A stretch of 12,902 bases of DNA from a virus. The translations under genes were made by a program, and so were the position numbers. This document shows, piece after piece, positions 1 through 12,902 of this stretch. The notes under the pieces are model-generated. The model was not told where the DNA came from and did not search any database. It saw nothing but the letters and a program-made list of their open reading frames with translations. The DNA is taken from the UHGV virus genome UHGV-0134334. One strand, 5' to 3'. Positions within the stretch are counted from its first letter, which is position 1, and the number at the start of each line of letters is the position of its first letter.

Positions 1-24
1 CCCTACACGACGCTCTTCCGATCT
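1..24. other. Illumina TruSeq adapter remnant (CCCTACACGACGCTCTTCCGATCT), a sequencing/assembly artifact rather than biology
   Basis: The first 24 nt match the 3' end of the Illumina universal adapter / Read 1 primer exactly. The dsdC reading frame continues immediately after it. Confidence 0.85.
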
Positions 25-767
25 CCCATCGCAAAGTGGAATTAACGCACGAGGGGAAACGTGTTTATTGGGCGCTAAAATCGTCGCTGGATACCCTGAA
101 CCAGGAAATTCTTGATATCAAAAATCAGGAGTTATCGGGAACGTTAACTCTGTATTCCCGGCCCTCTATCGCCCAATGCTGGTTGGTGCCCGCATTAGGT
201 GACTTTACACGCCGGTATCCGTCTATTTCGCTCACCGTGCTCACTGGTAATGACAACGTCAATCTGCAACGTGCCGGAATCGATTTGGCGATCTACTTTG
301 ATGATGCGCCGTCAGCGCAACTCACTCATCACTTTCTGATGGATGAAGAAATCCTGCCAGTATGTAGCCCGGAATACGCTCAAAGACATGCTTTAACCAA
401 CACGGTAATTAACCTGTGTCACTGTACGTTGCTCCATGACAGACAGGCATGGAGCAACGACTCCGGTACGGATGAATGGCATAGTTGGGCGCAACATTAT
501 GCGGTTAATTTGCCGACATCTTCTGGAATTGGCTTTGATCGTTCTGATTTAGCTGTTATTGCCGCGATGAATCATATTGGGGTGGCGATGGGAAGAAAAC
601 GCCTGGTACAAAAAAGGCTTGCCAGTGGTGAGCTCGTCGCGCCGTTTGGCGATATGACGGTGAAATGCCATCAGCATTATTACATCACCACATTACCGGG
701 CAGGCAGTGGCCAAAAATTGAAGCGTTTATTACCTGGCTAAGAGAACAGGTAAAAACCACTTCATAA
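25..767 (+). CDS. dsdC: LysR-family transcriptional regulator DsdC (D-serine deaminase activator), 5'-truncated by the window and adapter
   Basis: The ORF 36..767 translation matches my recollection of the E. coli DsdC C-terminal substrate-binding region. The frame stays open upstream to nt 25 (..SHRKVELTHEGKRVY..), so the GTG at 36 is internal. It lies convergent with torI at about 180 nt, as at the K-12 CPS-53/KplE1 junction. Confidence 0.8.
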
Positions 768-861
768 TGAATAAAACCACGAGTTCCTGGTGTGCCTTAT
801 TCGGCCTGCTAGTTCGAATTTAATTTACGGTTTTTATGTGGTTTTAGGGATAAACACAAGG

Positions 862-877
862 ATGGTGTCCCCTGCAG
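862..877 (-). other. Prophage attR core: 16-bp copy of the argW tRNA 3' end (CTGCAGGGGACACCAT on the minus strand)
   Basis: The minus strand reads CTGCAGGGGACACCAT, which is the end of the T-stem, the acceptor stem and CCA of tRNA-Arg (argW) as I recall it. Upstream tRNA sequence is absent, so this is a partial copy typical of an att core. Host DNA (dsdC) lies on one side and phage DNA (torI) on the other. Confidence 0.6.
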
Positions 878-950
878 ACATCTACTTGAAGCGGCAGGGG
901 ATTGATTGGAATGGTGTTTTTTAGATGTGAGAAATATTTTACCCGCTATT

Positions 951-1151
951 TTACCCATTGGCGCGGCTTAAGAGCTTATTTTTGAATTCACAATGGTCAC
1001 GATATAACCATCTTGCTCGCCCGTGGATAACTTTGGCTTTAGGCAGGTCGCCGGACTTAATCCGGTCGTAGATGAAGGTCTTACCGAAGCCAGTATCAGC
1101 CATGATGAATTTCAAATCAACCAGTGAATCAGGTTGTAGTTCGTGTTGCAT
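951..1151 (-). CDS. torI: Excisionase / recombination directionality factor TorI (KplE1-type Xis)
   Basis: The 66-aa ORF (MQHELQPDSLVDLKFIMADTGFGKTFIYDRIKSGDLPKAKVIHGRARWLY..) matches E. coli TorI in size and position, directly inside attR and convergent with dsdC. An RBS (GGAGA) sits 9 nt upstream of the ATG. Confidence 0.8.
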   Translation of the reverse strand: MQHELQPDSLVDLKFIMADTGFGKTFIYDRIKSGDLPKAKVIHGRARWLYRDHCEFKNKLLSRANG

Positions 1152-1192
1152 GAGTGCTATCTCCGAATAGGGAATCGAACCTGCAAATCAGG

Positions 1193-1217
1193 CAATAAAA
1201 AACCGCCATCAGGCGGC
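1193..1217 (-). terminator. Rho-independent terminator (minus strand) between the small early-left ORF and torI
   Basis: Minus-strand hairpin GCCGCC-UGAU-GGCGG followed by UUUUUUAUU. It overlaps the stop codon of the upstream small ORF. Confidence 0.5.
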
Positions 1218-1376
1218 TTGGTGTTCTTTCAGTTCTTCAATTCGAATATTGGTTACGTCTGCATGTGCTATCTGCGCCCATATCATCCAGTGGTCATAGC
1301 AGTCGTTGAAGTCCTCTGCTTCGATACGAGCGATTTCCTCTTTCATTCTCGTAGTTAAGCGGATTGATGACATATT
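1209..1376 (-). CDS. Small hypothetical early-left protein (55 aa from the internal ATG; the longest ORF extends to 1442)
   Basis: ORF 1209..1442. The internal ATG at 1376 is preceded by GAGAGG with 7-nt spacing (..GAGAGGAATTAATATGTCATCA..). No recognisable family. Confidence 0.4.
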   Translation of the reverse strand, partial: NMSSIRLTTRMKEEIARIEAEDFNDCYDHWMIWAQIAHADVTNIRIEELKEHQAA

Positions 1377-1438
1377 AATTCCTCTCAAATAAGTGGTTTG
1401 CTGCCAAAACAATGAACCATCCGGAAATTCCAGATAGT

Positions 1439-1666
1439 TCATAATTCACTCTTCAATACTTCCAACTTACTAATCGCCGATAGATATCCGCGCTGATAGG
1501 GAATCATCATTCCTTCGAGCTTGCCACTTCTTAACTCCTCCCTGAGCAATTGTATTGCTTGATCAATAACCTCTGCCTTAGCGTCCTTTATGGCTTGCTT
1601 GCGGGGCTTTGCTTTCTGCTTTGGCAGATTTCTCAAGCATGATGGAATGTATGTCTGATTCATCAC
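1439..1666 (-). CDS. Hypothetical early-left protein (75 aa)
   Basis: ORF directly downstream of and abutting the N-like gene in the same orientation. Basic, with predicted coiled coil. No recognisable family. Confidence 0.45.
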   Translation of the reverse strand: MMNQTYIPSCLRNLPKQKAKPRKQAIKDAKAEVIDQAIQLLREELRSGKLEGMMIPYQRGYLSAISKLEVLKSEL

Positions 1667-2050
1667 TTACCTCGCTGTCAGTTGCTTTGATTTCCGGTAG
1701 CCTGCCGCGTAAATGGCTACGTTTGGAAGACATACACCAGTTTCTGGTTGCTTATGTCCAAACTCATTCGCGTACACAATGGCCGCTCTCTCCAGATTGC
1801 GTCTGTATTCTTTCTGTTGCCAGATCACGTCCTGTGCCATGAACTTAATTGGCTTAGCGTCTTCTATGCGCTCAGGCGTTTCGTGAGTACCTTTAGCCTG
1901 AATCTGCGCTCTGCTTAGAGTAGGGCGGTGTAATACTTCTGAACTTATTGCTTCTTCGCGGGCCAGTACGCCGTTAGCTAATGCCTTTGCCTTTAAACGC
2001 TCACGACGACGAGAACGTGAATTGCCTTTGAACTGAGTTCTGCGTGTCAT
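1667..2050 (-). CDS. N-type transcription antitermination protein, P22 gp24-like
   Basis: The 127-aa ORF has an arginine-rich N-terminal motif (..GNSRSRRRERLKAK..) and a C-terminus (..VAIYAAGYRKSKQLTAR) closely resembling the P22 gene 24 product (..ALYAAGHRKSKQITAR). It sits downstream of pL with a GACAA-loop boxB in its leader. Confidence 0.75.
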   Translation of the reverse strand: MTRRTQFKGNSRSRRRERLKAKALANGVLAREEAISSEVLHRPTLSRAQIQAKGTHETPERIEDAKPIKFMAQDVIWQQKEYRRNLERAAIVYANEFGHKQPETGVCLPNVAIYAAGYRKSKQLTAR

Positions 2051-2311
2051 ATAGACCTCCTGATGAACTTTGGTGGTGTGGTGGCTGGTAGTCTAGCTCC
2101 AGCTTGTTGAGTCTCATTCGGAGGGGTATAACCGGCACCCCAGCGATTTTTCCATGCGACAACGTGCGCGTTATGGCGGCCTTATCGCCCGCGGCTCCCC
2201 ATCTCGTCCACGCTATTGCTAGCGTTGGGAGCGCTTCACCGCTCAACAGTAGGTAAGCACTTGCCAGTGACTAGCTGGCTTCACCACACCCCAAAGTTCA
2301 CTTTGGTTATT

Positions 2312-2326
2312 GCGCTTTGTCAGCGC
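2312..2326 (-). promoter_or_regulatory. nutL boxB RNA hairpin, P22 type (GCGCU-GACAA-AGCGC)
   Basis: Minus strand reads GCGCTGACAAAGCGC: a 5-bp stem with a GACAA pentaloop, the P22-type boxB, in the pL leader about 65 nt downstream of the predicted pL start. Confidence 0.6.
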
Positions 2327-2387
2327 CGTAGATTCTTGCTTGAATCGTTGTATATTCACCGCCCTGGTGAGTAGTGCGTCCTGCTGA

Positions 2388-2457
2388 TGTGTTTATTATC
2401 ACCGCCAGTGGTATTTATGTCAACACCGCCAGAGATAATTTATCACCGCAGATGGTT
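2388..2457 (-). promoter_or_regulatory. Lambda-type OL1-OL2-OL3 operators with the pL promoter
   Basis: Exact lambda operator sequences: TATCACCGCCAGTGGTA (2397-2413), CAACACCGCCAGAGATA (2421-2437) and TATCACCGCAGATGGTT (2441-2457). On the minus strand the -35 TTGACA and -10 GATAAT direct transcription leftward toward N. Confidence 0.85.
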
Positions 2458-2610
2458 ATCTGTATGTTTTTTATATATATTTATTTTTTGCAGGGGTGTG
2501 TGGCTTGGGAGGTGATCGAGAGATCTGAATTGCGATGTTTAGTGAGTTGTATCTATTAATTTTCAAATAAATACAATTGGTTATGTGTTATTGGGTGAAG
2601 GGGATCGTGA

Positions 2611-2640
2611 GGCAAAGAAAACCCGGCGCTGAGGCCGGGT
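2611..2640 (-). terminator. Rho-independent terminator ending the cI-ORF145-ORF123 operon
   Basis: Minus-strand hairpin ACCCGGC-CUCAGC-GCCGGGU followed by UUUCUUUG, 7 nt after the ORF123 stop. Confidence 0.5.
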
Positions 2641-2646
2641 TGTGTG

Positions 2647-3018
2647 TTACTTAAGAACGAGTCCGTTTAAGGCATCAAGGATTTTGGAAACATAACTTCC
2701 AAAAATGTAGGCGCAAAATGCGAACACGAAACTGACAACGACCGCAGATGCCTTGATGGTGATTTTTGCTGAGCTAATGCTTGTCTCAATACCTGACAGA
2801 CGAGAATCTACAGATTTTATATCTGACTTTACTTCAGCGAGATCGCGCTTGATGTATTCAACATCAGACTCTAGCTTTGCAACTCTAGCCTCAAGCATGT
2901 TACCTCCGCCGTTTCCTCCACCATGCCGTGAGTATGCATCATCAGTGGAATAGTGTCCAATTGGGCGAGATATGTTTTGATTTGGACGAAGCTGAGCAAC
3001 CTTGTTATCTAAACTCAT
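2647..3018 (-). CDS. Small membrane protein with a Gly-rich motif (HGGGNGGGN), a coiled coil and a C-terminal transmembrane anchor; accessory gene occupying the position lambda uses for rexB
   Basis: 123-aa ORF with a hydrophobic C-terminal helix (..ASAVVVSFVFAFCAYIFGSYV..), last gene of the cI operon. A strong internal SD (GGAGGT) precedes the in-frame ATG at 2898, giving an alternative 83-aa form. Paralogous to ORF 9198..9533. Confidence 0.55.
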   Translation of the reverse strand: MSLDNKVAQLRPNQNISRPIGHYSTDDAYSRHGGGNGGGNMLEARVAKLESDVEYIKRDLAEVKSDIKSVDSRLSGIETSISSAKITIKASAVVVSFVFAFCAYIFGSYVSKILDALNGLVLK

Positions 3019-3442
3019 CGCGAACTGATCCTGTTATCTTCACGTCAAAAAACGAACTTTTTACATCAATTACTTCGCCTTTATCAGGATTAACCAGTGA
3101 TGCTCTGACTTCGAATATCCCAGGCTTGATAATTTTCACCCTTGGGAAGTTAATTCTCATAGAAGTTGATACGATGGTTTCTCCATCGTTGGCTTCTGCT
3201 ACCGTAAAAAACTTATGGTTGGAGTACAGTTTTGTGTCAATTGGTATCGGTATTTCTTGAGCATTGAAAACCTCAATGCCTATGGAATATTTTTTTGTAG
3301 CCTTAAGGCCGATAAAAAAAGCGCCAAATGATAGATCCACTTCATGGGAGTCTTTATCCATTTCATAGATAAGAACTGGAGTTACTGGGTTGCCTTCATC
3401 CATCGCAATCGGAATGATATAAGAAATACGTTCTTTAATCAT
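3005..3442 (-). CDS. Hypothetical soluble protein (145 aa); accessory gene occupying the position lambda uses for rexA
   Basis: ORF starts 8 nt downstream of the cI stop and overlaps ORF123 by 14 nt. AT-rich relative to cI. No transmembrane segment and no recognisable family. Confidence 0.55.
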   Translation of the reverse strand: MIKERISYIIPIAMDEGNPVTPVLIYEMDKDSHEVDLSFGAFFIGLKATKKYSIGIEVFNAQEIPIPIDTKLYSNHKFFTVAEANDGETIVSTSMRINFPRVKIIKPGIFEVRASLVNPDKGEVIDVKSSFFDVKITGSVRDEFR

Positions 3443-3449
3443 TTACGTG

Positions 3450-4166
<717 letters not shown>

Positions 4167-4173
4167 TTAAATC

Positions 4174-4239
4174 TATCACCGCAAGGGATAAATATCTAAC
4201 ACCGTGCGTGTTGACTATTTTACCTCTGGCGGTGATAAT
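4174..4239. promoter_or_regulatory. Lambda OR3-OR2-OR1 operators with divergent pRM and pR promoters
   Basis: TATCACCGCAAGGGATA (OR3), TAACACCGTGCGTGTTG (OR2) and TACCTCTGGCGGTGATA (OR1), with pR -35 TTGACT and -10 GATAAT. The cro RBS (TAAGGAGGT) follows. Confidence 0.9.
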
Positions 4240-4254
4240 GGTTGCATGTACTAA

Positions 4255-4464
<210 letters not shown>

Positions 4465-4502
4465 GTAACACCGCTATTTTCACAATGGACATTCGTCCTA
4501 CG

Positions 4503-4517
4503 TCGCTGACAAAGCGA
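4503..4517 (+). promoter_or_regulatory. nutR boxB hairpin, P22 type (UCGCU-GACAA-AGCGA)
   Basis: A 5-bp stem with GACAA pentaloop between cro and cII. A boxA-like CGCTATTTT lies upstream at about 4471-4479. It is not the lambda nutR sequence. Confidence 0.55.
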
Positions 4518-4602
4518 GTCCCAATATATCTGACCAACTAAGGCCATATGCGTTTCCACGCATACCTTTCAACTAACTATTCACTATTGGAAATATTAAG
4601 AA

Positions 4603-4899
4603 ATGACACAAGCAAGTTACAGCAAGCCAACACAGCGAGAAATTGATCGCGCTGAAACTGATTTACTCATCAACCTGTCAACGCTTACCCAGCGCGGTCT
4701 GGCAAAGATGATTGGCTGTCATGAATCGAAGATAAGCAGAACGGACTGGAGGTTTATTGCTTCGGTCTTGTGTGCTTTTGGAATGGCATCAGACATCAGT
4801 CCGATTAGTAGGGCTTTTAAGTATGCGCTTGATGAAATCACAAAGAAAAAATCCCCGGCCGCCACCGAGGATTTTAAGCAAATTGATATGCAATTCTGA
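4603..4899 (+). CDS. cII: CII-family transcriptional activator (divergent from lambda CII)
   Basis: 98-aa ORF with a helix-turn-helix region and a C-terminus (..KKKSPAATEDFKQIDMQF) paralleling lambda CII (..KKRPAATERSEQIQMEF), in the syntenic position after cro and nutR. Confidence 0.75.
   Translation: MTQASYSKPTQREIDRAETDLLINLSTLTQRGLAKMIGCHESKISRTDWRFIASVLCAFGMASDISPISRAFKYALDEITKKKSPAATEDFKQIDMQF
4612..4625 (-). promoter_or_regulatory. CII-binding site (TTGC-N6-TTGC) of a pRE-like promoter reading leftward
   Basis: Plus strand GCAAGTTACAGCAA gives TTGCTGTAACTTGC on the minus strand, a direct TTGC repeat with 6-nt spacing at the 5' end of the cII-like gene, as for lambda pRE. A candidate -10 (TAATAT) lies downstream on the minus strand. 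Confidence 0.5.
4855..4881 (-). terminator. tO-like terminator of a possible OOP-type antisense RNA at the cII 3' end
   Basis: Minus-strand hairpin CCUCGG-UGGCGG-CCGGGG followed by AUUUUUUU, encoded by the cII codons for KKSPAATE, the same place as the lambda oop terminator. Confidence 0.4.
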
Positions 4900-4931
4900 G
4901 GTAATTACTGGATCAACCCACAGGAGTCATT

Positions 4932-5078
4932 ATGACAAAACAACTCAGTCCTTACCAGGACAAAATTCACAAACACATACTACGTGATCGCTTCCTGTCC
5001 AGCTTCAAGCAGCCTGGTCGATTCCGGGCTGAGTTGGAAAAAGTGAAGCTGATGCAGAAGGAGAAAGGTCATGAGTAA
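4932..5078 (+). CDS. Small hypothetical protein (48 aa) translationally coupled to the O-like gene
   Basis: ATG at 4932 preceded by AGGAG. Its stop overlaps the start of the next gene (ATGAGTAA). Below the length cutoff of the supplied ORF track. Confidence 0.35.
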
Positions 5079-5970
5079 CATATCTAATCTAGCCGAAGCC
5101 AGAGAGGCCAGAAGGCTACAACAACCGCATCAAAGCAGCGGTAAGGGGTATGCCTTGCTGCACCGTAAAATTATGGATGTGCCGTTTTACAAGGACGCAG
5201 AAGCTGCGCATCTGTGGGTTCACTTAATCCTCAAAGCAAAGCATACGCCTGAGTATGTAATGACTGACGCAGGAGAAATTCTGGTAGGCAGAGGGAAGCT
5301 ACTTGGCGGTAGAAACTCTCTGGCGTTTGAAACAGGACTCAAACCAGATCGCGTTCAGTACCTGCTTAGAAAGTTCAAAAAACTCGGCATGATTGACTGG
5401 GTTTCACACGGTAGATTCTCAGTTTTCTCGGTAGAGAAATATGACGATTATCAGTCAAATTTTGTACCAGCAGATTACCAGCAAATTACCACCTCAAAGC
5501 CAGAAATACCAATGCCTGTAAGCAATACTGTACCAGCAGATTACCAGCAAATTACCACAGATAAAGAATATAATAATATTATCTCTAATACTGACGTATT
5601 AGAGAGTGCCACAGCAGACAAAAAGTCTGACAAGAAAAAACCTTCCGTTAGCTGTCAGGATATTGTCGATGCTTACCACGAAATCCTTCCTGAAGCGCCA
5701 AAAATCCGCGCACTGAATGACAAGCGTAAAAACCAGATCCGAACGTTCTGGCGCAAAGCCGGAGTGATAACCCGCCAGCTTGACGGGCATGGGTTCACGA
5801 TGCAGGACTGGAGAAATTATTTGAGCTACGTAGGCGAAAATTGCCGATGGATGTTCGAAGAACGCCCAAACCATCAACGCGGAACCGTCTGGCACAAAAA
5901 GGGATTTGATTTCCTGCTTAACGACAATACCTACCTGAAAGTTCGTGAGGGTGAACACGATGACCGATAA
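5071..5970 (+). CDS. Replication initiator, lambda O / P22 gp18-like, containing the origin iterons
   Basis: 299-aa ORF in the position of O/gene 18, after cII and before a DnaB-like helicase gene. It has internal iterons plus an AT-rich tract, and a strong RBS (AAGGAG). Confidence 0.6.
5464..5595. repeat. Candidate replication origin: four 12-bp iterons (CAGCAGATTACC / CAGCAAATTACC, twice) followed by an AT-rich tract
   Basis: The 29-bp segment GTACCAGCAGATTACCAGCAAATTACCAC occurs at 5464-5492 and again at 5530-5558, each holding two 12-mer sub-repeats. AGATAAAGAATATAATAATATTATCTCTAATA follows. The arrangement matches ori-lambda, which lies inside O. Confidence 0.55.
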
Positions 5971-6376
5971 TTTTTATGCGCCGCCCCATAGCATCGAGGC
6001 AGAGCAGGCGGTGATTGGTGGATTGCTTCTGGATGATGACAGCAGTGAGCGCGTCCAGAAAGTTCTGGCGATGCTGAAGCCTGATTCATTTTACAGCCGA
6101 CCACACAAAATCCTTTTCGAAGAGATAACCAGAATGCACCGGGAGCAAAAGCCAGTAGATGGCCTGACGCTTTTCGATGAACTGGAGCGTAAATCGTTAA
6201 CGGCGTCTGTTGGCGGTTTTGCTTATATCGCTGAGATCGCAAAGAACACGCCAAGCGCCGCAAACATCGTTGCCTATGCAATGCAGGTTCGCGAAACCGC
6301 AATGGAACGCTACGCCATCAACCGCATGACTGAAGCGACGGAATTGCTCTACGCGAAGGTGAGCAAGTGCAGGTAA
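5960..6376 (+). pseudogene. DnaB-family replicative helicase (P22 gene 12-like), N-terminal domain only, 3'-truncated
   Basis: The translation (..PPHSIEAEQAVIGGLLLDD..FYSRPHKILFEEI..SVGGFAYIAEIAKNTPSAANIVAYAMQVRE..) aligns with the N-terminal domain of E. coli DnaB. The ORF ends after about 138 aa with no Walker A or RecA-like domain. Start ATG at 5960 with RBS GAGGG. Confidence 0.7.
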
Positions 6377-6729
6377 AACGCACTGATGGAATATTCGGCA
6401 CACTTGGTAACTATGTTAGCCAATTATCTAACGGCAAGATGCTGAATAATGAGCAAGTCCAGGACTTAATCAACACCTCAAAACTGATGGCAAATACTGA
6501 AGGCCAAAAGTTTAATCAGCAAATGGATGATTATCTTTCAACTTATGGAGATTCTCTCCCCAGCGGACTAACTAAGCAATTGCAATCCAGAAAAGCCAAG
6601 CTGTATGAAGATATTCAGCAGCCTGCACAACAACAGAGCAATAACCAACAACCGACAAATACCCAACAGCAGCAGAGTCAATCCGGATCATATACCTCAA
6701 AATCAGGCATTCAATTTACGGTGGAATGA
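6367..6729 (+). CDS. Hypothetical Gln-rich protein, possibly the 3' remnant of a P22 gp20-like ejection protein gene
   Basis: 120-aa ORF beginning at the deletion junction and translationally coupled (ATGA overlap) to the downstream 708-aa ejection-protein-like gene. The assignment is by synteny only. Confidence 0.35.
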
Positions 6730-8852
6730 TGAAAGTAACTGCAAACGGTAAGACATTTACCTTCCCTGACGGTACGAGCACGGAAGATATTGGCTCCGCC
6801 ATTGATGAGTATTTTGCTGGTCAGGCTGTTCAGCAACAAACAGTTAATCAGGCCAATAATGAACAAGCACGTGAAGAACCATCATTGATGCAACAAGCTG
6901 GCGATTGGCTCACTGGTGGTCAAAGTGCAGGGCAAATTGCAGAACAGGCTGGTCGTGGTCTGGTAAACATACCATTTGACGTATTGCAGGGTGGCGCAAG
7001 TCTGATTAATGCAATCAGTCAGGGGCTTGGTGGGCCAAAAGTATTGGATGATGTCTATCGTCCAGTCGATCGACCGACAGACCCTTACGCGCAAGCCGGT
7101 GAAACAATTGGTGGGTATCTCCTGCCAATTGGCACAGCGGCAAAAGCTGCTGGAGCGCCAGCAAAGCTCGCTGGAGATATCGGTTCCGCAGGAAACATGA
7201 TTGCAGGTTCTCTTGCTGATGCTGCAAATCAGGAGGGCGACTTTGCACAAAATGCTGCCATTAACGGTGGTATCAATATTGGTGCTCAAGGCGTTCTTTC
7301 AGGTGTCGGGCGCGTTATTGCGCCAAGGGTTTCACAGGCTCTTGGTGGTGCAGCACTGAATTCTGCTAATGATGTTTCCAGGATGGCAAAGTCAGGTGCT
7401 GGGCGTCGGTCAATTGCCAGTCAGGCCGCTAATGTGTCCGAAGATGTAGCAAAAGCGGCTGAGTCTGCTGGAATTGATATAAACGCATTAACACCAGGAA
7501 TGCGATCTGGAAGTCGTGGAATTGCACAAGCTGAAGGCGCATTGGCATCAACACCAGGAATTGTTCAGGACGCCCATCAGGCAGCATTTAACGAAATATC
7601 ATCAAAGTTAAGTCGAAACCTTGATGAATTTGGGGCCGCATCTGGAACGGCATCAGAAAAAAGTGCGGCTATAAAACAAAGGATTCTTCAAAATCTTGAT
7701 CAGATGAAGGATGCCGAGCGCGCGGCATGGGATGACGTGCGGTCAACAATGCCAAATCAAAAAGCAAGAATGCTAAATGGTAATGCCGTTATTCAGGCAG
7801 AGCGATCTGCTGGCATACCACTTACTCCTGAAATGAAACAGTTTGTTCAGGCAAACAATCAAGGTGGAGTAACATTTGATGGCATGAAAGCATGGAGAGC
7901 GAAATTTGCTGATGCGGAGCAAAAATATAAGCGTAGCGGAGAGGCAAATGCGGCAAGGAGAGCAGGGGAAATACGCCGGGCAATTACTGATGATATGCGC
8001 ACAATGGCGGAAAACGGCGGATTTCTTGATGACTGGCAGAAAGCTAATGATCTGTCTAAAGCGAGGTTATCAGCACAAGAGAGTGCAGAGTCTGTTTTCG
8101 GGCGTGATTTGGCAACAGATGCACTGATTACGAATGGAGTAAAATCCCTTCAATCATCGTCAGCTAAAGGTCTTAATGGTCCTGCTGGGTTCCATTCTAT
8201 GATCCGCGCGCTGCCAGAATCAGAGCGTGTTCCTGCTATATCATCAATGTTGCAAGATGCTATCTCGCATGGTGTGCGTGGTGGCAAAGCTGATGCAGCA
8301 GGAATTAACCATATCGCAGGGATACTTACCCCACAAAATGTAAAAGCCATTAGCAGATATTCCTCAGATCTCGGAAGAATTGCTGATGCATATGGCACTC
8401 TTGCAAGAGCGGCAGTGAAACCTCAGCAGTATATTGAAAGAACAGGGAGAACTGCCAATGTACTACGCGATCTGGATGCTGGTTTATCCAACGTCACATC
8501 AACAGTGTTAAATGCAATTGCCAACTCAACATCAGGTGCCATTGTTGGTGGCGCTGGAGGGGGTATTGCAGGCGCTGCCGCGGGTGCTTTAGTTGGCGCC
8601 GGGTTAAAAGGTGCTGTATCTAAAATTGCCACCACGCGTAGCGGTCGATATGCGATAGAGAAAGCAGTTCAGGAAGCCACGAAAGCAGTAAGAGCTGGCG
8701 GAAGTAAAGAAGCATTAGCGGCGGCGGAACGCAGATTTATGGCAAATAAAGCCGCCGTAAAAGCAATACGTGATGCAGTTGGAAACGAAGAGTTCAATCG
8801 CTTAGCGAGGGCTGGCATTGTAGCGTCGCTAAGCGGAATAGCACAGGAGTAA
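6726..8852 (+). CDS. DNA ejection/injection (E-protein) family protein, P22 gp16-like
   Basis: 708-aa Ala/Gly-rich protein with a Gly/Ala-rich C-terminal segment (..[24 protein letters not shown]..). It sits immediately upstream of the immI-like region, as gene 16 does in P22-like genomes. The assignment is by synteny and composition, not by a verified alignment. Confidence 0.45.
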
Positions 8853-9176
8853 TTAATCATCCATGGATGGATTGAGCTTATCTCGTGTTGATGTGGCGAT
8901 TTGTCCTACATTCCTAAGCCAAGATTTCAAATCCTTGATATTGTCATTGATTTCATGAATATCTTCTTTTTTTAGTCTGTTAATATTATTCTCAATAATT
9001 TCAATGGATTGCTCAATATCAGATATAGTGAATGATAGTTTGTTCTTCTCATCTTTTATTGAGTTTTTAAGTGCTTCGTTCTCAGTCTTGAGGTCAGATA
9101 TCTTTTGTTTTAAAGATGCCAGTTGGTACTGAACCACAATGAGTGCGATAGCTATCACGATAACTGTTGTATACAC
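8853..9176 (-). CDS. Small membrane protein with an N-terminal transmembrane helix and coiled coil (107 aa); last gene of the mnt operon
   Basis: Hydrophobic N-terminus (MYTTVIVIAIALIVVQYQ) followed by heptad-rich sequence. RBS GGAG 7 nt upstream. AT-rich. Its stop abuts the stop of the convergent ejection-protein gene (TAATTA). Confidence 0.55.
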   Translation of the reverse strand: MYTTVIVIAIALIVVQYQLASLKQKISDLKTENEALKNSIKDEKNKLSFTISDIEQSIEIIENNINRLKKEDIHEINDNIKDLKSWLRNVGQIATSTRDKLNPSMDD

Positions 9177-9197
9177 ACAAATCTCCTTAGTTAGTAG

Positions 9198-9533
9198 CTA
9201 TTTGGTAACCAAGGCAATAAACAGCGGAGCAAGGATTGCAGATATCATGAGGGCGATAAGCCACTTCTGATTCTCGTCCATCTTATCTGCTAGGCGACGC
9301 TCCATTCCGTGCATGTCGCCACGGATGCCAATCAACTCTTTTCTAGTTTCTGATATTAGCTTTTCTTGGTTGGCGGCAATCGTTTCAATGCGGGTCATTC
9401 TACTGTTCATATCTGATCCTCCTCCATAGCCACCTCCATGTGCTGGCTCTTCTGAGTCTTCAATTCCGATGGGGGCAAATTCGCTATTCGGAAAAGGATT
9501 GTCAGCATCGTAAGCCAACTTCAACTTAGACAT
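9198..9533 (-). CDS. Small membrane protein with a Gly-rich motif (HGGGYGGGS), coiled coil and C-terminal transmembrane anchor; paralog of ORF 2647..3018
   Basis: 111-aa ORF with a C-terminal hydrophobic helix (..WLIALMISAILAPLFIALV..) and shared PIG..HGGGxGGG..M motifs with ORF123. The Gly codons (GGAGGAGGA) form an SD before the in-frame ATG. Overlaps the upstream ORF by 8 nt. Confidence 0.55.
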   Translation of the reverse strand: MSKLKLAYDADNPFPNSEFAPIGIEDSEEPAHGGGYGGGSDMNSRMTRIETIAANQEKLISETRKELIGIRGDMHGMERRLADKMDENQKWLIALMISAILAPLFIALVTK

Positions 9534-9891
9534 TGCTGTTTTTCTCCCTTAGATACCAGCTTAACACAACACCTGTGTTGTACTGCATAATGTATCCGCA
9601 ATGCTTGCAAATTACATGATAAGAGTAATTTATTGGGTTGAATGATTCATCTTCGTTTTTTATATATTCACCATAATGGGCATGCCTACCCATGATGTCT
9701 TTTCCATTATCCTGATTTACAAATTGAACTTGAGGGACAACCATTTCAGACTGCCCGCACATTGGGCATTCGTCTGGAACACCTTTAGCTCTCAAGAAAG
9801 AGTCGAGAACCTTTGTAGTTATAGACGATAGCGCCTTGCGATATTCAGCCTCTCGCAGTTGATCGTCTGAGTATCCTGAATTGTCACTCAT
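9526..9891 (-). CDS. Zinc-ribbon protein (two CxxC pairs), translationally coupled to mnt (121 aa)
   Basis: CPMCGQ and CKHCGY motifs about 50 aa apart. The start codon overlaps the mnt stop (ATGA). No recognisable family. Confidence 0.55.
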   Translation of the reverse strand: MSDNSGYSDDQLREAEYRKALSSITTKVLDSFLRAKGVPDECPMCGQSEMVVPQVQFVNQDNGKDIMGRHAHYGEYIKNEDESFNPINYSYHVICKHCGYIMQYNTGVVLSWYLREKNSNV

Positions 9892-10139
9892 TTTTCATCC
9901 TTACCATACATGGTCTTTAGCGTCTCAACATCGCGTTCAAGATCTATCAATCGTGATGCTATAGTTGCAAGGTCTAGTGCTTGAATGTGTTTATTTTTTT
10001 CGGTCCACGCTTCAAGTGCCGCGACCATCTCAGCATTTAATGAACGAGAATTAGCCTCAGCCAGTTCAATAAGACGTTCCTTTATCTCTACAGGAAGCCT
10101 CAGATTCACTTGAGGGTTTTTGTACTTACGATCAGACAT
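9888..10139 (-). CDS. mnt: Mnt-like ribbon-helix-helix repressor (Arc/MetJ superfamily)
   Basis: The 83-aa ORF is the same length as P22 Mnt. Its N-terminal region (..NLRLPVEIKERLIELAEANSRSLNAEMVAAL..) resembles the Mnt/Arc RHH motif and it has a C-terminal coiled coil. It is divergent from arc-ant. Confidence 0.7.
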   Translation of the reverse strand: MSDRKYKNPQVNLRLPVEIKERLIELAEANSRSLNAEMVAALEAWTEKNKHIQALDLATIASRLIDLERDVETLKTMYGKDEK

Positions 10140-10174
10140 CGGCGCATCCTGAATAATTTTTTACCACAGGATAT

Positions 10175-10214
10175 GTAGGTATCTATTGACTATCAATGCG
10201 TACCTAAATACTAT
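10175..10214. promoter_or_regulatory. Divergent mnt/arc-ant promoter region with an imperfect palindromic operator
   Basis: Palindrome GTAGGTA-tct-ATTGA-cta-TCAAT-gcg-TACCTA (10175-10207). It overlaps a plus-strand -35 TTGACT (10186-10191) and -10 TACTAT (10209-10214), 17-bp spacer, upstream of arc. Confidence 0.45.
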
Positions 10215-10244
10215 GTATGCGTACCACATACAACGGAGGATGCA

Positions 10245-10385
10245 ATGAAGGTAAAAACACTGCGTATGCCAGAGAAGCTAGAAAAAATTCTTGAAGAAAA
10301 AGCAAAGGAAGAGTGCCGCTCATTCAGCGCAGAAGTAATTAAACGGGTGCTGGACAGCCTGAGGAGAGAGGGGATAACGGTGTGA
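10245..10385 (+). CDS. arc: Arc-like ribbon-helix-helix repressor (46 aa)
   Basis: Translation MKVKTLRMPEKLEKILEEKAKEECRSFSAEVIKRVLDSLRREGITV resembles P22 Arc (..FNLRWPREVLDLVRKVAEENGRSVNSEIYQRVMESFKKEG..). Strong RBS GGAGGA 4 nt upstream. Immediately upstream of ant. Below the ORF-track length cutoff. Confidence 0.65.
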   Translation: MKVKTLRMPEKLEKILEEKAKEECRSFSAEVIKRVLDSLRREGITV

Positions 10386-10418
10386 TTCGCTTGGATGCGG
10401 CAAAGAAATCAAAACAGT

Positions 10419-10450
10419 GAAGCCCCAACTGCGGGAACAGTCAGGGCTTC
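10419..10450. other. Stable hairpin in the arc-ant intergenic region; possible sar-like antisense RNA terminator or attenuator
   Basis: GAAGCCC-(18 nt)-GGGCTTC inverted repeat. On the minus strand it is followed by a T-rich tract (ACTGTTTTGATTTCTTTG). Confidence 0.3.
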
Positions 10451-10483
10451 GGTATCGTAAAACCACGCATAGGAATTAACGAC

Positions 10484-11407
10484 ATGAAAAGTATAGCAAC
10501 AGCAGTATCTACTATCAATGTACCATTCCACGGCGCAGAGCTTTATGTTGTCAATCACAACGGCGAACCGTATACCCCAATGAAACCTATCGTTGAGGGA
10601 ATGGGGCTAGACTGGAAATCTCAACATAAGAAGATTTCTCAACGCTTCTCGAAGGGTATGGTGGAAATCACCATACCTTCTGCCGGTGGGGTGCAAGCCA
10701 TGATTTGTATGGCTTTACGAAAATTGGCAGCTTGGTTGAACAGCATCAGTCCTAACAAAGTCCGCCCTGAAATCCGCGATAAGGTAATCCAGTATCAGGA
10801 AGAGTGTGACGATGTGCTCTACGACTACTGGACTAAAGGCCATGTAGTTAACCCACGCAAAGCTAAAAAGGCGTTGCCGGGTAAAATCACCACTGAACAG
10901 CAGGAAGCCATTAAACAACTCGTCATGAGTCGCGGTCAGTCTCTGCCAAAAGAAAAACAGGCGAAGGCAATGATTACCATGTGGTCGTCACTGAAATCTC
11001 ATTTTGGGTGTTCATACAAAGAAATCAGCGATGAGCAGTTTACCGAAGCTCTGTCACTTGCAGCTCGCGTTCCGCTTGAAGGCGAGTTAATCGGCAAACA
11101 AGAGAAGAAAGCAAACGAGCTTTCTGCAAAAGAAGCAAACAGCCTTGTATGGTTATGGGATTATGCCAACCGCTCACAGGCATTATTCCGCGAACTGTAT
11201 CCGGCGCTAAAACAAATTCAATCGAACTATTCAGGCAGATGCTACGACTACGGTCATGAGTTCTCGTATGTTATCGGAATGGCAAGAGACGTTTTAATCA
11301 ATCGCACACGAGATGTTGATATTAATGAGCCAGACGGACCAACGAATCTTTCCGCATGGATGAGACTTAAGAATAAAGAATTACCTCCTTCAGTACATAA
11401 CTACTGA
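10484..11407 (+). CDS. ant: Antirepressor Ant (P22 Ant-like N-terminal domain)
   Basis: The 307-aa ORF has an N-terminus (..VPFHGAELYVVNHNGEPYTPMKPIVEGMGLDWKSQHKKI..) typical of phage antirepressor N-terminal domains. It follows arc and is opposed by mnt, the P22 immI arrangement. Confidence 0.8.
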   Translation: MKSIATAVSTINVPFHGAELYVVNHNGEPYTPMKPIVEGMGLDWKSQHKKISQRFSKGMVEITIPSAGGVQAMICMALRKLAAWLNSISPNKVRPEIRDKVIQYQEECDDVLYDYWTKGHVVNPRKAKKALPGKITTEQQEAIKQLVMSRGQSLPKEKQAKAMITMWSSLKSHFGCSYKEISDEQFTEALSLAARVPLEGELIGKQEKKANELSAKEANSLVWLWDYANRSQALFRELYPALKQIQSNYSGRCYDYGHEFSYVIGMARDVLINRTRDVDINEPDGPTNLSAWMRLKNKELPPSVHNY

Positions 11408-11425
11408 CAGATAACCAACGCAACG

Positions 11426-11450
11426 ACCCAGCTTCGGCTGGGTTTTTTTA
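11426..11450 (+). terminator. Rho-independent terminator after ant
   Basis: ACCCAGC-TTCG-GCTGGGT hairpin followed by TTTTTTT. Confidence 0.8.
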
Positions 11451-11507
11451 TGCCCAAAATTCACCGTGGCCACGCTGCGGCGATTCATTGTATCTGGAGC
11501 AAATTAA

Positions 11508-12851
11508 ATGACAGACATTACAGCCAATGTGATCGTATCGATGCCTTCGCAACTTTTCACTATGGCGCGTTCTTTTAAAGCCGTAGCCAATGGCAAAATT
11601 TATATCGGTAAAATTGACACTGACCCGGTAAATCCAGAAAACCAGATTCAGGTTTATATGGAGAATGAAGACGGCTCTCACGTTCCTGTTTCGCAACCAA
11701 TCATCATTAACGCTGCTGGTTACCCTGTATATAACGGACAGATTGCCAAGTTCGTTACTGTGCAAGGCCATTCTATGGCTGTTTATGATGCATACGGTGC
11801 GCAGCAGTTCTATTTTCCTAATGTGCTGAAGTATGACCCTGATCAATTAAGACAGGAGCTATCTAAGCAGACTGATGGTTATTTTTTTAACCTTCCTCAA
11901 GGTGGTGTACTACATGATGCAATAAAGTATGTAACACCAGAAATGTATATCAATACATCTTCAGATATTACATCTGCTATACAAAGCGCATTTGACAATG
12001 GAAATGTGATTGATATGTCAGGTAGAGACTGGACTCTTGAGAGAACAATCCATGTCGGTGATGGCACTGAAATAAAGTTAGGCGCATCAACAATTACATG
12101 TCAACTTGGTTCTAAACCTGCTTTTGACTTTAGAGGAACAGATAAAGGACTCTTGGTCACAGGAGGTAAGTTTATTGGTAATTGCTCTGCAGTATTTTAT
12201 TTCCAAGGGACTACTGCTTTCCCTTCTCAATCAGGTCACTATGCAAGAAAAATAAGAATATACGGCACAGATGCTACTTCAGATACGGATGAGATAATTG
12301 ATTTCATCTATATGAAGGACGCTGTAAGGCAAGTTTTTATTGATTCATGTTATGCATATGTAAAAAACGGCATTACTGCAAGCGGAAAATGTGTGGAGGT
12401 GAAAGTCCAAAAAAGCATATTCAACTCAGGAACTTCCGATCAAAGTTCTTCTAGAATAAGTCTAAATTCACCGTCAGGAGCAAGTTATTACAACGAAGGT
12501 TGGCATTTTAGTGATTGTACAATTGATGGAGTTGGAAAATCATTTAATGTTACCGATATATATTCGTTAACCATCAATGGAGGATTTATCGGTGGTGAGG
12601 TTGCGTTTGGACAGCCAATAACAACACATTGCCGTGAGATCGTACTCGGTGGTGGATTAATCATGAAAGGGCGTGTTACTTTCACGCCAACCGTACAATA
12701 TGACTACAGGGCCAACATATCTCCTTCTCTTATGTTTGGTAATGGTGGAGTTGGAAACGTGGTCCTTAATGCAGGTGCTTCAGGCATCAACGTTAGCACA
12801 AAACTTGAAAGTTCTGGTGTTTCAGGAGGAACTGGCGTTATTGTTAATTGA
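11508..12851 (+). CDS. Tailspike protein: P22 gp9-like N-terminal head-binding domain plus a divergent beta-helix receptor-binding domain; probably 3'-truncated by IS insertion
   Basis: The N-terminal roughly 110 aa ([63 protein letters not shown]) align closely with the P22 tailspike head-binding domain. Its stop codon TGA is formed by the first bases of an IS3-like terminal repeat (TGATCC..). At 447 aa it is short for a tailspike. Confidence 0.75.
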
Positions 12852-12902
12852 TCCTACCCACGTAATATGGACACAGGCCTAAGCGAGGTTCTGGTTTTCA
12901 AA
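12849..12902. mobile_element. IS3-family insertion sequence terminal inverted repeat (partial element, cut by the window end)
   Basis: TGATCCTACCCACGTAATATGGACACAGGCCTAAGCGAGG resembles the IS3 left end as I recall it (TGATCTTACCCAGCAATAGTGGACACGCGGCTAAGTGAG), with the TG start characteristic of IS3-family ends. Confidence 0.5.

Follow-up and report, generated by a model that had tools for sequence, protein, structure and literature searches.

A conserved argW T-arm copy in the torI leader of KplE1/HK620/Sf6-type prophages, a candidate control site for the excisionase gene

The argW recombination module and the locus analysed

The prophages and phages KplE1 (CPS-53), HK620, Sf6 and Kapi1 share a layout in which the excisionase gene is located at attR and the integrase gene at the far end of the prophage (PMC2951348, PMC8787464). 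The KplE1 literature covers the 16-nt core, published as CTGCAGGGGACACCAT, the arm sites and the TorI sites (PMC2951348), and the same core sequence is annotated as the attP core in the HK620 and Sf6 records. The TorI sites of attL were defined by mutating the pentamers GTTCG/GATCG/GTCCG, and it is through such sites that TorI acts as a repressor of the integrase promoter PintS (PMC2951348). A 135-bp attR suffices for excision in vitro (PMC3509656), and the attB knockout constructed for Kapi1 was a deletion of the 17-bp core (PMC8787464). According to Panis et al., the KplE1-type integrase is made constitutively and the control of excision must lie at the excisionase gene (PMC2951348). The part of the KplE1-type literature covered here gives no account of the mechanism of torI control and, for KplE1, HK620, Sf6 and Kapi1, it contains no description of a conserved T-loop copy upstream of torI.

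The window (the whole stretch of 12,902 nucleotides that was analysed, from the UHGV virus genome UHGV-0134334) is the attR end of an internally deleted P22-like prophage adjoining dsdC. An Illumina adapter remnant occupies bases 1-24. The bacterial flank begins with the 3' part of dsdC (25-767, plus strand; ORF 36-767), a gene annotated under the match in E. coli genome records. It continues with bacterial intergenic DNA (768-861) that is found after argW in the unoccupied locus and that equals, at every position read, the tRNA-downstream sequence of one such locus (L004). The attR core CTGCAGGGGACACCAT (862-877, minus strand) lies at the junction between prophage and bacterial DNA, and the bacterial flank beyond it is that of the unoccupied argW locus.

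The P arm of attR (878-950, minus strand) is nearly identical in K-12. It contains a decayed T-loop remnant GTAGATGT (878-885) and the arm CCCCTGC (894-900) of an inverted repeat, facing GCAGGGG at 869-875; this inverted repeat covaries in one related locus (L139), where it reads CCCCTACA...TGTAGGGG. Two repeats GGGTAAAAT (936-944 and 948-956) are putative IntS arm-type sites. The excisionase (recombination directionality factor) gene torI follows at 951-1151 on the minus strand and encodes 66 amino acids, with its ATG at 1149-1151 and a Shine-Dalgarno sequence GGAG at 1161-1164 (minus strand) that is kept in the aligned leaders. The protein is 100% identical to HK620 HkaC and Sf6 gp18 and has a match in PHROG 66, annotated as "excisionase and transcriptional regulator". 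To its left, the recombination module has as mosaic neighbour a small lambda-like ea-region ORF of 77 amino acids (1209-1442, minus strand; PHROG 676). The remaining window contains the rest of the deleted P22-like prophage: N, CI, CII (a CII homologue is encoded at 4603-4899), O, ejection proteins, Ant and tailspike, with a helicase fragment fused to the ejection-protein genes. No integrase ORF was detected in the window, which ends inside the tailspike gene; this is expected, since the integrase of this phage group is encoded at the other prophage end. The initial annotation had identified torI and had likened the position of the excisionase at attR, with no integrase nearby, to the KplE1 arrangement. 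Both points hold, the arrangement being the published one.

The core, TorI, the P arm, the leader, the upstream tRNA-like piece discussed below and the general layout are all as in KplE1, HK620, Sf6 and Kapi1, whereas the prophage body differs, being an internally deleted P22-like remnant. The sequences of HK620, Sf6 and CUS-3 run colinear with the window on either side, and the torI-type junction is present in at least 120 IMG/VR contigs. The locus is an ordinary member of the KplE1/HK620/Sf6 argW module, and its arrangement has already been described.

The T-arm piece in the torI leader

The argW sequence was read from the unoccupied locus L004, where it runs ...GGGCTAATTGCAGGTTCGATTCCTGCAGGGGACACCA and then TCCTTGTG. 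The initial annotation had taken the core for the last 16 nt of the tRNA; its identity as the argW 3' end stands, with the correction that only 15 nucleotides belong to the tRNA and that the 16th is the T found downstream. The same annotation had reported the adjoining T-arm at 1168-1184. The 14-mer concerned, GCAGGTTCGATTCC, is indeed present on the minus strand, but it sits at 1171-1184, and the match to argW runs two bases past it, to 1186. The complete T-arm piece TTGCAGGTTCGATTCC (1171-1186, minus strand) is identical at 16 of 16 positions to the 5' T-stem strand and the T-loop of argW, plus two more bases. As had been proposed, the two pieces adjoin in argW: in L004 the upstream piece lies directly 5' of the core, with one C in common. 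Joined, they give 31 contiguous nucleotides of argW with a 1-nt overlap, and the minus strand carries both in the order of the tRNA. Between them, the window has 294 bp comprising torI and the attR P arm. The T-arm piece lies between an intrinsic terminator and the ribosome-binding site of torI, 6 nt upstream of the Shine-Dalgarno GGAG.

The chance expectation for an exact 14-mer is about 1e-4 in 12.9 kb on both strands, and shuffled sequences gave a mean of 0.03 matches with up to two mismatches allowed. In 2.69 Mb of loci, a sample biased towards torI and argW loci, 252 copies of the 14-mer were found upstream of torI-like genes and 122 inside argW, and the other two matches are truncated copies of the torI context. 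In K-12, the T-arm piece, the leader and the core of KplE1 are identical to those of the window. Judged by its sequence, the piece is truly copied from the T-arm of argW, with the 5' stem strand and the T-loop, and is not a chance occurrence. It forms part of the conserved recombination module int-attP-xis found in the KplE1/HK620/Sf6-type phages.

This piece is not a tRNA gene. ARAGORN detected no tRNA gene in the window, and the Rfam tRNA and tmRNA models gave no match at E<=10. No Rfam family gave a significant match, STnc130 scoring only 24 bits where its gathering score is 55, and RNAalifold found no consensus RNA fold for 14 leaders. A tRNA-like element or another RNA element was rejected on these results. 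The piece also differs from the tRNA copies of usual tRNA-borne att sites, where the phage brings the tRNA 3' end with it and so makes the gene whole again once integrated. It comes from the 5' side of the crossover, is unneeded for restoration of the tRNA, and is found 294 bp off, beyond the excisionase gene. The inner primer of the 135-bp attR ends at window position 974, so that the T-arm piece lies outside this substrate; since the substrate works in vitro (PMC3509656), the piece is dispensable for excision under these conditions.

The leader resembles the pI region of lambda. In both, a terminator with its T tract is followed by TTGC-N-TTGC, GGAGA and the start of the excisionase gene, and the window prophage encodes a CII homologue. 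The intrinsic terminator, AAGCCGCCTGATGGCGGTTT with a T tract (1194-1219, minus strand), ends the upstream lambda-like small ORF and is common to lambda, HK620, Sf6 and CUS-3. The cII-box-like sequence TTGCCTGATTTGC (TTGC-N5-TTGC; 1183-1195, minus strand) is homologous to TTGCGTGTAATTGC of lambda pI. Its spacer is 5 nt long whereas that of lambda is 6 nt. About 18 additional nucleotides (AGGTTCGATTCCCTATTC) separate the box from the Shine-Dalgarno sequence when compared with lambda, and the att site lies between xis and int, whereas in lambda it lies beyond int. Over the T-arm region, the HK620 record marks a cII site together with a promoter labelled "phage integration", and the Sf6 record marks pI; a strict sigma-70 scan detected no promoter over the torI leader.

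The second TTGC of the box doubles as the opening 4 nt of the T-arm piece; it is missing in most other genera. Since the homology to lambda spans both TTGC repeats, the first four bases of the 16-mer are assigned to the cII box, where they are common to lambda pI, and the tRNA-like part is restricted to AGGTTCGATTCC (1171-1182, minus strand), which contains GTTCG at 1176-1180.

Conservation and origin of the upstream element

The relatives compared encode TorI homologues that are 39-100% identical and come from GTDB genomes, IMG/VR and phage records. In IMG/VR, a TorI alignment query recovered E. coli copies at 100% identity only. The AlpA homologues of Pseudomonas F116 and phi297 were considered as relatives and set aside, their gene layout being different and not comparable. 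In the relatives the element takes the form (A/C)AGGTTCGATTCC(C) upstream of the excisionase gene, within flanking DNA that is unalignable. The sequence GTTCGATT is invariant in 14 of 15 distinct modules, distributed among Escherichia, Enterobacter, Citrobacter, Serratia, Pantoea, Edwardsiella and Erwinia. The mean pairwise identity of the 13-mer in the 15 modules is 0.87, to be compared with 0.36 and 0.35 for its flanks, 0.58 for the third codon positions of torI and 0.86 for the first and second positions; these conservation figures are biased, motif-bearing loci having been picked in part by the motif itself. The distance from the start of GTTCG to the start codon is 28-29 nt in 13 of the 15 modules; in the remaining two it is 26 and 35 nt.

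The element is also present next to distant excisionases. The excisionase of Salmonella phage Emek is 52% identical to TorI, and its leader matches that of locus L133 at about 32 of 34 aligned positions. That of Erwinia phage phiEt88 is 39% identical and the element is present there too. Retention beside such diverged excisionases indicates that the element outlasts the gene. Most lineages have one copy. Two tandem direct copies with a period of 13-16 bp were detected in three distinct leader types (Midgardsormr38/L262/L266, L259 and L132). In L136, on the other hand, the same terminator, ATTGCCTG and the Shine-Dalgarno sequence are present and the element is precisely absent. About ten related lineages lack the element and it is decaying in L250, which indicates that it is useful yet dispensable. 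Other target tRNAs have a different T-loop, for example GGTTCGAATCC.

A second T-loop remnant, ..TTCGATGTATGCAGGGG.., is found beside the core in most non-E. coli relatives. The core-adjacent consensus of most non-E. coli modules is ..(A/G)(A/T)TTCGATGTATGCAGGGGACACCA.., in which TTCGAT is kept, and the corresponding E. coli remnant is decayed to GTAGATGTCTGCAGG (TTCGAT to GTAGAT). The T-loop is therefore found both beside the core and in the upstream piece: the two tRNA-like segments overlap there and do not complement each other as halves. The Edwardsiella-type leader has, as its upstream piece, the whole T-arm with one extra C (GACAGGTTCGATTCC-C-TGTC).

These observations bear on the first interpretation of the locus, which held that the two pieces are the remains of one longer tRNA copy. 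Such a scenario starts from an ancestral attP with at least 31 nt of argW, into which a 294-bp cassette with torI and the P arm was inserted, and it makes the upstream piece the left half, now functionless. The exact abutment of the pieces in argW, with its 1-nt overlap, fits this scenario, which needs no coincidence: an insertion anywhere in a long copy makes the remaining identity block the "core". But the T-loop occurs twice in relatives, the second remnant being located beside the core, and an overlap of several bases exists between the upstream piece and the core sequence in L134 and L137. Moreover, the TTGC of the piece is common to the lambda cII box, and the element is conserved far above its flanks. 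A contiguous phage-borne copy was found neither in IMG/VR nor in 5,426 complete E. coli genomes. A junction of phage flank, T-arm and core had no exact match in IMG/VR, as against the at least 120 torI-type junctions, and a torI-less attR, searched with a chimeric query, was found in 0 of the 5,426 genomes. Among the IMG/VR matches listed for a contiguous T-loop and core, all 112 that could be judged, namely those with enough upstream sequence, were complete argW genes (attL); on these matches, a long phage-borne tRNA copy was discarded as a candidate.

The record of phage CUS-3 (GenBank CP000711) seemed to offer the uninterrupted state. In this record the same 16-mer TTGCAGGTTCGATTCC is annotated as the attL and attR core, its position with respect to the lambda-like terminator being that seen in the window, and the true core follows it at attL (record positions 16-31). 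When the end of the record is joined to its start, the sequence is colinear with the HK620 and Sf6 attP minus a clean 294-bp block, and it contains a contiguous 31-nt tRNA copy and no torI, which resembles the state before insertion. The join is, however, an artefact of the record limits: the UTI89 prophage is 100% identical to the last 409 bp of CUS-3, and torI follows directly, just past the end of the record, then the true attR core, with dsdC beyond torI. A repeat of 16 bp is what is expected when torI follows the right-hand copy; a contiguous attR would give 31 bp. By comparison with UTI89, the CUS-3 record appears to start 15 nt too early, inside argW, and to stop about 310 nt too soon. 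CUS-3 was consequently rejected as an uninterrupted ancestral attP, and the division of one ancestral tRNA copy by torI is not supported, no contiguous copy having been found in the IMG/VR contigs and E. coli genomes searched and the T-loop being present twice in relatives; we consider this origin quite improbable.

The piece could instead be a neutral scar, left by an earlier tandem or secondary integration or by an illegitimate recombination event, that was joined at TTGC and simply inherited with the module. The lambda-like junction is situated exactly at a 4-nt TTGC microhomology between the cII box and the tRNA, and tandem prophages at argW do give hybrid P/P' junctions, of which L270 is a likely example. 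E. coli phages agree at about 97-98% over the module, a level at which conservation within E. coli carries no information on this point. The conservation across genera with randomised flanks, the near-constant distance to the start codon and the tandem copies would nevertheless be unexpected of a scar, as would the retention of a neutral 12-mer in Emek and phiEt88. The match to the tRNA continues past CAGG in the E. coli type alone: 5' of this motif the other lineages read ACAGG or CCAGG, whereas argW reads GCAGG in every attL junction recovered from IMG/VR. This disagreement makes repeated fresh capture from the host tRNA unlikely, and it was rejected. From its conservation, its fixed position and its tandem copies, we conclude that the element is maintained and is not a passive scar, a neutral explanation being unlikely. 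A past duplication or tandem event, or an illegitimate joining at TTGC, is a possible ultimate origin.

A last use of the tRNA identity would be that of a second, working crossover site, at which recombination between the argW T-arm at attL and the upstream piece excises a torI-less phage and leaves torI in argW, an event implied by the CUS-3 annotation. The 16-mer is a perfect direct repeat with argW in every lysogen, and the CUS-3 authors took it for the attL and attR core. Such events would leave a scar composed of the argW 5' half, the T-arm and torI, but none was found in the 5,426 complete E. coli genomes, and torI-less attR or attP sites were found neither in these genomes nor in IMG/VR. 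With both queries for the scar and for the torI-less attR empty in these genomes, the use of the 16-mer as a secondary att site was rejected. The experimental core is CTGCAGGGGACACCAT and the 135-bp attR is sufficient in vitro (PMC2951348, PMC3509656); for Kapi1, deletion of the 17-bp core was used to knock out attB (PMC8787464). We regard a second crossover site as highly improbable. The observation made in the initial annotation is thus confirmed, and its interpretation is partly supported.

A candidate control site for the excisionase gene

An element more conserved than synonymous sites, varying in tandem copy number, kept at a nearly fixed distance from the start codon and giving neither a consensus RNA structure nor an Rfam match has the hallmarks of DNA to which a protein binds. 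We propose that AGGTTCGATTCC is a selected, protein-binding cis-regulatory site of tRNA origin for torI, with TorI as the preferred ligand, a reading of the comparative data to which we give a probability of roughly 55%. A protein bound there would control the expression of the excisionase and, in the free phage, the read-through from pI into int. If TorI is this protein, the element would be an autoregulatory operator overlapping the putative pI/torI leader. Its ultimate origin would be a tRNA-derived att sequence which, in E. coli, was possibly joined to the cII box at the TTGC microhomology.

The pentamer GTTCG, as defined for TorI (PMC2951348), is present in the element in 14 of 15 lineages. 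CA(G) usually stands in front of it, a context that four of the five attL sites share in our reading of the attL sequence. The mapped pentamer, its CA(G) context and the membership of TorI in the regulator family PHROG 66 favour a TorI operator, and the tandem direct copies of some lineages likewise point to TorI as the preferred ligand. Excisionases that double as transcriptional regulators or autoregulators are represented by P4 Vis, P2 Cox and 186 Apl. Like these excisionase-regulators, TorI is a small winged-helix protein that recognizes short repeats, and it represses the integrase promoter through GTTCG-type sites (PMC2951348); in contrast to P4 Vis, P2 Cox and 186 Apl, autoregulation of torI through the present element is a proposal only.

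Some features argue against TorI as the ligand. The conservation extends to ATTCC, which is specific to the T-loop and is not contained in the mapped TorI sites, and the tandem periods of 13-16 bp differ from the 10-bp spacing of the TorI sites I3-I5. In phiEt88 the P'-arm repeats are GTWACC and not GTTCG, and the element is still kept, which argues against an excisionase operator in this phage; recognition by the integrase core or by a host factor fits better there. The conservation of ATTCC and the phiEt88 repeats are consistent with recognition by the core-binding domain of the integrase, which would be the second candidate ligand, the element then mimicking the tRNA side of attB.

In its strict form, this alternative makes the element a third core-type (attB-like) half-site of the integrase, through which IntS represses torI and pI or shapes the attP complex. 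The conserved part is tRNA sequence of the B side of the crossover and goes beyond the TorI pentamer, the core-adjacent site keeps TTCGAT in most relatives, and the argW core is the only specificity seen to be common to the TorI-type, Emek-type and phiEt88 modules. Against it, the element would be a lone half-site 270 bp from the core, its tandem copies are direct and not inverted, and it is not needed for excision in vitro. In addition, mutation of the core left the binding of IntS to attL and the repression of PintS unchanged (Panis et al., PMC2951348). A half-site of this kind appears improbable. A T-loop mimic GTTCGATTCC, which flanks the tRNA crossover and recurs 30 nt before the excisionase start, may be read by TorI, by the integrase core-binding domain or by both and so guard the excisionase gene; we put forward this joint reading tentatively, as a possibility about which doubt prevails.

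For the annotation of these prophages, the 16-bp argW repeat can be mistaken for the att core, an error that cuts the excisionase gene and the real attR from the annotated prophage, and a boundary error of this sort is likely in the reference phage record CUS-3 (CP000711). For the biology of the KplE1-type phages, the finding is a modest and testable detail of a known system: the element, 12 nt long, conserved, at a near-constant distance from the start codon and with the TorI pentamer inside, is a candidate control site of torI. If the joint reading is true, in which a T-loop mimic is recognized by the recombination proteins of the module, the production of the excisionase, the proposed master control of excision, would be tied to the occupancy of att-type sites.

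Structure of the prophage remnant

A fragment of a DnaB-like helicase gene (5945-6376 in the window) is directly continuous with sequence for the C-terminal portion of an ejection protein of P22 type (6367-6729), and this fusion, which spans 5945-6729, looks like the product of a large internal deletion by which the late-regulation, lysis and head genes were lost. The prophage of the window is a defective remnant and is not the same prophage as KplE1 of strain K-12. The start of the contig (window 1-24) reads CCCTACACGACGCTCTTCCGATCT, the 3' portion of the TruSeq universal adapter from Illumina; untrimmed adapter is therefore joined to dsdC sequence at this end.

A comparison with Rfam gave a weak match to the sRNA STnc130 at 1101-1228 on the plus strand (24 bits, below the gathering score of 55). 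The matched segment is antisense to the start of the excisionase gene torI and ends at the bidirectional hairpin, and the match probably reflects nothing but the terminator.

Prophage ends in reference and provirus records

The CUS-3 reference record CP000711 appears to have mis-set ends when two pieces of it (1-31 of L005 and 2693-2708 of L006) are compared with the UTI89 locus (L127, 1909-2320). The "att core" annotated in this record is the T-arm repeat, a copy of the argW T-arm, and the true core lies at record positions 16-31. In UTI89, torI and the real attR of the identical prophage are found just beyond the point where CP000711 stops. In many IMG/VR provirus contigs (e.g. L155, L156 and L159) the torI stop codon is located exactly 3 nt from the end; automated prophage-boundary calls have therefore removed P arm and att core alike.

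Another IMG/VR locus (L270, 3300013002_000116) displays at 1601-2055 a TorI-type excisionase and a GGGTAAA-type P arm, then the core, then a P' arm of the type of the Erwinia phage phiEt88, with GTTACC repeats and GGGCATA arm sites. Two different prophages, inserted one behind the other at argW, probably meet in this segment.

Candidate sites around the core

The inverted repeat CCCCTGC(N18)GCAGGGG extends across the left edge of the core (window 869-900). In the downstream region of the Rouxiella locus (L139) both arms are altered jointly, CCCCTACA...TGTAGGGG, a covariation which suggests a functional site pair or a structure in attP. On the integrase side, in attL sequences (L005, 1-60; window-type argW), the GTTCG in the first mapped TorI site is preceded, at a distance of 31 bp or about three helical turns, by the GTTCG of the T-loop. 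The T-loop of argW itself could be an unrecognised TorI site in the bacterial arm of attL.

Follow-up and report, generated by a model that had tools for sequence, protein, structure and literature searches.

A two-gene cassette in the rexA-rexB position of a lambdoid prophage: a candidate exclusion module with an XhlA-like membrane protein

Two genes, ORF145 and ORF123, replace rexA-rexB in a lambda-type immunity region of the window, that is, the whole 12,902-nt stretch of UHGV virus genome UHGV-0134334 analysed here. In other prophages, too, ORF145 and ORF123 are linked to each other and to repressor genes, and the family of the anchor protein is modular. New here are the linkage of the two genes at 51 of 51 loci, behind many unrelated repressors, an anchor family with three partner classes that is almost invariably encoded downstream of a cI-type or Mnt-type maintenance repressor, a second pair of the same kind in the window, and a glycine-rich protein motif that may double as a Shine-Dalgarno (SD) sequence. 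Our best guess for the function, and a tentative one, is that the pair excludes other phages from the lysogen in which it is expressed.

Position and transcription unit of the cassette

The immunity transcription unit comprises the following features.

3450..4163, minus strand, cI repressor (lambda immunity), at the head of the operon
3005..3442, minus strand, ORF145, homolog of epsilon34 gp45 (phrog_5893)
2647..3018, minus strand, ORF123, tail-anchored coiled-coil protein (phrog_6136; XhlA-like below threshold)
2611..2641, minus strand, terminator hairpin and T-run, equivalent of lambda tImm
2395..2423, minus strand, pL-like promoter TTGACA-17-GATAAT (11/12 consensus) with oL operators, homologous to lambda oL/pL

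The lambda-type cI (237 aa; HTH_3 and Peptidase_S24 domains) is 99-100% identical at the amino acid level to the cI of lambda and HK97, as the initial annotation had recognized, and the DNA from 3450 to 4400, including oR, pRM and cro, is 98-99.5% identical to the same phages. Homology to lambda DNA ends at the cI stop codon and returns at the rexB stop codon (restart at 2637-2641). ORF145 and ORF123 fill exactly the interval from the cI stop codon to lambda tImm, which bears out the rexA-rexB position first assigned to them. The tight packing described earlier also holds, with a 14-nt overlap between the two genes (3005-3018), but the gap to cI is 7 nt (cI stop codon 3450-3452, ORF145 ATG 3440-3442) and not 8 nt, a trivial correction. 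The flanks are identical to lambda/HK97 and this spacing leaves no room for a promoter of the cassette's own, and from the homology with lambda we infer that cI, ORF145 and ORF123 are co-transcribed in the lysogen from pRM to tImm.

The terminator that had been assigned to the cassette exists: a terminator scan detected a hairpin at 2641-2620 (minus strand) with eight pairs, six of them G-C, followed by TTTCTTT. Since it lies within the lambda/HK97-homologous flank (2279/2356-2641), it is lambda's own tImm and belongs to the backbone, outside the inserted cassette. The AT-richness noted before is real yet modest, with a GC content of 40.3% for the cassette and 37.4% for ORF145; the window has 44.7%, cI 45.7% and the pL flank 48.1%. 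Long antisense ORFs within the cassette (e.g. 2928-3260, plus strand) are not conserved in distant homologs and were rejected as cassette genes. The pL-like promoter with its oL operators marks the end of the immunity transcription unit. The prophage itself is a remnant of ~12 kb; its replication, lysis and head genes are gone, and both immunity operons with their pairs are kept.

The two proteins and a putative internal start

ORF145 matches phrog_5893 with E=8.5e-65 (over 1-140/140) and is 74% identical to epsilon34 gp45 (tblastn). It has neither a hydrophobic segment nor a signal peptide, and it is confidently predicted to be a cytoplasmic 8-strand β-sandwich (AF2 model, pLDDT 86.6, pTM 0.82). 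The fold is Ig-like and generic; the structural matches (Wzt-CBD, RhoGDI, MD-2) have modest scores. Domain searches, the AF2 model and structure comparison revealed no DNA-binding or known antitoxin domain. Remote relatives are scarce (19 among 1.84 billion cluster representatives, none in GTDB representative genomes); the few long ones are repeat/β-propeller proteins or carry adhesin TQ domains and were set aside as uninformative. The gene order xepA-xhlA of PBSX had suggested XepA/YomS as a homolog of ORF145; as no sequence or top-ranking structural similarity emerged, the idea is retained as an analogy alone. The dN/dS ratios range from 0.07 to 0.20 in ORF145 and from 0.12 to 0.44 at the N-terminus of ORF123, and the reading frames of ORF145 homologs are intact down to 34% identity. 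Purifying selection and intact frames together argue that ORF145 and ORF123 are not chance ORFs. We propose that ORF145 is a partner or specificity subunit of ORF123.

ORF123 matches phrog_6136 (E=3.6e-46 over 1-120/120) and is composed of the following parts.

2923..3018, minus strand, disordered N-tail (residues 1-32), hypervariable in the family, conserved where the partner is ORF145-like
2902..2922, minus strand, Gly-rich motif GGGNGGG (residues 33-39; DNA GGTGGAGGAAACGGCGGAGGT), putative internal SD
2896..2898, minus strand, Met41 codon, putative internal start
2746..2895, minus strand, coiled coil (residues 42-91)
2689..2745, minus strand, C-terminal transmembrane (TM) segment (residues 92-110)

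In the AF2 model residues 1-38 are disordered and residues 39-121 form one long helix. Heptads run unbroken through residues 42-91, with 14 of 15 a/d positions hydrophobic in a single register, and the TM segment has a Kyte-Doolittle 19-residue maximum of 2.11. It is followed by a 13-aa tail, SKILDALNGLVLK, that is conserved family-wide. There is no signal peptide, and at most 13 residues lie beyond the single C-terminal TM. The Gly-rich motif, coiled coil and C-terminal anchor of the initial annotation are all present, and its pairing of a soluble with a membrane protein stands. Against the Pfam XhlA model (PF10779, gathering threshold 34.7 bits) the scores are 19.3 bits (E=1.3e-3) for ORF123 and 20.7 bits for its relative ORF111 (see below), both below threshold. 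Matches to XhlA at E<=0.01 were obtained for 29 of 44 family members (best E=8.3e-6), and to the generic coiled-coil model FlaC_arch for 35 of 44; the anchor protein also matches holin/hemolysin PHROGs.

Within the Gly-rich motif, G38 and G39 are almost invariant across the family. The duplex of its codons with the anti-SD has a predicted energy of -10.8 kcal/mol in ORF123 (mean -10.6 over 37 contexts; -12.1 in ORF111), and those of the annotated starts are far weaker (-3 to -4 kcal/mol). The excess over a synonymous-codon control is modest (-10.6 observed versus -9.2 kcal/mol), because a Gly run resembles an SD in almost any synonymous coding. At the Met41 position, 45 of 46 distinct homologs have ATG or GTG. 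Lineages with Val at this position use GTG in 3 of 3 cases (p~0.002), a codon that makes up 12% of Val codons; this test is more telling than the one on codon choice. At one frameshifted locus (L102) the SD stretch is kept upstream of the ATG and the core ORF persists without the tail, which supports the putative internal start. These features predict an XhlA-sized short isoform of ~83 aa, consisting of the coiled coil and TM segment and starting at the internal ATG/GTG.

Linkage, partner exchange and a second pair

An ORF123-like gene overlaps the 3′ end of the ORF145 homolog at every one of the 51 IMG/VR loci, which range from 100% to 34% identity, and the pair is also linked in Dryocola and Edwardsiella. 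Of 25 distinct types of upstream gene, 20 are repressor-like (13 HTH+S24, 4 HTH-only, 3 Arc/Mnt). The co-occurrence behind cI-type repressors that the initial annotation proposed to look for is therefore found, and in many immunity types. Neither gene was present among 72,556 plasmid records, and no occurrence outside prophage immunity regions was seen for either protein. Few E. coli genomes carry the cassette (16 of 5,426 complete ones); it is present in EPEC E2348/69.

The claim that the family could not be placed did not survive. The genes are homologs of epsilon34 gp45/gp44 (PHROGs 5893/6136), relatives of ORF123 carry the NCBI name 'hemolysin XhlA', and the analogy to rex was published in 2008, when epsilon34 genes 44/45 were noted as 'like rexA/rexB, no matches' (Villafane et al., PMC2629481). 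In epsilon34 the two genes have the same order, overlap and place behind the repressor. The N-tail and Gly motif are common to gp44 and ORF123 (61% over residues 1-67), whereas the two proteins have different modules as their coiled-coil/TM core; the epsilon34 repressor is 59% identical to the window cI and differs in its N-terminal domain. Further direct homologs are g341c gp40/gp39 and those of NM-3.

Across the anchor family the core is conserved and the N-tail hypervariable. Partner identity is tracked by the N-tail (rho 0.39) and not by the core (rho 0.08), and the partners fall into three unrelated classes (phrog_5893, 4293 and 4231). As the N-tail is conserved with ORF145-like partners and its identity follows that of the partner, we infer that residues 1-32 of ORF123 are a docking peptide for ORF145.

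A second pair lies in immI of the window.

9888..10139, minus strand, Mnt-like (Arc-fold) maintenance repressor of immI (PF03869 Arc, E=3e-10), first gene of this operon, in the position of P22 mnt
9526..9891, minus strand, ORF121, Zn-ribbon soluble partner (phrog_4293, E=3.6e-31), 4-nt overlap with the mnt-like gene
9198..9533, minus strand, ORF111, second XhlA-like tail-anchored protein (phrog_6324, E=6.7e-29), 8-nt overlap with ORF121

Together with ORF107, this pair (9198-9891) sits between mnt and gene 16, the position of P22 orf59a/sieA. ORF121 is 35% identical (E=2e-18) to a protein of Enterobacter phage ENT1 that is encoded between a repressor and an XhlA-like gene. ORF111 repeats the order of ORF123, with GGGYGGG, Met, coiled coil and TM (92-110). 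By BLASTP the two proteins align collinearly across 101 aa (E=0.004), ORF123 also matches the phrog_6324 of ORF111 (E=6.6e-15), and on sequence ORF111 is a distant paralog of ORF123. The β-sandwich and Zn-ribbon pair types are each found in both slots (loci L003, L089 and L102). A sar RNA adjoins the Mnt-like repressor gene.

Candidate functions

For more than 60 years textbooks have placed prophage exclusion, by RexAB, in the interval behind cI, and Degnan et al. are said to have described the slot as mosaic in 2007. Lambda RexA/RexB and the cassette have in common the slot, the transcription unit (cI to tImm) and the combination of a soluble with a membrane protein, but they are not related in sequence. 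ORF145 is a β-sandwich of 145 aa, compared with 279 aa for RexA, and ORF123, with its one C-terminal TM and its coiled coil, differs from the polytopic membrane protein RexB. Homology to RexAB was rejected, as none was seen in the PADLOC matches or the lambda DNA alignment; the absence of a RexA/RexB model match in the PADLOC search agrees with the earlier statement that the genes are unrelated to rexA and rexB. In PADLOC-DB 2.0 ORF145 has no match and ORF123 has weak matches of the coiled-coil type only (CorA-like, E=0.0039; LmuB, E=0.034), and no NCBIfam model matches the cassette proteins. The cI-N slot is a mosaic hotspot and variable defence locus that holds RexAB, BstA or HigBAC, the last two with proven defence activity (PMC8585504; bioRxiv 10.1101/2024.02.24.581848). 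BstA, HigBAC and HK97 gp48/gp49 occupy the same slot and presumably use the same promoter, but their proteins and mechanisms are unrelated to the cassette. P22 SieA, at the position of the second pair, is a prophage-expressed inner-membrane exclusion protein of about 160 aa with three predicted TMs (PMC10883804). No similarity of SieA to the window proteins was detected; it acts alone, and ORF123, ORF111 and ORF107 have a single TM each.

Our tentative proposal is a mobile accessory operon, a 'moron', whose two genes are translationally coupled and transcribed with the repressor in the lysogen. ORF145 would dock on the disordered N-tail of ORF123, whose C-terminal anchor would keep it on the cytoplasmic side of the inner membrane and whose long coiled coil would serve oligomerization. 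ORF145 would act as specificity or control subunit and the XhlA-like coiled-coil/TM core as membrane-acting effector, the core probably also being made alone as the short isoform. Upon superinfection the core may perturb the membrane, for example by co-operating with or prematurely triggering the holin of the invader or by depolarizing the cell, as is said of RexB; alternatively, it may block genome entry.

Variable, partner-matched tails upon a common core favour an exclusion module, since immune systems typically combine one effector with variable specificity subunits. An exclusion role is further favoured by the exact replacement of rexA-rexB, by the linkage of the two genes to each other and to repressors, by position in two independent cases (the β-sandwich pair at RexAB, the Zn-ribbon pair at orf59a/sieA) and by the known defences of the slot. 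The weak similarities of the anchor all point to lysis-type membrane proteins, the conserved internal SD with ATG/GTG recalls dual-start holin/antiholin genes, and the pairs were kept in a remnant prophage; we count these in favour as well. Against exclusion count the rarity of the cassette, the lack of a significant PADLOC or NCBIfam match and the absence from plasmids and non-immunity regions, as genuine defence systems mostly occur in defence islands and on plasmids too. The XhlA similarity is below threshold and accompanied by generic coiled-coil matches, and an effector pre-loaded in the lysogen membrane would pose a problem of self-immunity when the own prophage is induced. The literature searched (Degnan 2007 and Brenes & Laub 2025 not among it) holds no link from XhlA-type proteins to anti-phage activity.

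A wider reading is possible, if doubtful: lambdoid and P22-like prophages of Enterobacterales (perhaps also of Pasteurellaceae) may carry a modular, lysogen-expressed membrane immunity derived from lysis hardware, in which a dual-start XhlA-like effector is combined with swappable cytosolic specificity subunits. The subunits (β-sandwich, Zn-ribbon, a 90-aa protein) would bind matching N-tails, and the module would plug into any maintenance-repressor operon at hand, cI or Mnt. A holin co-factor would thereby have acquired a new use, aborting or excluding superinfection, e.g. by triggering the holins of the invaders early. If true, this would establish a new type of effector from lysis machinery, a search rule (accessory immunity genes are to be sought behind every maintenance repressor, whether cI or Mnt), and a protein motif, GGGNGGG, conserved partly as the codons of a ribosome-binding site.

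An accessory role in lysis or induction of the own phage is unlikely. ORF123 would be an XhlA-like holin co-factor or antiholin-like timer with the partner as regulator, pre-loaded during lysogeny to set lysis timing after induction or to buffer spontaneous holin expression. PBSX XhlA, which belongs with XepA, XhlB and XlyA, is a membrane protein that is essential for lysis and works with the holin XhlB (PMC6834076, PMC5589764). It is a small coiled coil with a C-terminal TM like the core of ORF123 (residues 41-123), to which ORF123 adds a 40-residue N-tail, and xhlA lies directly 3′ of xepA, the gene of a soluble 4+4 β-sandwich (PMC6834076), parallel to ORF145 followed by ORF123. Wherever the anchor resembles something, it is a membrane protein of lysis cassettes (XhlA, holin PHROGs). 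The family is confined to phages, and a dual-start signature is a hallmark of holin/antiholin genes. In lambda S107/S105 and P22 13/13', a long regulatory form accompanies a short membrane-active one, for which ORF123 would be a putative equivalent; its isoforms would, however, differ by 40 residues instead of 2-3, and its extension is matched to a separate partner protein. Unlike PF10779 XhlA genes, the genes of the pair are never in the lysis cassette; they sit in repressor operons, and such operons are shut off on induction. The intact E2348/69 prophage has a complete holin/endolysin/spanin set ~8 kb off, on the other arm, and the window has kept its pairs despite the deletion of its lysis genes. 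Moreover, the slot exchanges freely with rexAB, toxin-antitoxin (TA) systems and others, which argues for a function that is dispensable for the lytic cycle.

TA-like stabilization comes next and is also improbable. Here the short membrane isoform would be a toxin neutralized by ORF145 (and the long isoform), so that loss of the prophage or of expression of the repressor operon would kill or arrest the cell and the prophage would be stabilized; such a module could act secondarily in abortive infection. The order and overlap of ORF145 and ORF123, a small upstream neutralizer overlapping a downstream effector, resemble type II TA operons, HigBA/HigBAC occupy the same slot (10.1101/2024.02.24.581848), the presumed partner-binding tail is missing from the short isoform as predicted, and retention in a degraded prophage fits addiction. 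ORF145, however, has no DNA-binding or known antitoxin domain, and no TA or PADLOC model matched. At L102 the core ORF persists without the tail, where a constitutive toxin would be lethal.

Lower again in probability is a lysogenic-conversion factor unrelated to phages, a membrane-tethered complex that alters envelope physiology, stress tolerance or virulence. Repressor-operon expression is the usual route of conversion genes. The epsilon34 authors placed genes 44/45 under lysogenic conversion (PMC2629481), and a virulence role was suggested in Mannheimia for an XhlA-domain gene beside cI (PMC4553209). The resemblance of ORF145 to carbohydrate- or lipid-binding sandwiches and the presence of the cassette in EPEC E2348/69 would suit such a factor, but each of the two proteins is on the cytoplasmic side, its structural matches are of a generic kind, and hypervariable partner-matched N-tails with swapped cores look conflict-driven, unlike a housekeeping host function. 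Least probable by far is a functionless hitch-hiker, selfish or decaying filler that persists through linkage to cI: it would fit the rarity and the lack of known domains, but is largely refuted by the strong purifying selection on ORF145, its confident fold, the intact frames of its homologs, and an overlap architecture and motifs kept over at least 25 repressor contexts.

The cassette is a compact and well-defined candidate of <0.8 kb, and its natural hosts, EPEC E2348/69 and phage epsilon34, are laboratory strains. Should it serve own-phage lysis or addiction instead of exclusion, this would explain why degraded prophages keep their immunity operons. The literal reading of the name 'haemolysin' for ORF123 was rejected on topology: with both proteins facing the cytoplasm, no signal peptides and so few residues outside, a secreted or surface haemolysin is implausible. 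The label presumably stems from a Pfam description that treats the short XhlA of PBSX and the large XhlA of Xenorhabdus as one. If the modular reading is right, it would correct this misleading annotation, which has already been a source of virulence speculation in pathogen genomics.

Organization of the remnant and its rex slot

The window holds a short P22-like/lambdoid prophage remnant of ~12 kb adjoining a LysR-type gene. Its features are, in map order:

36-767: LysR-type gene, dsdC-like, the outside neighbour of the prophage
Start of the prophage part: AlpA/Xis-like gene, then two small ORFs
1667-2050, minus strand: N-like antiterminator, then pL/oL
2647-3018, minus strand: ORF123
3005-3442, minus strand: ORF145
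3450-4163, minus strand: cI, beyond ORF123/ORF145
After cI: cro, cII and a replication gene
5945-6376: DnaB helicase, N-terminal domain only
Directly after the DnaB fragment: DNA-ejection protein genes, at an abrupt junction
After the ejection genes: P22-type immI region (mnt-like, arc-like, sar RNA, ant)
After immI: tailspike gene, start only

Over the immunity region (2279-4400) the window shares 99.7% identity with the intact P22-like prophage of EPEC E2348/69. Since the N-terminal DnaB fragment abuts the ejection-protein genes (matches in other genomes begin at 6350), the nin, Q, lysis and head genes have been deleted. From N to the xis-like gene (767-2050), the early-left arm has likewise shrunk to two small ORFs, compared with ~10 kb in the E2348/69 prophage. 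Two repressor operons, together with their accessory pairs, both survive in the degraded remnant. The whole window is absent from 5,426 complete E. coli genomes; separate parts do occur there.

Homology with lambda and HK97 over cI-oR-cro (3450/3454-4400, 98.3-99.5%) ends at the cI stop codon and restarts at 2637-2641, the position of the rexB stop codon in lambda. The inserted cassette is therefore 2642-3449 and replaces rexA-rexB precisely, as the initial annotation had placed it; the same slot holds rexA-rexB in lambda and gp49-gp48 in HK97. The two genes it had described exist and overlap by 14 nt, and ORF145 is indeed adjacent to cI, but the claimed 8-nt gap is inexact, the ORF145 start lying 7 nt past the cI stop codon. 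The proposed terminator hairpin (2641-2620) is likewise present but lies within the conserved flank, where it corresponds to lambda tImm, and not in the inserted part. The AT-richness holds but is modest (40.3% GC for the cassette and 37.4% for ORF145 versus 44.7% for the window). Both ORFs are real genes: dN/dS is 0.07-0.20 for ORF145 and 0.12-0.44 over the first 45 codons of ORF123, and no conservation was found for the antisense ORFs of the cassette. In lambda, the pRM (and pRE) transcripts run from cI through rexA-rexB up to tImm. Given this pattern, and as there is no room for a promoter or terminator, we naturally infer that the cassette is co-transcribed with cI.

DNA similarity to Salmonella phage epsilon34 (L001; 73.7%, window 2902-3858) extends unbroken from the 5' part of ORF123 across ORF145 and reaches the C-terminal half of cI, the S24 part. 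This suggests that the cassette can travel together with the repressor protease domain, with exchange of the DNA-binding domains. A C-terminal domain of ~80% identity is noted in PMC2629481.

ORF145, ORF123 and a predicted internal start

The sole profile match of ORF145 is phrog_5893 (unknown function); no Pfam, NCBIfam or PADLOC model matched. AlphaFold, supplied with a 19-sequence alignment, gave a confident eight-stranded β-sandwich (pLDDT 86.6, pTM 0.82). Scanning for a signal peptide or hydrophobic segment revealed neither, so the protein is cytoplasmic. The family is tiny and confined to Enterobacterales (20 clusters at 90% identity), with 19 relatives among 1.84 billion representatives and none in 100,044 species-representative genomes. 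Despite the PBSX gene order xepA-xhlA, no relationship to XepA/YomS was detectable.

ORF123 matches phrog_6136 (unknown function). Residues 1-38 are predicted to be disordered and 39-121 to form a single helix, in which an unbroken heptad repeat (42-91, hydrophobic at 14 of 15 a/d positions) continues directly into a TM segment (92-110), with a tail of 13 residues behind it. This layout makes ORF123 a tail-anchored coiled-coil protein with its bulk on the cytoplasmic side. Its relatives are labelled 'hemolysin XhlA' by NCBI (e.g. P0021, P0022) on the basis of a sub-threshold Pfam similarity (19.3 bits for ORF123, cut-off 34.7), and the Pfam XhlA description mixes short PBSX XhlA with a large Xenorhabdus haemolysin of the same name. 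A haemolysin is unlikely on topology. In Mannheimia, prophage genes beside cI have already been discussed as possible virulence factors because of this label (PMC4553209).

A Met follows the Gly-rich motif within 1-3 residues in 43 of 46 distinct homologs. Val replaces it in three independent lineages, encoded every time by GTG, although just 12% of the Val codons across these genes are GTG (chance of 3/3 about 0.002). The Gly codons read as a Shine-Dalgarno sequence (GGTGGAGGAAACGGCGGAGGTAAC-ATG in the window). Its predicted duplex with the 16S 3' end has a mean of -10.6 kcal/mol across 37 contexts, whereas the start sites annotated for cI, ORF145 and ORF123 reach -3 to -4 kcal/mol. Codon choice adds little to this site, because any recoding of the Gly run pairs nearly as well (-9.2 kcal/mol on synonymous recoding). 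At locus L102 a frameshift removes the N-terminal tail (N-tail), and the Gly-codon stretch and ATG are kept right upstream of the intact ORF for the remaining core. From the conserved Met/GTG behind a Gly-coded Shine-Dalgarno, and its retention in L102, we predict two products, the 123-aa form and a coiled coil/TM form of ~83 aa. The latter would be about the size of PBSX XhlA (89 aa), and the predicted dual start echoes holin/antiholin genes (P22 13/13').

A modular family behind prophage repressors

All 51 IMG/VR loci with an ORF145 relative (from 100% to 34% identity) also have an ORF123-like gene, which begins where the ORF145 homolog ends and in most cases overlaps it slightly. This arrangement recurs in a Dryocola chromosome and in an Edwardsiella-type contig. 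Just upstream lie repressors of diverse, unrelated kinds, among them lambda cI, that of epsilon34, other HTH+S24 proteins, short HTH-only forms and Arc/Mnt-type proteins. The 25 distinct types of upstream gene include 13 with Peptidase_S24, 4 with an HTH only and 3 of the Arc/Mnt kind. Four types (L094-L097) are exceptions, having a secreted small protein or DUF6246 protein before the soluble partner and no repressor there. The Dryocola prophage (L136) has an additional 131-aa gene (5576-5971; phrog_13701, unknown function) between repressor and ORF145 homolog, so the operon can hold a third gene. ORF145/ORF123 belong to the family of the epsilon34 pair gp45/gp44. As that pair was already described, both the initial observation and its rex analogy have published precedent. 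The likeness to RexAB is limited to position and soluble-plus-membrane layout; the families differ. Lambda-like Mannheimia prophages have a one-TM 'XhlA-domain' gene immediately beside cI (PMC4553209).

The window contains a second such pair, in immI:

8853-9176: ORF107, N-terminal TM and coiled coil, phrog_5962, 33% GC, 21 nt past ORF111
9198-9533, minus strand: ORF111, anchor with GGGYGGG-SDM, coiled coil and TM, 8-nt overlap with ORF121
9526-9891, minus strand: ORF121, Zn-ribbon, phrog_4293, 4-nt overlap with the mnt-like gene
9888-10139, minus strand: Mnt-like repressor, heading the second pair
10416-10482, minus strand: sar RNA (Rfam RF00262, 76.6 bits), between the arc-like and ant genes

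The presence of sar, the P22 antisense regulator of ant, identifies a true immI region. ORF111 aligns collinearly with ORF123, phrog_6324 being common to both, and ORF121 matches, at 35% identity (E=2e-18), the protein between repressor and anchor in Enterobacter phage ENT1. Downstream of the mnt-like gene, the pair occupies the position of P22 orf59a and the superinfection-exclusion gene sieA, which lie in the gene 16-mnt interval (PMC10883804). Among complete E. coli genomes, 10 carry the second-pair region in full and 246 carry fragments of it. Mnt-type repressors can also be followed by β-sandwich pairs (L089, L102), and cI-type repressors by Zn-ribbon pairs (L003). A general order emerges, in which a maintenance repressor (cI or Mnt) comes first, the soluble partner second and the XhlA-like anchor last; genes placed this way are built for expression in the lysogen.

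The core conserved among 44 aligned ORF123 relatives comprises the Gly-rich motif, Met, a coiled coil opening (L)EARVAKLESDVEYIKRD and then the TM segment, preceded by a hypervariable N-tail of ~35 residues. Of 153 loci retrieved through the alignment, the 80 best were examined, a selected set and not a random one. Nearly every anchor gene among them has, ahead of it on the same strand, a gene for a small soluble protein of one of three unrelated classes: ORF145-like β-sandwich (phrog_5893, 57 loci), Zn-ribbon (phrog_4293, 13 loci) or a 90-aa protein (phrog_4231, 8 loci). Partner identity shows a Spearman correlation of 0.39 with N-tail identity versus 0.08 with core identity across 36 distinct β-sandwich pairs, which are non-independent, so that only the contrast between the values is meaningful. 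The N-tail goes with the partner, and we infer that the partner binds it; the short gene overlaps suggest translational coupling and stoichiometric production. One N-tail type precedes at least six coiled-coil/TM core types. A near-identical ORF145 plus N-tail is joined to a different ORF123 core in two E. coli genomes (H96, H97) and six IMG/VR contigs (L019, L021, L023, L027-L029), and ENT1 combines the core type of the window (71% identical) with a different tail and a Zn-ribbon partner. To judge from these sequences, anchor cores are swapped by recombination. ORF123 is itself mosaic (window 2647-2925), and its modules join close to the Gly-rich motif or to the ARVAKLE segment.

Proposed function

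The firmer part of the picture is a mobile pair with exchangeable specificity and effector modules, probably expressed in the lysogen as a two-subunit complex tethered at the inner membrane face. Tentatively, we favour exclusion of superinfecting phages at the membrane, because the slot behind cI is a recognised mosaic and defence hotspot (RexAB, BstA, HigBAC; PMC8585504; 10.1101/2024.02.24.581848), the sister pair stands at the P22 orf59a/sieA place, many immune systems are built from a variable sensor and a shared effector, and the anchor's only sequence echoes are lysis-type membrane proteins. PBSX XhlA is needed for lysis and works with the holin XhlB (PMC6834076, PMC5589764). We speculate that the XhlA-like core sensitizes the membrane to the invader's holin and so provokes premature lysis; alternatively, it may act as RexB does and depolarize the cell, while ORF145 together with the long isoform keeps it in check. 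Lactococcal AbiZ is a resembling case of premature lysis. Exclusion faces a self-immunity problem, the rarity of the cassette (16 of 5,426 E. coli genomes) also counts against it, PADLOC returned no match, a search for plasmid copies of the pair proteins found none, and among the loci examined no copies were seen outside prophage immunity regions.

Three less likely readings are an accessory role in the lysis or induction of its own phage, a toxin-antitoxin-like stabilizer and, slightly less probable again, a conversion factor unrelated to phages. ORF123 is alike to XhlA in architecture but fails both the Pfam threshold and the lysis-cassette context. We rate the pair as a candidate accessory exclusion-type operon within the repressor transcription unit. 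The initial observation is confirmed, and its RexAB-like interpretation is supported in part. A search of the accessible literature found no precedent for the three-partner modular family, for its linkage to both cI and Mnt repressors, for two such pairs within a single remnant or for the dual start predicted here. The pair is a well-defined, tractable candidate of predicted function and unexpectedly rich architecture, in a slot where novelty is expected.

Unfamiliar cassettes in the rex slot have been known since 2007-2008. Behind near-identical lambda-type cI in other E. coli strains and phages the slot holds rexAB or HK97 gp48/49, and further occupants are a HigB toxin with an HTH protein, a P63C-domain protein, an NYN-domain protein and a 'T2SS GspM-containing' protein. 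The flanks of the present cassette are matched in 1,431 of the 5,426 genomes, and the entire 2400-4300 stretch in only 15.

What the first reader, a model, noticed from the sequence alone, without database searches (positions are those of the whole stretch)
5960..6729. Large internal deletion joining a truncated DnaB-like helicase gene to a DNA-ejection gene fragment
The helicase ORF has only the DnaB N-terminal domain (about 138 aa) and then runs into an unrelated ORF that is coupled to a gp16-like ejection gene. Everything a P22-like genome carries between replication and ejection genes is missing: the nin region, late antiterminator, lysis genes, terminase, portal, scaffold and coat. The prophage is therefore defective, yet keeps its repressors, antirepressor and accessory cassettes.
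Basis: inference. Interest (0 to 1): 0.5.

Follow-up and report, generated by a model that had tools for sequence, protein, structure and literature searches.

The report
Deletion-crippled P22-like prophage remnant
A roughly 21-kb internal deletion has joined the first 130 codons of a phage helicase gene to the tail end of a DNA-ejection gene, leaving an ordinary defective P22-like prophage in an E. coli gut lineage.

Summary

- **Left side of the junction.** Window 5960-6376 encodes a 138-aa protein. Its first 130 codons are the 5' end of an HK620-type DnaB-like helicase gene P, which is 478 aa when intact. Identity stops at base 6351.
- **Right side of the junction.** From base 6350 the DNA is the last 126 codons of a P22 gp20-type ejection gene, in a different reading frame. 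An intact gp16 gene follows.
- **Join.** The two parents overlap only by "TA", which is not more than chance would give.
- **Size.** In an intact relative that carries both parental sequences (E. coli AVS0578 prophage) the breakpoints lie 21,476 bp apart. The lost interval holds the helicase ATPase domain, the nin genes, Q, lysis, terminase, portal, scaffold, coat, head-completion genes and gp7.
- **Not an artefact.** Near-identical copies (0-3 mismatches) occur on contigs from several gut metagenome data sets built with different assemblers.
- **Rarity.** The junction is absent from 5,426 complete E. coli genomes.
- **Further lesions.** A 5.8-kb deletion of the PL operon lies at 1326/1327, and an IS3 insertion truncates the tailspike at 12850.

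This is routine prophage decay by illegitimate recombination, at the same argW/dsdC site as K-12's defective KplE1/CPS-53. Interest is low.

The parts
862..877 (-). attR core (CTGCAGGGGACACCAT) of the argW-type integration module. This is the left boundary of the prophage, next to host dsdC (36-767).
   Evidence: Exact match to the KplE1 core quoted in PMC2951348, with 0 expected by chance. Homology to HK620 starts here at its attP core.
951..1151 (-). torI (excisionase / recombination directionality factor), intact, 66 aa
   Evidence: Annotated torI at the same position in intact relatives. Matches PHROG 66, excisionase.
1209..1442 (-). Chimeric ORF spanning a second deletion junction at 1326/1327. 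About 5.8 kb of the PL operon is lost.
   Evidence: Window 1085-1326 equals L019 1-242, and window 1322-1408 equals L019 6001-6087. The two halves hit different PHROGs: 37429 for the N-terminal part and 676 for the C-terminal part.
1667..2050 (-). Antiterminator N, intact
   Evidence: Pfam N_peptide and PHROG 271.
2647..3442 (-). Two accessory ORFs (123 aa and 145 aa) downstream of cI, at the position rexAB occupies in lambda. Function unknown.
   Evidence: PHROG 6136 and PHROG 5893, both of unknown function. No significant PADLOC defence-model hit. The same pair is present in the intact relative L019.
3450..4163 (-). Lambda-type cI repressor, intact, 237 aa
   Evidence: Matches PDB 3bdn lambda repressor over 236 residues, 518 bits. 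Pfam HTH_3 plus Peptidase_S24.
4264..4899 (+). cro (4264-4464) and cII (4603-4899), intact
   Evidence: PF09048 Cro. Phage_CII.
5071..5970 (+). Replication initiator O, intact. It should contain the origin at about 5463-5558, by position relative to the HK620 annotation.
   Evidence: 99% DNA identity to HK620 O. The HK620 rep_origin at 10369-10464 maps inside the window's O gene. PHROG 345.
5960..6376 (+). P': truncated DnaB-like helicase gene. It has 130 native codons, then 8 out-of-frame codons (…YAKVSKCR) read from gp20 DNA, then a TAA stop.
6350..6351 (.). Deletion junction. The dinucleotide TA is shared by both parents.
   Evidence: The left parent is identical through 6351 and the right parent is identical from 6350.
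6352..6729 (+). 'gp20: the 3' remnant (codons 318-443) of the ejection/translocase gene. It lacks the Inj_translocase domain. The first possible start in frame is GTG 6367.
6726..8852 (+). gp16-type DNA transfer (ejection) protein, full length, 708 aa
   Evidence: PHROG 770 covered 1-667 of 668. PF26808 Phage_P22_gp16. 99.5% DNA identity to intact prophage L004.
8853..9891 (-). Three small accessory ORFs (107, 111 and 121 aa) at the position sieA occupies in P22. Function unknown.
   Evidence: The same three ORFs are present in intact relatives. PHROGs 5962, 6324 and 4293, all of unknown function.
9888..11407 (.). immI region: mnt (9888-10139, minus strand), arc (10245-10385, plus strand) and antirepressor ant (10484-11407, plus strand)
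   Evidence: Pfam Arc, P22_AR_N and P22_AR_C. Same layout as epsilon34.
11508..12851 (+). Tailspike gene truncated at 447 aa (631 aa in the closest intact homologue). The stop codon is supplied by the IS end.
   Evidence: Head_binding domain. Homology to the ETEC1738 tailspike ends at 12848.
12850..12902 (+). Terminal inverted repeat and first bases of an IS3 element. It runs off the end of the window.
   Evidence: Matches thousands of annotated IS3 copies in E. coli. All metagenome contigs end here.

Best explanation
The window is one arm-to-arm remnant of a P22-like (Lederbergvirus) prophage. It is integrated at the argW attachment site next to dsdC in an E. coli lineage from the human gut.

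**The event.** A single illegitimate, RecA-independent, essentially homology-free recombination event removed about 21.5 kb. The deletion runs from codon 131 of the helicase gene P to codon 317 of the ejection gene 20.

**What was lost** (shown by comparison with intact relatives):
- the helicase ATPase domain;
- the nin region;
- Q and the late promoter;
- the lysis cassette;
- all head and packaging genes;
- gp7.

**Inferred consequences:**
- After cI inactivation the element cannot load a helicase at its origin.
- It cannot switch on late transcription, lyse the cell or build particles.
- It is therefore locked in place and inherited vertically.
- P', 'gp20 and probably gp16 are silent relics downstream of PR. 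P' terminates 25 nt after the join. 'gp20 is in another frame with only a GTG start.

**What remains intact** and could still confer lambda-type immunity and whatever the accessory genes do: the cI/cro/cII/N module, mnt-arc-ant and the accessory ORFs.

**Further decay.** Two further lesions show continuing decay: a 5.8-kb PL-operon deletion, and an IS3 insertion in the tailspike.
For: - **Base-level breakpoints with both parents.** HK620-type P is identical up to 6351. gp20 is identical from 6350.
- **Both endpoints in one intact prophage.** They lie 21,476 bp apart in AVS0578, with 99.4% identity on the right arm and 96.9% on the left. HK620 gives 99% identity on the left.
- **Domain losses.** P' lacks DnaB_C, and 'gp20 lacks Inj_translocase.
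- **Frames.** The frames differ, and P' stops at 6374-6376.
- **Prophage ends identified.** attR core at 862-877. The torI/dsdC context is identical to intact prophages at this site. In relatives the right arm leads to intS-argW.
- **Junction reproduced.** It appears in at least 28 contigs from several ENA metagenome data sets and two kinds of contig naming (k119/k127 and NODE_), with 0-3 mismatches.
- **Additional lesions.**
- **Known precedent.** KplE1/CPS-53 is a defective prophage at the same site (PMC2951348).
Against: - The true progenitor is not in hand, so the deletion size (19.5-21.5 kb) is inferred from relatives.
- What lies beyond the IS3 at the window's right end is unknown. Whether intS and attL survive is also unknown.
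- No expression or induction data exist, so the words 'silent' and 'defective' are inferences from gene content.
- A 2-bp overlap is expected by chance in about 16% of random joins. It therefore says nothing specific about the joining mechanism.
Confidence: 0.93

Rival explanations
1. The join arose by recombination between two different prophages. These could be two tandem lysogens at argW, or a lambdoid prophage elsewhere carrying HK620-type P. This differs from a deletion inside one prophage.
For: - HK620-type O/P modules occur in many unrelated lambdoid and Stx prophages.
- In 403 of 5,426 genomes one or other half of the junction is present, and some genomes have 2-3 places.
- The immunity and replication modules of the relatives used here are mosaic.
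Against: - Both outer ends (attR-torI on the left; mnt-arc-ant-tailspike on the right) are the two ends of one argW-type P22-like prophage in every intact relative examined.
- HK620 and the AVS0578 prophage show that this P type and a P22-like ejection-gene arm (in AVS0578 the same gp20 type) coexist in single genomes in the same orientation and order.
- A tandem-lysogen origin would give the same product and the same biological conclusion.
Confidence: 0.04
2. The junction is an assembly chimera: a metagenome mis-join between two prophages.
For: The window appears to come from a metagenome assembly. Prophage repeats do break these assemblies, since contigs end at IS3.
Against: - The identical junction and identical context are found in at least 28 contigs from multiple samples and data sets with different contig-naming styles.
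- One of these is a 55-kb contig that extends into host genes.
- The copies are 99.96-100% identical to the window.
- A chimera would not recur at the same base with only a 2-bp overlap.
Confidence: 0.01
3. The remnant is a selected, domesticated module and not passive debris. For example, the helicase N-domain fragment or the retained ejection protein might have a host-beneficial or anti-phage role, with the deletion endpoints shaped by selection.
For: - The element persists in a lineage seen in several gut data sets.
- The regulatory and accessory genes are intact.
- The literature holds that cryptic prophages can benefit hosts (PMC3105296, listed).
Against: - All copies are essentially identical, so there is no evolutionary depth from which to infer purifying selection.
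- The retained arms are 99-99.5% identical to live phages, which points to a recent event.
- P' ends in 8 nonsense-derived residues, and 'gp20 lacks its own start and its conserved domain.
- There are no defence-model hits.
- No independent recurrence of an N-domain-only P gene was found.
Confidence: 0.03

Closest known systems
KplE1 / CPS-53 defective prophage of E. coli K-12
   Same: - Same attachment site (argW) and the same 16-nt core.
- Same torI excisionase at the dsdC-proximal end.
- Also a P22-like remnant reduced to about 10 kb by loss of lytic genes (PMC2951348).
   Different: - KplE1 has lost its cI module and is not SOS-inducible (PMC2951348).
- This remnant keeps a lambda-type cI/cro/cII/N module, O, mnt-arc-ant and gp16.
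- Its deletion endpoints can still be read at base level.
Coliphage HK620 (Lederbergvirus HK620)
   Same: - 99% DNA identity over hkaW-O-P (window 4907-6351).
- Same attP core and xis.
- Same overall gene order, with P22-type ejection genes and a head-binding tailspike domain.
   Different: - HK620 is a complete 38.3-kb phage.
- Its immunity region, the 3' part of gene 20 and its gene 16 are divergent alleles (about 76% identity or no match).
- Its immI region is itself a remnant.
Intact P22-like prophages of E. coli AVS0578 (L020) and O25:NM 2014EL-1343-2 (L004/L005)
   Same: - Right arm (gp20 3' end through arc) is 99.4-99.5% identical.
- AVS0578 also has the HK620-type O/P module.
- The O25:NM prophage sits at the same dsdC/argW site.
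   Different: They retain the 21.5-kb nin-to-gp7 block and the full PL operon. Their immunity types differ.
Classical cryptic lambdoid prophages of K-12 (Rac, DLP12, Qin, e14)
   Same: Products of large internal deletions and IS insertions that remove lysis and morphogenesis genes while leaving regulatory and accessory genes. This rests on established knowledge, and PMC3105296 is listed.
   Different: They belong to different phage lineages, sit at different sites and are much older. Their junctions are generally no longer traceable to near-identical live phages.

Membership tests
P22-like (Lederbergvirus) temperate phage / prophage | Ejection-protein genes 20 and 16 in that order, upstream of the immI region and tailspike | tested here: met
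   'gp20 matches PHROG 917 and gp16 matches PHROG 770 / PF26808. The order gp20-gp16-(small ORFs)-mnt-arc-ant-tailspike is the same as in epsilon34 and in E. coli prophages.
P22-like (Lederbergvirus) temperate phage / prophage | Tailspike with the P22 head-binding N-terminal domain | tested here: met
   PF09008 Head_binding covered 1-113 of 113, E=3.6e-67.
P22-like (Lederbergvirus) temperate phage / prophage | Complete morphogenesis and lysis module (terminase, portal, scaffold, coat, gp4/10/26, holin/endolysin) | tested here: not met
   None of these genes lies between attR (862) and the tailspike. They occupy the 21.5-kb interval that is missing relative to AVS0578. The element is therefore a remnant and not a complete member.
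argW-integrating KplE1/HK620/Sf6 recombination module | 16-nt att core plus a TorI-type RDF at the prophage end opposite intS | tested here: met
   Exact core at 862-877. torI at 951-1151. intS and attL lie outside the window and could not be checked.
DnaB-like replicative helicase (phage P, P22 gp12 type) | N-terminal DnaB domain | tested here: met
   PF00772, E=3.5e-32.
DnaB-like replicative helicase (phage P, P22 gp12 type) | C-terminal RecA-type ATPase domain (DnaB_C with Walker motifs) | tested here: not met
   P' has no DnaB_C. Intact HK620 P has it at residues 190-445. P' cannot be filed as a helicase.
Defective (cryptic) prophage | Loss of genes essential for replication, lysis and virion assembly through deletion or insertion, with the breakpoints interrupting ORFs | tested here: met
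   Three lesions interrupt ORFs: P/gp20 at 6350-6351, the PL operon at 1326/1327, and tailspike::IS3 at 12850.
Defective (cryptic) prophage | Failure to yield infectious particles on induction | not testable with these tools
   Requires mitomycin C or UV induction of the strain.
Phage satellite (PICI-type island) | Dedicated satellite gene set (own primase/rep, capsid-size redirection or packaging-hijack genes) with intact, co-adapted gene boundaries | tested here: not met
   All genes are 97-100% identical alleles of ordinary P22-like or lambdoid phage genes. The boundaries cut two ORFs out of frame. No satellite-type functions were found.

The most novel reading that the evidence does not exclude
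The remnant might be kept because it does something. Two candidates can be named:
- The 130-residue DnaB N-domain fragment, expressed from PR on SOS induction or on superinfection, might poison the helicase or helicase-primase assembly of incoming phages with HK620-type P. That would be a dominant-negative exclusion device.
- The intact gp16, or the unknown small ORFs, might act as a defence or exclusion function.

Nothing found here excludes this. Nothing supports it beyond the persistence of one clone.
Probability: 0.03. Interest if true: 0.5.

Novelty: new member of a known kind. Interest (0 to 1): 0.12.

Why it matters
The main value is for annotation. The 138-aa "DnaB" and the 120-aa ORF should be labelled as pseudogene fragments, and the region as a defective prophage. 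It is also a clean, datable example of prophage decay:
- three lesions are still readable at base resolution against near-identical live phages;
- the site is the same hotspot that holds KplE1 in K-12;
- the junction sequence could serve as a clone-specific marker for this E. coli lineage in gut metagenomes.

It opens no new mechanism.

Tried and rejected
- **Exact junction in one genome per GTDB species:** no match.
- **Junction in 5,426 complete E. coli genomes:** no genome spans it, only the separate halves. The host strain could not be named.
- **A free-standing N-domain helicase gene:** cluster members of 124-152 aa looked promising. All continue with normal P sequence and are contig-end partials, so this was rejected.
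- **Defence-system models (PADLOC) on P', 'gp20 and seven accessory or junction ORFs:** only sub-threshold coiled-coil noise.
- **Pfam on the accessory ORFs:** nothing above the gathering score.
- **Promoter/terminator scan around the junction:** no plus-strand promoter or terminator between 5800 and 9300, and fewer promoter-like sites than in shuffles. There is no sign of a new promoter created by the join.
- **Microhomology:** only 2 bp. My estimate is that at least 2 bp occurs by chance in about 16% of random joins, so no mechanistic inference was drawn.
- **Satellite (PICI) reading:** rejected on gene content and on the out-of-frame ORF cuts.
- **Structure prediction and deep protein searches:** judged unnecessary and not run.

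Full report
**What is in the window.** ORF listing and family scans show, from left to right:
- the 3' end of a LysR-type host gene (36-767), annotated dsdC in E. coli genomes;
- torI, the excisionase (951-1151, minus strand);
- two small ORFs;
- antiterminator N (1667-2050, minus strand);
- two unknown ORFs;
- a repressor (3450-4163, minus strand) that matches the crystal-structure sequence of lambda cI over 236 residues;
- cro, cII and a small hkaW-like ORF;
- replication initiator O (5071-5970);
- the 138-aa DnaB-N-domain ORF (5960-6376);
- a 120-aa ORF (6367-6729);
- a full-length gp16-type DNA-transfer gene (6726-8852);
- three small minus-strand ORFs;
- mnt, arc and ant;
- a tailspike gene with the P22 head-binding domain (11508-12851).

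The 16-nt argW-type att core quoted for KplE1 (PMC2951348) occurs once, at 862-877. That is exactly where homology to HK620 begins, at its attP core. The window therefore runs from the attR end of a P22-like prophage at the argW/dsdC site into its tailspike.

**Checking the observation.**
- Megablast against phage genomes splits the region cleanly. Window 5000-6351 is 99% identical to the hkaW-O-P segment of HK620 and of many lambdoid phages. The ejection genes match epsilon34, CUS-3 and others.
- HK620 P is 1,437 bp (478 aa). Only its first 392 bp are present here.
- A 301-bp probe across the junction hit 403 of 5,426 complete E. coli genomes, but only as halves. Bases 6200-6351 lay under 'DnaB-like helicase' genes and bases 6350-6500 under 'DNA transfer protein' genes. 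No genome spanned the join.
- Base-by-base alignment shows the P parent identical through 6351 and the gp20 parent identical from 6350. The shared dinucleotide is TA.

**Reading frames and domain content.**
- The P frame continues 8 codons into gp20 DNA (…LLY|AKVSKCR) and stops at TAA 6374-6376.
- The native gp20 frame is a different frame and is open only from 6334. Its first possible start is GTG 6367.
- The encoded 126 residues (318-443) are identical to the C-terminus of the 443-aa gp20 of an intact E. coli prophage.
- Full-length P has DnaB N (8-112) and DnaB_C (190-445). Full-length gp20 has its Inj_translocase domain at 12-219.
- Both fragments therefore lack the parts that define their functions. 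Otherwise the description is accurate.

**Size and content of the deletion.**
- E. coli AVS0578 carries an intact P22-like prophage with both the HK620-type O/P module and the same gp20/gp16 arm. There the two breakpoints lie 21,476 bp apart.
- In HK620 coordinates the gap is about 19.5 kb, from 11258 to 30746.
- In AVS0578 the interval contains the rest of P, HNH endonucleases, ninB through ninH, a phosphatase, Q, holin, endolysin, a spanin-type lysis gene, small and large terminase, portal, scaffold, coat, gp4, gp10, gp26, gp14 and gp7.
- A 2-bp overlap is expected in roughly 16% of random joins. The event is best described as illegitimate recombination without meaningful homology.

**Is it real, and how widespread is it?**
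- An exact-sequence look-up of the 138-aa product found it in 37 blocks of the collection, and the 24 contigs read all carry it. The cluster look-up counts 28 contigs. They come from several ENA gut-metagenome data sets with different contig-naming styles.
- The gene neighbourhood is always the same. One 55-kb contig continues into emrY-dsdA-dsdX-dsdC.
- These copies differ from the window by 0-3 mismatches over 5-12.9 kb. This is one clonal allele and not an assembly artefact.
- The protein has no NCBI accession.
- The junction is absent from one-per-species GTDB genomes and from all complete E. coli genomes.
- Other 124-152-aa 'helicase DnaB' proteins in its 90% cluster all continue with the normal P sequence and are contig-end partials.

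**Further lesions.**
1. *Left arm.* Homology to the torI side of intact relatives ends at 1326, and homology to the 5' end of an Nmad5-family gene near N begins at 1322-1325.
   - In strain NCCP 13717, which has the same immunity module at the same site, these points are 5,758 bp apart.
   - That interval holds ea-type genes, a methyltransferase, an anti-RecBCD gene, erf and others.
   - The exact overlap is again TA.
   - The ORF across the join (1209-1442) hits one PHROG with its N-terminal part and a different PHROG with its C-terminal part.
2. *Right end.* Tailspike homology (631 aa in strain ETEC1738) ends at 12848.
   - An IS3 terminal repeat (TGATCCTACCCACG…) starts at 12850 and supplies the stop codon.
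   - Every metagenome contig ends just inside this IS.

**Mechanism and consequences.**
- *Shown:* the element lacks a helicase ATPase domain, Q, the late-promoter region, lysis genes and all head genes. It has a truncated tailspike and no erf/abc recombination genes.
- *Inferred:* it cannot replicate autonomously, lyse the cell or form particles, and it is inherited vertically.
- *Inferred:* the intact lambda-type cI with cro/cII/N should still confer immunity to imm-lambda phages, and the immI genes may still be regulated.
- *Inferred:* P', 'gp20 and gp16 would be transcribed, if at all, only by read-through from PR. No new plus-strand promoter or terminator is evident near the join.
- None of this was tested experimentally.

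**Comparison with what is known.**
- The closest described counterpart is KplE1/CPS-53 of K-12. It is a 10.2-kb defective prophage at the same argW site, with the same core and TorI, and it has lost its cI module (PMC2951348).
- The present remnant is a younger and differently deleted member of the same kind.
- Large internal deletions and IS insertions are the standard route of prophage decay. This is established knowledge, and reviews are listed.

**Verdict.**
- The feature is ordinary. It is a new instance of a known kind, with low interest.
- The only non-trivial open possibility is that the fragment or the retained cassettes are functionally selected. The evidence neither supports nor excludes this.

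Noticed in passing
window 1209-1442 (junction at 1326/1327): A second internal deletion has removed about 5.8 kb of the PL operon, measured in strain NCCP 13717. The lost genes include ea-type genes, a methyltransferase, an anti-RecBCD gene, erf and others. The join fuses the torI-proximal ORF to the first codons of an Nmad5-family gene. The exact overlap is again TA (CG-TA, 4 of 5 bases).
   Followed up: yes
window 12850-12902: An IS3 terminal repeat interrupts the tailspike gene after codon 446-447 of about 631 and provides its stop codon. All metagenome contigs carrying this prophage end here. It is therefore unknown whether the tailspike 3' end, intS and attL/argW still follow.
   Followed up: partly
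window 3450-4464: The immunity region of this P22-like prophage is lambda's own. cI matches the lambda repressor chain 3bdn over 236 residues (518 bits), and the cro ORF carries the Cro Pfam family. The same module sits in an intact P22-like prophage at the same site in strain NCCP 13717 (L019).
   Followed up: partly
window 2647-3018 (-) and 9198-9533 (-): Two small proteins appear to be distant paralogues. One lies downstream of cI and the other at the position sieA occupies in P22. Both hit PHROG 6324, and they share 23% identity (E=0.004). Each has a GGGxGGG motif, a coiled coil and a C-terminal hydrophobic segment. Similarity to XhlA/holin-like families is weak and sub-threshold. Function is unknown, with no PADLOC hit.
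   Followed up: partly
window 6350-6351 and 1325-1326: Both deletion junctions share the same dinucleotide (TA) as their only exact overlap. This is probably coincidence, since an overlap of at least 2 bp is expected in about 16% of random joins.
   Followed up: no
P gene, about codons 124-152 (window about 6330-6415 equivalent in relatives; proteins P0002-P0015): Many database 'helicase DnaB, partial' entries from E. coli, Shigella and Salmonella end at residues 124-152 because contigs break there. This suggests a mosaic or repeat boundary inside P, shared among co-resident prophages, a few codons from this deletion breakpoint.
   Followed up: partly
loci L006-L015 (metagenome contigs): The deleted prophage allele is found at 99.96-100% identity in gut metagenomes from several ENA data sets (ERZ27229783, the ERZ2663xxx series and the PRJNA217052 series). 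It is found in none of 5,426 complete E. coli genomes and has no NCBI protein record. The lineage circulates but is unrepresented among finished genomes.
   Followed up: partly

Follow-up and report, generated by a model that had tools for sequence, protein, structure and literature searches.

The stretch of DNA analysed here, referred to below as the window, comprises 12,902 nucleotides of the virus genome UHGV-0134334 and carries on its plus strand an O-like replication initiator gene (positions 5071–5970, 299 aa) of the type found in HK022, HK620 and VT2-Sakai. Upstream of O, Pfam matches occur in the order Peptidase_S24/HTH_3, Cro, Phage_CII and DUF2740, which corresponds to cI - cro - cII - orf48 as in HK620. 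Downstream lies gene P (5960–6376, plus strand), which is truncated and, at 138 aa, encodes no more of a DnaB-family helicase than its N-terminal domain, as recognised by the Pfam DnaB N-terminal domain and by TIGR03600 (phage_DnaB), the latter match covering only model positions 1–120 of 421. BLAST homology to P of HK620 stops at 6351, so that the gene is cut after codon ~131, and late-gene DNA lies beyond; the truncation at 6351 is due to a deletion. None of the complete E. coli genomes spans the deletion junction, which is present in metagenome contigs: the prophage remnant with the P deletion occurs in at least eight of these, and among the matches listed, 7 of 8 metagenome contigs have the 138-aa truncated P as a called gene. 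The module belongs to a cryptic P22-like prophage remnant and is a truncated member of the HK022/HK620/VT2-Sakai ("Eru3") type, its P falling short of full length.

The O-like gene is 99.2% identical in DNA to O of HK620, and its product is 98% identical to the O protein of HK022 and matches the PHROG family phrog_345 ("replication initiation O-like") with E = 3.8e-87. Classification of the protein comes from PHROGs only: scans against Pfam and NCBIfam returned no family above threshold, there was no match to Pfam Phage_rep_O (PF04492) at E ≤0.01, no relative turned up among PDB sequences in a profile search, and BLASTP detected no similarity to the O protein of phage λ (E = 4.8). The label "O-like" derives solely from gene position and PHROG family.

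Two domains of the protein can be told apart. The N-terminal domain (residues 1–129, encoded by 5071–5457) is predicted to be a winged helix on the basis of an AF2 model, Foldseek and PHROGs, in which it also matches "DnaD-like helicase loader" families. The model was built on a 16-sequence alignment and has a mean pLDDT of 50.4, the N-domain being moderately confident and the rest poor, so that only the N-domain is usable. Within it, residues ~30–125 have pLDDT values of 64–90 and form, among other elements, helices at residues 81–88 and 92–104 and a beta wing at residues 108–121; the second of these helices (encoded by 5344–5382) is the putative recognition helix. Foldseek searches with the model gave weak matches (best E = 0.02), all of them to winged-helix DNA binders, and served only to name the fold class. 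The C-terminal domain (SCQD... to the end, encoded by 5650–5967) stands out as a conserved alignment block matching phrog_24933 and phrog_345, and is presumed to interact with the helicase. Between the two, residues 127–216 have a pLDDT of ~27, and it is in the part of the gene coding for this linker, disordered according to the model, that the repeats described below are located.

A repeat search revealed that a 30-nt sequence, TGTACCAGCAGATTACCAGCAAATTACCAC, occurs exactly twice, at 5463–5492 and 5529–5558, the two copies lying 66 bp apart from start to start and, when extended to 35 nt, remaining 94% identical. We estimate the chance expectation of an exact 30-mer repeat within 900 bp at ~1e-13. 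The preliminary description, made from the sequence of the window, had reported two copies of a repeat, each with two 12-bp sub-repeats; the two copies stand, in the form of the exact 30-nt repeat, whereas the internal division needs correction. Because the sub-repeats CAGCAGATTACC (5469–5480) and CAGCAAATTACC (5480–5491) share one base, the real period is 11 bp, and each copy contains in addition a third, degenerate unit, giving an arrangement of 3+3 units. With unit boundaries set in the register used for the comparison of the family, iteron cluster 1 (5464–5496) consists of the 11-bp direct units GTACCAGCAGA, TTACCAGCAAA and TTACCACCTCA, and iteron cluster 2 (5530–5562) of the units GTACCAGCAGA, TTACCAGCAAA and TTACCACAGAT. 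The clusters flank a 33-bp spacer (5497–5529) that is variable among relatives. Since the triplets are 66 bp apart, all six units are separated by multiples of 11 bp; they are direct repeats without dyad symmetry. The motif TACCAGCA occurs at four sites only on both strands of the 12.9-kb window, all of them in the iterons. At the protein level the duplication described earlier is also present, the same ten-residue peptide occurring in O at residues 132–141 and 154–163.

The repeats are followed, as had been proposed, by AT-rich DNA. The 40-mers starting at 5548–5564 have a GC content of ≤20%, which is the minimum for the gene and is equalled by only 68 of the 12863 40-mers in the window. In each of the seven annotated relatives, the 40-mer poorest in GC sits at the corresponding point of the gene. 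We place the AT-rich tract, a presumed DNA-unwinding element, at 5563–5581; if the AT-rich stem next to it is included, the segment 5559–5605 is 79% A+T. That stem is part of a perfect inverted repeat, TCTCTAATAC-tgac-GTATTAGAGA (5582–5605), which forms the right edge of the origin region and consists of two 10-nt arms (5582–5591 and 5596–5605) separated by a 4-nt loop, directly 3′ of the AT tract. This palindrome was absent from the preliminary description. It combines perfect pairing with a sequence that varies freely, lies within coding sequence and has an analogue in λ.

The palindrome is found at the equivalent position in all 118 loci from which the linker could be extracted, with 12 different stems among those listed. 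Across 26 distinct sequences, 98.1% of the cells pair and both sides change in 10 of the 10 pairs, i.e. the changes are compensatory. Folded as single-stranded DNA, the element has a predicted energy of -8.6 kcal/mol (z ~-6) on both strands. Such an element, together with the run of A and T next to it, might be a minus-strand intrinsic terminator or an RNA hairpin that has nothing to do with an origin. Indeed, a pattern scan rates 5605–5582 on the minus strand as terminator-like (10 pairs, with the tail TAATATTATT), and the record of phage L carries predicted minus-strand terminators at the equivalent place. However, the stem contains only 3 G-C pairs, six of the ten tail bases are T, with A interrupting them, and three sites of this kind occur in the region compared to 1.7 in shuffled sequences. 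Moreover, neither a leftward gene nor a promoter-like site is present downstream, and the λ origin has an equivalent palindrome. The pattern of substitution also speaks to the nature of the element: only 1 of the 260 pair cells holds a wobble pair, and A-C mismatches are absent from the nine inner pairs, a strictly Watson-Crick regime on both strands that favours a DNA palindrome over an RNA stem. We consider a terminator or RNA hairpin very improbable and reject it on this evidence. An Rfam scan in and near the origin region matched no RNA family.

Comparison with the HK620 and λ origins, as suggested in the preliminary description, bears out the assignment of the repeats to an origin inside the initiator gene. 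The rep_origin feature of HK620 (AF335538, 10369..10464) corresponds to window positions 5463–5558 and is thus the repeats themselves, and λ has the same order of parts. The "ori iteron 1/2" features of VT2-Sakai (AP000422) correspond to 5463–5492 and 5529–5558, and a rep_origin lies at the same place in the record of Sf6, where it is called a "repeat region reminiscent of the phage lambda origin", and in that of phage L, where it is a "putative origin". The six 11-bp repeats in gene 18 of phage L have been described as a likely origin (PMC8022706), and the replication module of VT2-Sakai is the non-λ "Eru3" type of Stx phages (PMC8044961). The repeat region had therefore already been annotated as a predicted origin, and the finding is real but ordinary. 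All of these public annotations are marked "putative" or were made by analogy, and we found no experimental work on the HK022/HK620-type origin, including on the binding of O to the repeats, in the searchable literature. HK620, HK022 and VT2-Sakai have the same gene and repeats as the window at 98–99% identity, HK620 differing in one spacer base that results in A146E in the protein. The main difference is one of context, in that the window has P cut at 6351 and represents a prophage remnant. Sf6 gene 43 and phage L gene 18 likewise have 3+3 units of 11 bp, an AT tract and a palindrome, but differ in having the core TGTCCAAC.

The repeats could in principle reflect a duplication at the level of the protein only, in which a flexible linker has been lengthened and the repeated peptide contacts the helicase or a host factor, the DNA itself having no function. 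The exact copying of the peptide is what one would expect in this case. We addressed selection on the repeats with a comparative set of 127 related loci, among which the linker could be recognised in 118, yielding 55 distinct combinations of repeat and helix. A 22-codon unit is present in 1 to 4 copies among these relatives with the reading frame kept, the length of O shifting by 22 residues per cluster, and P133, Q137, P155 and Q159 do not vary across the family; two loci (L030 and L031) have repeats with a 12-bp period and thus in frame, as a protein-level duplication would predict. The invariant P and Q residues, however, are explained by an invariant CCA core that is read in different frames. 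In the window the 11-bp motif starts at codon position 2 in one unit, 1 in the next and 3 in the third, being translated as VPAD, YQQI and TT, respectively, so that the 11-bp period maintains one DNA motif across three frames that give unrelated peptides.

Measures of diversity likewise argue against selection on the peptide alone. Among 15 representatives that are mutually <97% identical and all share the iteron type and specificity group of the window, diversity was 0.046 in the iterons compared to 0.227 in the gene and 0.401 in the spacer, and at third codon positions it was 0.064 in the iterons versus 0.385 elsewhere. Out of 798 possible placements, that of the iterons had the 4th lowest diversity; because no placement more than 33 nt away goes below 0.061, a value above that of the iterons, the few lower placements are near-overlapping shifts. 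Unit by unit, nucleotide diversity was 0.011, 0.026 and 0.081 in cluster 1 and 0.006–0.011 in cluster 2, against a gene mean of 0.097. In all 55 combinations the repeat triplets occupy a constant codon position and are followed on their 3′ side by an AT tract and then a palindrome of 9–10 bp with a 4-nt loop, and the distance between clusters is 66 bp except in L030 and L031, with their 12-bp period, and in L097, which has one cluster. Furthermore, the six units all change together from one lineage to another. This joint change speaks against a duplication serving the protein, which cannot account for the neighbouring AT tract and compensated palindrome, and we reject it as having almost no chance of being correct. 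These sequence comparisons support the view that the iterons, and likewise the palindrome, are under selection at the level of DNA and not merely of protein. That they are constrained by both DNA function and coding, as had been claimed, is borne out by the three reading frames, by the low diversity that extends to third positions, and by the co-variation of the core with the N-domain.

This co-variation involves the predicted recognition helix of the winged helix in the N-domain of O. Across the family, the helix DR(V/I)QYLLRKF pairs with the core TTACCA(G/A)C, DRVK(S/A)LLRKF with TGTCCAGC, DNKV(K/R)SLLR(S/T)F with TGTCCAAC, DR(V/I)KYLLNKF with (G/A)TGCCAAC, and DNKVKSLLDTF with AATCCAA. A single iteron core is found in 8 of 10 N-domain clusters, and the other two have origins in which GTGCCAAC and TTACCAAC units are mixed. 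Physical linkage could explain part of the co-variation, and there is one counter-example, the protein P0158 (from a single metagenome contig of 1619 bp), in which an N-domain of the window type is combined with a repeat region of the Sf6 type. The C-terminal domain, by comparison, reassorts freely and independently of the N-domain and iterons, each iteron core being found with 2–5 different C-domain clusters. Co-clustering of C-domain type with helicase type was not clean at 70% clustering.

Shuffling of this kind raises the question of whether the repeats are a recombination joint ("boundary sequence") at which lambdoid modules are exchanged or, alternatively, an array bound by a protein different from O, for instance a host factor. 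In addition to the variety of C-domains that accompany each iteron type, there is a mosaic junction immediately to the right of the repeats: from the AT tract onward Sf6 and the window are identical, whereas their N-domains and repeats differ. A recombination joint would need homology shared between the partners, whereas the repeats are precisely what differs between the exchanged modules, and a host-factor site would not be expected to co-vary with the phage's own N-terminal domain. On these grounds we reject both forms of this explanation, to which we attach next to no credence.

We conclude that the repeats are, with a probability of roughly 85%, the replication origin, predicted from sequence, of a lambdoid module of the HK022/HK620/VT2-Sakai ("Eru3") type, situated inside the initiator gene O. 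We infer the following mechanism. The winged-helix N-domain of O would bind the six 11-bp direct repeats, and the resulting O-DNA complex would destabilise the adjoining AT-rich tract. At the right edge, the palindrome with its strict Watson-Crick pairing may then form a hairpin or cruciform after opening of the duplex, and the C-terminal domain of O would recruit the phage's own DnaB-type helicase, the product of gene P.

The preliminary description had equated the arrangement with that of the λ origin, and reading the λ sequence directly upholds this equation in part. The λ origin also lies mid-gene in an O of 299 codons and has its three parts in the same order, the repeats being followed by an A/T-rich tract and this in turn by an inverted repeat with a 4-nt loop. 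The likeness does not extend to the symmetry of the iterons, to the protein sequence or to the type of helicase partner: λ has four ~19-bp dyad-symmetric iterons spaced 20–24 bp, whereas the window has six 11-bp direct repeats in two triplets, and λ P is a loader of the host DnaB, whereas P of the window is itself of the DnaB helicase family. In λ O, the N-terminal half determines which repeats are recognised and the C-terminal half recruits the helicase, a division of labour with which the modular pattern of N- and C-domains in the window's family agrees. Experiments on λ and Stx phages have established that O binds the iterons and that unwinding requires the AT tract (PMC7466680). The Stx phages 933W and P27 have λ-type origins with six iterons, and repeat number in these phages is expanded and variable (PMC7466680), the extra repeats lengthening O because the origin is coding sequence. 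They thus resemble the window's family in that repeat copy number varies and changes the length of O, but differ from it in having true homologues of λ O and λ-type iterons.

More distant parallels are confined to the N-domain and were drawn by sequence and fold alone. One such parallel is with the replisome-organiser or DnaD-like initiators of Firmicute phages: by tblastn, the N-domain of the window shows ~26–33% identity to Staphylococcus and Lactobacillus phage proteins, a remote similarity. Among such systems, G38P of SPP1 binds repeats within its own gene. Iteron plasmids with winged-helix Rep proteins resemble the window in having direct repeats, rather than palindromes, as putative binding sites; the winged helix of O is a moderately confident prediction with weak fold matches. 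Plasmid iterons, which usually have DnaA boxes nearby, are ~17–22 bp long, in contrast to the 11-bp units of the window, for which handcuffing and copy control are not implied.

Because the helicase gene is truncated, the replicon in the window is probably dead: the origin is intact in sequence but most likely unable to fire on its own, and the prophage, being a remnant, is probably incapable of replicating alone. Two more speculative ideas, which even jointly we regard as unlikely, are that the palindrome is no incidental feature but a general hairpin or cruciform that helicase loading at lambdoid origins requires, or that O and the origin of the helicase-less remnant act as a decoy against superinfecting phages with the same origin specificity. 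The latter idea resembles the inhibition phenotype of ectopic ori-λ (PMC3349717, PMC4488673).

As a discovery the origin is of little importance; what the comparative data do is strengthen an existing origin prediction. The family would nevertheless offer an experimental system, with five or six naturally occurring combinations of iteron type and recognition-helix type for specificity swaps, natural alleles with 1 to 4 clusters, and a stem that is fully compensated across relatives. The Stx2 prophage of E. coli O157:H7 Sakai has a replicon of this type, and since the dosage of the toxin gene in induced cells is driven by replication, a defined origin would be useful there.

The plus-strand open reading frame of 299 codons that encodes the O-like replication initiator (O; 5071–5970) contains two exact copies of a 30-nt direct repeat, TGTACCAGCAGATTACCAGCAAATTACCAC, which we located by repeat search and sequence inspection at 5463–5492 and 5529–5558, 66 bp apart. 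This confirms the repeat array that the preliminary description had placed inside the gene. The two 12-bp sub-repeats it had assigned to each copy are also present, but because they share one base the actual period is 11 bp, and a third, degenerate unit extends each copy. Specifically, the units of iteron cluster 1 (5464–5496) are GTACCAGCAGA, TTACCAGCAAA and TTACCACCTCA, those of cluster 2 (5530–5562) are GTACCAGCAGA, TTACCAGCAAA and TTACCACAGAT, and TACCAGCA does not occur again on either strand of the window. The peptide duplication said to be encoded by the repeats was found as a 10-residue segment at residues 132–141 and 154–163. An AT-rich stretch does follow the repeats (AT tract, 5563–5581) and is the GC minimum of O, the 40-mers that start at 5548–5564 having a GC content of 20% or less, as do only 68 of the 12,863 40-mers of the window. 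The other such 40-mers lie at 2448–2555, between the N-side genes, and at 8935–8980, near the end of the gp16-like gene, and at no other place in the window. With these corrections, the original interpretation of the region is supported.

At the DNA level O shares 99.2% identity with its counterparts in HK620, HK630, VT2-Sakai and many Stx phages, and its product is 98% identical to HK022 O. Pfam places cI (Peptidase_S24 and HTH_3), cro, cII and a DUF2740 orf48 homologue upstream of O, and a gene with a DnaB N-terminal domain downstream. The protein itself has no Phage_rep_O match in Pfam and no match in NCBIfam; it is assigned to phrog_345 ("replication initiation O-like"), and PHROGs labelled "DnaD-like helicase loader" also match its N-terminal third. 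The replication genes of VT2-Sakai have been named "Eru3", with low similarity to λ O and P (Llarena et al., PMC8044961). The HK620 record carries a rep_origin (join 10369..10464) that corresponds to window positions 5463–5558, and in that of VT2-Sakai the equivalents of 5463–5492 and 5529–5558 are labelled "ori iteron 1" and "ori iteron 2", bound by "O protein". The equivalent place is annotated in gene 43 of Sf6 and marked "putative origin of replication" in gene 18 of phage L, both homologues being ~65% identical. Since the same bases are already annotated in the records of relatives, the origin described here is a rediscovery of a known, predicted one; the literature that we searched yielded no experiment testing this type of origin.

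Comparison of the region with that of 6 annotated relatives, 33 loci from bacterial genomes and 80 loci from viral contigs provided four lines of sequence evidence (architecture, copy number, reading frame and diversity) that point to selection on the repeats at the level of the DNA. Every collected locus has repeats. In the 118 loci whose linker could be recognised, the triplets of units sit at a constant codon position in all 55 distinct combinations of repeat and helix, with clusters 66 bp apart followed by the AT tract, while the motif itself varies. The exceptions are two loci, from a Leclercia MAG (L030) and Silvania hatchlandensis (L031), in which ATTACCAA-type units recur with a period of 12 bp instead of 11, and therefore in frame (NYQ.NYQ.DYQ), in clusters 68 bp apart (linker positions 50 and 118). 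The number of 66-bp clusters (22 codons each) differs among close relatives (loci L093, L094 and L097; proteins P0001–P0027 and P0123–P0147). Two is the usual state, one is found in L097, three are found in L093, L094, many E. coli proteins of 321 aa and Sf6-type proteins of 318 aa, and four are found in P0001 (343 aa).

Since 11 is not divisible by 3, the frame shifts from unit to unit (codon positions 2, 1 and 3 in turn), and in the window the units are translated into unrelated peptides; the TGTCCAAC units of phage L are likewise read in different frames. The family-invariant residues P133, Q137, P155 and Q159 correspond to the invariant CCA core of the units read in differing frames. Diversity was measured on the 64 distinct coding sequences with the iteron type of the window, thinned to 15 representatives so that no two reached 97% identity. 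Nucleotide diversity among these was 0.046 in the iterons (66 positions), compared with 0.227 in the gene and 0.401 in the 33-bp intercluster spacer, and at third codon positions it was 0.064 for the iterons versus 0.385. Of 798 possible placements that of the iterons ranked fourth lowest; beyond 33 nt from it the minimum rises to 0.061, so the few that rank lower are shifts that nearly overlap it.

Across the relatives the iteron core co-varies with a short stretch within the N-terminal domain (N-domain) of O. DR(V/I)QYLLRKF is found with TTACCA(G/A)C, DRVK(S/A)LLRKF with TGTCCAGC, DNKV(K/R)SLLR(S/T)F with TGTCCAAC, DR(V/I)KYLLNKF with (G/A)TGCCAAC, and DNKVKSLLDTF with AATCCAA. When the modules were clustered at 70% identity, 8 of 10 N-domain clusters had a single iteron core, the remaining two having mixed origins, with both GTGCCAAC and TTACCAAC units, and each core was combined with 2–5 C-terminal-domain clusters and with several palindrome stems. 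Sf6, for example, differs from the window in N-domain and repeats and is identical from the AT tract on. The repeats are equidistant from both flanks, but only the right-hand flank has been separated from them by recombination. The sole exception seen to this coupling is P0158, a protein from a single 1619-bp ENA metagenome contig, in which a window-type N-domain accompanies Sf6-type repeats (CPTVVQRLS, i.e. TGTCCAAC); this may reflect a chimeric assembly or a real recombinant with mismatched specificity. An AlphaFold2 model built on a 16-sequence alignment is moderately confident for residues ~30–125 (pLDDT 64–90) and predicts a winged helix (helices 81–88 and 92–104, beta wing 108–121), with the 13-residue helix 92–104 coinciding in the model with the co-varying segment. 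Foldseek matches in the PDB were weak (best E = 0.02), and all were to winged-helix DNA binders (among them CodY, CadC/SmtB, TubR, BlaI and MarR). Residues 127–216, which include the part encoded by the repeats, AT tract and palindrome, have a pLDDT of ~27, which places the origin in DNA that codes for a disordered linker and is under lax coding constraint.

The palindrome, absent from the preliminary description, follows the AT tract as a perfect inverted repeat with 10-nt arms and a 4-nt loop (5582–5591/5596–5605). All 118 loci with an extractable linker have a perfect 9–10-bp inverted repeat at a constant position after the AT tract, with the loop T(G/A)A(C/A) and 12 different stem sequences among those listed. 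We counted pairs in an alignment of 26 distinct palindrome sequences. A caveat is that each fragment had been positioned around the best inverted repeat of its locus, although this repeat always falls at one codon position. Pairing was seen in 98.1% of cells versus 67% in shuffles, and fell to 31–53% when the partner was shifted by 1–3 columns; both-sided changes occurred at all ten pairs, with 65 compensatory cells, and the covariation score was 0.72 versus 0.16 in shuffles. There was a single wobble cell, and the nine inner pairs were without mismatch. In a pattern scan the minus strand of the palindrome scored weakly as terminator-like, but its use as a terminator is unlikely; the strict Watson-Crick pairing, on both strands, favours a DNA palindrome (hairpin or cruciform) over an RNA stem. 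Folded as single-stranded DNA, 5560–5612 gives −8.6 kcal/mol for the plus strand and −8.4 kcal/mol for the minus strand (z ~ −6 on both).

Direct examination of the λ origin (λ 38600–39700) showed four dyad-symmetric iterons of ~19 bp at a spacing of 20–24 bp, then an A-rich tract and an inverted repeat with 12-nt arms and a 4-nt loop, all located mid-gene in the 299-codon λ O. The arrangement proposed earlier, that of ori-λ, therefore holds for the order of the parts (repeats, A/T-rich tract, inverted repeat) and not for the type of repeat, the family of the initiator or the partner protein. No similarity between the two O proteins was detectable by BLASTP (E = 4.8). Both genes are exactly 299 codons long (λ O at 87–986 of its locus, L130), and their origins occupy nearly equal relative positions (coding-sequence positions 394–535 in the window, 349–504 in λ), which could be coincidence or convergent design. 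For λ and λ-type Stx phages it is experimentally established that O binds the iterons, that the AT tract is required for unwinding and that added iterons make the O protein longer (PMC7466680). By analogy, and given the covariation of the palindrome, the complex of O with DNA might destabilise the AT tract and the palindrome might form a hairpin once the duplex opens. The co-variation with the iteron core suggests that the winged-helix domain would bind the six 11-bp units, and the C-terminal domain would presumably recruit the DnaB-type helicase of the phage, although C-domain types and helicase types did not group together cleanly at 70% clustering.

In this window the helicase gene, P (5960–6376), retains the DnaB N-terminal domain only. 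Homology to HK620 P stops at 6351, where a deletion (junction 6351/6352) cuts P after about codon 131 and joins what remains to the final ~100 codons of a gene for a gp20-like ejection protein (6367–6729); none of the nin, late-regulator, lysis, terminase and head genes is present. Following the ~100 C-terminal residues of the gp20-like protein are a gp16-like DNA transfer protein, Arc/Mnt, Ant and a tailspike head-binding domain. Sar antisense RNA of the P22 immI region (Rfam RF00262, 76.6 bits) matches 10416–10482 on the minus strand, just upstream of ant (10484–11407), with Arc/Mnt-like genes adjacent. A LysR-type regulator gene is represented by its 3′ part at 36–767. The same arrangement, beside host PALP, GntP and LysR genes, is shared by at least 8 ENA metagenome contigs (L122–L129). 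Neither the window nor these counterparts contain an integrase arm (int/xis), and none of the complete E. coli genomes in our collection spans the deletion junction or has the arrangement. The truncated P, the downstream gene content, the host neighbours and the lack of an integrase arm indicate a cryptic P22-like prophage remnant, whose origin keeps an intact sequence but most likely cannot fire alone. Taken together, the comparative evidence for this origin is stronger than the "putative" labels of the databases, and points toward straightforward experiments.

Follow-up and report, generated by a model that had tools for sequence, protein, structure and literature searches.

A candidate exclusion module beside mnt in a P22-like prophage: a zinc-ribbon/XhlA-like gene pair and the separately inherited gene hkcB

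The lambda exclusion system RexA/RexB consists of a soluble cytoplasmic and an inner-membrane protein, encoded by two genes that are co-transcribed with the prophage repressor in the cI operon. In P22, the slot between gene 16 and mnt is occupied by sieA (PMC10883804, PMC2629481), and the epsilon34 genome paper names this slot region the 'ant moron' (PMC2629481). SieA is a small, prophage-expressed inner-membrane protein encoded on the mnt strand, and it targets the C-terminal parts of gp16 and gp20 (PMC10883804). HK97 gp15, another small inner-membrane protein, is the product of an exclusion moron that occupies the slot before the tape-measure gene (PMC3594210). In Bacillus subtilis PBSX, the membrane protein XhlA serves in lysis, for which it is needed together with the holin XhlB and an endolysin (PMC5589764).

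Here we describe a locus in a P22-like prophage, contained in a window of 12,902 nucleotides (the whole stretch of DNA that was analysed, from virus genome UHGV-0134334). A preliminary description of this DNA had placed the locus in the slot beside mnt that in P22-like phages holds sieA and other superinfection-exclusion genes, and our analysis confirms that the slot, from gene 16 to mnt, is equivalent to that of sieA. The slot holds a gene for a zinc-ribbon protein, a gene for a tail-anchored XhlA-like protein, and hkcB. We tentatively propose, at somewhat short of an even chance, that the first two genes form a mobile, prophage-expressed exclusion module of a Rex-like kind, and that hkcB is a separate candidate exclusion gene.

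Genes of the mnt to gene 16 interval and the immI switch

The four same-strand ORFs that the preliminary description had reported, with their overlaps and short gap, were recovered at the same coordinates when we checked ORFs and junctions. The genes of the interval, and the gene on which they converge, are listed below.

9888-10139, minus strand: mnt (83 aa), immI maintenance repressor of the ribbon-helix-helix (RHH) type (ORF; Pfam Arc PF03869)
9526-9891, minus strand: zinc-ribbon gene (121 aa), four-Cys protein, cytoplasmic by composition (ORF)
9198-9533, minus strand: 111-aa gene, predicted tail-anchored, XhlA-like protein (ORF; phrog_6324; AlphaFold model)
8853-9176, minus strand: hkcB (107 aa), predicted N-anchored protein followed by a coiled-coil-like region (GTG-start ORF; phrog_5962)
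6726-8852, plus strand: gene 16 (708 aa), ejection/DNA-transfer protein of the HK620/epsilon34/CUS-3 type (phrog_770, E 2e-232)

The junction between mnt and the zinc-ribbon gene is an ATGA overlap, that between the zinc-ribbon gene and the 111-aa gene is an 8-nt overlap (ATGTCTAA), and hkcB follows the 111-aa gene after 21 nt that include TAAGGAG. A Shine-Dalgarno sequence is present before every one of the four starts. Each protein matched a PHROG family (E 1e-29 to 1e-58), and strong purifying selection acts on both the zinc-ribbon gene (dN/dS 0.05-0.14) and the 111-aa gene (dN/dS 0.12-0.15). Because of the PHROG matches and the low dN/dS, we conclude that these four ORFs are real genes and not chance ORFs. 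Rare as a whole, the four-gene arrangement occurs in 9 of 5426 complete E. coli genomes; natural E. coli lysogens with the cassette include GPEC60-33-648, ISHS7, GN04171 and PK12. The prophage in the window looks like a deleted one, or possibly an assembly chimera, and it apparently lacks lysis genes, yet the ORFs of the locus are intact.

The RHH gene had been read as mnt, and this identification stands. Its product matched PF03869 over residues 7-50 with 40.2 bits (cut-off 20.4), and it is part of a complete immI region with the following features.

10196 to 10168, minus strand: Pmnt (promoter scan)
10186 to 10214, plus strand: Pant, divergent from and overlapping Pmnt (promoter scan)
10172-10210: 39-bp imperfect palindrome (inverted-repeat search)
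10214-10232: second palindrome (inverted-repeat search)
10245-10385, plus strand: arc repressor (46 aa; Pfam Arc, 31.9 bits, cut-off 20.4)
10416-10482, minus strand: sar antisense RNA (Rfam RF00262, 76.6 bits, gathering threshold 43, E 1e-15)
10518 to 10490: Psar-like promoter (promoter/terminator scan)
10450 to 10419: sar terminator (promoter/terminator scan)
10484-11407, plus strand: ant antirepressor (307 aa; Pfam P22_AR_N, E 2e-45; P22_AR_C, E 4e-28)

This is the layout of immI, with mnt divergent from arc-ant, overlapping promoters and the sar antisense RNA. By analogy with P22 immI, the palindromes at Pmnt/Pant are putative operators. As promoter and terminator scans found no convincing terminator or internal promoter between the four genes, a single Pmnt transcript covering all of them is plausible. 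The overlapping genes may be translationally coupled, and the locus would be expressed in the lysogen; P22 Pmnt is active in that state, as is P2 Pc.

Mosaic structure of the locus and the inheritance of hkcB

The preliminary description had treated the operon as one unit, a view that did not survive comparison with related prophages, as blastn divided the locus into three mosaic blocks. Two junctions separate them.

9192-9197: mosaic junction between the gene 16-hkcB module and the zinc-ribbon/XhlA-like cassette (blastn)
about 9901-9928: mosaic junction inside the 3' end of mnt (blastn)

At the first junction, homology to CUS-3, epsilon34 and SEN22 stops at 9192, and homology to cassette-bearing prophages (L007, L010, L011, L013 and L014) starts at 9170-9210. 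At the second, the cassette homology in L010, L011, L013 and L014 extends to 9928, and homology to CUS-3 mnt-arc, with 94% identity to 9901-10385, starts at 9901. The last ~13 codons of mnt travel with the cassette, and the locus joins three modules: the mnt/arc immI switch, the pair of zinc-ribbon and 111-aa genes, and hkcB with gene 16. The mnt alleles found beside the pair are highly diverged, with a pN of 0.44 versus 0.08-0.17 for the pair itself.

The 107-aa gene corresponds to one previously named hkcB in HK620, CUS-3 and epsilon34; our literature search under the name 'hkcB' returned unrelated acronyms only. Its product matched phrog_5962 over residues 1-107 (E 1e-58), is 94-99% identical to epsilon34 gp14, CUS-3 hkcB and SEN22 gp15 and 56% identical to HK620 hkcB, and has a predicted membrane anchor at residues 4-22 (hydropathy 2.20). 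Coiled-coil families of Pfam were matched solely below threshold. The gene converges on the gene 16 stop codon and abuts gene 16 in all relatives compared, and the two genes lie in one blastn block (6691/6873-9192) that is shared with epsilon34 (98%), CUS-3 (97.8%), SEN22 (92.9%) and HK620 (75.6%). The phages that carry hkcB all share one gp16 C-terminus, and loci with other gp16 types are without it. Furthermore, hkcB is absent from most loci that have the zinc-ribbon pair, and its replacements in loci that lack it include a YobH-like peptide and unrelated small proteins. In HK620 and epsilon34, hkcB stands alone with its neighbour gene on the opposite strand, whereas in this locus and in CUS-3 a same-strand gene precedes it by 21-22 nt, and for this reason it probably depends on read-through.

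The zinc-ribbon/XhlA-like pair across phages

For the three proteins encoded downstream of mnt, the preliminary description had looked to remote homology and structure prediction. These analyses placed the proteins in PHROG families and yielded a helix in the AlphaFold model of the 111-aa protein, but did not provide a fold match. In the zinc-ribbon protein, two CxxC pairs (C42/C45 and C95/C98) are invariant in 20 homologs with 24-58% identity, and its 121 residues include no hydrophobic segment. Word-seeded searches recovered just 5-9 homologous proteins, and an exhaustive HMMER search was needed to find the 44 representatives of the family among 1.84 billion proteins. On plasmids the family was present in 2 of 72,556, and we consider it essentially phage-restricted. 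No informative structural match was found for the fold of this protein; among the best Foldseek matches in the PDB, which are non-significant, is the MqsA antitoxin with its zinc-ribbon domain (E 0.08, TM-score 0.23). Annotation needs correcting in several prophage records from Klebsiella, which miss the zinc-ribbon ORF and give the partner gene a wrong start.

In the 111-aa protein, AlphaFold predicts that residues 1-39 are disordered and that residues 40-110 form one helix. The protein has a Gly-rich linker (HGGGYGGGSDM), 71% hydrophobic residues at heptad a/d positions, and a predicted membrane anchor at residues 92-110 (hydropathy 2.63) that stops one residue short of the C-terminus. It matched phrog_6324 (E 7e-29), with weak matches to holin and hemolysin PHROGs, and its score of 20.7 bits against the Pfam XhlA family (PF10779) is under the cut-off of 34.7. 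PF10779 was matched (E<0.01) by 8 of 14 members of the partner family, the best with an E of 1.9e-6, and the Klebsiella homologs carry the NCBI name 'hemolysin XhlA family'. Our literature search found no paper joining XhlA-type proteins and defence.

We examined 22 loci with an ORF of the zinc-ribbon family, which represent ~11 lineages at 24-85% identity. The next ORF overlaps the zinc-ribbon ORF by 4-29 nt or starts within 3 nt of it in 21 of these loci; the sole exception, L020, has a zinc-ribbon gene without a partner. A C-terminal membrane anchor is predicted for the partner in all 21 loci, and a Gly run is present in 20. In P22-like prophages, the pair is located 3' of mnt. In P2/186-like prophages, it abuts or overlaps the stop codon of int, in the C-int operon that lies at the end of the prophage, and the P2 int-att interval has been described as a minor defence hotspot (bioRxiv 10.64898/2026.02.27.708500). 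In lambdoid siphoviruses, including SPN3UB, S107, ENT1 and Klebsiella prophages, it lies between ant/KilA-N genes and the tape-measure gene and is co-oriented with the late genes; promoter scans of the gap before it found no promoter-like site above background.

The window contains another pair, with a membrane protein of the same build, in the rex position downstream of a lambda-type cI (3450-4163).

3005-3442, minus strand: 145-aa soluble protein with no Cys, in the rexA-equivalent position (phrog_5893, E 9e-65)
2647-3018, minus strand: 123-aa protein, in the rexB-equivalent position downstream of cI (phrog_6136, E 4e-46; phrog_6324, E 7e-15)

The 145-aa gene is directly downstream of cI and overlaps the 123-aa gene by 14 nt. 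The 123-aa protein has a Gly-rich linker (HGGGNGGGNM), a coiled coil in which all heptad a/d positions are hydrophobic, and a predicted C-terminal membrane anchor (hydropathy 2.11 at residues 92-110), and it is 23% identical to the 111-aa protein over the full length (BLASTP, E 0.005). No similarity was found between the 145-aa protein and the zinc-ribbon protein. In HK244, the interval from cI to the Timm terminator contains a homolog of the 145-aa gene together with a second gene that is longer than its counterpart here (206 versus 123 aa).

Proposed function, alternatives and known systems

The preliminary description had held that identification of the three downstream proteins as structural or SieA-family proteins would speak against it, and none of them proved structural or SieA-like. 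PADLOC-DB 2.0.0, with defence models up to 2023, contained no real match for the three; the noise in this search comprised hkcB to SMC-like models (E of at least 6e-4) and the zinc-ribbon protein to a Cas10 fragment (E 0.012). NCBIfam returned only coiled-coil and zinc-finger noise for the same proteins, they matched no toxin family in Pfam, NCBIfam or PADLOC, and no Rex family was matched in Pfam, PHROGs or PADLOC.

The locus forms the left, Mnt-side arm of the 'ant moron' of immI and carries two independent accessory modules. Module A (9198-9891) is a conserved mobile cassette of a zinc-ribbon gene and an overlapping gene for a predicted tail-anchored, XhlA-like coiled-coil protein of the inner membrane; phages join it to the 3' end of a prophage-expressed operon or, in siphoviruses, place it in a tail-region moron slot. 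We propose that this module excludes phages in the manner of RexA/RexB. The zinc-ribbon protein, for which a possible role as sensor was assigned by elimination, may hold or sense at the cytoplasmic face of the membrane. Upon infection, it would interact with its XhlA-like partner so as to free or activate it, and the partner could then oligomerise through its coiled coil and either compromise the membrane (abortive infection) or block the entry site. Module B (hkcB, 8853-9176), predicted to be N-anchored, inherited with one gene 16 allele and placed in the position of P22 sieA, would encode a candidate exclusion protein matched to its ejection-protein type. For the proposal speak the conserved pairing in three phage architectures, the purifying selection on the pair and its separate mosaic boundaries, its three positions, which are established sites of defence genes expressed from prophages, the distant likeness of the partner to XhlA, the protein of the same build in the rexB-equivalent position, the phage restriction of the zinc-ribbon family, and the shared homology block of hkcB and gene 16. 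Against it weigh the negative PADLOC-DB and NCBIfam searches, the negative literature search on XhlA and defence, lysis as the only documented role of XhlA to our knowledge, the XhlA score under the Pfam cut-off, the uninformative fold comparison of the zinc-ribbon protein, the siphoviral orientation with no promoter-like site before the pair, the lone zinc-ribbon gene of L020, the rarity of the full arrangement, and the possible deletion or chimerism of the window.

A further-reaching version of this proposal, which we regard as rather doubtful, is that the zinc-ribbon/XhlA-like pair is a previously undescribed anti-phage system that is spreading horizontally among the P22-like, P2-like and lambdoid phages of Enterobacteriaceae, and that hkcB is a replacement for SieA. 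In that case, a membrane protein of the holin-accessory type would have taken on the task of a suicide or gate effector controlled by a small zinc-ribbon sensor with a new fold arrangement, hkcB would fit the ejection proteins of the HK620/epsilon34 type, and one Mnt-controlled operon would hold two membrane exclusion mechanisms.

Prophage accessory slots are a productive source of new anti-phage systems, and membrane effectors are among the least understood of these. Three 'hypothetical proteins' now become a defined, testable unit, with four invariant Cys residues as the signature of one family of the pair and a Gly linker, coiled coil and tail anchor as that of the other. Should the pair prove to exclude phages, the holin-associated XhlA lysis family would be tied to defence, and a compact model would be at hand for the control of a single-helix membrane effector by a cytoplasmic sensor. 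As hkcB is so tightly linked to one gene 16 type, it can be asked specifically whether P22-like phages without sieA have another exclusion protein, one adapted to the ejection proteins they carry.

The pair, hkcB or both could act instead by blocking entry, such that formation of the incoming ejection-protein or tape-measure conduit is prevented in the manner of SieA and HK97 gp15 and the cell survives, with the zinc-ribbon protein serving as a chaperone or stabiliser rather than as part of an abortive infection system. The slot itself is consistent with this, being that of sieA in P22 and of gp15 in HK97-like siphoviruses, and the known examples of such exclusion are all small inner-membrane proteins; SieA acts on the C-terminal parts of gp16 and gp20 (PMC10883804), and hkcB is tightly linked to the 3' end of a single type of gene 16. 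The known blockers, however, are single genes, which leaves a conserved cytoplasmic zinc-ribbon partner unaccounted for, the predicted tail-anchored topology would leave almost nothing in the periplasm, and the presence of the pair in phages with three injection machineries argues against recognition of one conduit. We consider pure entry blocking unlikely. Quite improbable, in our assessment, is a different role in lysogenic conversion, for instance in envelope stress or in host interaction, or phenotype-poor cargo held in insertion-tolerant slots. Unrelated, uncharacterised genes are indeed numerous in the 'ant moron', as they are in P2 morons and tail morons (PMC2629481), the alternatives to hkcB are likewise varied, and the full arrangement is seldom found; against cargo stand the low dN/dS, the conservation of pairing and overlap down to 24-30% identity in three phage groups, and the phage restriction of the family, which argues for a selected, phage-related function.

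A toxin-antitoxin layout had also been suggested in the preliminary description, with Mnt as the antitoxin; in another form of this addiction module, the zinc-ribbon protein would be the antitoxin of a toxic, prophage-stabilising XhlA-like membrane protein. Such modules do occur in the slot, which in CUS-3/UTI89 contains the gene of a YafO-family toxin beside another mnt-like RHH gene and in SEN22 holds a HicA/YcfA-like toxin, and here the zinc-ribbon gene is upstream of, and overlaps, the gene of a potentially membrane-damaging protein. The Mnt form fails because the pair also occurs behind int or ant/KilA-N genes without any RHH gene immediately before it, and it is likewise contradicted by the occurrence of the pair beside diverged mnt alleles; we rejected Mnt as an antitoxin. 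Mnt is, moreover, the true repressor of an immI region that also has Pant, arc, sar and ant. For the zinc-ribbon form, the likeness to MqsA points in its favour at a non-significant E of 0.08 but has a TM-score of just 0.23, and toxin and antitoxin families were unmatched in Pfam, NCBIfam and PADLOC. Both forms taken together, we find a toxin-antitoxin module very unlikely. An accessory function in lysis or the life cycle, in which the XhlA-like protein tunes the holin or lysis timing or the pair biases the lysogeny-lysis switch, has a similarly low probability in our view. The 111-aa protein has its weak holin PHROG matches, and the siphoviral pair is co-oriented with late genes; an influence on the lambda switch has recently been proposed for RexA/RexB. 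The need for XhlA beside XhlB and endolysin in PBSX lysis (PMC5589764) also favours such a function. In the loci examined, however, no lysis cassette contains the pair, which sits in mnt, C-int and tail-moron positions. The operons concerned in P22-like and P2-like prophages are active in the lysogen, where a holin helper would be harmful or useless, and in the window the ORFs are intact in a prophage that appears to be without lysis genes.

We return to the proposal of a mobile exclusion pair and a separate hkcB, and to its relation with the known systems. SieA proteins of types A-C are defined by a length of about 160-200 aa, 3 or 4 transmembrane segments and the motif FxRYPxEAxxFNK, and SieA of P22 has 162-164 aa with 3-4 such segments (PMC10883804). 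With lengths of 107, 111 and 121 aa, 1, 1 and 0 hydrophobic segments, respectively, and no RYP in any of the translations, the three proteins fall outside SieA on size, anchor number and motif, and they belong to PHROG families other than that of SieA; what the three genes have in common with sieA is the slot between gene 16 and mnt and the mnt strand. The HK97 gp15 moron lies in the prophage between the genes for the tail chaperone and the tape measure (PMC3594210), and the siphoviral pair occupies the same position; gp15, however, is the product of a single YebO-related gene, whereas the pair consists of two genes, one of them encoding a cytoplasmic protein.

PBSX XhlA combines a coiled coil with a C-terminal transmembrane helix in a small protein, a build that the 111-aa protein shares by prediction. 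What sets the 111-aa protein apart from XhlA is its additional disordered region at the N-terminus, its Gly-rich linker and the pairing of its gene with a zinc-ribbon gene rather than with holin and endolysin genes. XhlA belongs to a lysis cassette, whereas the neighbours of the pair in its 21 loci are mnt, int, or ant and tail genes. RexB spans the membrane several times, and RexA binds DNA and is far larger than its counterpart here; the effector proposed for the pair has a single C-terminal anchor, and its partner is a 121-aa zinc ribbon. The likeness to RexA/RexB is one of layout only, and this layout is found in the pair after mnt here, in the pair after C-int in P2-like prophages, and in the paralogous pair after cI.

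Organization of the prophage and its immI region

The window contains a prophage of the P22-like (Lederbergvirus) type, or what is left of such a prophage, adjoining host dsdC.

Gene order in the window
Left part: small early genes
3450-4163, minus strand: lambda-type cI, then two small genes in the rexA/rexB position
After the cI region, left to right: cro, a cII-like gene, the replication O gene and a truncated dnaB
Beyond a junction close to 6350: gene 20 (3' end only), followed by gene 16
Right part: the four genes analyzed here, then arc, ant and the tailspike gene

Host dsdC (LysR family; window 36-1151 region) is followed directly by a 66-aa AlpA/excisionase-like gene (951-1151, minus strand) and the phage early genes, and no integrase gene lies between dsdC and these early genes (window 36-1151). 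At ~6350, the truncated dnaB-like ORF (dnaB', 5945-6376) runs directly into what is present of gene 20, its final ~100 codons (gene 20', 6367-6729). The left (24-6351) and right (6350-11850) halves match different E. coli prophage regions, and the contiguous window was found in none of the complete E. coli genomes searched; the junction reflects either assembly chimerism or a large deletion in which the nin, lysis and head genes were lost. Within the tailspike gene (11508-12851), homology with related prophages ends at ~11825-11865, the end of the head-binding domain, and the differing receptor-binding part is the usual tailspike mosaicism.

Features of the four-gene interval and immI
8853-9176, minus strand: 107-aa gene
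9198-9533, minus strand: 111-aa gene
9526-9891, minus strand: 121-aa zinc-ribbon gene
9888-10139, minus strand: mnt
10196 to 10168: promoter-like Pmnt, divergent from and overlapping Pant
10186 to 10214: promoter-like Pant, divergent from and overlapping Pmnt
10416-10482: sar antisense RNA (Rfam RF00262, 76.6 bits against 43)

A preliminary description had proposed these four ORFs on one strand, the ATGA overlap of an Mnt-like RHH gene with the 121-aa gene, a C-tail anchor in the 111-aa protein and an N-terminal anchor in the 107-aa protein. We found all four ORFs and the overlap, and hydropathy placed the anchors at residues 92-110 and 4-22, respectively. The 121-aa and 111-aa genes share 8 nt (ATGTCTAA), a 21-nt gap containing TAAGGAG precedes the 107-aa gene, and every start has a Shine-Dalgarno sequence. 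The RHH protein passed the Pfam Arc model (40.2 bits, cut-off 20.4), arc and ant also passed Pfam, and we conclude that this gene is a real mnt in a complete immI region. An imperfect palindrome of 39 bp (TATGTAGGTATCTATTGA / TCAATGCGTACCTAAATA; 10172-10210) has its centre between Pmnt and Pant, and a second, TGTATG-N7-CATACA, lies at 10214-10232; by analogy with P22 immI, the two are candidate operators, probably those of Mnt and Arc. As no convincing terminator or promoter-like site was found from mnt to the end of the 107-aa gene, the simplest inference is that one Pmnt transcript would cover this interval in the window. All three downstream proteins matched PHROG families of unknown function (E 1e-29 to 1e-58).

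A mosaic interval and the linkage of hkcB to gene 16

The same description treated the four genes as one operon unit, a view that blastn contradicted by resolving the interval into a mosaic of three modules.

Modules by blastn identity
6691/6873-9192: gene 16 and the 107-aa gene; epsilon34 98%, CUS-3 97.8%, SEN22 92.9%; HK620 75.6%, reaching only 9017
~9197-9928: 111-aa gene, 121-aa gene and last ~13 mnt codons; 78-81% to another set of P22-like prophages
9901-10385: mnt and arc; 94% to CUS-3

The content between the 107-aa gene and mnt varies from phage to phage. In CUS-3 (locus L001, 3000-4575) and UTI89 it consists of a YafO-family toxin gene, one further gene and a duplicate, mnt-like RHH gene; in SEN22 (locus L002, 3119-3973) it is a HicA/YcfA-like toxin gene in the opposite orientation; and in epsilon34 it is gp15, on the other strand, then a terminator. 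Toxin-antitoxin-type cargo fills this slot in CUS-3, UTI89 and SEN22. The epsilon34 genome paper calls the interval a variable "ant moron" and lists hkcB with unknown function (PMC2629481).

The 107-aa gene is hkcB (94-99% identity to epsilon34 gp14, CUS-3 hkcB and SEN22 gp15; 56% to HK620 hkcB), and it goes with gene 16. It is solitary in HK620 and epsilon34, where its neighbour is oriented the opposite way, and in epsilon34 mnt is served by a terminator of its own. The gp16 C-terminus "...GIVASLSG(I/M)AQE" is common to all phages with hkcB, and prophages with other gp16 types lack hkcB or have unrelated small genes or a 33-codon stub.

Occupants of the hkcB position in other cassette-bearing prophages
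L007-L009, 4796-5381: 122-aa protein and YobH-like peptide
L013, 4369-4680: 103-aa N-anchored protein
L011, 1439-1540: 33-codon hkcB-like stub

The position had been likened to the sieA slot, and hkcB does sit where P22 has sieA, but its product is not SieA-like: SieA is 162-164 aa long, crosses the membrane three or four times and carries the motif FxRYPxEAxxFNK (PMC10883804), all of which set hkcB apart. Because SieA targets the C-terminal regions of gp16 and gp20 (PMC10883804) and hkcB is linked to one gp16 type, the genomic context suggests that HkcB is a candidate exclusion protein matched to that type. By BLASTP of annotated proteins, gp16 of CUS-3 (L001 494-2653) and HK620 (L023 2780-4948) are 77% identical, whereas PMC10883804 reports only 26%, which may reflect different gene assignments there.

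A conserved zinc-ribbon and tail-anchored protein pair

The zinc-ribbon family has 44 representatives (E<1e-3) in 1.84 billion proteins, with C42, C45, C95, C98, P53 and W112 invariant across 24-58% identity. Its confident AlphaFold model (pLDDT 90.8) begins with two helices, continues into a zinc-ribbon beta region and ends in a helix; searches of solved and viral predicted structures returned generic zinc ribbons and nothing further. The 111-aa protein has a disordered segment (residues 1-39) including a Gly-rich linker (HGGGYGGGSDM), then a single helix (40-110) closing with the membrane anchor one residue short of the C-terminus (AlphaFold/hydropathy). Its sequence is weakly XhlA-like: it scored 20.7 bits on PF10779, under the 34.7 cut-off, 8 of 14 relatives matched that model (best E 2e-6), and homologs from Klebsiella carry the name "hemolysin XhlA family protein".

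Pairing of the two genes is close to universal. At 21 of 22 loci the ORF after the zinc-ribbon ORF either shares 4-29 nt with it or begins no more than 3 nt away, and this next ORF encodes a C-terminal anchor (21/21) and a Gly run (20/21). The sole exception, L020 (554-904), is the only family member found without a membrane partner, and lies in a P2-like element, with a hok/gef-type toxin gene, ogr and gpD nearby. dN/dS was 0.05-0.14 for the zinc-ribbon gene and 0.12-0.15 for its partner; adjoining mnt alleles gave a pN of 0.44. In Klebsiella prophages (L005/L006 4652-5011; L022 3338-3658; L016 4341-4781), the zinc-ribbon ORF has been overlooked in public gene calls and its place shows as an apparent 464-nt "gap". 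The same calls put the start of the XhlA-like gene too far downstream, so that its product (70-72 aa or 118 aa) lacks the Gly-rich N-terminal part; truncation of this kind probably accounts for many of the short "XhlA family" entries in databases.

The pair has three genomic homes. In P22-like prophages it is fused to the mnt 3' end beside several different gp16 types. Its place in P2/186-like prophages, where identity is 24-30%, is the C-int operon at the prophage end, directly against or overlapping the stop codon of int; in P2 this operon is transcribed from Pc in lysogens. The int-att interval is a minor defence hotspot according to a 2026 preprint (bioRxiv 10.64898/2026.02.27.708500). In lambdoid siphoviruses (SPN3UB gp24/gp25, S107 orf25/26, ENT1 and Klebsiella prophages) the pair follows arc/ant or KilA-N genes, ahead of the tape-measure gene, and a scan found no promoter-like site ahead of it. 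Plasmids almost lack it (2 of 72,556 records).

The window holds a second soluble plus tail-anchored pair (145 aa and 123 aa, genes overlapping by 14 nt; 2647-3442, minus strand) directly downstream of cI (3450-4163). The 123-aa protein (2647-3018) has the same build as the 111-aa protein ("HGGGNGGGNMLEARVAKLE...", coiled coil, C-terminal anchor), matches its PHROG family (E 7e-15) and aligns with it full-length (23% identity, E 0.005). The 145-aa protein is cysteine-free and unrelated to the zinc-ribbon protein, with no detected similarity. In HK244, a homolog of the 145-aa gene and a second, longer gene occupy the stretch from cI to the Timm terminator, the rexA/rexB position; related immunity regions occur between cI and Timm in HK244, HK542 and mEp332.

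Possible functions and comparison with known systems

We conclude that the interval holds a mobile two-gene accessory cassette, which phages attach to prophage-expressed operons, and an independent, gene-16-linked hkcB. Functions of both are inferred from anatomy and context, because the downstream proteins matched no defence or toxin model in PADLOC-DB 2.0 or NCBIfam, a literature search found no paper tying XhlA-type proteins to defence, and the only documented XhlA role is helping the holin in PBSX lysis (PMC5589764).

Tentatively, the likeliest function of the cassette is phage exclusion with Rex-like logic, in which the zinc-ribbon protein would act as a cytoplasmic sensor or regulator and the XhlA-like protein as a single-helix membrane effector. 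One main rival is exclusion by blocking entry; the siphovirus position of the pair, before the tape-measure gene, equals that of the HK97 gp15 exclusion moron (PMC3594210). The others are a lysis or switch accessory and a toxin-antitoxin-like addiction pair. The form of the latter suggested in the preliminary description, with Mnt as antitoxin, was rejected, as the pair also occurs without an RHH gene directly upstream.

Databases already list each of these genes as encoding a hypothetical protein, and it is known that the slot varies. The pair is one well-defined and testable candidate out of the many prophage morons still uncharacterised. Three points appear to be new: that the pair is a conserved unit found in three phage architectures, that it is related to a protein occupying the rexB slot, and that hkcB is inherited together with a single type of gene 16.

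What the first reader, a model, noticed from the sequence alone, without database searches (positions are those of the whole stretch)
9198..9533. Two divergent paralogs of a Gly-motif, coiled-coil, tail-anchored protein in two separate accessory slots, each with a possible internal start
ORF 9198..9533 and ORF 2647..3018 share the same architecture and short motifs (PIG, then HGGGxGGG, then Met, then about 50 aa of heptad-rich sequence, then a C-terminal hydrophobic helix), but sit in different operons (cI and mnt). In both, the glycine codons spell a Shine-Dalgarno sequence (GGAGGAGGA, GGAGGT) a few nt before an in-frame ATG. Each gene could therefore yield a long and a short isoform, as in lambda holin/antiholin dual starts. 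The overall shape recalls small holin-like or XhlA-like membrane proteins, but neither copy sits in a lysis cassette.
Basis: seen in the sequence. Interest (0 to 1): 0.75.

Follow-up and report, generated by a model that had tools for sequence, protein, structure and literature searches.

The report
Dual-start XhlA-like prophage membrane proteins
Two small membrane-anchored proteins in a defective E. coli prophage belong to a large, unstudied family that sits behind prophage repressor genes. A conserved hidden ribosome-binding site suggests each is made in a long and a short version, which makes the pair a testable candidate for a new phage-defence module.

Summary
ORFs 2647..3018(-) and 9198..9533(-) share one layout: a disordered N-terminus, a Gly run, a Met, a ~50-aa heptad helix and one C-terminal TM. 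They are homologous (both hit phrog_6324; hhalign 94%) and belong to a Gram-negative branch of the XhlA family. The shared "PIG" is chance.

The internal-start idea is strongly supported by comparative sequence.
- In 41 lineages, Gly codon -4 is GGA in 70% (background 18%).
- In-frame GGAGG lies 7 nt upstream of the start in most lineages: 30/41 observed against 6-13 expected.
- Where Met is lost, the codon is TTG (8/9) or GTG (4/4).

The long form is also real. Its frame is open in 40/40 lineages, its start abuts the stop of an upstream partner gene, and N-terminal dN/dS is 0.07-0.25.

Each gene is the second member of a two-gene cassette (small soluble partner, then XhlA-like protein). The cassette sits directly behind a prophage maintenance repressor (cI, Mnt/Arc or Mu-type) in about 75% of lineages across Gammaproteobacteria, and never in a lysis cassette. 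Recombination junctions fall in the Gly run.

Function is untested. The most likely role is a RexAB-like, lysogen-expressed membrane defence module. No defence library or paper describes it.

The parts
9198..9533 (-). B, long isoform ORF (111 aa): disordered N-terminal peptide, Gly run, XhlA-like helix, C-terminal TM
9198..9410 (-). B, predicted short isoform (70 aa) from the internal ATG 9410..9408 (codon 42). It corresponds to a canonical XhlA-like core
   Evidence: Natural 66-72 aa homologues, and database entries that start here:
9417..9425 (-). Internal Shine-Dalgarno GGAGGAGGA, encoded by three Gly codons, 6 nt before the internal ATG of B
   Evidence: SD duplex -12.1 kcal/mol against a window median of -5.6. 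Conserved position across lineages
9204..9260 (-). B, C-terminal transmembrane segment (residues 92-110, LIALMISAILAPLFIALVT)
   Evidence: Invariant in the family alignment
9526..9891 (-). Partner of B: 121-aa soluble protein with four invariant Cys (zinc-ribbon type). Its stop overlaps B's long start by 8 nt
   Evidence: (phrog_4293)
9888..10139 (-). Mnt-type Arc-family repressor gene that heads the operon. It overlaps the partner's start by 4 nt
   Evidence: (PF03869, 3.1e-10)
10168..10196 (-). Promoter-like site in the position of Pmnt, divergent from a Pant-like site at 10186..10214(+)
   Evidence: consensus match only. sar RNA at 10416..10482 confirms a P22-type immI region
2647..3018 (-). 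A, long isoform ORF (123 aa), same architecture as B
   Evidence: (phrog_6136 3.6e-46; phrog_6324 6.6e-15)
2647..2898 (-). A, predicted short isoform (83 aa) from the internal ATG 2898..2896 (codon 41)
2902..2907 (-). Internal Shine-Dalgarno GGAGGT, encoded by Gly codons, 3 nt before the internal ATG of A
   Evidence: SD duplex -10.1 kcal/mol against -4.1 for the long start
2689..2745 (-). A, transmembrane segment (residues 92-110), followed by the conserved tail SKILDALNGLVLK
3005..3442 (-). Partner of A: 145-aa soluble all-beta (Ig-like sandwich) protein. Its stop overlaps A's long start by 14 nt
   Evidence: phrog_5893; pLDDT 86.6
3450..4163 (-). Lambda-type cI repressor gene that heads the operon (rexAB slot)
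   Evidence: (HTH_3 + Peptidase_S24 in the 97%-identical L125 context)
2620..2641 (-). Intrinsic terminator closing the cI-partner-A operon. The flank is 96% identical to the immunity-region terminator of phages HK542 and HK244

Best explanation
Both ORFs are members of a large, uncharacterised Gram-negative branch of the XhlA family of small tail-anchored coiled-coil membrane proteins.

Each is the second gene of a mobile two-gene cassette: a small soluble partner followed by the XhlA-like protein. The cassette travels as a passenger in a prophage maintenance-repressor operon. Here that means the cI operon, in the place of lambda rexAB, and the mnt operon, in the place of P22 sieA. The cassette is therefore made in lysogens.

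Each XhlA-like gene has two in-frame starts.
- The long start abuts the partner's stop codon, so it is translationally coupled. It adds a ~40-aa disordered, fast-evolving peptide plus a Gly linker.
- The internal start uses a Shine-Dalgarno sequence written in the Gly codons (GGAGG, 7 nt upstream in most lineages). It yields a short form that equals a bare XhlA core.

The core module, with its own SD and start codon, is exchanged between cassettes by recombination in the Gly run.

Shown by sequence and comparative evidence: homology, architecture, operon context, selection on both starts, and the module boundary.

Inferred: the cassette is a RexAB-like, lysogen-expressed defence (abortive-infection or exclusion) module. 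In this model the soluble partner senses or regulates through the N-terminal peptide of the long isoform. The short isoform is the bulk holin-like subunit that perturbs the inner membrane when triggered.

My estimates: dual start about 0.8; lysogen-expressed cassette about 0.85; defence function about 0.45.
For: Homology and family:
- Both proteins hit phrog_6324.
- hhalign gives 94% probability, E=1e-7.
- Homologues are named hemolysin XhlA or carry PF10779.
- The family has 2,666 cluster representatives at E<=1e-3, and most small top hits share the layout Gly run, then M/L/V, then xxRVAKLESDVEYIKRD, then a C-terminal TM.

Internal start:
- GGA at Gly codon -4 in 26/37 lineages, against 12-26% at codons -9 to -5 and 0/26 at -2/-1. 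Background is 18%, or 8% as the first codon of a Gly-Gly pair.
- In-frame GGAGG in 30/41 lineages against 12.8 or 6.4 expected; 0 of 200,000 simulations reached 30.
- Start codon ATG 34, TTG 4, GTG 2 of 41. Extra lineages: TTG x4, GTG x1, and one CTC that has also lost GGAGG.
- TTG in 8/9 Leu lineages, P=1.4e-5; GTG in 4/4 Val lineages, P=0.003.
- The internal SD is stronger than the long-start SD, with no occluding RNA structure.
- The helix begins at residue 41.
- Stand-alone short genes exist, and annotators often pick the internal ATG.

Long form:
- The frame is open for at least 26 codons in 40/40 lineages, and the start abuts the partner's stop.
- N-terminal dN/dS is 0.07-0.25 with dS about 1.

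Module boundary: DNA identity switches inside the Gly run in two reciprocal chimeras.

Context:
- The gene upstream of the partner is Peptidase_S24 in 13 lineages, Phage_CI_repr in 3, Arc/Mnt in 7 and Mu-type in 1, out of 32. These include Pseudoalteromonas, Shewanella, Pseudomonas and Vibrio.
- No lysis genes are adjacent.
- The cI-N interval is a known hotspot for abortive-infection genes, and the gene16-mnt slot holds sieA (PMC8585504, PMC10883804).
- The 145-aa partner is a confident Ig-like beta-sandwich, a binding fold rather than an enzyme.
Against: - There is no experimental evidence of any kind: no TIS profiling, proteomics or phenotype. No paper mentions these proteins.
- PADLOC and NCBIfam give no significant hits, so the defence role rests on genomic position and architecture only.
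- About a quarter of lineages lack GGAGG (Shewanella, Pseudoalteromonas, two alphaproteobacteria, L092, L115, L127). The internal start may therefore be weak or unused there.
- Poly-Gly necessarily makes G-rich, SD-like RNA, so part of the signal is intrinsic.
- The idea that the N-terminal peptide is partner-specific is supported only by individual chimeras. Globally, partner similarity tracks N-terminus and core similarity equally (rho 0.27 for both), and L030/L111 is a counter-example.
- A holin-like core made constitutively from a strong SD must be non-toxic in lysogens. This is assumed, not shown.
- The window proteins score below Pfam's XhlA gathering threshold (19-21 against 34.7 bits).
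Confidence: 0.5

Rival explanations
1. Only the long ORF is translated. The SD-like sequence is a by-product of a poly-Gly linker, and the conserved Met is simply the first residue of the helix.
For: Any GGN-GGN run is G-rich and SD-like. The Gly run is conserved at protein level even in lineages without GGAGG. About 25% of lineages lack the motif.
Against: - The preference for GGA is position-specific: 70% at codon -4, 0/26 at -2/-1, and 12-26% elsewhere.
- Replacements of Met are TTG in 8/9 and GTG in 4/4 lineages, and the one non-start codon coincides with loss of GGAGG.
- dS is about 1 between lineages that keep the motif.
- Stand-alone short genes exist.
Confidence: 0.1
2. The cassette blocks entry of superinfecting phage DNA at the inner membrane (SieA, HK97 gp15 or T4 Imm type exclusion) rather than killing or permeabilising the infected cell.
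For: B sits exactly where P22 carries sieA, next to the ejection-protein genes 16 and 20. It is a small inner-membrane protein expressed from the prophage.
Against: - Almost all of the protein mass is predicted to be cytoplasmic, with only 1-13 residues beyond the TM. This is a poor fit for interfering with a periplasmic conduit.
- The same cassette occurs in siphovirus-type, Mu-type and lambdoid prophages with unrelated injection machinery.
- There is no similarity to SieA, which has three TM segments and about 160 aa.
Confidence: 0.15
3. It is an accessory of the prophage's own lysis system, as XhlA is for the holin XhlB in PBSX. In this reading it tunes lysis timing after induction.
For: Sequence family membership: weak matches to XhlA, to PHROG 'holin' phrog_689 (1.2e-5) and to 'hemolysin' phrog_1193. 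XhlA is needed together with XhlB and XlyA for PBSX lysis (PMC5589764).
Against: - None of about 34 lineages places it beside a holin, endolysin or spanin.
- It is transcribed with the lysogeny repressors, whose operons shut down on induction.
- The window's prophage has lost its lysis genes yet keeps both cassettes intact.
Confidence: 0.12
4. It is a toxin-antitoxin-like addiction or stabilisation module. The soluble partner neutralises a membrane toxin, and the module stabilises the prophage or links repressor loss to cell death.
For: The gene order, with a small soluble protein first and overlapping stop and start, resembles type II TA operons. The second product is a membrane-active, holin-like protein. 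The cassette is tightly linked to repressor genes.
Against: - Stand-alone core genes without a partner are common and widespread, for example on hundreds of Klebsiella contigs.
- The short isoform lacks the peptide that would presumably mediate neutralisation, yet has the stronger SD.
- The partners have no DNA-binding or antitoxin-family signatures.
Confidence: 0.12

Closest known systems
XhlA of Bacillus subtilis PBSX (Pfam PF10779, 'Haemolysin XhlA')
   Same: Both are small proteins with an N-terminal coiled-coil helix and one C-terminal TM. The predicted short isoforms (70 and 83 aa) match the size and layout of the family. Sub-threshold Pfam hits occur in both window proteins, and homologues at 70% identity in the core carry PF10779. 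NCBI names relatives 'hemolysin XhlA'.
   Different: Canonical XhlA sits in a late lysis cassette with the holin XhlB and the amidase XlyA. These proteins sit in lysogeny-repressor operons with a soluble partner. They also carry a variable N-terminal peptide, a Gly run and a second start. The window proteins score 19-21 bits against a 34.7-bit cut-off.
Lambda S105/S107 (and P22 gp13, phage 21 S68/S71) dual-start holin/antiholin
   Same: One gene has two in-frame starts, each with its own SD, and gives two membrane-protein isoforms that differ only at the N-terminus. The protein is small, phage-encoded and holin-like.
   Different: The starts are 40-41 codons apart rather than 2-3. There is one TM rather than two or three. 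No sdi-like RNA hairpin was found. The long start is coupled to an upstream partner gene. The gene is not in a lysis cassette and is expressed in lysogens. (Details of the lambda S system are from established knowledge, not tested here.)
Lambda RexA/RexB abortive-infection system
   Same: Cassette A occupies exactly the rexAB position, between cI and the immunity terminator. Both are two genes co-transcribed with the repressor, one soluble and one membrane protein. The membrane component has an extra, partner-independent route of expression: here the internal start, and in lambda a separate rexB promoter (my own knowledge). The RexA:RexB ratio matters in lambda (PMC8585504).
   Different: There is no sequence similarity and no PADLOC hit. 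RexB is a polytopic membrane protein, whereas this one is single-pass and tail-anchored. The gene order and sizes differ. No phenotype is known.
P22 SieA superinfection exclusion protein
   Same: Cassette B lies in the same prophage-expressed slot, between ejection-protein gene 16 and mnt. Both are inner-membrane proteins.
   Different: SieA is about 160 aa with three TM segments, is a single gene, and targets the gp16/gp20 conduit. There is no homology to it. The cassette also occurs in non-P22 phages.
Phage epsilon34 genes 45 and 44
   Same: Direct relatives of cassette A. gp45 is homologous to the 145-aa partner, and gp44 shares A's N-terminal half (61% identity over residues 1-67). Both lie downstream of a different repressor. 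In 2008 they were noted as 'like rexA and rexB' in position, with no database matches (PMC2629481).
   Different: gp44 has a different C-terminal core, which is another example of core swapping. It has never been characterised.

Membership tests
XhlA family (Pfam PF10779) | Score at or above the Pfam gathering threshold (34.7 bits) | tested here: not met
   A scores 19.3 bits (E=0.0013) and B scores 20.7 bits (E=0.00047). Homologues with 70-75% identity to B's core do carry PF10779. Membership therefore holds at the superfamily/clade level only.
XhlA family (Pfam PF10779) | Protein of about 70-90 aa with an N-terminal coiled-coil helix followed by a single C-terminal TM | tested here: met
   Met by the predicted short isoforms (70 and 83 aa): one helix from 41 to 110, heptads and a single hydrophobic segment at 92-110. 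The long isoforms add 40-41 residues.
XhlA family (Pfam PF10779) | Location in a late lysis cassette beside a holin and an endolysin | tested here: not met
   The neighbours are repressors and small unknown proteins. No lysis genes were found in about 34 lineages.
XhlA family (Pfam PF10779) | Required, together with the holin, for host lysis | not testable with these tools
   This needs genetics. The PBSX data come from PMC5589764.
Dual-start holin/antiholin (lambda S type) | Two in-frame start codons, each served by an SD, giving two isoforms | tested here: met
   Comparative evidence only. The internal SD and start are conserved. The long start is coupled to the partner's stop and the N-terminus is under purifying selection. 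No protein data exist.
Dual-start holin/antiholin (lambda S type) | Starts 1-3 codons apart, with the isoforms differing by a charged residue that controls TM1 topology | tested here: not met
   The starts are 40 codons (A) and 41 codons (B) apart. The extension is a disordered peptide.
Dual-start holin/antiholin (lambda S type) | Two or three TM segments and residence in the lysis cassette | tested here: not met
   One TM. The genes lie in repressor operons.
Dual-start holin/antiholin (lambda S type) | RNA stem-loop that sets the ratio of the two starts | tested here: not met
   Folding of 101 nt around each internal start gives z = 0.05 and 0.67 against shuffles.
RexAB-type abortive infection | Two genes co-transcribed with the prophage repressor, downstream of cI | tested here: met
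   The order is cI, then the 145-aa gene, then A, then a terminator, with 7-nt and overlapping junctions. The same order behind S24 repressors occurs in 13 or more lineages.
RexAB-type abortive infection | Sequence or profile similarity to RexA/RexB | tested here: not met
   No PADLOC, Pfam or NCBIfam match to Rex proteins.
RexAB-type abortive infection | Phage-triggered loss of membrane potential and abortive infection | not testable with these tools
   Requires infection assays.
SieA-type superinfection exclusion | Gene located between ejection-protein gene 16 and mnt/gene 9 of a P22-like prophage | tested here: met
   B lies between a phrog_770 DNA-transfer gene (6726..8852) and mnt. The slot is described in PMC10883804.
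SieA-type superinfection exclusion | Inner-membrane protein of about 160 aa with three TM segments, homologous to SieA types A-C | tested here: not met
   B is 111 aa with one TM. No SieA family hit was found.

The most novel reading that the evidence does not exclude
These cassettes define a widespread, undescribed class of prophage-encoded defence system carried in maintenance-repressor operons across Proteobacteria.

In this reading, an interchangeable soluble sensor (an Ig-like sandwich, a zinc ribbon and several other types) is wired to a conserved XhlA-like tail-anchored effector through a short N-terminal peptide. The effector gene uses dual coding: Gly codons that also form a Shine-Dalgarno sequence. 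This makes a sensor-coupled long isoform and a free short isoform, whose balance sets the trigger for membrane permeabilisation. The Gly run/SD also serves as the recombination joint that lets sensors and effectors be shuffled.
Probability: 0.35. Interest if true: 0.8.

Novelty: new variant of a known kind. Interest (0 to 1): 0.7.

Why it matters
Three reasons, if this holds.

1. It would add a new and very common passenger of prophage immunity operons to the short list of lysogen-expressed membrane defence modules (RexAB, SieA/SieB, BstA). There are thousands of 50%-identity clusters, spanning enterics, Vibrio, Shewanella, Pseudomonas and some Alphaproteobacteria.

2. It is an unusually clean natural example of dual coding. 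A poly-Gly protein linker is also the ribosome-binding site of an internal start, and the selection is visible at synonymous sites and in the choice of TTG or GTG when Met is lost.

3. It has practical consequences for annotation, because databases call the long or the short ORF inconsistently. It also provides a ready experimental system: cassette A is present in the well-studied EPEC strain E2348/69.

Tried and rejected
- PADLOC and NCBIfam scans of both proteins and their partners gave nothing significant.
- Sequence-profile searches of the PDB with both partner families gave only weak Ig-domain hits for the 145-aa family (E=0.005-0.1) and nothing for the zinc-ribbon family.
- RNA folding around the internal starts, looking for a lambda sdi-like regulatory hairpin, found no structure beyond shuffles.
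- A global test of N-terminus/partner co-variation did not discriminate. The Mantel correlations were partner-to-N-terminus 0.27 and partner-to-core 0.27. I therefore rest that point on specific chimeras only and flag L030/L111 as a counter-example.
- The 'PIG' motif as shared ancestry is rejected (shuffle P=0.13).
- hkcB-like gene 8853..9176 as a third cassette component is rejected. It is absent from L126 and L128, and it recurs with the gene16-mnt slot rather than with the cassette.
- Lysis-cassette context is rejected.
- Foldseek against afdb50 was unavailable.
- A literature search by protein accession and locus tag found no papers. Searches on XhlA, SieA, rexAB and holin-like defence found context but no description of this family.
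- AF2 of B gave low overall confidence (pLDDT 61). I used it only for the disorder/helix boundary.
Full report
CONTEXT

The window is a deleted P22-like/lambdoid prophage. From left to right it contains the following:
- the 3' end of a LysR-type gene and a TorI-like excisionase;
- an N-like gene (1667..2050, -);
- cassette A (2647..3442, -) behind a lambda-type cI (3450..4163, -);
- cro, cII and a replication gene;
- a DnaB-like ORF reduced to its N-terminal domain (5945..6376), joined to the tail end of a gp20-like gene (6367..6729);
- a gp16-type DNA-transfer gene (6726..8852);
- an hkcB-like gene (8853..9176, -);
- cassette B (9198..9891, -) behind an Mnt-type Arc-family gene (9888..10139, -);
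- arc, sar RNA (10416..10482, -), ant and a tailspike.

Cassette A ends at an intrinsic terminator (2641..2620). The flank of that terminator is 96% identical to the immunity-region terminator of phages HK542 and HK244. Cassette A therefore occupies the rexAB position. Cassette B occupies the prophage-expressed slot between gene 16 and mnt, which holds sieA in P22 (PMC10883804).

THE OBSERVATION

- Each protein has one hydrophobic segment, at residues 92-110.
- The preceding 50-51 residues show heptad periodicity: the a/d positions are 93% hydrophobic in A and 67% in B.
- AF2 of B with its family alignment gives residues 1-40 disordered and one helix from 41 to 110. The structured part therefore begins at the internal Met.

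Pairwise similarity is weak (23% identity, E=0.004). Both proteins nevertheless hit phrog_6324 (6.6e-15 and 6.7e-29), and the two family profiles align with 94% probability (E=1e-7) over the Gly run, the Met and the helix. The shared 'PIG' is not above chance (P=0.13).

THE FAMILY

- Homologues of both proteins are named 'hemolysin XhlA (family)' by NCBI, and many B relatives carry PF10779. The window proteins themselves are sub-threshold.
- An exhaustive profile search finds 2,666 cluster representatives at E<=1e-3 and 267 at E<=1e-10.
- Of the 124 small proteins among the top hits, 109 have a Gly run in the first 60 residues. This is usually followed by M (or L/V), then the strongly conserved block xxRVAKLESDVEYIKRD, and then a C-terminal TM.
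- The N-terminal 20-60 residues come in many unrelated versions.

INTERNAL START

I collected DNA for relatives and collapsed them to 41 lineages sharing less than 80% nucleotide identity around the site.

Codon usage:
- At Gly codon -4, GGA is used in 26 of 37 cases (70%).
- At codons -9 to -5 the figure is 12-26%, and at -2/-1 it is 0 of 26.
- The background in the same loci is 18%, and 8.4% when GGA is the first codon of a Gly-Gly pair.
- This puts GGAGG at -12, with a 7-nt spacer, in 25 lineages. In-frame GGAGG at -15/-12/-9 occurs in 30 of 41 lineages against 12.8 or 6.4 expected, and none of 200,000 simulations reached 30.

Start codon:
- The aligned codon is ATG in 34, TTG in 4 and GTG in 2 of the 41 lineages.
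- Six further non-Met lineages gave TTG x4 and GTG x1, all with GGAGG at -12. The sixth has CTC and has also lost GGAGG.
- Overall, Leu lineages use TTG in 8 of 9 cases (background 19%, P=1.4e-5). Val lineages use GTG in 4 of 4 (background 22.5%, P=0.003).

In the window, the internal SDs pair with the anti-SD at -10.1 (A) and -12.1 (B) kcal/mol. The long starts give -4.1 and -8.4, and the median for 13 other genes is -5.6. There is no occluding RNA structure.

Two further observations point the same way. Stand-alone short genes exist, for example in Klebsiella after a terminator-like hairpin, and some derivatives have an in-frame TGA just upstream of the internal start. Annotators also often call the internal ATG even when the long ORF is open.

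THE LONG FORM IS ALSO REAL

- The gene frame is open for at least 26 codons (median 42) upstream of the internal start in 40 of 40 lineages.
- The long start abuts or overlaps the stop of an upstream same-strand ORF, at offsets of -3 to +23 nt.
- Between B-type lineages with dS of about 1, the N-terminal extension has dN/dS 0.07-0.25. The core has 0.03-0.05 and the partner 0.05-0.08.

CASSETTE AND MODULE BOUNDARY

Almost every member has an upstream partner ORF of 83-153 aa. There are two main partner families.
- A zinc-ribbon type, about 120 aa, with four invariant Cys (window 9526..9891).

Both partner types occur with both core types (L014, L094, L030).

Two reciprocal chimeras place the junction at DNA level.
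- E. marmotae L125 is 97-100% identical to the window through the partner and A's N-terminal peptide. Identity collapses inside the Gly run, about 20 nt before the internal start.
- Citrobacter L126 is unrelated to B upstream. It becomes 80-93% identical from CATGGAGG onward.

The core therefore moves as a module that carries its own SD and start codon. A global test of N-terminus/partner co-variation did not discriminate.

CONSERVED GENOMIC SETTING

The gene immediately upstream of the partner is Peptidase_S24 (cI/LexA type) in 13 of 32 lineages, Phage_CI_repr in 3, Arc/Mnt in 7 and a Mu-repressor-type HTH in 1. These include Pseudoalteromonas, Shewanella, Pseudomonas and Vibrio. Two further metagenomic lineages (L133, L136; taxa not reported) show the same repressor-partner-gene order.

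Downstream there is a terminator, a convergent gene or unrelated small ORFs, and never a lysis gene. Epsilon34 genes 45 and 44 are relatives in the same position behind a different repressor. In 2008 they were noted as 'like rexA and rexB', with no database matches (PMC2629481).

Cassette A occurs at full length in 14 of 5,426 complete E. coli genomes, including EPEC E2348/69. Cassette B occurs in 9. RefSeq calls them hypothetical proteins.

MECHANISM

Shown:
- a two-gene cassette co-oriented and overlapping with a maintenance repressor gene, and therefore presumably expressed in lysogens;
- a tail-anchored XhlA-like product with selection on two starts;
- a long isoform coupled to the partner;
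- a core exchanged at the Gly run.

Inferred: by position, the cI-N interval is a recognised hotspot for abortive-infection genes such as RexAB and BstA (PMC8585504), and the gene16-mnt slot holds sieA. By architecture, the cassette pairs a soluble binding-fold protein with a small holin-like membrane protein. On both grounds, the most likely role is a lysogen-expressed defence module that acts at the inner membrane.

In this model the partner acts through the long isoform's N-terminal peptide, and the short isoform is the bulk oligomerising subunit. One variant, offered as a lead from my own knowledge and not tested here, starts from the fact that XhlA cooperates with a holin in PBSX (PMC5589764). 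A pre-loaded XhlA-like protein could then trigger premature hole formation by an incoming phage's holin, as has been proposed for lactococcal AbiZ.

The rival explanations are: a single product; SieA-like entry exclusion; an accessory of the prophage's own lysis; and a TA-like addiction module. They are weighed in their own section of this report.

COMPARISON WITH KNOWN SYSTEMS, AND NOVELTY

- The proteins belong to the XhlA superfamily, but they fail Pfam's threshold and the family's defining lysis-cassette context.
- They share the dual-start principle with lambda S, but not its spacing, topology or RNA control.
- They share position and two-component logic with RexAB, but no sequence similarity.
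- No defence library and no paper describes them.

I rate this a new variant of a known kind. It is well supported as a sequence feature, and its function is open.

CAVEATS

- All evidence is computational.
- About a quarter of lineages lack the SD.
- Poly-Gly is intrinsically SD-like.
- The lineages are not fully independent.
- The defence role rests on context alone.

Noticed in passing
window 5945..6729: This is a deletion junction. A DnaB-like ORF retains only its N-terminal domain (PF00772) and runs into the last ~120 codons of a gp20-type ejection-protein gene (phrog_917). The prophage has lost its nin, lysis, head and most tail genes, but keeps both lysogeny-operon cassettes intact.
   Followed up: partly
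window 8853..9176 (-): This hkcB-like 107-aa gene (phrog_5962) has the mirror-image layout of B: an N-terminal TM followed by a coiled coil. It lies 21 nt downstream of B. It recurs in the gene16-mnt slot (L024, L027, L111, epsilon34 gene 14, HK620 and CUS-3 hkcB) but is absent from L126 and L128. It therefore belongs to the slot and not to the cassette. Its function is unknown.
   Followed up: partly
family-wide; window 2842..2889 (A residues 44-59): The block RVAKLESDVEYIKRD is conserved almost letter for letter from enterics to Vibrio, Shewanella, Pseudomonas and Alphaproteobacteria, while the rest of the coiled coil and the TM vary. That is unusual for a plain coiled coil. It suggests a specific binding surface or target.
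   Followed up: no
L001 4004..4216 (Klebsiella phage ST101-KPC2phi6.1); P0014, P0019, P0051 and others: Public annotations are inconsistent. The same gene is called from the long start (100-117 aa) in some records and from the internal ATG (66-77 aa) in others, although the long frame is open. Gene callers are evidently attracted by the internal SD.
   Followed up: partly
L065, L067, L069 (about 20 nt upstream of the match) and L051, L064: These are natural short-only derivatives. Some have an in-frame TGA immediately before GGATCAGGA-ATG. Others are stand-alone 70-72 aa genes that follow a terminator-like hairpin with no partner gene. One such Klebsiella form is recorded on more than 400 contigs.
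   Followed up: partly
window 9526..9891 (-): The zinc-ribbon partner of B gives a sub-threshold match to the Lar restriction-alleviation family (TIGR03655, E=0.0034; Pfam Lar_restr_allev, E=0.56). This probably reflects only the CxxC...CxxC ribbon, but I did not examine it further.
   Followed up: no
window 2560..2641: The terminator and flank downstream of cassette A are 90-96% identical to the immunity-region terminator of many lambda-immunity and Stx phages (HK542, HK244, H-19B, BP-4795). The cassette has therefore replaced rexAB cleanly, between conserved cI and t_imm flanks.
   Followed up: partly
window 36..1151: The left end consists of a LysR-family gene 3' end (dsdC-like, from my own recall) next to a TorI-like excisionase. 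There is no integrase and no tRNA gene in the window. This looks like a KplE1/CPS-53-type attachment region, but the prophage body is P22/lambda-like.
   Followed up: no
window 10416..10482 (-): sar antisense RNA (RF00262, 76.6 bits) lies between arc and ant. This confirms an intact P22-type immI regulatory region next to cassette B.
   Followed up: yes
L135 374..724: This is the one lineage where the start position is CTC. It has also lost GGAGG and has no overlapping partner gene. It is a possible example of co-loss of the internal start and the cassette organisation. A SocA_Panacea-domain gene lies nearby.
   Followed up: no

Follow-up and report, generated by a model that had tools for sequence, protein, structure and literature searches.

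The stretch of viral DNA analysed here (UHGV virus genome UHGV-0134334; the whole of its 12,902 nucleotides is referred to below as the window) closes on a gene for a P22-like phage tailspike whose reading frame stops after 447 codons, only a short distance before the last letter, and thereby raises the question of what ended that gene. An earlier note, made from the letters alone, had proposed that an element of the IS3 family begins exactly at the end of the tailspike gene, that its first bases form the TGA stop, and that the C-terminal part of the receptor-binding domain was removed in the process. The analysis described below follows that proposal through comparisons with intact alleles, with annotated copies of the element, and with other contigs that carry the same product, and then considers what the event would have meant for the protein and for its prophage.

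The truncated gene and the features at its end

The particle-attachment end of the protein is readily recognized. The Pfam family Head_binding (PF09008) covers residues 1-113 of the 447-residue product over the full length of its model (113 positions, 3.6e-67), and the N-terminal residues 1-169/189 match Sf6 gp14 (3e-66) and the P22 tailspike (6e-53) in the PDB, so that the description of this reading frame as one that carries a P22-type head-binding domain was borne out. The P22-like tailspikes continue from that domain into a beta-helix and then into a C-terminal trimerisation domain; the copy in the window ends inside the helix at residue 447, with no C-terminal domain, and is a truncated derivative rather than an intact member of the group. 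Its reading frame ends ...GTT ATT GTT AAT / TGA TCC TAC CC(A), where the slash marks the junction listed with the other features in Table 1.

Table 1. Positions of the truncated tailspike gene, its domains and the adjoining IS3 end in the window
Feature	Position	Strand	Description and basis
Truncated tailspike gene	11508-12851	+	447 codons plus a TGA stop from the IS; ORF list, ATG start, Pfam Head_binding
Head-binding (particle-attachment) domain, residues 1-113	11508-11846	+	PF09008; PDB sequence matches
Surviving receptor-binding region, residues 114-447	11847-12848	+	Predicted linker, then the greater part of a right-handed parallel beta-helix; AlphaFold2, Foldseek
Insertion junction	12848-12849		AAT (codon 447) / first IS3 base; alignment with intact genes and the reference IS3 end
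IS3 right end	12849-12902	-	Outermost 54 nt of IS3, read here from its terminus inward on the + strand; opposite in orientation to the tailspike gene; identical (100%) to IS3 copies
39-nt terminal inverted repeat (IRR) of IS3	12849-12887		Begins TGATCC; inverted-repeat search, reference copy
End of IS3 orfB (catalytic part of the transposase)	12879-12902	-	Last 7 codons and stop, translating as FENQNLA and stop; annotated transposase CDS stops at the matching position in L003 and L004

Intact alleles and homologues of the tailspike

When the interval 11400-12902 was compared by megablast with 5,426 complete Escherichia coli genomes, two of them, the chromosomes of ETEC1738 (98.6%) and JX2 (96.6%), matched from the start of the gene to base 12848 and not beyond. 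In both, the intact gene is 1896 nt long and adjoins intS, a tRNA-Arg gene and yfdC; its product of 631 amino acids is labelled a phage head-binding domain protein. The alignment of the window with these two genes is collinear through the AAT codon that ends at 12848 and then diverges, the intact genes reading GAAGGATGTTC... / GAAGGATGTTCTAATG... and the window reading TGATCCTACCCACG... / TGATCCTACCCACGTAATATGG.... Over the 1341 nt that the truncated copy has kept of this 1896-nt gene, the ETEC1738 allele and the window are 98.6% identical and differ at 20 nucleotides, but across the corresponding 447 codons they differ at a single amino acid (V51M), a disparity which indicates that the gene was under purifying selection until recently.

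A family of tailspikes that naturally ends at residue 447, and that merely happens to lie beside an IS, would account for a clean in-frame stop, which is the one observation in its favour. No such end was encountered among approximately 10 close relatives (cluster members of 631-632 residues) or among 11 more distant homologues, with identities down to 33%, every one of which aligns past residue 447 to conserved C-terminal residues. Since the intact alleles run on for a further 184 codons from precisely the same base, and since the stop codon itself is IS sequence, the notion of a naturally short tailspike was refuted, and we give it virtually no probability.

A second, independent pseudogene allele of the tailspike was observed in other E. 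coli assemblies (contigs L016, at 728-2619, and L017, at 697-2588), where a 4-nt deletion immediately after codon 490 divides the gene into reading frames of 490 and 119 amino acids. Taken together, that frameshift and the junction with IS3 indicate at least two separate inactivations of the tailspike.

The element at the junction and its orientation

The 54 nucleotides that follow the break (12849-12902) were found to be 100% identical (E = 3e-19) to sequence in at least 1758 E. coli records, with matching records numbering 4,403 in all and the sites annotated as 'IS3-like element IS3 family transposase'; such identity to IS3 lies far beyond chance. In E. coli genomes this end of the element occurs a median of 3 times, with a maximum of 15. 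The proposal that an IS3-family element starts exactly where the tailspike stops, and that its first three bases (12849-12851) constitute the TGA codon, accordingly stands, as does the likeness of its repeat to known IS3 copies.

The anatomy of the element was established with a full reference copy that displays the same end as the window (locus L003, 2501-3758). That copy is 1258 bp in length, is bounded by 39-nt imperfect terminal inverted repeats of 72% complementarity, and has a CDS, annotated with a 'programmed frameshift', for OrfA, which contains an HTH_Tnp_1 domain, and OrfB, which contains the rve domain (the DDE integrase core). The known termini of the family (5'-TG...CA-3') are recognizable in both sequences: the window begins its IS portion with TGATCC, and the reference copy ends ...GATCA. 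One arm of the terminal inverted repeats lies in the window and the other end lies beyond the contig; similarly, of orfB no more than the final 7 codons fall within the window, on the minus strand, the transposase itself being absent from it, and both reading frames are seen in the full reference copy.

In one respect the earlier description required amendment. It had named the repeat that begins TGATCC as the left inverted repeat of IS3; that this is a terminus of IS3 was confirmed, but in the reference copies this end adjoins the 3' end of orfB, and its designation as the left end was rejected. Oriented as the window is, the L003 copy carries its transposase on the minus strand with the stop 31 nt inside the IS end, and the orientation of the transposase in reference copies therefore identifies the end in the window as the right end (IRR); the element and the tailspike gene run in opposite directions.

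Nor was any special meaning found in the fact that the IS 'supplies' the stop codon. Read from the target, this end of IS3 gives an immediate stop in one frame and stops after 10 and 4 codons in the other two, so that every frame is closed within 11 codons, and a TGA in frame at the very first codon is an unremarkable, one-in-three outcome.

Recurrence of the junction in independent contigs

A different concern is that the join between tailspike and IS3 might be a chimeric contig end produced by assembly, with the real gene intact and running past 12848 into GAAGGATG. In its favour, the window breaks off inside a multicopy repeat after 54 nt, as edges of a k = 55 assembly graph typically do. 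Against this, the exact 447-residue protein is recorded on 27 contigs; 10 of those 27, representing at least three ENA sample series, were retrieved, and all ten, which are independent metagenome contigs that differ in sample and in the k of the assembler, display the identical tailspike-IS3 junction with between 0 and 3 substitutions relative to the window. An artefact of this kind appears highly improbable.

Every one of the ten contigs ends between 36 and 118 nt into IS3 (the overhangs being 36, 37, 54, 61, 92 and 118 nt) with no mismatch to the reference element; the longest, L005, extends the perfect match from the same junction to 118 nt. That all of them stop within IS3 is attributable to short-read assemblies breaking at a repeat. 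The junction was absent from the 5,426 complete E. coli genomes. It is real, and it is clonally inherited in one E. coli lineage that has been seen in several gut metagenome studies; fixed as it is, it offers a handy clonal marker for that lineage in gut metagenomes.

The probable insertion event and the far side of the element

The simplest course of events would be one in which IS3 transposed into the boundary between codons 447 and 448 of the tailspike gene, in a P22-like prophage residing between dsdC and argW of an E. coli chromosome. The element would have entered pointing against the gene, so that its right end came to adjoin codon 447 and its terminal TGA closed the reading frame at once. 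Beyond the window one would then expect a complete IS3 of 1258 bp, a 3-bp target duplication, and a 555-bp remnant of the 3' end of the gene. Simple insertion is the default outcome of transposition in the IS3 family, and we regard it, on the sequence comparisons described above, as the probable explanation for the truncation.

The far side was sought by several routes. Pattern scans for the junction expected there (the left end of IS3, 0-6 nt, and then GAAGGATGTTCTAATG) returned no match in genome, metagenome and viral collections. A generic pattern for the 3' part of the tailspike identified one contig in metagenomes, L015, in which the gene is uninterrupted at the insertion site. Guesses at the reading frame that would be left downstream likewise led to no contig with the far junction: a frame of 119 amino acids (P0123) led, among the contigs listed, to the frameshifted allele (L016 and L017) and to a contig break (L018); one of 153 amino acids (P0135) belongs to a contig of 916 nt in which the site is uninterrupted; and those of 148 amino acids were not in the protein collection. 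Junction scans, remnant reading frames and the ten contigs together returned no contig that crosses IS3 to its far side or to a target duplication.

These results have a bearing on whether the gene was instead broken by an IS3-associated rearrangement, in which an adjacent deletion, or recombination between two IS3 copies, placed unrelated DNA on the far side and removed or relocated the 3' end of the gene, possibly along with intS and attL. Such an origin would be in keeping with the failure of any scanned collection to yield a far junction, and with the fate of the remnant frames (that of 148 residues absent, that of 153 residues found only on a contig with the intact gene) despite 27 contigs that carry the 447-residue product; it would also be in keeping with the other large deletion already present in this prophage, and with the multiple copies of this IS end in E. 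coli genomes. The near junction, however, was itself missing from species-representative genomes (an exact 47-nt scan) and from viral contigs (a 29-nt pattern), so that the far-junction negatives are weak and the absence says little; calls of remnant reading frames vary with the gene caller and with SNPs; and the result for the 119-residue frame covers the contigs listed. A rearrangement is, on balance, rather unlikely, and simple insertion of IS3 is the reading adopted in what follows.

Consequences for the tailspike protein

The part of the protein that was lost was examined in an AlphaFold2 model of an intact 631-residue homologue (P0001; mean pLDDT 73), in which confidence is mostly 80-96 for the helix up to about residue 410, is lower in the distal rungs and in the C-terminal domain, and is low in the N-terminal domain. 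The model places a parallel beta-helix at approximately residues 165-500 and, after a short linker, a beta-sandwich at the C-terminus (515-631), and the best Foldseek matches to it are the tailspikes of Sf6 (E = 1e-14) and P22 (1e-11), followed by other phage depolymerases. As the earlier note had supposed, the C-terminal part of the receptor-binding domain is gone: relative to the 631-residue alleles the cut drops 184 residues, which on the model comprise ~50 residues at the distal end of the helix and the whole of the ~120-residue C-terminal beta-sandwich, leaving a product with its particle-attachment domain and the greater part of its helix.

In the tailspikes of P22 and Sf6 the C-terminal domain is required for assembly of the trimer. 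The 447-residue product would therefore be expected to form no stable, active trimer, and by this analogy is presumed to be inactive.

The receptor-binding domain and its specificity

The surviving receptor domain had been noted to differ from that of P22, and the comparisons agree with that view. Sequence comparison with the solved tailspikes in the PDB detected similarity in the N-terminal domain and none in the receptor-binding part. That part has no characterised close relative; among sequenced phages its best matches come from Escherichia phage 26 and vB_EcoP_PAS61, with 32% identity over residues 114-617. Its specificity is very likely unlike that of P22, with a different O-antigen being a plausible target. 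Matches to PHROGs cover residues 1-358 only, the best being phrog_8280, which is labelled colanic-acid degrading, and the C-terminal 184 residues of the intact tailspike have no PHROG match; a specificity for colanic acid on the strength of that label was rejected, given the span of the match.

The same receptor-binding domain was also observed in two larger proteins (P0002, 732 residues; P0003, 731 residues), which are 71% and 61% identical to the query across 81% of its length; the domain is joined in each case to an unrelated N-terminus that has no head-binding domain. The arrangement indicates a probable exchange of modules between phage types, as is usual for the receptor domains of tailspikes.

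The presence of the domain in only two of the 5,426 E. coli genomes, together with the existence of a 71% identical version on another N-terminal adaptor, raises the thought that it may be a depolymerase for a surface glycan. That it would act on a glycan for which no phage enzyme has been characterised, or that the truncated product has been kept for some function at the level of the host, is a long shot, and of these two ideas the host-level function is the less likely. The intact 631-residue allele of ETEC1738 and JX2 is the version suited to probing the receptor domain.

The prophage remnant and its context

The 3' part of dsdC, encoding the LysR substrate-binding domain, lies at positions 36-767. 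Its presence at the start of the window places the prophage in the interval between dsdC and argW, and indicates that the window spans nearly the whole of the remnant. The early region is P22-like, with an N-like protein, a repressor with an S24 peptidase domain, cro, cII and a replication gene; a gp16 gene is also retained, and the immI region, which looks intact and of the P22 type, comprises mnt, arc, the sar RNA and ant, and is followed by the tailspike gene. The sar antisense RNA was located at 10416-10482 on the minus strand (Rfam RF00262, 76.6 bits against a gathering threshold of 43), between a small Arc-family gene and ant.

Three small genes of 107, 111 and 121 amino acids lie between gp16 and mnt (8853-9891, minus strand), at the position where P22 carries its superinfection-exclusion genes. 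They belong to PHROGs of unknown function, and two of them have weak holin- or hemolysin-like matches, suggesting that the products may be membrane proteins.

Similarity to complete prophages breaks at approximately 6350 (in the region 5945-6729). To the left of that point a DnaB-like helicase gene is cut 143 codons into its ~478, and to the right are the last ~100 codons of a gene for a DNA transfer protein of the gene-20 type (phrog_917, positions 408-509 of 509). In complete relatives the nin, lysis and head genes lie between the helicase gene and gene 20, and the remnant is missing the nin, lysis, terminase, portal, coat and tail-hub genes (that is, the lysis and head genes and most of those for the tail). 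The internal deletion at ~6350 is thus a large one, and the remnant, at ~13 kb, is unable to make particles.

The early-left arm, from dsdC to the repressor gene, is likewise short, measuring ~2.7 kb (767-3450) as compared to ~7.9 kb in the complete relative R18 (L021, 3244-11164), which suggests that further deletions may have removed the recombination (erf) region.

It had been proposed that loss of the tailspike's C-terminus further disabled the prophage. That statement is only trivially true: with the interval from the helicase gene to gene 20 already lost, the prophage had been gutted, and the insertion of IS3 adds nothing of consequence to its disablement. Events of this known kind are commonplace as prophages decay, and the insertion here is one more neutral step. 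The gene is accordingly best annotated as a tailspike pseudogene, disrupted by IS3, in a cryptic P22-like remnant, and not as a short tailspike or as part of an active prophage.

Comparison with known systems

In its visible part the element is indistinguishable from the IS3 of Escherichia coli, which belongs to the IS3 group of the IS3 family. The visible 54 nt, and the 118 nt visible in L005, are identical to one terminus of that element, and the part in the window shares the TG dinucleotide of the family and the 3' end of orfB, with no visible difference.

The interrupted gene corresponds to the tailspike genes of the P22-like phages. Its intact form shares with P22 gp9, Sf6 gp14 and HK620 gp9 the same predicted layout, in which a head-binding domain is followed by a parallel beta-helix and then by a C-terminal domain, and it occupies the same position, after mnt, arc, sar and ant, at the end of the prophage beside the integrase gene. 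The receptor part differs, the Foldseek alignments being only 10-12% identical there.

The remnant as a whole invites comparison with the cryptic remnants found between argW and dsdC, such as CPS-53/KpLE1 of K-12. The location is the same, with dsdC on one side and, in the intact relatives, intS, the tRNA-Arg gene and yfdC on the other, and the decay by deletions and an IS insertion would be of a similar kind. The remnant in the window would differ from CPS-53 in its P22-like ancestry, and in having kept its immunity region (S24-peptidase repressor, cro and cII), its immI region (mnt, arc, sar and ant) and gp16.
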